DNA of 64,000 nucleotides. Origin: Eledone cirrhosa. Lineage: Eukaryota. The stretch lies in assembly GCA_964016885.1 (NCBI GenBank), contig OZ024752.1, forward strand, positions 15,748,001 to 15,812,000. Reading direction: 5' to 3'. Shown here piece by piece: positions 1 through 64,000 of this stretch. Within the stretch, counting starts at the first letter, position 1. Each line of letters starts with the position of its first letter. The translations under genes and the position numbers were made by a program. The notes below the pieces were generated by a model, which worked only from the letters and a program-made list of their open reading frames with translations, was not told where the DNA came from and ran no database searches.

Positions 1-63
1 AAGGGCGGTGCCCCAGCATGGCCTCAGCTGGATGGCTGAAACAGGTAAAAGAGTAAAAGAGTA
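1..63 (+). mobile_element. 3' end of a retroposon (SINE/LINE) with short tandem tail, cut by the window edge
   Basis: GC-rich end gggcggtgccccagcatgg followed by (gtaaaaga)n tail. Confidence 0.5.
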
Positions 64-137
64 ATATGAAATATATATAATATATATATATATATATATA
101 AAATATATATATATATATAAAATATATATATATCTAT

Positions 138-320
138 CTAAGGCGGGTAAAATTCCCCGAGATCCATGGACCAGTTCTCTCCAGCGGTCTCTGTCCCTCA
201 TTATCGCTGCCATATCCTGCATCTCCAACAGACCAGTGTCTGACCTTAGGCCATCAACATATGTTAACCTTGGTCTTCCTCTGCTAGTGTGTCCATGTAG
301 GGGCTCCCAAAGGAGCACTG
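138..320 (-). mobile_element. RTE-clade LINE 3' fragment (inverted duplicate of 1039-1221)
   Basis: Near-identical reverse complement of 1039-1221. Confidence 0.75.
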
Positions 321-353
321 ATATATATATATATATATTATAAAATATATATG

Positions 354-416
<63 letters not shown>

Positions 417-445
417 TCAAAAGATGGTTAAAGGAGTTCCATATA

Positions 446-512
446 TTTTATTATGCGCATTTCAAAAACAAACATCATCAAGCAATAATATTTGTGTTTT
501 CATCAGATAAAA
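446..512 (-). ncRNA. Minimal type I hammerhead ribozyme, family 1
   Basis: Reverse complement of 640-706. Confidence 0.85.
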
Positions 513-639
513 CAGGAGAACATGATATGAAGGCTAAAAAACACTTGTTGATAGTGCAGTTTTAAATCAACATGTGATATGTTGATTTAAAACTGCACTA
601 TCAACAAGTGTTTTTTAGCCTTCATATCATGTTCTCCTG

Positions 640-706
640 TTTTATCTGATGAAAACACAAATATTATTGCTTGATGATGTTTGTTTTTGAAATGCGCATA
701 ATAAAA
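640..706 (+). ncRNA. Minimal type I hammerhead ribozyme, family 1
   Basis: ttttat-CTGATGA-aaacacaa...tgtttgtttt-GAAA-tgcgca-TA-ataaaa: stem I, core, stem II, palindromic stem III, AUA site. Confidence 0.85.
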
Positions 707-945
707 TATATGGAACTCCTTTAACCATCATTTGATCTTATATTATGCATACTCCAGTCCCACAAACTGTATAGTGCTTCTTATCCGATATCTGCATTGC
801 TTTATTGTACTACAATAAAACTCACCTCCTACATATAAAATATATATATATATATATATATCATATATATATATATAGTATATATATAAAATATATATAA
901 TATATATATATATATATTTCTATATATATATATAATATGTATATA

Positions 946-1001
<56 letters not shown>

Positions 1002-1038
1002 ATATATATTTTATAATATATATATATATATATATATA

Positions 1039-1221
1039 TCAGTGCTCCTTTGGGAGCCCCTACATGTACATACTAGGAGAGGAAAACCAAGGTTAACATA
1101 TGTTGATGCCCTAAGGACAGACACTGGTCTGTTGGAGATGCAGGATATGGCAGCGATAATGAGGGAGAGAGACCGCTGGAGAGAACTCGTCCATGGATCT
1201 CGGGAATTTTAGTCGCCTTAG
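1039..1221 (+). mobile_element. RTE-clade LINE 3' fragment
   Basis: Translates VLLWEPLHVHTRRGKPRLTYVDALRTDTG...RERDRWRELV, typical of RTE C-termini. Confidence 0.75.
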
Positions 1222-1345
1222 ATAGATATATATATATTTTATATATATATATATATATATAAAGTATATATATATATATATATATATAAAGTATATATAT
1301 ATATATATATATATAAAGTTATATATATATATATATATATATAAA

Positions 1346-1379
<34 letters not shown>

Positions 1380-1408
1380 TATATATATTATATATATATA
1401 TATATATA

Positions 1409-1459
<51 letters not shown>

Positions 1460-1605
1460 ATATATATATAGTATATATATATATATATATATAGTATATA
1501 TATATATATATATAGTATATATATATATATATATATATATAGTATATATATATATATATATATAGTATATATATATGTATATATATATATATATATATAT
1601 AATAG

Positions 1606-1653
<48 letters not shown>

Positions 1654-1748
1654 GTATAAATATATATATATATAAAATATATATATATATATATATATAG
1701 TATATATATATATATATATATATATAGTATATATATATATATATATAG

Positions 1749-1779
<31 letters not shown>

Positions 1780-1803
1780 TATATATATATATATATATAC
1801 ATA

Positions 1804-1842
<39 letters not shown>

Positions 1843-1899
1843 TATATATAAAATATATATATATATATATAATATATATATATATATTCTAGTCGATCG

Positions 1900-2102
1900 A
1901 CTTTCGTCAAATCGGACCGAGGAAACTATGTTTCCGTTGGTCTTTCCAATTGCTAATACTATCTATCGGTCGCAACTCCAGGTAGAAGGAGCAACGTGAA
2001 ATAAAGTGTCTTGCTCAAGGACATAACGCATCGCCTGGTTCAGGAATCGAACTCACAACCTCACGATTGTGAATCCAATACTCTAACCACTCAGCCACAC
2101 GC
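1900..2102 (-). mobile_element. tRNA-derived SINE with CORE-like domain
   Basis: Minus strand: gtggctgagtggttagag (A box), gagttcgattcc (B box), tgtccttgagcaagacacttt. Confidence 0.8.
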
Positions 2103-2190
2103 ATTCACTAAATATATATATAGTATATATATATATATAAAATATATATATAATATATATAATATATTTTATTTATATATATATTATATA

Positions 2191-2233
<43 letters not shown>

Positions 2234-2309
2234 ATATATATACAAAGTATATATATATAAAATATATATATATATATAAAATATATATATATATATATAT
2301 AATATATAT

Positions 2310-2358
<49 letters not shown>

Positions 2359-2546
2359 TATATATATATAAGATATATATATATATATATATATAAAATA
2401 TATATATATATATAAGATATATATATATATATATATAAAATATATATATATATTATAATATATATATATAATATATATATATATATAATATATATTTATA
2501 TATATAATATATATATATATAATATATATATATATTATATATATAT

Positions 2547-2578
<32 letters not shown>

Positions 2579-2849
2579 AAATATATATATATAATATATA
2601 TATATATATATAATATATATATATATATATAAAATATATATTATATATATATAAAATATATATATATATGTATAAAATATATATATATATAAAATATTAT
2701 ATATAATATATATATATATATATAAATATATATATATCATATATATATATATATATATATAAAATATATATATATATGTATAAAATATATATAAATATAT
2801 AATATTTATATATATATATATAAAATATTTATATATATATACAAAATAT

Positions 2850-2882
<33 letters not shown>

Positions 2883-3327
2883 ACGTATATCTATAAAATA
2901 TATATATATATATATATATATATGAATATATATATATAACGTATATATATAAAATATATATGTATATATATATATATATATGAATATATATATATATAAC
3001 GTATATATATAAAATATATATATATATATATATAATATTATATATATATATATATAAAAAAAAATATATATATATAACGTATATATATAAAATATATATA
3101 TATAATATATATATATATATATAAAAATATATATATATATAACGTATATATATAAAATATATATATATATATATATAATATATATATATATATATAAAAT
3201 ATATATATACATATATAAAGTATATATATAAAATATATATATATATATATATAATATATATATATATATAAAATATATATATATATATAACGTATATATA
3301 TAAAATATTTATATATATATATAATAT

Positions 3328-3359
<32 letters not shown>

Positions 3360-3594
3360 ACGTATATATATAAAATATATATATATATATAATATATATA
3401 TATATATAAAATATATATATATATATAACGTATATATATAAAATATATATATATATATATAGAATATATATATATATATATATAATATATATATATTATA
3501 TATATAACGTATATTTATAAATCTGTTTATATATATAATATATATATATAATATATATATATATAAAAAGTATGTATATATATAAGTATATATA

Positions 3595-3641
<47 letters not shown>

Positions 3642-4109
3642 ATGTATATATAAAGTATATATATATATATATAAAGTAATATATATTATATATAGTATAT
3701 ATATATATAAAGTATATATATATATATAAAGTATATATATATAAAGTATATATATATATATATATGAAGTATATATATATATATAATGTATATATATATA
3801 TGAAGTATATATATATATATATATATAAAAGTATATATATATATATATATATATAAAGTATATATATATATATATACAAAGTATATATATATATATATAT
3901 ATACAAAGTATATATATATATATAAAGTATATATATATATAAAGTATATATATTATATATACAAAGTATATATATATATATAAAGTATATATATATATAT
4001 AAAGTATATATATATATATATATAAAGTATATACATATATATATATACAAAGTATATATATATATAAAGTTATATATATATATATATAAAGTATATATAT
4101 ATATACAAA

Positions 4110-4145
<36 letters not shown>

Positions 4146-4162
4146 TTTATATATATATATAT

Positions 4163-4201
<39 letters not shown>

Positions 4202-5081
4202 TTTGTATATATATATATAAAGTATATATATATATATATAAAGTATATATATATAAATCATATATATATATATAAAGTATATATATATAAAGTATATATA
4301 TATATAAAGTATATATATATATATATAAAGTATATATATATATAAAGTATATATAAAGTATATATATATATAAAGTATATATATATATATAAAGTATATA
4401 TATATATATATATAAAGTATATATATATAAGTATATATATATATAAAGTATGTATATATATATAAATATATATATATATATAAAGTATATATATATATAT
4501 ATAAAGTATATATATATATATATATATAAAGTATATATATATATATAAAGTGTATATATATATATATATATATATAAAGTGTATATATATATAAAGTATA
4601 TTATATATATATATATTTATAAAGTATATATATATATATAAAGTATATATATATATATATATCTATATAAGTATATATATATATATATATATAAAGTATA
4701 TATATGTATATATATATAAAGTATATATATATATATAATGTATATATATAAAGTATATATATGTATATATATATATAAGTATATATATATATATATAAAG
4801 TATATATATAAAACATATATATATATATATATATAAAGTATATATATAATATATATATATATATATAAAGTATATATATAAATATATATATATATATATA
4901 AAGTATATATATATATAAAGTATATATATATATATATATATATATAAGTATATATATATAAAGTATATATATATATAAAGTATATATATATATAAAGTAT
5001 ATATATATATAAAGTATATATATAAATAAAGTATATATATATATATATATCAAGTATATATATATATATATATATATAAAG

Positions 5082-5113
<32 letters not shown>

Positions 5114-5144
5114 ATATATAAATATATATAAAGTATATATATAT

Positions 5145-5179
<35 letters not shown>

Positions 5180-5284
5180 ATATATATATATATATAAATT
5201 ATATATATATACATATATAAAGTATATATATATATATATATAAAGTATATATATATATATATAAAGTATATATATATACATATT

Positions 5285-5317
<33 letters not shown>

Positions 5318-5495
5318 AATTATATATATATATGTATATAGTATATATATATATATAAAGTATATATATATGTATATAGTATATATATATATATATAAAG
5401 TATATATATATATATAGTATATATATATATATATATAAAGTATATATATATATATAAATTATATATATATATATATAAAGTATATATATATAAAG

Positions 5496-5527
<32 letters not shown>

Positions 5528-5540
5528 ATATATATATAAA

Positions 5541-5590
<50 letters not shown>

Positions 5591-5733
5591 GTATATATAT
5601 ATATATATATATAAAGTATATATATATATATATAAAGTATATATTATAGTATATATAAAGTATATATATATATATTATATAAAGTATATATATATAAAAA
5701 TAAAGTTTATATATATAATATATATAGTATATA

Positions 5734-5764
<31 letters not shown>

Positions 5765-5936
5765 AAGTATATATAGTATATATATATAAAGTATATATAT
5801 ATATAATGTATATATATAAAGTATATATATGTATATATATATAAAGTATATATATATATATATAAAGTATATATATAAAACTATATATATATATATATAT
5901 ATAAAGTATATATATATTATATATATATATATAAAG

Positions 5937-5968
<32 letters not shown>

Positions 5969-6339
5969 AAGTATATATATATATAAAGTATATATATATA
6001 TATATATATATATAAAGTATATATATATAAAGTATATATATATAAGTATATATATATATAAAGTATATATATATATAAAGTATATATATAAATAAAGTAT
6101 ATTATATATATATATATCAAGTATATATATATATATATATATAAAGGTATATATTATTATATATATATATTATATATATAAAGTATATATAAATATATAT
6201 ATAAAGTATATATATATACACATATATATATATATATATATATATAAAGTATATATATATATATATATAAATTATATATATATACATATATAAAGTATAT
6301 ATATATATATATAAATATAATATATATATATATATAAAG

Positions 6340-6384
<45 letters not shown>

Positions 6385-6611
6385 TATATATAATATATAA
6401 ATTATATATATATATGTATATAGTATATATATATAAAGTATATATATTTATATAGTATATATATATATATATAAAGTATATATATATATATAGTATATAT
6501 ATATATATATAAGTATATATATATATATAAATTATATATATATATATATAAAGTATATATATATAAAGTATATATATATATATATATATATATAAAGTAT
6601 ATATATATAAA

Positions 6612-6664
<53 letters not shown>

Positions 6665-7344
6665 ATATATATATATATTATAAAGTATATATATATATAT
6701 ATAAAGTATATATATATGTATATATAAAGTATATTATATATATATATAAAGTATATATATATAAAAATAAAGTATATATATATATATATAAAGTATATAT
6801 ATATATATAATATATATATATATATATAAAGTATATATATATATATAAAGTATATATATATATATAAAGTATATATATATATATATATTATATATATATA
6901 AGTATGTATATATATATATATATATAAAGTATGTATATTATATATACATATATAAAGTATGTATATATATATATATAAAGTATTGTATATATATATATAT
7001 AAAGTATGTATATATATATATATAAAGTATATATATATATATAAAGTATGTATAATATTATATAGTATAAGTATATATTTATATATATAAAGTATTATAT
7101 GATATATTATAAAGTATGATATTTATATATATGTATATAAGTATATATATATATATATATATAAAGTATATATATATATATATAAGTATATATATATATA
7201 TATTATATATATTATATAAATATATATATATATAAAAATATCTATATATATATATAAAATATATATACTTTTCGGGCCTGGCTACAGCAGATTTTTTTCA
7301 GAGAAAGATAGCAAATAAGAAAGAGATGTAGAGGAAAAATCCAC

Positions 7345-7467
7345 CCCAGTACTAGACTGGTACTTGTTCATCGACCTCAACGAGATTTGAACTTAGAGAG
7401 CAGAGAGCGGAACGAGTACCATAAAGCATTCCATCCAACGTTGTACAGACTCTGCCAGTTCGCCACC
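7345..7467 (-). mobile_element. Diverged tRNA-SINE (Meta-domain-like family)
   Basis: ctggtactt..atcgacc..gatttgaactt..ctgccagttcgcc. Confidence 0.6.
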
Positions 7468-9060
7468 TATAACTGAATATGTAAGAATTGCCAAAGACTA
7501 CTGTCATTTTTATGTTCATCTTCTTTAGCCTGTATCAGTTCTGGCTGAGCAGGCGTTTTCAAAGATGTTTACTCAAATATTCAGAAAATGTCGAGCTACA
7601 TTATCCAGTGCGTACATCTTCTTTAGAGGCAGTAGGATGTAATTTTACAGATAACATAGCGACCATGTAGAAGCTCCATTTTGGGCTCATATATTGGGAT
7701 TTTGCGATTATATCATAATAATAGAAACTAAAAATAACACAGTGAATATTTATCAAGTTAGTCGATGTCAGCAAAAAGTTGTTATTGGGTTCTAATACTT
7801 CATGCTGAATGAAATCAAAATGAATTCCACCTTAAATGTAACTACGCAAGTATTACAAAACCAATTCACTCGCAAATATATTCCGCAAGGAATATTTTGT
7901 ACAATTAAACACAGAGAATCTGAAGATAGGTGAGGTATTCCTTAACAATAAGAGTTATAGAATATTTCCTACCGCTTTTATTTCTAAAGAAAATATGTTA
8001 GAAGGCCCTTTCAAGAGATCTTATTAATTTCGTGATCGCATAATATTTACATTCGGAAAATAACAATATCGATTATTTCCTGTTGTTTAGGCAGGAGTAG
8101 TATTGAGGTCCTTGGTATGTTCTAGTTTCCCAGCTAAGTATTCTCTTAGGACATTTCAACTACCAATCCCTCATATTATTTTGCATAATATCATTAAAAA
8201 ATGTTAACAGCAAATTAATATGAGTTGTGAATGTATGTGTTTACAAACGGAGAACAAATGATTAAATACAAGGATGGGAATTGTAGAGAAACTAAATAAT
8301 GAGAGATACAAGAACCCTGAAGCTAGTCATTTTAGTGTTCTTTCATCTCGAATCCCTTCGAAAATAGATAATTCTTCAATCTCTCTTCACATATTTACCT
8401 GGTTCTTCTCAATTTCTAAACTTAAACGAAAATATTCAATAATACTTACTGATTTCTATTTATATAAGTAAATTACATAATGAGACTGGTCGCCGCAGAG
8501 TAACATAGTGACCACGTAATTAGACGGCTAAAGCCTGATGACGTCCGTAGTCACTTTACCAATAATTGGTGTAAGTTGGATGTTAATATGCTGGGCTGTA
8601 AGGATAAGGTTTTGATGGGTACGATTAGTTTTTTGTTTTGTCTAGTCCAGTATGAATCCCGTGAGTGAGGTTGACTGTAATATCCAAGTGGACCATCATA
8701 TGAATAAGGACAACAAATTACAGATTTAGCTAGACAACAATATCAAAATAGTTTAAGCAATGGGGATTATTTCTGCAAAACATAATTCCATATTAACGAA
8801 GCGATTTATTAACTAGAAAGTTCTCTGTATGTATATCTGGATATATATTGAAACAATATTATCGGAAGAGTCTATATATCACCGACCATTCTCTCACCCA
8901 ATGTGTTAACTAAGCGAGCATCATTACGATACCAATCAAGCAGGAAAGCGGTGTGTACACTAATACGTTAAATAGTGAGAGAAACGAATTCGTGTGGCCA
9001 GAGAATAAAATTCTCTGTTCCCGGATTAATGCGTTAGTTTCTGCTACCCCATCTGCTGGC

Positions 9061-9210
<150 letters not shown>

Positions 9211-9297
9211 CAAAAGGGATATTTAATTTGTTGGTAATTCAACAAATATATATGTTTATAACTGACTCGAAGCACTCGACAAGTTTTCTGGATTATA

Positions 9298-9607
9298 ATA
9301 TCAATGAAATTAATAAATGGAAACTTTATTTATAAAACCATATTTATTCTATTATATATATTTGAAGGGTACCACAATTTTGGTTCGCTCTCATCAGATA
9401 AAATACAAAGTTTCTTTTATAAATGTTGACATATCCAGGAAAAACTTTAACCGCTAAGATCTTCTTCCTGGATATGTCAATATTTGTAACACAAACTTTG
9501 TATTTCATCTGATGAGAGAGTACCAAAGTTTTGATACACTTGGAATATATAAAATAGAATAAACATGGTTTTATAAATATAGTTTCCATTTATTAATATC
9601 ATTGATA
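9298..9607. mobile_element. Penelope-like fold-back unit, family 2, with two decayed hammerheads (9347-9403 minus, 9503-9559 plus)
   Basis: Imperfect ~145 bp inverted arms; CTGATGA retained; GAAA mutated to caaa/ggaa; homologous to intact copy at 28487. Confidence 0.7.
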
Positions 9608-9649
9608 TATATACCTACATATACATACATATACACATATATATATATA

Positions 9650-9708
<59 letters not shown>

Positions 9709-9716
9709 TAATAATA

Positions 9717-9880
9717 ATTGTTTCTACTTACGGCACAAGGCCAGCAATTACCAGTACATTACTGGTACTTTATTTTATCGACCCCGTAAGGATGAAAGGC
9801 AAAGTTAACCTCGGCGGGATTTGAACTCAGATCATAAAGGGCCGTAACTCTATACGTCAAAGCATGGCGTCCGGCCCTCT
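9717..9880 (-). mobile_element. tRNA-SINE (Meta-domain-like family)
   Basis: ctggtactttattttatcgaccccgtaaggatgaaaggcaaagttaacctcggcgggatttgaactc. Confidence 0.9.
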
Positions 9881-9956
9881 ATGTATGATAATAATAATGT
9901 ATCTTAATAAATGTTCTAGGGACTAGAAATGCAATTACTTGTTTAAACATTGTGTA

Positions 9957-10003
9957 TGCTCCGATGATGTTACACAGTTGTCTGAAAGAAACGATCGTCA
10001 GCA
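9957..10003 (+). ncRNA. Minimal hammerhead with CCGAUGA (U4C) core, family 3
   Basis: tgct-CCGATGA-(decayed stem II)-GAAA-cgatcg-TC-agca; GUC site, palindromic stem III. Confidence 0.7.
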
Positions 10004-10044
10004 ATTAAATGCATTAAGGAAATATTTGATCGTTTTATATTTTG

Positions 10045-10104
<60 letters not shown>

Positions 10105-10105
<1 letters not shown>

Positions 10106-10219
10106 TAGGAAAACGTATGACCCCGACGGCAGAGCTCAAGCCCTTTCGACGGCTATTTCTGGAGTATTGAGTACACTGGTGCGTTATGGTCCATCTTGTT
10201 CCTTTCCACAATTCCTTTG

Positions 10220-10222
<3 letters not shown>
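10105..10222. mobile_element. Short fold-back copy of family 7 (inverted piece + tail)
   Basis: gtatgaccccgacggcagagctcaagc matches 56148; gtattgagtac..gcgttatggtccat..caattcctttgtta matches 56757-56813. Confidence 0.75.
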
Positions 10223-10264
<42 letters not shown>

Positions 10265-10410
10265 CGTGTGTGTGTGTGTGTGTGATCCATTGAATTACTG
10301 GTGCTGGTAGCAAATGATCTCTTGAAGCCCAGGCTGTGTGTATATATTAATAAAACTCTGAAATAATGTGAGAGGAAAGCATACAAAGCATTTTTGAAAA
10401 CATTATTTAA

Positions 10411-10600
10411 CTGGGGAATTGGCAGTATCGGTAGAGGGTTGAATGCCATGCTTTCTAGCATTGTTACGTCCCTTTACAGTCTGAGTTCAAATCCCGCCGA
10501 GGTTACCTTTGCCTTTCATCCTTACGGGGGTCCATAAAATAAAGTACCAGTAATGTACTGGTTAATTGCTGGCCTTATGCCTAAAGTAGAAACAATTATT
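10411..10600 (+). mobile_element. tRNA-SINE (Meta-domain-like family)
   Basis: tggcagtatcggtaga A box, gagttcaaatccc B box, gcctttcatccttacgggg. Confidence 0.9.
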
Positions 10601-11571
10601 TAACTATACATTTTTGCACATTGAGTAATGTCATTTCCTATGGGGATGTTAGAAGATATTATAATTTTCTATCATTCGCACAATACTGTAGACATTATAC
10701 GTGTGTGTGTGTGCCTGTGTACGTGTGTATGTGCGTGTATGTGTGTATGTGCGTGTATGAGAGAGAGTTAATAAAGAATGCACATAAAGAGGAACTTGCG
10801 AACTATTTAATCTGTTTATTAAAATAGTAGAAGCCATTATTTGGTTATGTCAATCTAACAAAATATATTCGTGATATAGTATTAATCATCTCTATTTTAT
10901 CTTAAACATAGTATATAAAATATCGAGCGAAGTAATGTGTAATTATAAGAATGTGTCTGTCTAGTGTGAAAGTGTTAGTTAGCTGAAATAAAGATTGAGT
11001 TAGATAAAGGAAACTTGAGTTGAAGAATAATAAACTCACTGAGGAATAAATATTGAAATACGCTGCGTGAATTGATATTGAGTGGGGAGAAATCGATAAT
11101 CAATTGACTAAATGTCAAAGAAAAAAGAAAATGCAGGACAGACAAATCACAATAATAAATCTTTATTGTATTTTTCTAATATAGGAAAACAGCTTTATAT
11201 TTAAAACTGAGTTAAAATGTAATAATACCTTTCTTGAATTTTCAAATTCCGTATTCATAATGTGAATCAGCTTCCACTGAGAACCGATACATCATTTTCC
11301 ACCTATAGAGCCAAGCATTTACTGAATGCATTGAACTGAAAGTCAAATTCTAATCATCGAAATGTCGTTAGGATAAAATTGACATTCAAATTTTACAATT
11401 TCAATTTCCTCATAGAAATTCAAGAGTTATATCCCTTTGAATCTGTTGTTTTTCCATGTTATTAAATGCAGTCTAATTAGCAACAACTCATAATCAAAAC
11501 ACATCTACTTTCATCGATGCTTAATCCATACACCCACACAGGCTCATAAAAACAGATCTAAAGAGGCGAAG

Positions 11572-11607
<36 letters not shown>

Positions 11608-11976
11608 TGAGTGTGTGTGAGTATGTGTGTGTTTGTATGTATATATATATATGTATATATATTTTTTTTGTATATATGTATATATATATTTATGTATATA
11701 GGTATATATATATATATATTTATGTATAAATGTATATAAATATGTATATGTACACACATATATATATATATATATATATATTTGTATATATATATATTTA
11801 TATATATATGTATACATATATTTTTATGTGTATATGTATATATATATATATATTTATGTGTATATGTATATAAATATATGTATGTATATATGTATATATA
11901 TATATGTGTGTATATATACATATATATATATGTATGTATATATACATATATATATATGTATGTATATATGTATATA

Positions 11977-14305
<2,329 letters not shown>

Positions 14306-14378
14306 ATATACATATATACATACATATATATATATGTATATATACATACATATATATATATGTATATATACACACATA

Positions 14379-14447
<69 letters not shown>

Positions 14448-14448
14448 T

Positions 14449-14486
<38 letters not shown>

Positions 14487-14746
14487 TATTTATATATATG
14501 AATATATATATATATATGTATATATATCTATACATATATATATATGGAGATATATATGTATATATGTATACATATATATATATGGATATATATATATATA
14601 TGTATATATATATGTATATATCGTCTCCGCTGAACCGGTGCGTACTCACACTCTATGCAAATTAGTCTGCCCACTACTAATTTTCATAGAAAAGCATATA
14701 ACGATATGTGCTTTTACGATTCTCCAGAAAGGCCGGTAGATAGGTA

Positions 14747-14791
14747 AATATTGCTGATGAGTTGTAACAACAACGAAACTAGTTCAATATT
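14747..14791 (+). ncRNA. Minimal type I hammerhead ribozyme, family 5
   Basis: aatattg-CTGATGA-gttg taacaa caac-GAAA-ctag-TT-caatatt. Confidence 0.9.
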
Positions 14792-15213
14792 CCTTGTCTG
14801 GCTTTCTGGAGAATAGAGGAAAGGCGTTTCCTCGAAAACCAGTATATCTCTAAAAACCGGTTTGTCTGTGTGTTTACATACAGAATAGCTAGGTTGCTCA
14901 CAGTAAAGTAATCAGTGAAAGACTTGGTACATCTACATATGTATACGTTTGTGTATTCATATGCATACTAGTATTTCAGTATGCATATGTAGATGTACAT
15001 GTTTAACGTAATTGTTTAAGCGTCAGTCATACAAAAGTGATTTACAAACGAAGCGAAATTTAATTTCGTTTCGTTATTTGTTTTTATCGTCTCCGCTGAA
15101 CCGGTGCGTACTCACACTCTATGCAAATTAGTCTGCCCACTATTAATTTTCATAGAAAAAGCATATAACGATATGCGCTTTTACGATTCTCCAGAAAGGC
15201 CGGTAGATAGGTA

Positions 15214-15258
15214 AATATTGCTGATGAGTTGTAACAACAACGAAACTAGTTCAATATT
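15214..15258 (+). ncRNA. Minimal type I hammerhead ribozyme, family 5
   Basis: Identical to 14747-14791. Confidence 0.9.
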
Positions 15259-15720
15259 CCTTGTCTGGCTTTCTGGAGAATAGAGGAAAGGCGTTTCCTC
15301 GAAAACCAGTATGACTCTAAAAACCGGTTTGTCTGTGTGTTTACATACAGAATAGCTGGGTTGCTCACAGTAAAGTAACCAGTGAAAGACTTGGTACATC
15401 TACATATGTATACGTGTGTGTATTCATATGCATACTAGTATTTCAGTATGCATATGTAGATGTACATTTTTAACTTAATTGTTATATGTATATATATATA
15501 TATGTATATATATATATGTATATATATATATGTATATATATATATATGTATATATGTATATATGGATATATATATATATATAATTATATATGTATATATA
15601 TATATACATATATATGTATATATATATATATATATATACATATATATGTATATATGTATATATATATACATATATATGTATATATGTATATATGTATATA
15701 TATATATACATATATATGTA

Positions 15721-15759
<39 letters not shown>

Positions 15760-15782
15760 GTATATATGTATATATATATGTA

Positions 15783-15816
<34 letters not shown>

Positions 15817-15840
15817 CGTATATATGTATATATATATGTA

Positions 15841-15877
<37 letters not shown>

Positions 15878-15984
15878 GTATATATGTATATATATATATG
15901 TATATATGTATATATATATATACATATATATGTATATATGTATATATGTATACATATATATGTATATATATACATATATGTATG

Positions 15985-16079
<95 letters not shown>

Positions 16080-16248
16080 GTATGTATATACATATATATA
16101 TATGTATGTATATATATATGTATGTATATACATATATATATATATGTATGTATATACATACATATGTATATACATACATATATATATATGTATATACATA
16201 TATATATGTATATATATATATCTATCTATCCATCTATCTATCTATCTA

Positions 16249-16280
<32 letters not shown>

Positions 16281-16284
<4 letters not shown>

Positions 16285-16962
16285 AATTACAGAATAATGA
16301 AAACTATGAACAATACATGTTATTACTGACATTCGTTTCTTCCAAATTTGCGTTTGAAATCACCGGAGCTCTACGAAAATTTAGACATATAATCTAACCT
16401 CCTATTCAACAGAACAATCGTAAAGATACATAGATATTAGTGTTGTCATTAACAGTGTCATATTTAAAGAGTAGAGATGATGTGGTCAGTATCAGTGGAT
16501 GCGACAAAGATTATAAAAGAATAATGCAACAAATATAGAGGTATTATGTGATACCTTTGCCATACTGTGATATATATGTTTAGTAACATTGCTTGTTTCT
16601 TACCTGGTTATTCTGTACATTCCTAAAACATCTGCACTCTTTCTATACGGTTGCATATGTACTGCTAATGTCTTCGTTTTGCGAATAAATTTCTTCTTTA
16701 ATTCCTCTATAATTGTTGTATTATTCTTTTATAATCTTTGTCGCATCCACTGATACTGACCCCATCATCTCTACTCTTTAAATATGATACTATTAATGGC
16801 AACACCAATATATATGTATCTTTACGATTATTATGTTGAATAGGAGGTTAATTATATGTCCAAACTTTGCTAGTGCACCGACAATTCCAAACGAAAGTTT
16901 GGAAGAAACGATTGTCAGCAATACAATCTATCGAACATAGTTTTGATTATTCTGTTATTTAT
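16281..16962. mobile_element. Old fold-back unit, family 3, with decayed hammerheads (16324-16370 minus, 16874-16920 plus)
   Basis: Inverted arms ~16281-16545 / ~16703-16962; ccgacaa-ttccaaac gaaa gtttggaa-GAAA-cgattg-TC-agca; flanks align to 9900-10045. Confidence 0.65.
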
Positions 16963-17222
16963 ATTCCGTCTCTGTAAAACATCTGATGTATTTACATTGA
17001 GCTATTTTTCTTACTGGTAATAAGTTGGTAATGAATTACTGACCTTTCCTGTTTATAATTATATATAGTGTATATATAAGTATATAAAATATTATTATAT
17101 ATATATATTTACTTATTTAGTTATTTATGTGTTACCATCTGCCCTTTGTATTGTTCTACCAGATTCTAATGGCTTTTAAAATTATCGTTCTCCTACAGCA
17201 CACGCACCGCCACACACACACT

Positions 17223-17323
<101 letters not shown>

Positions 17324-18026
17324 TAAAGTATAGAAATGATTGTGAGCGTGAAGCCAGCAGTATTTCATAATATATAAGTGACTGTAACGTCAAAATGGAA
17401 AAATAGTTAACGTAAGATGTGGGAAAATAATTCAAACCCAATTCAAAAAAAACATCAAGACATAGATTAATCCATAGAATTTTGTGAAATCCAGGGAAAA
17501 ATCAATAGAACCTTAACTTAGAATAAAAGAAAGTCTAAATACTCATCCTTCAATTTGGAAAAACAACAAATGCTCTGTATAGTCTTAAAAAAACTATTTT
17601 GCGAAACTTTCAGTGGAGATGGTCACAGTTGTAATCGTTCATCCGCAGAGCTCAAACACGATAACCACTTAAACCCCTGTAGAATATGCCAAACATGGAA
17701 TTTAAAAACAGGCTAGTTCGCCTCGTACGTACTTATGAAAAATAAACGCACATGGAGAGACATGGCTGGTGACGTCAGAATGAGACGAATGTCTGTTTAC
17801 ATGAAACAACAGTCAAAAACATTCCGAAAAAAAACTCTACAAGTGTAAGGAGTTCAGCAAAAAGCAATATTATCACGATTTAAAAAAAAAAGACCGGGAT
17901 TAGTCACAAATAATTTTAAGCACTCTAGGAAAATTCCGAGTATAAATAAGCATTGTAAATAACATCTCGTATTTATGATAGTAAATACAGAGTAATGTAA
18001 ATGTTAAAGAGTCGTATTTATCTGAA

Positions 18027-18194
18027 TTCTAATCCTGAAAAAGTAAACAATGTTCGCGTTTAGCTATGCGACTGTTTCAAAAATATATATATTATATATA
18101 TAATTAAATTATTAGGATAAATGCTCAAAGAATGTATCAATGTGGTATGGGTGAGCAGTTTATTTAAAAACTACAAAAACTACATTGTATTTAT

Positions 18195-18271
<77 letters not shown>

Positions 18272-18937
18272 TTCTACTATTCGCTGACTGTCCTCACACT
18301 ACCAAACTACACACCACCAGAAACAGACGCTACTCGGTTAATTGGTTTAAATTCCCTGCGACATCTCCAGCCTCTGACACAATCACGTGCTGTGTCCTCC
18401 CTCTGTATATTCTAAAGTTACTACAACGTGGCTCTTGTCCTTGGAGTTCGCTGAACTCATGACGCCTCCACTCAGCGACTCCCAAAGCCCTAGTCCTCCA
18501 TTTATCACCCATTCGTTGTGCAACATACGCCGCAGTAACCACGGTATCCAGTCTATCCTATCAATACTGTAACCCTCTGGAACCCCTCCCACTATTTAGT
18601 CATGTAGTTCCCAAAGAAATGTATTTGTAACGGTTTAAACATAACATCAATGACATCAATGTCACTAGCTGCTTCCTTCAGACCCACCAATTAAAGTGAA
18701 TCTATGTTTCTCTATAGTGTAGGGTTACAAAGATAAGCTAACGTGGAATACCATTTTTACCAATGTATATTTAGTGCAGATGTATGTATCCCGGTAGTGT
18801 TGACCAACAAATAGACGTTGGTGCCCATTGGCAAAGAATCTTGAATAAGGTTTGTAAATAACAGCGCATATTTATCTTAATTCTAATCCTGAAAAAGTAA
18901 ACAATGTTCGAGTTTAGCTATGCGACTGTTTCAAAAA
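18027..18937. repeat. ~57 bp direct repeat pair (18027-18082, 18879-18937)
   Basis: attctaatcctgaaaaagtaaacaatgttcg.gtttagctatgcgactgtttcaaaa twice. Confidence 0.85.
18318..18592 (+). pseudogene. Decayed CR1/L2-like LINE ORF2 C-terminus
   Basis: ATRLIG...LQPLTQSRAVSSLCIF*..YYN...TLWNPLP. Confidence 0.6.
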
Positions 18938-19172
18938 TACTTCGAAATAAATGTTAATACGTTTCCAGCTGCAACAGAGAGATAGTATATCATAAAAATA
19001 CAATGACACCATACGTGTAGCAATGTAGATGTTCGTAATATGTCATAACATGAACAATTTCTAAATGATATTTTATCTAAAAACTATAAAGTTATTTTAT
19101 CTTATAGAAATATTTCTAATATACAATGTGTAATGGGGAGGAAATTGACTTTGGTGCACGAAAAGAAGCTAT

Positions 19173-19397
19173 TTGACCCTATAACATTTACATTACTCTG
19201 TATTTACTATCATATTTTCATGGTAAACTCTTTACCGCACAAACCTATCTCGCATAATAACGAATGATATTTTCATATTATTTATTTTGAGAACAATAAC
19301 TTAACATTAGTATGAATGGCCGGTTACAGGCGGTTTGAACAGAAAGAGATAAGATAATTCTGACCAGATAGGCATGGGTTAAATGCTAAAGGGTTAA
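19173..19397. mobile_element. piggyBac-like MITE
   Basis: ttga-ccctataacattta ... taaatgctaaaggg-ttaa (12/14 TIR match, TTAA-like target sites). Confidence 0.6.
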
Positions 19398-20381
19398 AAT
19401 ATTAAATGTGTTATCATTAAATTTCTGTATTATAAAGAGCAAGTTTTTATTTAAAATAGCCAAAATGTGTAATGCCGTTGTAAAATTAAATAGTCATATT
19501 ACAATTTCAAAATAATTGCTTTTCTCAACAATTTTTTGTTTATTTACATAGAGTCATATTGCCAATGTTTTGTCGTTTGAGATTTAATATTATATTTAGG
19601 AACGCTGAGCAAATAGATTTCTATTGATTTACGGCACTTAAGGCCTGCCAATATCACGTACATGAACATGAAACAGATGTGCTCGTGATAAAACTAGTGA
19701 AAAACGATCCCCATAACGAAAGACTATGTTAAAAGGCAGCAGGCACTTTTGACATTGTATACTCAGAGATTTAGTTGACACATTCACGAAATAATCGTTT
19801 AATAAAGTTTGGTAAGTTTTGTTGTTTTTGTTTTATTTTTATCTCGAATTCAACAGTTATTATGTGAGATATTGTTTCAGCTACCTAGACGTGTTCACAC
19901 GTCTAGGTAACTTGCAGACTGTCTCAAAAACTTGTTCATTTGCTGTCACACACTCACACACATTTCCCTTACACACCACGTATTTTGAAGTTATGAAGCG
20001 GGTGCAATGTCAATATTAATTTTACTAGATAAACATAGTTGTTTATTTAATGGCGATATAGAAGTAATGTATACGGTATTGAGTTTGATATAGGAGTGGA
20101 TCTCTGCAAATTACATCTTCACTTGAATATGAGGAAGTGAGATGGTGAGCTGGCAGGGTAGAGTTTATGTAGTGCCCAGCGTTAGTGGTTGATTATATTG
20201 CTTGTGGTTTGTGGTAACATGTAGTAGGATGGCAGAATCAAAATTCAGTTTATGGCTAATTAAATATAAACAGATAAACGCACAATATTATAGAAATTCA
20301 CTATGAACATCCGTTTTGAAAACCTCCAATAAACTGGATTAAATCATTGTTGAATGTAGCAGTTAAAACAATCTAAGTAGC

Positions 20382-20457
<76 letters not shown>

Positions 20458-20467
20458 GCATATATAT

Positions 20468-21370
20468 ATATCTATATGCATATTTGGTCCGCTTGGATCA
20501 GGAGTTCTATCCCAGATCCGGACCAGTTCTCCTGCTTTTCTTTCGCTATTTCTATTATCTTGGTGTTGGCTTCGATGCCGGCGAGGATGGCAGCTATTAG
20601 CCAGGGAATTTCGATGGCCGGTGGAACGTGGGTAACCCTGATCTTTACGAGTCTCTGGCCACAATAGCTTGGGACGAGTGTGAAGTCGTCACTTCTTAAT
20701 GGAGCCATTGAGTGTTCTCTGGCCTCATGTGGTGTTTCAAAGAACACGTCCACGGTTCCATACTTCTGCCCATCTGATGTGTGTTTTTCTTTGCCCACAC
20801 ATGTCCCAAAGCTTTTTGGATTTGGGACTCGGATGCCCGTTCCACTCGGCGCGATTTTATATTAATTGTTCGATAAGTAACGGTGCATAGGCGCCGATGC
20901 TCCATTTTATTAGGTGGGGGGTGAGGCTGACCCTGTACCCATCTTTCTTTACCATTTTTCTGGCTTCTTCTAATTCCTCCTGAGTTACCTGAAATGCTTC
21001 GCACTGTTTTGCTACTCTGGCAAAACTCAGGGTGGTTTTCTTAATGTCATTGTTGCTGTTGTTGTTATTGTTATTTTTGTTATTATTAATTTTAGTTTCA
21101 GTTGTGGTGGTGGTGGCGTCAGTGGTGTTCGGTGTGAAAGCGTTCATTTTGGTTGAATTCATTTCGATATCACGAGTTAATTTTCTTTTGTTTCTTTTGT
21201 TCTGTTCTGCAGTAATTGGTAATGGCGGGACATGAATGTCTGCCTGAGACAAATTTAAAATAATGCTACTGCTTATATTTTTAGTGTTGGCAAACGTAGT
21301 AATATTTACAATGGTGGTGTCGCTGTGAGGTGTTAGTTTGTGAGAAAGGAGTGACTCTGAGTCAGCCATG
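20468..21370 (-). pseudogene. Tx1/L1-type ORF1 fragment, frameshifted, truncated at (TA)n
   Basis: SFARVAK..EELEEARKMV, KSRRVERASESQIQKAL, YGTVDVFFET align to the 38930-39596 ORF1. Confidence 0.75.
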
Positions 21371-21614
21371 ATTTTTCAAAGAAAAACTTTTGTTTGATAA
21401 TTATAAAAGTTTAAATTTTGGGCTCAAGACCCCAATCTCTTTGGGTGTCCTTTTCAGATAACAATGTATGTGCACTTATATACAGTTAATAATAAAAATT
21501 TTCCATGAATGGCAATTTTAAACAACTGAAAATAACAAACCTTTGCGGAGCTCACGATGATACGATTTACTACGTAGGTCGCCAATAATAATAATAATAA
21601 TAATAATAATAATT

Positions 21615-21960
21615 TAGATGTAGCCTGCCATTTGACACGAGAGTGCAAGAGAAGGAGAGGGAGAAAATTAACCGATACCAGGGCTTAAAGTGGGTGGTAA
21701 AAAGGATTTGGAACTGCCATGAAGTCAGAGTCGTCCCGATTGTCATAGGCGCACTAAGTACTATCTCAAAGAGTTTCCAAGGATGGTTAAAGAAGATTAG
21801 TCCAGCCCCGCTTTTTGGAACACTTCAAAAGGCATGCTTGCTGGGAACAGCAAGAACCCCCCGATACGTCCTGAATATCTGAGGCTGCAGGTAGTGGCTT
21901 GATATACATTTCAACAAACTTTCCAGTTAAATAACATCAATGACTGAGACTCAAAGAACA
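21615..21960 (+). mobile_element. R4/Dong-type RLE LINE, 3' fragment
   Basis: DVAC..EKINRY..VPIVIGAL..LQKACLLGTA plus 3'UTR; (TAA)n both sides. Confidence 0.9.
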
Positions 21961-21985
21961 ATAATAATAATAATAATAATAATAA

Positions 21986-22490
21986 TGGTTTCTTATATGT
22001 GCACAAAGCGAGTAATTTGGGAGAGGGGAAAGTCGATTAAATCGACCCAAGTGCGTGACAGGTACTTTATTTTATCGACCCCATAACGATGAAAGGCAAA
22101 GTTAACCTCGGCGGGATTTAAGCTCAGATCATAAAGAGCCGTAACTCGATGCTGCAAAGCATGGCGTCCGACCCTCTACCGATACTGCCAATCCACCGCA
22201 CTATAATAATAATAATTTTTTTTTTCTACATTTGGCACGACGCCATCAATTTTTCAGTATATTACTGGTACTTTATTTTATCGACCCCATAAACATGAAA
22301 GGTAAAGTTAATAATTGTTTCTACTTTAGGCAAAAGGCCAGCAATTACCCAGTGCATTACTGGTACTTTATTTTATCGACCCCGTAAGGATGAAAGGCAA
22401 AGTCAACCTCGGCAGGATTTGAACTCAGATCGTAAAGGGACATAACTATGCTGGAAAGCATGGCGTCCGACCCTCTACCGATACTGCCAA
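21986..22490 (-). mobile_element. Cluster of three tRNA-SINE copies (Meta-domain-like)
   Basis: ggtactttattttatcgacccc motif three times. Confidence 0.88.
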
Positions 22491-22989
22491 TAATACACTC
22501 CTCCCCATTGTTGGCGATAAACTAAAAGTGCAACAATTCATTAATAGTAATCCATTCACAATATTGATGTATGTCACAACTTTCCTCCTTAATGTCTGAT
22601 ATCATTCCATTATACTGCCAGGAATCAAAACAAACGAACATGACACCAGTTGTTTTATCTCTGATGTACCGTAACTAATATTGTTACCAAGCAACAATGA
22701 TAATGTCTCCAGCAAACGATTGCCATTGACGATACTATTTTTTTTAAATTGGAATTTGTTCAAGAGAGAATTTATGATTGTTGTTCAATATTTATGAATA
22801 AATTCAGTAGAGCAGGTTAACATTATTGACACTTTTGACAGCTAGTAGAGGAAAGATACATTTTCATCATACAAAACAGATAAGGCTCGGAATACAATTC
22901 CGTTTTCAGCCATGAAAAATTATCATCTGATAATTATAGAGGCGAAAATAGTGGCGTAATTTCCAGAGATATTCATGTAAAATATGGAG

Positions 22990-24620
22990 TTTATACGTAT
23001 GTTGTATATAGGTATGTTGTATCTAGGTATGTTGTATATAGGTATGTTGTATATATGTATGTTATATATAGGTATGTTGTATATATGTATCTTGTATATA
23101 TGTATGTTATATATATGTATGTTATATATAAGTATGTTATATATAAGTATTTTATATATAAGTATGTTATATATATAGGTATGTGATATCTAGGTATGCT
23201 ATATATGTATGTTATATCGAGGTATGTTATATATATGTATGTTATATAGAGGTATGTTATATATAGGTATGTTATATCGAGGTGTGTTATATCTAGGTAT
23301 GTTGTATATAGGTATGTGATATATAGGTATGCTATATATAGGTATGTGATATCTACGTATGCTATATATGTATGTTATATAGAGGTATGTTATATATAGG
23401 TATGTTATATATATGTATGTGATATATATGTATGTCATATATAGGTATGTGATATCTAGGTATGTTATATATAGGTATGTGATATATAGGTATGTGATAT
23501 CTACGTATGCTATATATGTATGTTATATAGAGGTATGTTATATATAGGTATGTTATATATATATGTATGTGATATATATGTATGTCATATATAGGTATGT
23601 GATATCTAGGTATGTTGTATATAGGTATGTGATATATAGGTATGTGATATATAGGTATGTGATATCTAGGTATGCTATATATGCATGTTATATAGAGGTA
23701 TGTTATATATATGTATGTGATATATATGTATGTTATATATAGGTATGAGATATCTAGGTATGTTATATATAGGTATGTTATATCGAGGTATGTTATATAT
23801 ATATAAGATATATTTAGGTATGTTATATCTAGGTATGTTATATTTTGGTATGTTATATCTAGGTATGTGATATATAGGTATGTGATATATAGGTATGTTA
23901 TATCTAGGTATGTGATAGCTATGTATGTGATTTATAAGTATGTGATATATAGGTATGATATATCTAGTTGTGTGAGAGCAAGCTATGTGATATATAGGTA
24001 TGTTACATCTATGCAGTTTAAATATCTAGGTATGATATCTCTAGGTATATGATATCTCTAGGTATATAATATCTAGGTATATGATTCATAGGTATGATAT
24101 ATCTAGGTATGTTATATATAGGTATATGATTTATAGGTATGTTATATATGTGTATGATATATCTAGGTAGGTGATATATAGGTATGTGATATCAAGGTAT
24201 GTTATATATGTATGTTTTATAGAGGAATATGGTTAGAGTTATGTTACATCTAGGTATGTAATACCTATGTATGATATATCTAGGTATATGATATATGGGT
24301 ATATGTTTTATAGGTATGATATATCTAGGTATGTGATATCTAGGTATGTTATATGTAGGTATGTGATATATAGGTATGTGATATCTAGGTATGTGATATC
24401 TAGGTATGTGATACCTAGATATCACATACCTAGATATCACATACCTAGATATCACATACCTAGATATCACATACCTATATATCACATACCTACATATAAC
24501 ATACCTAGGTATCACATACCTAGATATATCATACCTATAAAATATATACCCATATATCATATACCTAGATATCACATACCTAGATATGTAATTTATAGGT
24601 ATGTTATATATAGGTTTATG
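22990..24620. repeat. 15-bp minisatellite (aggtatgtKatatMt) with internal inversion at ~24411-24586
   Basis: Periodic units; orientation flips to atacctagatatcac. Confidence 0.92.
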
Positions 24621-24854
24621 TATGTAAGACAGTTACACACTGAGAGAAAGTAAGATATACAATAGAAGATTGAGTGAATGGATGTGAAAGTTTAAAAGAG
24701 AAAAAGTCAGAATAAAATGGAGGGATGCAGAGAGATAAAAGGAGACGTTAAAGGCAAAGGAAGAGGGGGGAACCTTTAGAGAGAAAATATTTCAAATCTA
24801 ATGTCTGGAAAAAATTATTGAGATAGTTGGAAAGGGAATATTGATTTCTGAATC

Positions 24855-25045
24855 AGGCGCAAAGCCAGCAGATTTGGAACAAAAGTACAGGTGATTAAAT
24901 CAACCCAATACTTGGCTGATATTGCATCTCATTGTCTCGAACAGATGAAAGACAAAGTTGACCTTGGAGGGATTTGAACTCGGTATGTTAAATGTAAGAA
25001 AAAATACCACATTAGCATTTTATCTAAAACTCTGATTCTGCCAAT
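24855..25045 (-). mobile_element. Diverged tRNA-SINE
   Basis: gatgaaagacaaagttgaccttggagggatttgaactc..gattctgccaa. Confidence 0.7.
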
Positions 25046-25352
25046 AAATAACATTTTTAGAGAGAAATATTAAGATAGAATTATTAAAGAATGACAAGAC
25101 AAGGAGGGATGAAATGAAAAGAATAAATCAACTTTGATGTGACTCTTTCTTAATAGCGTCAGATATGTTTAGTAAGTTGACAGCGTATTTTTTAACATCC
25201 CTGTAACTTCTCTGTTAAAGGTTTCTTATTTCGTCAATTACTGTTACTTTACAACAAACTACCTTACTCCATTTTATTTCTAGACAGGATTTCTAACATA
25301 TAACTCATATAAGTCCTATATTATAGACAGTTTATCTCGTTCTCCTCGCAGG

Positions 25353-25383
<31 letters not shown>

Positions 25384-25402
25384 GGTGTGTTTAGGTGTTT
25401 AG

Positions 25403-25433
<31 letters not shown>

Positions 25434-25572
25434 TGTATGCGTGCGTGTGTGTGTGTTTGTATGCGTGCGTGTGTATGAAGGCAAAGTCCGATATTATAAG
25501 CGGGTTATCTCTATCTCCTCCCAAAATATATATATATATGTGTGTGTGTGTGTGTCTGAGAGAGAGAGAGTG

Positions 25573-25626
<54 letters not shown>

Positions 25627-26395
25627 AGTCAACAACACAATACAACACGATGATGGTATATTAGTATAACGCTTGATAAAGACGGAAAAGAACTTTAAAC
25701 CCTTATAGGTTTGGAGTTATTTGGAAGAGAGAAAACAAGAGAGACAGAAATATGGTTGGGAAAGGAAGGTGGACAATAGTTGAGAAGAAGACAGGGAAAA
25801 GGCTAGAGAGGGGAGAAGGCATGATGTTTTGTTAGTCAGCCATCTTGAAAATGAAAGAGGAAAAAAGAACGAGGGAAGTATTTTGAAGATTTATCGAAGA
25901 TGAGATGGAATTGGAAAAAATAATTTGTGTGTATAAGTGTATGTGTATGTATTGGTCTGTATGAATAGAAGTGTGTACGGCTGCGTGTGTGCTCCGATTG
26001 ACATTACAAGACAATGCTCTAAAAATTTGAATATCTGCCTGCTGCTGTAGACAATCATGTATACTAGAGGTCAGTTGTAGAAGGAATCAGAAAGTGGTGA
26101 TTTTTTTTCTGTTGAAGATTTTGCAGAAAATATAGAAATGTTTGGAACAAAACAGTCAACTATCACAAAACAGCATCCAGCAAATATTTCTTAGATTCTA
26201 TAGATATGGTTAGCAGAATATGCAAGCAGGAACACTGAGATTCAATTGAAGCTATGGATGATATGATGCACTACATAGGAAGCCATAGGGGCTTATATCA
26301 GAGTATAAAACAAATTATATATCAGAACAGTTGTGTAGCCATAAACACATACACGGACACATATGTACACATAATTATGTGTTTCAGGTTTACTC

Positions 26396-26468
<73 letters not shown>

Positions 26469-26896
26469 TTGTGTGTGTGGTGGTGTGTGTATGTGTGTAT
26501 GTGTGTCTGTGTCGGTGTATGTTTGTGTGTGAGCGCGCGCATGTGTGTGTAGAAGTAGCTATATAATGACAAAGAAATATGTACATATATATATACATAT
26601 CTATATATATCTAGAGAGGGATAGAGGAGAAAGAGGGAGAGAGGCAAAGACAGAGAGTGAGGTGGAGAAAAATTAGATAGAAAGATTTGCGGCTGCTTTA
26701 CAATAATATCGTTGGGATGAAGAAAATGTCGTTCTATTCGATGGTTCGAGAAACAATCATTACGAAAGGGAAGTTGGCACCGGTTCTTTGTGTTTGTGCA
26801 TGCGTAACCGGAAGCTTCAGATGGAAGGAATTATAGTTACACACATATATTCACACATACACACATATATATATATACGTACACACACATATAAAC

Positions 26897-26945
<49 letters not shown>

Positions 26946-27132
26946 CGAAACCACACAAGATGTTGTCTGCATGTATACCAGTGTAATACTGTGCATAGAC
27001 TAGGTTATGCAAATATAACTAAAATTAATTCCTGAAATAGTATACTCATATAGATTTAGTAGTGTAGTGGCAATAATTAAACAAATTAGTTAATATTATC
27101 AATAAAATTAATAATAATAATAATAATAAAAA

Positions 27133-27322
27133 GGGCGGTGGATTGGCAGTATCGGTAGAGAGTCGGACGCCATGCTTTCCAGGAGAGTTACGTCCCTTTA
27201 CGGTCTGAGTTCAAATCCCGCCGAGGTTAACTTTGCCTTTCATCCTTACGGGGTCGATAAAATAAAGTACCAGTAATGCACTGGGTAATTGCTGGCCTTG
27301 TGCCTAAAGTAGAAACAATTAT
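27133..27322 (+). mobile_element. Full-length tRNA-SINE (Meta-domain-like)
   Basis: A/B boxes, central conserved domain, agtagaaacaatt end. Confidence 0.92.
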
Positions 27323-27403
27323 CAATAAAATTAATACTAATAATATCAACATAATAATAAAAAAACATCTAATATATAAAGGAATATATATATATATATT
27401 CGG

Positions 27404-27788
27404 AAACATACCGTGTTTCTTTAGAAATACGAAATTTCGATACATATCTGTATACAGTTATCCCTCAAGGTAAATTCTAATTCTATTCTATTATAAGTTG
27501 AGCCAACTTATGCAGCTTCATATGCAAATAAGATTAATTACCTCATTTACACAGACGTGAAAACTATATATTCTCGGCTGTTCTCAAGTCCAGCAGTCGC
27601 AAGCGTGGAACGTATCATCCTGATGATGACCAGTCAATTCTGAAATGCATCAATGGTTGTCACCTTTGCTTCTGCGGGATACCAGCAGAGAACGTTAGTC
27701 CCAGTGTATTTTGTATAGCTACGATTTCCTAAATATTTATCCGTAAACATACCGTGTTACTTTAGAAATACCAAATTTCTATACATAC
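27404..27788 (+). mobile_element. Partial-tandem unit (42 bp terminal direct repeats, ~342 bp period) with probable decayed hammerhead 27614-27657
   Basis: aaacataccgtgtt.ctttagaaatac.aaatttc.atacata twice; atcatc-CTGATGA-tgaccagtcaattct-GAAA-tgca-TC-aatggt. Confidence 0.55.
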
Positions 27789-27857
27789 ACACATATATAT
27801 ATGTATATATGTGTGTGTGTGTGTACGAAGCCGAATTTTCGGGTTTTGAAGCGCTGA

Positions 27858-28110
27858 CAATATATGTATATATACAAGTATAAAGAAAGTATTCAAATGC
27901 AGAATTGCTATAAAGATAGCTTATTAAATCGGGTAAAGACCCTTAAAAGACGGGAAAAGAAGTTGCCATTGGCTGGTATGAAGAAGTGAGACCCAGTATC
28001 TGGATGATATTGGGTTCGATTCTTTTAAGGCTCTTCAACCTATTTTTTAAACTATCTTTATACCATTTCTGCGCTTGAGTACTTTCTTTATACTTATATA
28101 TATGTATATT
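27858..28110. repeat. Imperfect inverted repeat (~90 bp arms)
   Basis: aagtataaagaaagtattcaa / ttgagtactttctttatactt and flanks. Confidence 0.75.
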
Positions 28111-28232
28111 CATATCTAATATATATACCGCTTTTATACTCCCACCTGCGAGCGTGTGTGTATTTATAGGTTATCTGCTTATATGTTTATGCACACACAC
28201 ACAATCACGCATGTGTGTGTGTATATGTATAG

Positions 28233-28337
<105 letters not shown>

Positions 28338-28486
28338 GAAGTTATATTTAATTTGTTGGGATACAACAAGCAAATGTTTTTATAACTGATATAAAGCACT
28401 CAACAAATTATTGGAGCTTCCAACCGACATGGTCGCATTCTTTAAGGGTATGTCAATATTTGTTTATAAAACTGATCTATATTATA

Positions 28487-28547
28487 TTTTATCTGATGAA
28501 AGCGCACCATAATTTGCTTTGGTGTCCTTGAAATATGTATAATGAAA
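28487..28547 (+). ncRNA. Minimal type I hammerhead ribozyme, family 2
   Basis: ttttat-CTGATGA-aagcgcacca..tggtgtcctt-GAAA-tatgta-TA-atgaaa, in an island (28340-28590) between (TA)n runs. Confidence 0.8.
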
Positions 28548-28587
28548 TAAATATGGTTTTATAAATATAGTTTCCATTTGTTAATAT

Positions 28588-28629
<42 letters not shown>

Positions 28630-28633
<4 letters not shown>

Positions 28634-28885
28634 AAAATGTATGACTCCAATGTTTGCACGATTGAGAAAGGAAAGATAACTTGGGCTACGTTTGTTCTAC
28701 AGATGAATGTGAACTCTCAGAATTGGCACATATTGAGTAGGCGACTCCTGGGGGAGGGAACCCCCTTTGGAAAAAAGCTGTTGATTTTGTAAAAGTATAG
28801 TTTTTGAAGCAGCACTGAAGTATTGACATAAATGGTATACATAACTGCTATTTAATACCCGAGGAACGCCGGGTACCTCTGCTAG
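28630..28885 (+). mobile_element. Non-autonomous Helitron-like element (3' end supported)
   Basis: Hairpin tacccg-aggaacgc-cgggta (28856-28875) followed by CTAG|T (28882-28886). Confidence 0.6.
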
Positions 28886-29595
28886 TATATTATATATATA
28901 TATGTGTGTGTGTAGTAATGTATTAGAGAGTCGGCGTGTTTAAAAATTCATCACATACTATTTAATATGCAATCACATATACAGCTGATTATATAGCAGA
29001 TGCTATATAATCCTCAGGTAGGAAATTATCAGTTTTTTTTTTTCCTGTATAAACATCAATGATGTATGTTCTTAGACAACTCTTCCACTACTACCCTCCC
29101 GGGAATAAGTGGTTGTAAGAGAAGTAGAGAAAGATGAAGAAGATGAACGAGAACAAGGAGAGGAAGAATAGAAAATGAAGGAGAAGAAGAAAGGAAGAAC
29201 GACAACAACAAGAATATTAGAAAATGAAGAAGGAGGAGTAGGGGATGAAGAAGAAAATAAATTTGCATGAGGGATTATTAAGAAATTGGGGAATACAGTG
29301 CCTTGTTTTGCATAAATCTAAGGTATAAAGTAATATTTATACATGGTAGCTTAACTTAGTACATGGGGAATTATATATTTATCGTGTCAATTGGTTCGAC
29401 AGTATGGTGATTAATTTGCTTCATATTATTATTATTATTATTGTTGTTATTATTATTATTTTTATTTTTATTTTCTTTCATTATTGTTTCTGAGATATAT
29501 GCCGAGTGCCTTCCTGACACCTAGGGTACATAAATTCACAGTGTGCATTGGTAAGCCAGTTAATACAGCACATTGATTATAATTTTAAAAAAAAA

Positions 29596-29628
<33 letters not shown>

Positions 29629-32040
29629 GTTCTTTGAGTCTCAGTCATTGATGTTAGTTAACTGGAAAGTTTGTTGAAATGAATATCAAGCGACTACCTG
29701 CAGCCTCAGATATTCAGGAAGTATCGGAGAGTTCTTGCTGTTCCCAGCAAGCATGCCTTTTGAAGAGATCCAAAAAGCGTTGCGGGGCCAATTTCCTTTA
29801 ACCATCCCTGGAAACTTTTTGAGATAGTACCTAGTGCACCTATGACAATCGGGACCACTTTGACTTCATGGCAGTTCCAAATCCTTTTTACCTCCCACTT
29901 TAAATCCTGGTATCGGTTAATTTTCTCCCTCTCCTTCTCTTGCACTCTCGTGTCGAATGGGCAGGCCACATCCACAATCAGGCACAATCTTTTTTCCTTG
30001 TCCAAAACCACCAGGTCAGGTCTATTGTGTTCCAGTTTCTTGTCCGTCTGTATCCTAAAATCCCACAGCACCTTCACCTGATCGTTTTCTATCACCGACT
30101 CTGGCTTATGCTCATACCACTTCTCAGAATGTGGTAAATTGTTTACTTTGCATAGGTGCCAGTGGATCACCCTGCCCATCACATCATGTCTCCAGCCCTT
30201 ATAGTGAGTCTGGGCTATGTGCTTACACACGGATACAATGTGAGCCACCATCTCCTCTCTCTCTCCACATATCCTGCACAGTGGGCTAGCATCCTCCTTG
30301 TAAATATGGTGTTTCAACCACTTCGTTTTGAGGGCCTGCTATTGCGCAGCCATTATCATTCCTTCTGTAGCCTTTTTAAGGTCTCCTCTTTTCAACCAGT
30401 TCCATGTCTGTGGATCTCTGAATTCAGTTTTCTCAAAGAAGGTACTATGAAGGGATTGTTCATGAAGGCTGCTCTTTCTCCTTGTTGTTATTTCCTCCTT
30501 GGACATCCTCTGGTCTATTCTCTTCTCCTTCAGTACAATTCTGAGCATTGGCTCCTTACTATCAGTCACGTATTTGTGTAGGTGGTTTTTCTCCATCTGA
30601 ACACAGTCCTCTATGCTGATAAGACCTCTTCCATCTTCAGATCTCCTTAAGTAGAGTCTATCGACATCACTCCTCTTGTGGAACATGTTGTAGATAGTCA
30701 ATAGCTTCCTAGTTTTCCTATCCATTTCTTTTTGTTCAGCAATATTCCATCTCAGAATTCCCGCACTGTACCTAGTAATAGACACAGCTCGGGAATTTAC
30801 TGCACTTATGGCATTCCAACTGTTCAGGTCTGACTTTAATACGCTCCTTACTCTCCGAATGTATTCAGATATTATCAATTCCTTCATGTTTTTGTTCTTG
30901 GTGTCATCAGCCTCCAGAACACCCAAACACCTGTATCCTTCTTCAGTGTCAATTTCCTTTATCATCTCACCTGTTGGTACCGGGATTCCGTTGCTTCTGC
31001 TCAATTTACCCCTCTTCATCACAAGGAATCCACACTTACTAATACCAAATTGCATACATATATCATTGCTGAAAATACGGACAGTGTCAACAAGCAGATC
31101 CAACTCCTTCTCACGCTTCCCAAAGAGCTTAAGATCGTCCATGAAGAGGAGGTGATTGATGGTAAGCTCTCCCTTTCCTAACTTGTATCCTGCTCTCACT
31201 TTTCGCAGTATAATGGTCAGGGGAATCAGGGCAAGGACAAACAACTGAGGGGACAGACTATCTCCCTGGAAGATACCTCTCTTGATCTTGACGCATCCCA
31301 AGGATTCTCCAGCTGATGTTAACTCTGTTTTCCAGGACTTCATACTTTTGCCCAACAACTGTCTGATGTTATCTGCCACCTTGAAGATCTCTAGGCTTTT
31401 GGTGATCCAAGAATGATACACCATGTCAAATGCCTTTTTGTAGTCTACCATCCCATGGCAAGACCAGTGTGTCTCCTCCTGCAATTCCTCATTACCATCT
31501 TATCAATAAGTAACTGGTCCTTTGTACCACGGGACTTCTTTCGACATCATGTCTGTTCGTCCGATAACAAGTTGTTTGTGTGGAGATGATGGTAGATTTC
31601 CTCAGACATAATGCTTGTCAACAGTTTCCACATTACGGATAGACATGTGATAGGTCTAAAGTTGGTAACATCATTACCCTTGATTCGGTCTTTCATTACC
31701 AGAACTGTGGTACCTTTTGTCAACCACTCTGGTACCTCACCTGGCATCAAGCAGTCATTGAACATGCTTGTCAGTTTCGGGTGGAGGGATGTTATATTTT
31801 TAATCCAATACCCCTGCACACCATCTGGGCCTGGTGATTTCCAGTTGGTTAGTTTTTTGGCCTGCCCCTTGAGAGTTTCAACTGTGATACTCAAATCAGT
31901 TTGTTGGTGTGCCTGTTCACTAATCTCCTTTTGTACTGTCTCAATCCACACTGCCTGGTCATTATGTTTAACATCCTGCTCCCATATTCCTCTCCAGAAT
32001 GTCTTAGTTTGTTCCGCCTCAGGGAACAAGTCGTTGCCTC

Positions 32041-47715: not shown

Positions 47716-48078
47716 AAACCTTTCAACTTACACCTCTAAAACAAATCTGAGGATTGGCCAAAACAGACATAGAGTTTCGAAAAGGCTACTGCGTCTAAGA
47801 TTTATCAATGTGACGTTAATAGGTATATGGATAGCTGGAAATATCAGCTAGAAAAAACATTGAATAATAACAAATCTGTACTAAAATTCCATTCAGAAGC
47901 ATATTTCTATTACTAAGATGAATAGAGATGTAGTGTCTGAGAAAGGTTACAGTAATGCGCCATATCACCTGGAATGGAAGCTCAAAGAAATAATTGCGAG
48001 TTCTTGATATAAATTCAAAAGCGAATGAAATATATAGTAATATCTCAAACATTTAGGATAGGAGATAATTTGCAAATA

Positions 48079-48235
<157 letters not shown>

Positions 48236-48368
48236 AATGTGTGTGTATATATACATTTGTTGAAAAAAGAAGTAAGTGGCATAGTCACTACTTTAAAATA
48301 ATAGCGCAAGGTCTTCAACATATGTTTAATTAAACATACAGTATATCGCCAGATATACTATACATATA

Positions 48369-48426
<58 letters not shown>

Positions 48427-48431
<5 letters not shown>

Positions 48432-49370
48432 AGATCAAAAGATGGTTAAAGGAGTTCAATATATTTTATTATGCGCATTTCAAAAACAAACATCATCAAA
48501 CAATAATATTTGTGTTTTCATCAGATAAAACAGGAGAACATGATATGAAGGCTAAAAAAACACTTGTTGATAGTGCAGTTTTAAATCAACATATGAAAAG
48601 TGGTTTTAGATTGATGTGTGATATTGGGAAAAATATTTTATTTAGAGAGGGGGGGGAGAAAAGGATGAAAAGGGAAGGAGATGAGAGGGAGAGATGGGTG
48701 ATAGAGAGAAAGAGATAGTTTTTATAACTGAGAGGAGATATATTTTATATAGAGGGGTTGAAAACCGTTGGAAGATACTGTATAAATTAAAAATTTTGAA
48801 AATTAACGAAGGGAGGATATGTGCGAGGAAAAAATATATTATATTTAGGGAGGGGGGGTTGGAAAGGATGAAAAAAAGGGGAGGAGATGAGAGTGAATGT
48901 GGAAAGGGAGAGATGGGTGATAGAGAGAAAGAGATAGTTTTTATAACTGAGAAAAAGATATAATGTTTTAATATAGAGAGGTTGGGAACCGTTGGAAGAT
49001 AATGTATAAATTAAAGGAATTTGAAAATTAACGAAGGGAAATTATGTATGAAGATAGAGAGAAAAAAATAATAATTGTGGGTGAATATTCTAACGTCAAA
49101 AGAAGAAATGTAGGAATTTCAAAATTAGCAAAGAGAAAAAAAGTTTATGTGTAGAAGGATTTGAGAAAAATAATGTGAAGTTAAAGTTTGTATATTGAAT
49201 TCATATGTATTAATAATGAGTTCGTTGATGGGGAGAAAAAAATAATAATAAATTAAGGATGAAATTGAGATTAAAAAGATTTATGATAGAGAGAAAAAAT
49301 AATAATGATTGCGGATGAATACTCAAAATGTCAAAAACAAATGTTATTGTTTTACGAGAAGATAGAATGA
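48427..49370 (-). mobile_element. Longer family-1 Penelope-like copy with internal ~200 bp duplication
   Basis: 48431-48592 matches 414-573; 48630-48830 repeated at 48830-49040; far boundary uncertain. Confidence 0.7.
48464..48530 (-). ncRNA. Minimal type I hammerhead ribozyme, family 1
   Basis: Same motif as 446-512, one loop substitution. Confidence 0.85.
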
Positions 49371-49558
49371 GGGTAATGAGTAAACGAGTATTATAGAGTG
49401 TATAATGCCCTTTAAAGTAAGGTAGATGGGTATATTTTAAAGAATATATGAGTATATATATAAAAAAAAAAAAATAAATAAAATAAAATAAAATATACCC
49501 ATCTACCTTACTTTAAAGGGCATTATACACTCTATAATACTCGTTTACTCATTACCCT
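49370..49558. repeat. Perfect ~68 bp inverted repeat
   Basis: agggtaatgag...gggtatattt / aaatataccc...ctcattaccct. Confidence 0.92.
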
Positions 49559-50065
49559 GAGTTGTAAGCTAATTCACCTCTAGGGGTTGTATCGATGAAC
49601 ATTACACTCTGGTATTAAATAAATGGTTAAGATTTAATCAAAAGATTTTCAAAGAAAAACCTTAAAATTTGATTCTTCACCATAAAATAACATAAATTAA
49701 ATATTTTGAAACTTAAACGTTTAGATTTTGGAAAAAAATCTCTTTCTGCATATATTACCCCCCCCCCCTCCCCCCCTTTATCTTTCCCTATGTCTAAATG
49801 TCTTCCCAGCGGCCCTCATTGACTGTTATAATTTATGAGAAGTTTTCCTAGATAATCATAACTTGTAGTATCTTACATTTTAAAATCTCTATAGCTGTCA
49901 CATTAACCAACGTTTTTTCTTATTCACACATCCTCTATTGAATTTATTACGTTTTCGCATTTTCTCATTATTAGGGTATAAATGTTGAATTCTCTCTTGG
50001 GTTAATCACTACCTTGATTAAATCTTAACCATTTAACATCTCAGGGTATGTGATGCATCATTATA

Positions 50066-50116
50066 TTTTGTCTGATGAGGATGTACTGCTGTACCTCCAA
50101 AATATGTATAATAAAT
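50066..50116 (+). ncRNA. Hammerhead with GAAA->AAAA mutation (likely inactive)
   Basis: tttgt-CTGATGA-ggatgtac tgct gtacctcc-aaaa-tatgta-TA-ataaa, ~45 bp before (TA)n. Confidence 0.7.
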
Positions 50117-50157
50117 TATAATTGATCAAAAGAACATCTATTTTATTAATATTTGTA

Positions 50158-50206
<49 letters not shown>

Positions 50207-51469
50207 TATTTTGCAATACACTGTATGCTTAATTAATACCATTTTGACGACCTTCCGCTATTGTTTTAAAGTAGTGACAATTCTAATTTTCAATTTGTAT
50301 TGTATGCGACAATCACCGTAAATAATGCTTGCGGGTAATTTTTAAAACAAATTAAAAAAATATTAGAAAAATATTTAGCATAACGTTTCAAAAACACAGC
50401 CTCAGAATACCTTAAAACATACATATTTCAAAGAGAAAAAAACTCTGTTTCAAAGAACGTTTTTAAATGAATGCTTGGAACAGCCTTTCAAAAAAAGTTA
50501 TTTTGAAGGCATTTTTATAAATATACATATATCTACACTCACACACTGTTCTCAGGGAAGCGTGTATAGTTAAGACGCTGCACATATATACACAGATGAA
50601 AAAAATAAGATCTACACATAGGCATCCATACCCTCACACAGACATGTTCATACAAATACATTCACCCAGACATGTGCTCATACGTGCACATGCATATTTT
50701 CGTGGACACACATACATACATACATGTTCATATCGAGGGCGCATAATTGATGAATACCCTCCCATCCGTATACACACGCGCAGCTGTGCTCATGGTGCAC
50801 ATAGTATTATATGGGACAACGTTTTTGAGGCTTGGACCCAACCCGATCATGTGGCGATATAAGCCCGAAAGTGCATGCACAATATGCATAAATGTTATAG
50901 CCACATCGTTGCACTAGTCACATATAACTTGGGTGGCACATACATATAAAAAATGCCTGTATGTACATAAAATAAAATAATATAAATAATATAATATAAA
51001 ATAATATAATATAAAATAAAATAAAATAAAATAAAATGCTGCAAAAAGGAATGTATACATGATAAGGATGTTATGAAACACATACCCTATATATTCCATG
51101 TATACATCCACTCCATGTACATCTCATATATACTGTTATGAAATAGATCTTATACACATCCACAATATATATAACCTGTTTGTGTACGCAGGCAAGGTCC
51201 CCAGGTGTCCACCAGCCATGAGACCTGCATCATGTGCAGACTCTTACCCAGTACCTTAGATCACCAGTCCCCATGTATATTATATAACCATATGCACCAC
51301 AGTCCTCAAGTATTTTATGCAACTTTAATCGCACCCCAATAATCTCTGGACCCCCTCTGCATCCTTGTCATGTATACATTCCTTATTGCAGCATTTTACT
51401 TTATTTTATATTATATTATTTTATATTATTTTTTATATATAAATAATTCTTCAAACTTGCAATTATATA

Positions 51470-51620
<151 letters not shown>

Positions 51621-51758
51621 GCAAGTTTGAAGAATTATTAGATAAAGTATACACAGTCCGTAGAAATCAACCACATACATATTCATTTAAAGAGGCTAGC
51701 CACACTCATATATGTATTTGGGACTATGTCTAATTATATATATATCCCTTTGAATTTA

Positions 51759-51792
<34 letters not shown>

Positions 51793-52346
51793 ATGATGTT
51801 TTACTGGTTCAGACGATTATTCTACTAAATACTTGTTTACTTAACGAAAGTAATACATAATGTAGTTATTATAAGATGCTATACGCGGCGGCTAAGCTAA
51901 AATGATTTTTCCATACAGAAGTGGTTTAAGCTAATCTGTCTGGTGTAAAATCCTATATTACTAGTGTATATATACAAATGTATGTGCGTATTTGTGTGAG
52001 TGTGTCTTTATTTGCGTATGTATATATTGGGTTGTCAATCATGAAATTTAAAGAAATTTCTTTTTTTTTCTACGAATTTCTACAAATTCTATACTTGACA
52101 GCACAATATGTTCATATACAAACATCTATATACACAAACATGTATATATATATATATATATATATAGTAGAATAATCGAGTATCGAAAAATCGGCGCACG
52201 AGTTCACGATAAACAAAATTCGAAATGAGCGGCAGAGGGCTCAATAATTCAGATAAATCAGAGCTATAACTATCGTTAAAATACCGTCACACATAGAACA
52301 AGTCTATAATCAACCGTACGACCGAAAAATTGCGATCTGGAAGGTT

Positions 52347-52448
<102 letters not shown>

Positions 52449-52661
52449 AAATGTAAATATGGCATCCGAACAACGCCATATCTCAGGGCCTTTAATTGCA
52501 ACGGACCCCCATTCCTATTAGGTTCGGACACAGCCAACAACTTTCCGATAGAGTGGGATTGAGTTTGAGTGAGAAAACGAACAAGATCTTCAGAAAGAAG
52601 ACTACTTTATTTTACAGCCCCAAATTCTAATTATTATATTCTAAATTTGTTCAGCATATAA

Positions 52662-52860
52662 CGGTTTCTGATTTAGACACAAGGCCAGCAATGTTTTGGC
52701 GGGGAGGGGAAAGTCGAGTTAAATCGACTCCAGTGAATGATTGGTACTTTATTGTATCGACCCGGTAAGGATGAAAGGCAAAGCTAACCTCGGTGAGATT
52801 TGAACTGAGAACGTAAAGGGATGTAACTCTATGTCGCGAAGCAGGGTGTCCGACGCCCAT
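52662..52860 (-). mobile_element. tRNA-SINE (Meta-domain-like)
   Basis: ggtactttattgtatcgacccggtaaggatgaaaggcaaagc..gatttgaactg. Confidence 0.88.
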
Positions 52861-53414
52861 ATATTGCAATTAGTCGCCTATAGAGAAATATAGATATGAC
52901 CACAGAGAACTGCTCCAGCTGGATTATATACATGTGTATATACACATTTGTATATATACATTTGTATATATACATTTGTATATATATGTTCTTACCCTCT
53001 TCTGCAGAGAAAGACGCACAAATACATTCTTTTGTATAATTTAACCACAGATTAATCGACAGAGTTGGAGGGGAAATATGCTCAAAGTGGTGACCTAGCA
53101 GAAATGCTTGCAACTCATTTGTCCCTATCCATGATATATTCATTATTTATCGCTCTGCTGGTGACATAGCGGGTGTCATGTGAAATCTAACAGCCAACTA
53201 GGTCTCTGTCATATTTGAAGTCAAAATGCAAAATGTAACTTGTCCGTTGCTCAACCAACTTCCTTGAAACGTACTTTATTGTCCCAACCCCGAATGAATT
53301 AAAATCAAAAATGTCATTAGCGAAAATCAATCCCATTGTGCAGGAACCCATACCTCATGCTCTAGCTACTGAGCCAATTGGCTGTGTGTTAATTATACGC
53401 TTATGCAAATATGT

Positions 53415-53720
53415 ATGGCTTATATGGTTAGGGTTTTCCGCTCACCATCATAAGTTCACATCTTCGATACCAGTTAGTTTGTTGTGTGACTGAGGTATGC
53501 ACTTTATTCAAGGATACTCTCGTCCATTCAACGGAAATAAAGGAGTTGTACAAGTAATCTTTATTATGCAATGTTTCACGCTAGATCTAACCTGATGAAT
53601 AGGTTGGGGGCACAGACGCAGTAGAATGTTCGGAGACTTGCACGTTAATCTCTTCAGTACAATGTTCTGTTGTTCAAGCAAATATAAATCTCATCGTCGG
53701 AACCGACCGAGGTCCAGCAC
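53415..53720 (+). mobile_element. Highly diverged CORE-like SINE
   Basis: tggcttatatggttagg head; gacttgcacgttaat..tcatcgtcggaaccgac body similar to 35856-36150. Confidence 0.5.
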
Positions 53721-54538
53721 AAATGTTTGTGCAGCTCGTGTTGAATTTTGTACTGTTTTGATAGAGATATGTATTTTTCGTTTTAGTGATATATAGAAGA
53801 CTCTCTTATCGAAAGGCAGACATATTCTCGCATGTATACAATTTTAAATAAATTGCAAGGAAGAATTCAAACTTGTTTAGCTTGAGTAAAGATTATTGAC
53901 CACAGCGCAACAAATCCTGATTGGCTAAGATTAAATGAATGTCAGTAAAAACATTTCAAATGACCGCAATGTTTTTACATATATGGCTTCTTTCACATAA
54001 CAATTGAACACGCAGCAAGATAGCTAATTTCCTGTGAGGAAAACCACTTTTCAATACTTAGTGACTTTCATATTCACTCCACGCATTGACTACTGACAGA
54101 CCAAATAGTGTTATTGAGAAAAGCATTGAAGTCAATCTGAGCTAGGGAACAACAGGAAGCAGACGACATGGTGAATGTATCGCCCATTGAAAAGAGCTAT
54201 TCTGTGGTTTTAGGGTGTTAATATCTGCTACAATTCACGGACAATATCTGTTGAAAAGGAAACATTAACAGCTCTGGCTTCGTTTTTAAAATACTTCTCA
54301 ATACTCAGGTCTTCATATCTATTAACAGCTACATTAATCTATATATATGTGTGTGTCTGTGTGTGTGAGTGTGTATGTGAGTGTGTGTGTATGTGTGTGT
54401 GTGTGTCTGTGTATGTATGTGTGTGTGTGCGTGCGCGCGTGTGTGTGTGTGTGTGTGAATTATTAAGTTATGCATACGCACAGATGCGGATGCACACACA
54501 CACACAAACACATATATAAAAACACATCTATATATATT

Positions 54539-54576
<38 letters not shown>

Positions 54577-54723
54577 TATATGTATATATATACATATATA
54601 TATATATATATTATATATGTATCGATATATACTATATGTGTATGGATATATACTATATAAGTATGTATATAGGTATATATACTATATATGTATGTATATA
54701 TGTATATATATTATATATATATG

Positions 54724-54800
<77 letters not shown>

Positions 54801-54859
54801 GTATGTATGTATATATATATATGTGTGTATGTGTGTATATATATATATGTGTATGTATG

Positions 54860-54890
<31 letters not shown>

Positions 54891-54907
54891 ATATATATAT
54901 GTGTATG

Positions 54908-54967
<60 letters not shown>

Positions 54968-54971
<4 letters not shown>

Positions 54972-55067
54972 AACCACTTACTGGTTCCTATTACCCACTC
55001 TACTACCTCAAGTATTGAGTACTTTGGTGCGTTATGGTCCACCTGGTTCCTTACCACATTTCCTTCG

Positions 55068-55069
<2 letters not shown>
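54968..55069 (+). mobile_element. Minimal family-7 copy: tiny hairpin + tail
   Basis: taggaacca-cttac-tggttccta then tail homologous to 56733-56813. Confidence 0.7.
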
Positions 55070-55101
<32 letters not shown>

Positions 55102-55254
55102 TTATAGATTTTGAGTTTATGTTGGTTGTATACCAACACCTCAGTATGCAGGCTGGAGCACTCGACGAAGTGCGCAGGTTGGTTTGGTTACTCCGGAGTA
55201 GTGTAACATAAAGTTAAATAAAAGTCAAATGATTAAAATTTAGCTTCGTTTATT

Positions 55255-55309
55255 ACTGCTATATATATTTCAGTGACAGCCATCTTTGGCTGTGACCTCT
55301 TCAGGCAGT
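55255..55309 (-). ncRNA. Minimal type I hammerhead ribozyme, family 6 (intact)
   Basis: actgc-CTGAAGA-ggtcacagcca aaga tggctgtcact-GAAA-tatata-TA-gcagt. Confidence 0.9.
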
Positions 55310-55449
55310 TTGAATTAGTATGGTATAGACAAGTATGACTCCAGTTCCCCAGTGAATTAACAACCCAACAAGGAACTGGGCATATCAGAGTATTGACAAT
55401 ATCATACACCTAAACAACATATGTACTTTTCTATACCATACTAATTCGA

Positions 55450-55504
55450 ACTGCCTGAAGAGGTCACAGCCAAAGATAGCTGTCACTGAAATATATATGG
55501 CAGT
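55450..55504 (+). ncRNA. Hammerhead, family 6, cleavage triplet AUG (predicted inactive)
   Basis: Mirror copy in the right arm of inverted repeat ~55208-55330 / ~55430-55550. Confidence 0.8.
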
Positions 55505-55947
55505 AATAAACGAAGCTAAATTTTAATCATTTGACTTTTATTTAACTTTATTTTATATGTATGTATATATATATGTATGTATATATATATATCTATGTAT
55601 ATATAATATATATATTTATGTATGCATATACACTATATATATATGTACCTATGCATATATACTATATATATATATGTATGTATATATACTGTATATATAT
55701 GTATGTATATATGATATATATATATGTATGTATATATGCTATATATATATATATGTATGTATATATACTATATATATATATATATATACTATATATATTT
55801 ATATGTATGTATATATACTATATATATATATATGTATATATACGATATATATATATGTATCTATATTTATATTTATATATATATACTATATATATACTAT
55901 ATTTATATATATATATTATATATATATATATATTTATATATATATAC

Positions 55948-55979
<32 letters not shown>

Positions 55980-56027
55980 CTATATATATATATATACATA
56001 TACTATATATATATATATATATATATA

Positions 56028-56064
<37 letters not shown>

Positions 56065-56153
56065 CTATATTTATATATATATATATACATATACTATATT
56101 TATATATATATATATACTCTCTATATATATACTATATTTATGAAAAAGTATGA

Positions 56154-56247
56154 CCCCGACGGCAGAGCTCAAGCATTTTCGGCGGCTATTTCTGGGCTAA
56201 ATTAGAACATTTAGCCTGGTGAATAAATAGCCGAACTTATCAAGAGG
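56154..56247 (-). ncRNA. Variant hammerhead (TTGATAA core), family 7, left arm
   Basis: cctc-TTGATAA-g..cggctattt...aaatagccg.c-GAAA-atgc ttgagctct gccg-TC-gggg. Confidence 0.6.
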
Positions 56248-56626
56248 GTACTTCCTTATATGGGAAGATTGTAGTTGTCAAGAGGATTGGTTAAAATTTG
56301 TTGTAAACACAAATAAGTCTATCATGGCATTTTGTGGGAGGTAGGGGTAGCTGAACTTGCCTGTAGAACAATAGGGGGGGGAGTGGAGCGGTTAAGCGTT
56401 GAAAGTGATATGTATACAGGTAGACAAGGGCTTATACACTATCCTTAGAATCTGCTGTATACATATCACTTTCAACGCTTGACCACTCCACTCACTCCCC
56501 TATTGTTCTACAGGCAAGTTCAGCCACCCCTACCTCCCACCAAATACCATGATAGACTTATTTGTGTTTACAACAAATTTTAACCAATCCACTTGACAAC
56601 TACAATCTTCCCATTTAAGGAAATGC

Positions 56627-56720
56627 CCTCTTGACAAGTTCGGCTATTTATTCACCAGGCTAAAAATATTAATTTAGCCCAGAAATAGCCGTCAAAACGG
56701 CTTGAGCTCTGCCGTCGGGG
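56627..56720 (+). ncRNA. Variant hammerhead (TTGACAA core), family 7, right arm
   Basis: cctc-TTGACAA-long stem II-aaaa-cggc ttgagctct gccg-TC-gggg; the other two copies keep GAAA. Confidence 0.6.
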
Positions 56721-56855
56721 TCATACTTTTTCCTATTTCCAACTCTACTACCCTAAGTATTGAGTACTCTGGTGCGTTATGGTCCATCTGCTTCCTTACC
56801 ACAATTCCTTTGTTATATACTATATTTATATATATATAATATATTTATATATATA

Positions 56856-56899
<44 letters not shown>

Positions 56900-57130
56900 T
56901 ATATATATATATACTATATATATATATATATATACTATATATATATATACTATATATATATATATATACTATATATATATATATACTATATATATATATA
57001 TACTATATATATACTATATATACTATATATATACTATTTATACTATATATATACTATATATACTATATATATATATACTATATATACTGTATATATATAC
57101 TATACATATACTATATATATATACTATATA

Positions 57131-57170
<40 letters not shown>

Positions 57171-57191
57171 TATATATAAATATATATACTA

Positions 57192-57244
<53 letters not shown>

Positions 57245-57247
57245 ATT

Positions 57248-57300
<53 letters not shown>

Positions 57301-57334
57301 TTATATATATTTATATATATATTATATAAATATT

Positions 57335-57367
<33 letters not shown>

Positions 57368-57379
57368 TATATAAATATT

Positions 57380-57413
<34 letters not shown>

Positions 57414-57791
57414 GTATATAAATATTTATATATATATTATATAAATATTTATATATATATATATATTTATATATAAATTATATATATATTTATATATACA
57501 TACATATATATACTATATTTATATATATGTATTATATATATATTTATATATATATACTATATTTATATATATATGTATTATATATATATATTTATATATA
57601 CATACACATACATATATATATATACTATATTTATATATATATGTATATGTATTATATATATATTTATATATACATACACATATATATATATACTATATTT
57701 ATATATATATGTATATGTATTATATATATATTTATATACACATACACATATATATTTATATATAGTTATATATAGATACACATATATAATT

Positions 57792-57854
<63 letters not shown>

Positions 57855-57935
57855 TATATATATATGTGTATATATATATATGTATATATATATAAATAGA
57901 CATACATATTTATATATATATATGTATATATATAT

Positions 57936-58052
57936 AAAATATTAAAAAAATAATGAATAAAACAATGAAACAGTTCCTTATATTAAACAAAAGTTTTTTG
58001 TTTAATATAAGGAACTGTTTCATTGTTTTATTCATTATTTTTTTAATATTTT
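57936..58052. repeat. Near-perfect ~57 bp hairpin followed by ~135 bp tail to (TA)n
   Basis: aaaatattaaaaaaataatgaataaaacaatgaaacagttccttatattaaacaaaa and its reverse complement. Confidence 0.9.
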
Positions 58053-58185
58053 ATCTTGACTCTGTATTCCGTTTATCTTTCACCGAAAGTGATTTTTCAT
58101 TGCATCTCTTCTTTCCATGATATCCGGATTACATTGAGTTCTTCATACGGATTGGACACTACCGTAAACTCTTGGTAGATTTATC

Positions 58186-58265
<80 letters not shown>

Positions 58266-58841
58266 TATGTGTGTGTGTGTGTATATAGAGAGAAATAAAG
58301 AGAGAGAGAGAAAGAAGAACGGGAAGGAAAGAGAGATGTATTTATATATGTGTGAGTGTATATAATAAATGACTGTTACATGAATTGAAAAGAAAGTAGA
58401 ATGTAGAAGGGAAAAAAATTAATCTAAGCATAGAAATGACGTGGTTTTTAAAGAAGATCGTGAAAGGAATGTAACGACAACATGCAGAATTACATTACTG
58501 CTATATCTGACACGGATTAGTGGCTAGACATTATTTTGTACAACAATATGTAAGTTAAAGAAATAAAAATATTTGAATAGAAGTGGAATTACTTTGATCA
58601 TATTTTATGTTATTGCGCAAATAATGTTTTTCTTTTCCCGTTTATTTTTAATCTTTTTTTTTTTAAATACATTTTTCATTATAGAATTTTTATCATCAGT
58701 AAAACATATATTTTTCAAACAGGAAAAAGGTATACGTTGTGTGTTGCAATATGATATATGATGACACTTGTTATCTCCAATTCTTATCTGCTGCTCCTGT
58801 ATGTGGGTATATATGTAAACAACGCGTACTATATGATAAGA

Positions 58842-58924
<83 letters not shown>

Positions 58925-58981
58925 ATGTGTGTGTATATATATATATGTGTGTGTGTGTGTGTATATGTATATATATATATA

Positions 58982-59106
<125 letters not shown>

Positions 59107-60569
59107 ATGTATATATAAATATATATATATATAACTGTGTAAGTGAAAGAGAGGGAATATCAGCGCACACACAGGAACACATACTCATAGATAACGAAGT
59201 TATATAAGTAGGGACATTGTAAAATGAGCCATTTTATATATTTAACATAGAATATAATTAATATTTCTCACTGTCAAATACAGAGTAAGCGTAAAGTCTT
59301 TTCCTGATTACAAAACTTTATTAAGCAAAACATAAACAAGATCGAAAAAGAGTTTTTGGTACATTTATAGCATATGTCTAGAATAATTTTTCATTCACAC
59401 ATTTATAAATCAAAGAAATTAAAAAGTAAAATCTCAAATAGTATCCGAGATATGGTATTTTATCATCAGGGAAATACTTTATATTTCCACAAGAACTAGA
59501 ATATAACAGACATTTAGTTAAGAGAGTGAGAGTGTTATTGGAAAAAAGGCAGATGGGGTTATACGTAACTTGAGTTTGAGATGACGATTGGCAACTAACA
59601 TATTAGAAAGAACAGAAATGATATGAAGACATTTCAAAAAGGTGGTGTCTAGCAGGGGAGACAATATTGTGGTTAAATTATTCAATACTTAATGTTGGTC
59701 TTTAATTTCCGATCAGTTTTGGAATCGTCAACTTCCGGTTGGTTTCGTATTTGGAGACTTCCTGTCGGTTTTACACTATCATTTTGTAATATATCGCTTG
59801 AAGCAAGATATAGTTTTCTTTTTGTCTTCGCAACATTGTTTCTTCGCCTACTCTCTCTCCCACTCCCTCTCTCTCTCTCGGTCTCATTGCCTACTCTCTA
59901 TCTATATATCTATCGCTATCTTTCTTTCTCACTTTAATGTTGGGATGAGGTTAGGTTTAAATTTTCGTTTGTGGCAGTTTGCCACAGAATTATTTAAGTA
60001 AATACAATATAGGAGAGGTTGAAATTTAATTAACAGAAACACAAATAAAATATATTCATAATTCTACCTTGAGAATTGTATTATCTACAGAAGATATTGG
60101 CGTATTTTATGATTATAGAAAGAAGCAATATTTACGAGAAAATTATGCCGGCATTACGTGATTGACTCTGCTAGAAACAGCAACAAAATCCTTTCAAATC
60201 CCGGTTCATTATCACAAAGCTCCAGAAGACATTAGATGAAGTAAACCTATACTCAACAGAAAAGAACATAGTAACGACAAGAAGGTATATGCCTACTCCA
60301 TCATAAAACAAGTAAAACTACAATGTATAGATTGTATTGTGTCCTAACCAATTGATATTTAAGGCACAGGGTCTCAACTGTACGAGATCGGTATAACCGA
60401 TTCAGTACACGTCCTTTTCTTCTTTTATGGAATAGACTTTAAGTATAGTCTATTACGTTTCCCGCCCGACAAACTTGGCCACCGCCGCCGACGCTACAAT
60501 TTCTATTACCAGCCTTCCCTGGCTGGTTATTGATGCAAAAGGGAGTTTGTTCTTGTTGCTCATATTTGG

Positions 60570-60948
60570 GCGTCGCCTCGTGTTGTGTGCTCATCCGGGA
60601 TCTTGATAAGTAGAATGTCGTGATGACTTTTTCTTGAAAATATCTACATGAACACCATGTAAATCTCTCAGATTTTTGACAGCTTATTAAAGAGCTGGGG
60701 TCCCTTTAACCCCGGGCTATTGCAGTGTGTGGTCCTTATTCTTGAAGCGATGGATGGGACCTTTGGCATTACACAGTGGCGTCTTGTTCGTGGGATGGCC
60801 CTGCCTTCAAATCCGAAGTTTGGTTCTAAGCCTTCTAAGATCTTGCGTGTGCATATAACTGCGTTTCTCTCCAGTCTTTGCTCCAGGAAGTAAAGCGTTA
60901 GTTTTTTTACAGCTTCTCCCAGTAGCTGATCTCTTTCATTGAGGCATC
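60570..60948 (-). pseudogene. CR1/L2-type LINE ORF2 C-terminal relic
   Basis: EISYWEKL..LYFLEQRLER..RKILEGLEPN..KGPQLFN..LRDLHGVHVDIFKK. Confidence 0.75.
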
Positions 60949-61565
60949 CTCACAAACTTTCTTTATTTAAATAAGTAAATATCAATATTTACTTGAGGTA
61001 TTCACTGGTGTATATACCTAAGACACTAAAAGATCACATCTTTCAATTTCAAGCTAAGATATTATACAGTGATATCTATTTCTCTTCTAAAATAGACTAG
61101 ATTCTGCCTGACATAAGTACTGCCACCCAGAAGGTGGCAGTACTTATGTAATGTACTCAGGAACTTTGGCTCTCATGGTCAGAAATATAAAATCAATAAC
61201 ACAAACTATGTTAAACATTTGAGAGAAATTCCTATAATATTTCTAATTTATACATATTTACTCACGATTCAAAGAAATATTGAAGAATTTACAAGCGAAT
61301 AGAAGTATAGAAAATGAAAGTATTAAAAAATTGTTAATATATAATATAATATATTATAAATTTCATCTCTTCGGGGAGCAGATGATTTACACTTTCAGCG
61401 ACGATGATTTATCATGCGTCTTGTTTCATATATGAACAAATCTTCAGGTTACATTTGATCGTTGACTGATGTTGTTTCGGACAGACTGTTTGTATACTCA
61501 AATTGGATATATGGCATTTTGAAAAGTTTAAGATATATTTTATCCAATGTATGCTATCATAATAT

Positions 61566-62005
61566 TGGTTTCTGATTTAGGCACAATATCAGCAATTTTA
61601 GGGGATGGGAAAGTCGATTAAATCTGCTCCAGTGCATTACTGGTGATTTATTTTATCGACCACGTCAGGTTGAAAGACAAAGCTAACCTCGGCGAGATTT
61701 AAAATCAGAACGGAAAGGGACGTAACTCTATGCCAGGAAGTATGTTGTTCGACGTTCTACCGATATTACCAATCCATCGCCCTGATATATGGTTTCAGAT
61801 TTAGGCACAAAGTAAACAATTTGGGGGGAGGGGGAGGTCGATGAAATTGTCACCACTGCATTACTGGTACTTTATTTTATTTACCCTGTAAGGATGAGAT
61901 GGAAAGCTAACTTTGGTACGACTTGAACTCAGATCGTAAAGGGCCGTAACTCTCTGTCATAAAGCATGTTGCCCGACGCTCTACCGATTCCGCCAGTCGA
62001 GCGCC
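61566..62005 (-). mobile_element. Two tandem tRNA-SINE copies
   Basis: Each has gatttaggcacaa..gcattactggt..tttattttat..gatttaaaatc/acttgaactc. Confidence 0.88.
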
Positions 62006-63089
62006 CTGTATGTTATCATAATAATAAGGACAACACCTGCTTTGTAATTTCAATATCGAATACATTCATTCTTAAAAATACATACGAGAACAAAATCTTT
62101 ACAACTACAACTCAGCATTGCTCCTCCAGTTAGACAGACTCAGACAGACTGTGGAAGCGTTCAATCGGGTTTGTGACCCCATGAGCAGACTGCCTCGCTG
62201 TCGCATCAGTCACAACGGAGGAACGTTTTCCCCGGGGCACAGCAAGGGAATCACGTTGGAATAGCCCAAGCGAACAAATATACATCAACACATTTGTTGA
62301 GTGTTTTAGAAACAGAAGCCACTTGTCCTGAAAATCGTACTTTGACATTTTAAACTTAGGGTGGGTGTATTCTTTGGTACACTATCGTTGAATCAAAAAC
62401 GAGATTACGCATATATAGAAGAGTTTTGTTGAGTATGAGTTGGTATCATTTGGTGTGGTTCGCCTGATGTATATGATATATCAGTGATCAGTTCCAGGCT
62501 TCACCACGAGGAGGTCAACAGATCTGAGAATCATATGGATCGGGTCCAGTATATATCTGTTCATGTTAACGTTTAGAGCGGGTCTCTTTATCGGAATAAT
62601 CATTGAGGGATCGATTACAGAAACATTATCTGAACATTGGTCTGATGTGTTTTATTTTCCCAAAGGTACCATAATCACTGTTATCTGTTTTACGTTTCGT
62701 TTTACTATATAAACCAACATCCTGGACTTATATCTTAGTCTCTCTCCATCTCCCTCCCTTTCCGTCTATCTCACTTAGCTAATTGTTGATATTTGCCTTC
62801 ATTATTTAACCATAAATATAATTTTTATAAGAAGCATAGTAAACACAACTCACACAAATTCACTGTTAAACACTTATTTGTAAAACCAGTATGAGGTGGA
62901 TCGGTTTATTTGCATGGGTTGCTGCTGGAGAAGGCCCTCTTCAGTCATGGCGGACCATGGGTTCGTACGTAGAAAGTTCCTCTCTGAGTCACAAGAGTTT
63001 GTGGAAGACCAGTAATTACCTTTATGCCTGAGTGTTACTTCTACACGCCACTGCAGGGAAAGGCAAATGCCGATACAGCATGGCACCAG

Positions 63090-63235
63090 TGACGTCGCAA
63101 CTCACCTTTTACATCTGAATAAACTTGAGCTATAGGGAATAAAATATCTTGCTCATGGTCACAATGCATCACTCAGTCAGGGATCGAACTCCAAAGATAA
63201 CGATTGAGAGAGCAACATTGTAACCTGTAAGCCAA
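63090..63235 (-). mobile_element. CORE-like SINE fragment
   Basis: aataaaatatcttgctcatggtcacaatgcatc..cagggatcgaactc. Confidence 0.65.
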
Positions 63236-63446
63236 GTCAGCTTTAATGACACCAATAAAGGAATCTATAATCAGTCACTGAATTAAGAGGTATTCGATAG
63301 TGTGCGCCGAAACCTTATTTGTTACTCTCCGAGAAGAATTTCTAGCTTGTTGAATTCTGCGATAATTGAGTGTATGTTGCCACTGCTATGATAAATCACG
63401 AGATTTCCAGGTGAGATCGTACATAACCCTAACCATTACTTTGCCA

Positions 63447-63563
63447 TACTGAGTTCAAATCCCGCCGAGGTTAACGTTGCCTTTCATCCTTAAGGGGTCG
63501 ATAAAATAAAGTACCAGTAATGTACTGGGTAATTGCTGGCCTTGTGCTAAAAGTAGAAACAAT
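63447..63563 (+). mobile_element. tRNA-SINE, 5'-truncated
   Basis: gagttcaaatcccgccgagg..gcctttcatccttaaggggtcgataaaataaagtaccag. Confidence 0.9.
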
Positions 63564-63829
63564 TACTTTATAAGAGATCATTATCTTGTTTTCATCTCCT
63601 TTTCGTGTTGAAACGTTAGCTTACGATGTGAACGAACATTAAAATGTATTAAAACTGTTTCACATAAACCGCGAAGAGAGAGGATTTCAATAGAGATAAC
63701 CAAACAGCTGTATACTCACTCACACACACACACGCACACACGCACACACACATACATACACACATACACACACACCCACATACACATACACACATACACA
63801 TATACACACACACACACATGTTTGTATGT

Positions 63830-63872
<43 letters not shown>

Positions 63873-64000
63873 AGCACTCAGTCGTAGGGACGAGCGATGA
63901 TATACAAAATAAACTTAACTTCACATTTTCATCTTTCGAGTACGTGCGTTCGAGTACGCAGCGCATCAGTCCGACGTCTACGAAATGGAAGTTGTTATAT

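Follow-up and report, generated by a model that had tools for sequence, protein, structure and literature searches.

The window analysed here is a 64,000-nucleotide stretch of the Eledone cirrhosa genome. Comparing it with itself revealed an inverted repeat of about 597 bp with 89.7% identity (56139-56735), followed by a tail that reaches 56815; (TA)n lies on both flanks of the locus. We identify the locus as two 3' ends (pLTRs) of a Hydra-clade Penelope-like retrotransposon, damaged and joined head to head, within (TA)n; the first-pass annotation of this DNA had not named this parent element. The features are:

56139-56436, minus strand: left arm, an inverted, 5'-truncated element 3' end (pLTR); self-match 89.7%, inner terminus beside (TA)n
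56154-56247, minus strand: left hammerhead motif; core TTGATAA at 56243-56237, GAAA at 56180-56177, stem III broken (atgc for cggc)
56437-56815, plus strand: right arm, a 5'-truncated element 3' end with tail, terminating in (TA)n; 87-97% match to 29 other genomic loci
56627-56720, plus strand: right hammerhead motif, from sequence inspection, mapped reads and a pairing alignment
56627-56630 and 56717-56720, plus strand: stem I of the right motif
56631-56637, plus strand: core TTGACAA of the right motif, with G10.1 at 56638
56641-56649 and 56683-56691, plus strand: outer stem II of the right motif
56658-56664 and 56673-56679, plus strand: inner hairpin of stem II
56693, plus strand: C11.1, with G12>A at 56694
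56697-56701 and 56711-56715, plus strand: stem III, with the predicted cut after C56716
56665-56684, plus strand: interval within stem II (10-29 nt upstream of GAAA) that holds the ends of most short genomic copies
56737-56812, plus strand: tail of 76 nt, on one arm only; loose read ends at 56736 and 56810 continue as (TA)n
10106-10222, no single strand: short derivative, an inverted hammerhead 3' half (10106-10162, minus) joined to tail (10163-10222, plus), without the 5' core
54979-55070, plus strand: tail-only stub of a sister subfamily, without hammerhead

The layout of the left arm recurs in many genomic copies, and a 22-nt 3' motif occurs three times in the window versus not once in 100 shuffles. 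By analogy with the element described in PMC11167929, the two ends of the tail likely mark two reverse-transcription start sites.

The parent unit is 3.1-3.5 kb long (3,115 bp at locus L039, about 3,520-3,540 bp at L085, L311 and L312), ends in (TA)n and has one ORF, for a reverse transcriptase with a GIY-YIG endonuclease at the C-terminal end. The motifs of this ORF are RWR (for RWK), DKT, YRDDG, CxCx5C, YIG, CxxC and CxH, the linker and flanking sequences being CNCPDRS[TI]C, CNLC and CKH. Craig et al. (2021, PMC8557442) define the Hydra clade by RWK, DKT, a CxCX5C linker, CxxC and CxH flanking motifs and (TA)n targeting; the insertions studied here also share the layout of that clade, with (TA)n insertion and pLTRs in tandem or inverted copies with a tail. 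Set against the published definition, the ORF motifs and the (TA)n place the parent among the Hydra-clade Penelope-like elements. Neptune and Nematis were dropped as candidate clades because the CxCX5C linker, DKT, CxxC and CxH are all present, and a non-LTR retrozyme does not fit a motif that sits in a coding 3.1-3.5-kb unit with short copies that lack the 5' core. A Pfam scan of four ORF fragments returned no family match; among the Atlas neighbours of the ORF, some members have RVT_1 and GIY-YIG, which we treat as a lead only.

Intact 784-aa reading frames occur at L311 and L312, in head-to-tail arrays whose units are 99.8-99.97% identical, and a sister subfamily is therefore young. These arrays (G000:C1:91472500-91482400 and G000:C1:437199500-437209400) comprise at least four head-to-tail units with intact ORFs, and all six hammerheads seen in them have one C>U change in stem III, from G-C to G·U. 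Other Penelope-like families with a CxCX5C-type linker adjoin some of the insertions (L040:6107, L048:2188-2909). Within the unit, the motif precedes the element's 3' end by about 100 nt and the start of the following ORF by about 200 nt.

The first-pass annotation had described a non-canonical hammerhead with TTGAYAA on both arms, and this is what they contain, TTGACAA at 56631-56637 (plus) and TTGATAA at 56243-56237 (minus); the stem II pairings it named, the GAGCTC loop and the GUC-GGGG string are in place as well. Parts of its drawing had to be amended. Two of the three copies behind its consensus are the arms themselves, but the third (10106-10162) amounts to a 3' stub, lacks the 5' core and bears no evidence on U3-A8. 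The lone G10.1-C11.1 pair and the 2x1 internal loop at the start of stem II had been omitted, and stem III, given as 4 bp, has 5 bp when A15.1-U16.1 is counted. The inner hairpin, for which stem II was called branched, is weakly supported: 74.5% of its cells are paired, the outer pair is kept in 17 of 37 rows, and the aligned copies display no consistent compensation in it. A second GAAA, at 56682, was considered as an alternative core; on inspection, no stem I forms with it.

Both copies in the window have decayed, as had been noted. The right arm reads AAAA at 56694-56697 where GAAA belongs and thus departs from the conserved core found in the family consensus; because G12 is lost (G12>A), this hammerhead is predicted to be inactive. 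The left motif, with atgc for cggc in stem III, is likewise predicted to be inactive, its hammerhead-compatible fold fraction being 3e-7 in the energy model. The G12>A substitution is a change at a CpG that recurs in 5 of 29 old subfamily C copies, and it appears to fit neutral decay. Consistently, a family descriptor allowing Y3/R8 and a long stem II had no match of this family in the 64-kb window.

The intact form had been proposed from damaged copies, and single genomic copies do carry it whole (e.g., L007 and L008), the consensus keeping both GAAA and stem III. Many genomic copies have the U3/A8 core, GAAA, a 5-bp stem III and GUC. Raw reads mapped to the right arm have G at 56694 in 10,477 of 10,934 cases (X8) and 10,363 of 10,797 (X9); at 56629, 334 of 426 (X8) have C, and stem I is thereby restored to CCCC/GGGG. 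Most of our copy counts use patterns that require the core and cannot by themselves show its conservation; the samples independent of the core are the reads mapped on the right arm, a 121-nt motif-region search of the species' own genome (3.0 Gb; 1399 candidates, 40 scored) and the subfamily C copies chosen by upstream DNA. In the latter, old copies picked solely by that DNA, 27 of 29 have U3-A8, and their consensus retains the full motif.

The family consensus and intact copies have the conserved hammerhead core, U4 G5 A6, A9, G12 A13 A14, A15.1-U16.1 and H17, and the pairing alignment has three helices around it with helix I open. U4, G5, A6, A9, GAAA and GUC are identical in all eight subfamily consensuses, a core that is partly selected by the patterns, while the upstream DNA and the stem II apex diverge between subfamilies and position 7 is C, A, G or U depending on the subfamily. 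Subfamilies A and C are identical at 14 of 14 core positions and 8 of 8 in stem I, at 12 of 18 in outer stem II, and at 19 of 33 in the stem II apex and 7 of 16 in the 3' flank. In outer stem II, the six differences amount to three double changes by which pairing is preserved, all on one branch (C versus the rest). Across the alignment, 90.5% of stem I cells, 89.2% of stem II cells and 84.7% of stem III cells are paired, compared with 27-47% in slid controls; both the paired cells and the cells with double changes exceed shuffles (0/500), and the count of pairs with double changes does not (155/500). RNAalifold, applied to 40 mixed copies, recovered stem III and neither stem I nor stem II. Just 5' of stem I (window about 56607-56619; same place in L098-L120 and L252-L280), we observed a second near-palindrome, CCATATATGG in most subfamilies, which is itself retained in all subfamilies; the DNA further upstream diverges.

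Could the resemblance to a hammerhead have arisen by chance in a structured terminal repeat? Rfam offers no match to counter this: on the intact copy L007 it reported no hammerhead at E up to 10, and none at this place among the matches listed for the window (150 of 339), which comprised microRNA-type noise and two HH9-like matches elsewhere. The first-pass annotation had expected canonical CUGANGA searches to miss the motif. Furthermore, a long stem II leaves many degrees of freedom, and a looser scan of the window gave one chance-type U3/A8 match (19528). However, the descriptor, although fitted to this motif and written with it in view, matched the 3,531-nt unit once and none of 1000 dinucleotide shuffles, that single match lies near the 3' end, where Hydra-clade hammerheads lie, and outer stem II has compensatory changes. 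We consider coincidence very improbable. The motif is, as far as its sequence can tell, a genuine Penelope-type hammerhead motif of type I in a Hydra-clade element, both window copies of which are predicted to be dead.

Other hammerhead-like sequences occur in the window. The two HH9-like matches (38.6 bits, below the gathering score) are identical canonical type I hammerheads with a CUGAUGA core at 14736-14807 and 15203-15274 (plus strand), 467 bp apart in direct repeat, and look like a non-LTR retrozyme dimer. Further candidates with a canonical core and minimal stem III lie at 506 (minus), 646 (plus), 48524 (minus), 28493 (plus) and 55304 (minus), those at 506 and 646 forming an inverted pair, as in Penelope-element ends. 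Several non-LTR retrotransposon fragments occupy 29706-38051 (minus); from their motifs, we take them to be of the family type with a reverse transcriptase and a C-terminal restriction-like endonuclease.

The 3-8 pair is thought to be needed in hammerheads. Four patterns that differ at these positions in the same context gave, genome-wide, 4846 U3-A8, 1413 C3·A8, 52 U3·G8 and 14 C3-G8 matches, so that 4860 of 6325 have either U3-A8 or C3-G8. The first-pass annotation had interpreted U3-A8 as a compensated double change; within the clade, positions 3 and 8 do not covary, C3-G8 being expected 14.9 times under independence versus 14 observed (Fisher p=0.88), a descriptive figure rather than a test of selection, as the copies are related. 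A8 is nearly fixed, and position 3 is U or C depending on the subfamily: two subfamilies, recognisable by diagnostic bases of their own, have C3·A8, which is often present on both arms of one insertion and also flanks ORF remains, and U3·G8 is the state of the small subfamily D (13 of 13 sampled). The C3 subfamily may instead be read in a shifted register, with N7 deleted, C3-G8 kept and an extra A before G10.1; against this, the sampled C3·A8 arms have A7 in 3 of 36 and U7 in one, and the counts also include one with C7. A few old subfamily C copies (L116, L125 and L126) have a canonical C3-G8, beside U3·G8 relatives, and could be the trace of a canonical side branch.

A midpoint-rooted FastTree phylogeny, built from 120 of 200 arms after masking positions 3 and 8, is a ladder of subfamily C (U-A), D (U·G), A (U-A) and the two C·A subfamilies, with B (U-A) nested within the latter; the other 80 arms were dropped for lack of alignable upstream DNA, with the loss of most subfamily C copies. 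Median divergence from the consensus is 0.129 for C, 0.048 for D, 0.034 and 0.027 for the C·A subfamilies and 0.014-0.021 for A and B, the value for A being biased by the query. This reads as a tolerated mismatch with one apparent return to U-A, in events too few to prove selection. Since more than 1000 sister copies have the pair broken, it is likely not strictly required for spread.

These observations lend some weight to the proposal that the motif is a hammerhead relic without catalytic activity, retained as a structural RNA element, i.e., as a protein-binding site, a dimerisation palindrome or a reverse-transcriptase stop, with no role for cleavage: at least 1413 C3·A8 copies and a U3·G8 subfamily have spread, positions 3 and 8 are independent, and the base of stem II is weak, a lone G-C pair followed by the 2x1 loop. 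We nevertheless regard such a relic as unlikely, given that the core residues, GAAA and GUC stay constant (partly by pattern selection) while their surroundings diverge and that the tree has U3-A8 again after the C3·A8 stage.

Stem III, with 5 bp and a 9-nt loop, folds by itself (-6.5 kcal/mol in the energy model) and is longer than the 3-4 bp of 26 published Hydra-clade hammerheads. The first-pass annotation had suggested that it might permit cleavage as a monomer, and an efficient monomer ribozyme that strictly needs its U3-A8 pair would also accord with the fungal Penelope-element hammerheads with a large helix III, which cut as monomers (PMC4209133), and with the activity of U3-A8 cores in vitro, reported with reference to earlier work in PMC3088659. 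However, the GAGCTC palindrome is retained, including in copies not selected by it, and a GAGCUC duplex of two copies is computed at -26.9 kcal/mol versus -13.0 for two hairpins, i.e., the dimer is about 14 kcal/mol better. In subfamily A, moreover, a rival fold, with the core paired to the base of stem II, is 1.1 kcal/mol better than the hammerhead-compatible one, which accounts for about 2% of the monomer ensemble in a model that ignores tertiary contacts. As subfamilies with a mismatch have amplified as well, an efficient, strictly pair-dependent monomer seems improbable; monomer cleavage may occur, though the folding energies do not favour it, and a dimer or protein-assisted form is the likelier one.

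Most short genomic copies end within stem II. In two samples picked by the 3' half of the motif, 62 of 68 arms (40 places) and 30 of 45 (30 loci), together 92 of 113, end 10-29 nt upstream of GAAA, and the core is reached by 0 of 68 and 7 of 45, the seven continuing for at least 173 nt; shorter stubs that end 3' of GAAA exist too. Read depth rises about 20-fold across 56660-56707, and an exact 30-nt stretch of the 3' half has 38,168 genomic occurrences versus 6,325 complete-core matches, the two counts differing in stringency. Because arms from either terminus (56736 or 56812) stop alike, the stop is set by position rather than by length. At L064:1581-2230, a 257-bp tandem unit runs from the interior of stem II through the tail to the first ORF codons, so that cDNA whose priming took place within the ORF likewise ends in stem II. 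A fixed RNA 5' end in this zone is not supported: of 30 ORF-linked 5' copies, only 5 terminate there and 19 extend at least 63 nt upstream of GAAA, past the core position (a point in favour of a relic without cleavage). A splice acceptor was rejected too, as the breakpoints are variable and connect to inverted arms or (TA)n rather than to an exon. The likeliest cause, we infer, is a reverse-transcriptase pause in stem II. Our literature search found no description of such a stop inside stem II.

The closest known counterparts are the Cercyon Penelope-like elements of Schistosoma mansoni, with about 1,300 natural U3-A8 hammerheads of the minimal kind (Cervera and De la Pena 2014, PMC4209133). 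As described there, they share with the present family the U3-A8 core, the type I order, the pLTR location, a palindromic helix III region, opposite-strand pairs 100-700 bp apart and thousands of mostly truncated copies. Unlike Cercyon, the family described here has a stem II of about 56 nt whose first pair is followed by a 2x1 loop and a stem III in which 5 bp close a 9-nt loop; it lacks an extra base between A9 and G10.1 and includes whole subfamilies with C3·A8. The alignment in PMC4209133 includes a U3·G8 case (Saccoglossus) and none of the four C3·A8 strings for which we searched it. Perreault et al. (2011, PMC3088659) also reported natural U3-A8 in place of C3-G8, as covariation in scattered ribozymes, and the section on these variants makes no mention of amplified C3·A8 forms. 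Thus, the hammerhead-type motif with a U3/A8 core stands, but U3-A8 was not new; less usual features of the family are its long stem II and larger stem III, the amplification of C3·A8 subfamilies and the stop in stem II. A search of the hammerhead literature, of incomplete coverage, yielded neither an amplified C3·A8 form nor natural C3U/G8A variants.

With the Hydra-clade elements of PMC8557442, the family shares protein motifs, (TA)n targets, the tandem or inverted layout with a tail and a hammerhead near the 3' end. All 26 rows of File S2 of that study have C3-G8 cores, a short stem II and a 3-4-bp stem III with loops of 1-3 nt; unlike these, the present family has Y3/A8 and a long stem II, in a unit of 3.1-3.5 kb rather than generally less than 3 kb, and its stem III string was not found in the supplement. 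The Poseidon element PAc of Anolis carolinensis (Frangieh et al. 2024, PMC11167929) likewise has two insertion ends that bound a tail, and a hammerhead at the pLTR-ORF junction. It belongs to another clade, however, and its core is canonical (C3-G8); according to that report, this hammerhead was cleaved only when the protein of the element was present, and mutating its core left insertion in vitro normal. Cleavage is thus shown for PAc, protein-assisted and unneeded for insertion, whereas in the present family it is predicted. The spread of the mismatch subfamilies fits this dispensability in vitro, which can also be cited for a relic without a cleavage role.

Overall, we assign a probability of roughly 0.7 to the following reading: the locus is an inverted, 5'-truncated Hydra-clade insertion whose pLTR type I hammerhead likely undergoes slow self-cleavage, probably in dimeric form or with the help of a protein, both copies here being predicted dead. 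Under this model, tandem element copies would be transcribed, and the element protein would nick (TA)n and start reverse transcription internally, at window positions 56812 and 56736, giving rise to the tail and the inverted pair. Most cDNAs would halt inside stem II, a minority, including both arms here, reading through. The hammerhead would cut after GUC, by which the precursor RNA would be processed or circularised. Cutting would likely be helpful and not essential, because the C3·A8 and U3·G8 subfamilies also spread, yet the lineage is U3-A8 before and after them. Inserted copies would then decay neutrally, and in a transcript that crosses the palindrome the two arms would pair with each other.

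What hammerheads do in Penelope-like elements is a standing question in the literature (PMC8557442; PMC11167929). Having been published, the U3-A8 swap by itself matters little here. On a more speculative reading, which we regard as less likely than not, this family may amount to a genome-scale natural mutagenesis of a hammerhead, in which active lineages would have made more than 1000 insertions on a C3·A8 core, either cutting by way of a rescue (long stem II, dimer or element protein) or not cutting, and in which the fold would also brake cDNAs in stem II, capping insertions at about 60-135 nt. That cDNA ends group so tightly within stem II points to such a second, non-catalytic effect of the fold. 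With young, intact elements and four natural 3-8 states in one lineage, cleavage rate may be compared with copy number.
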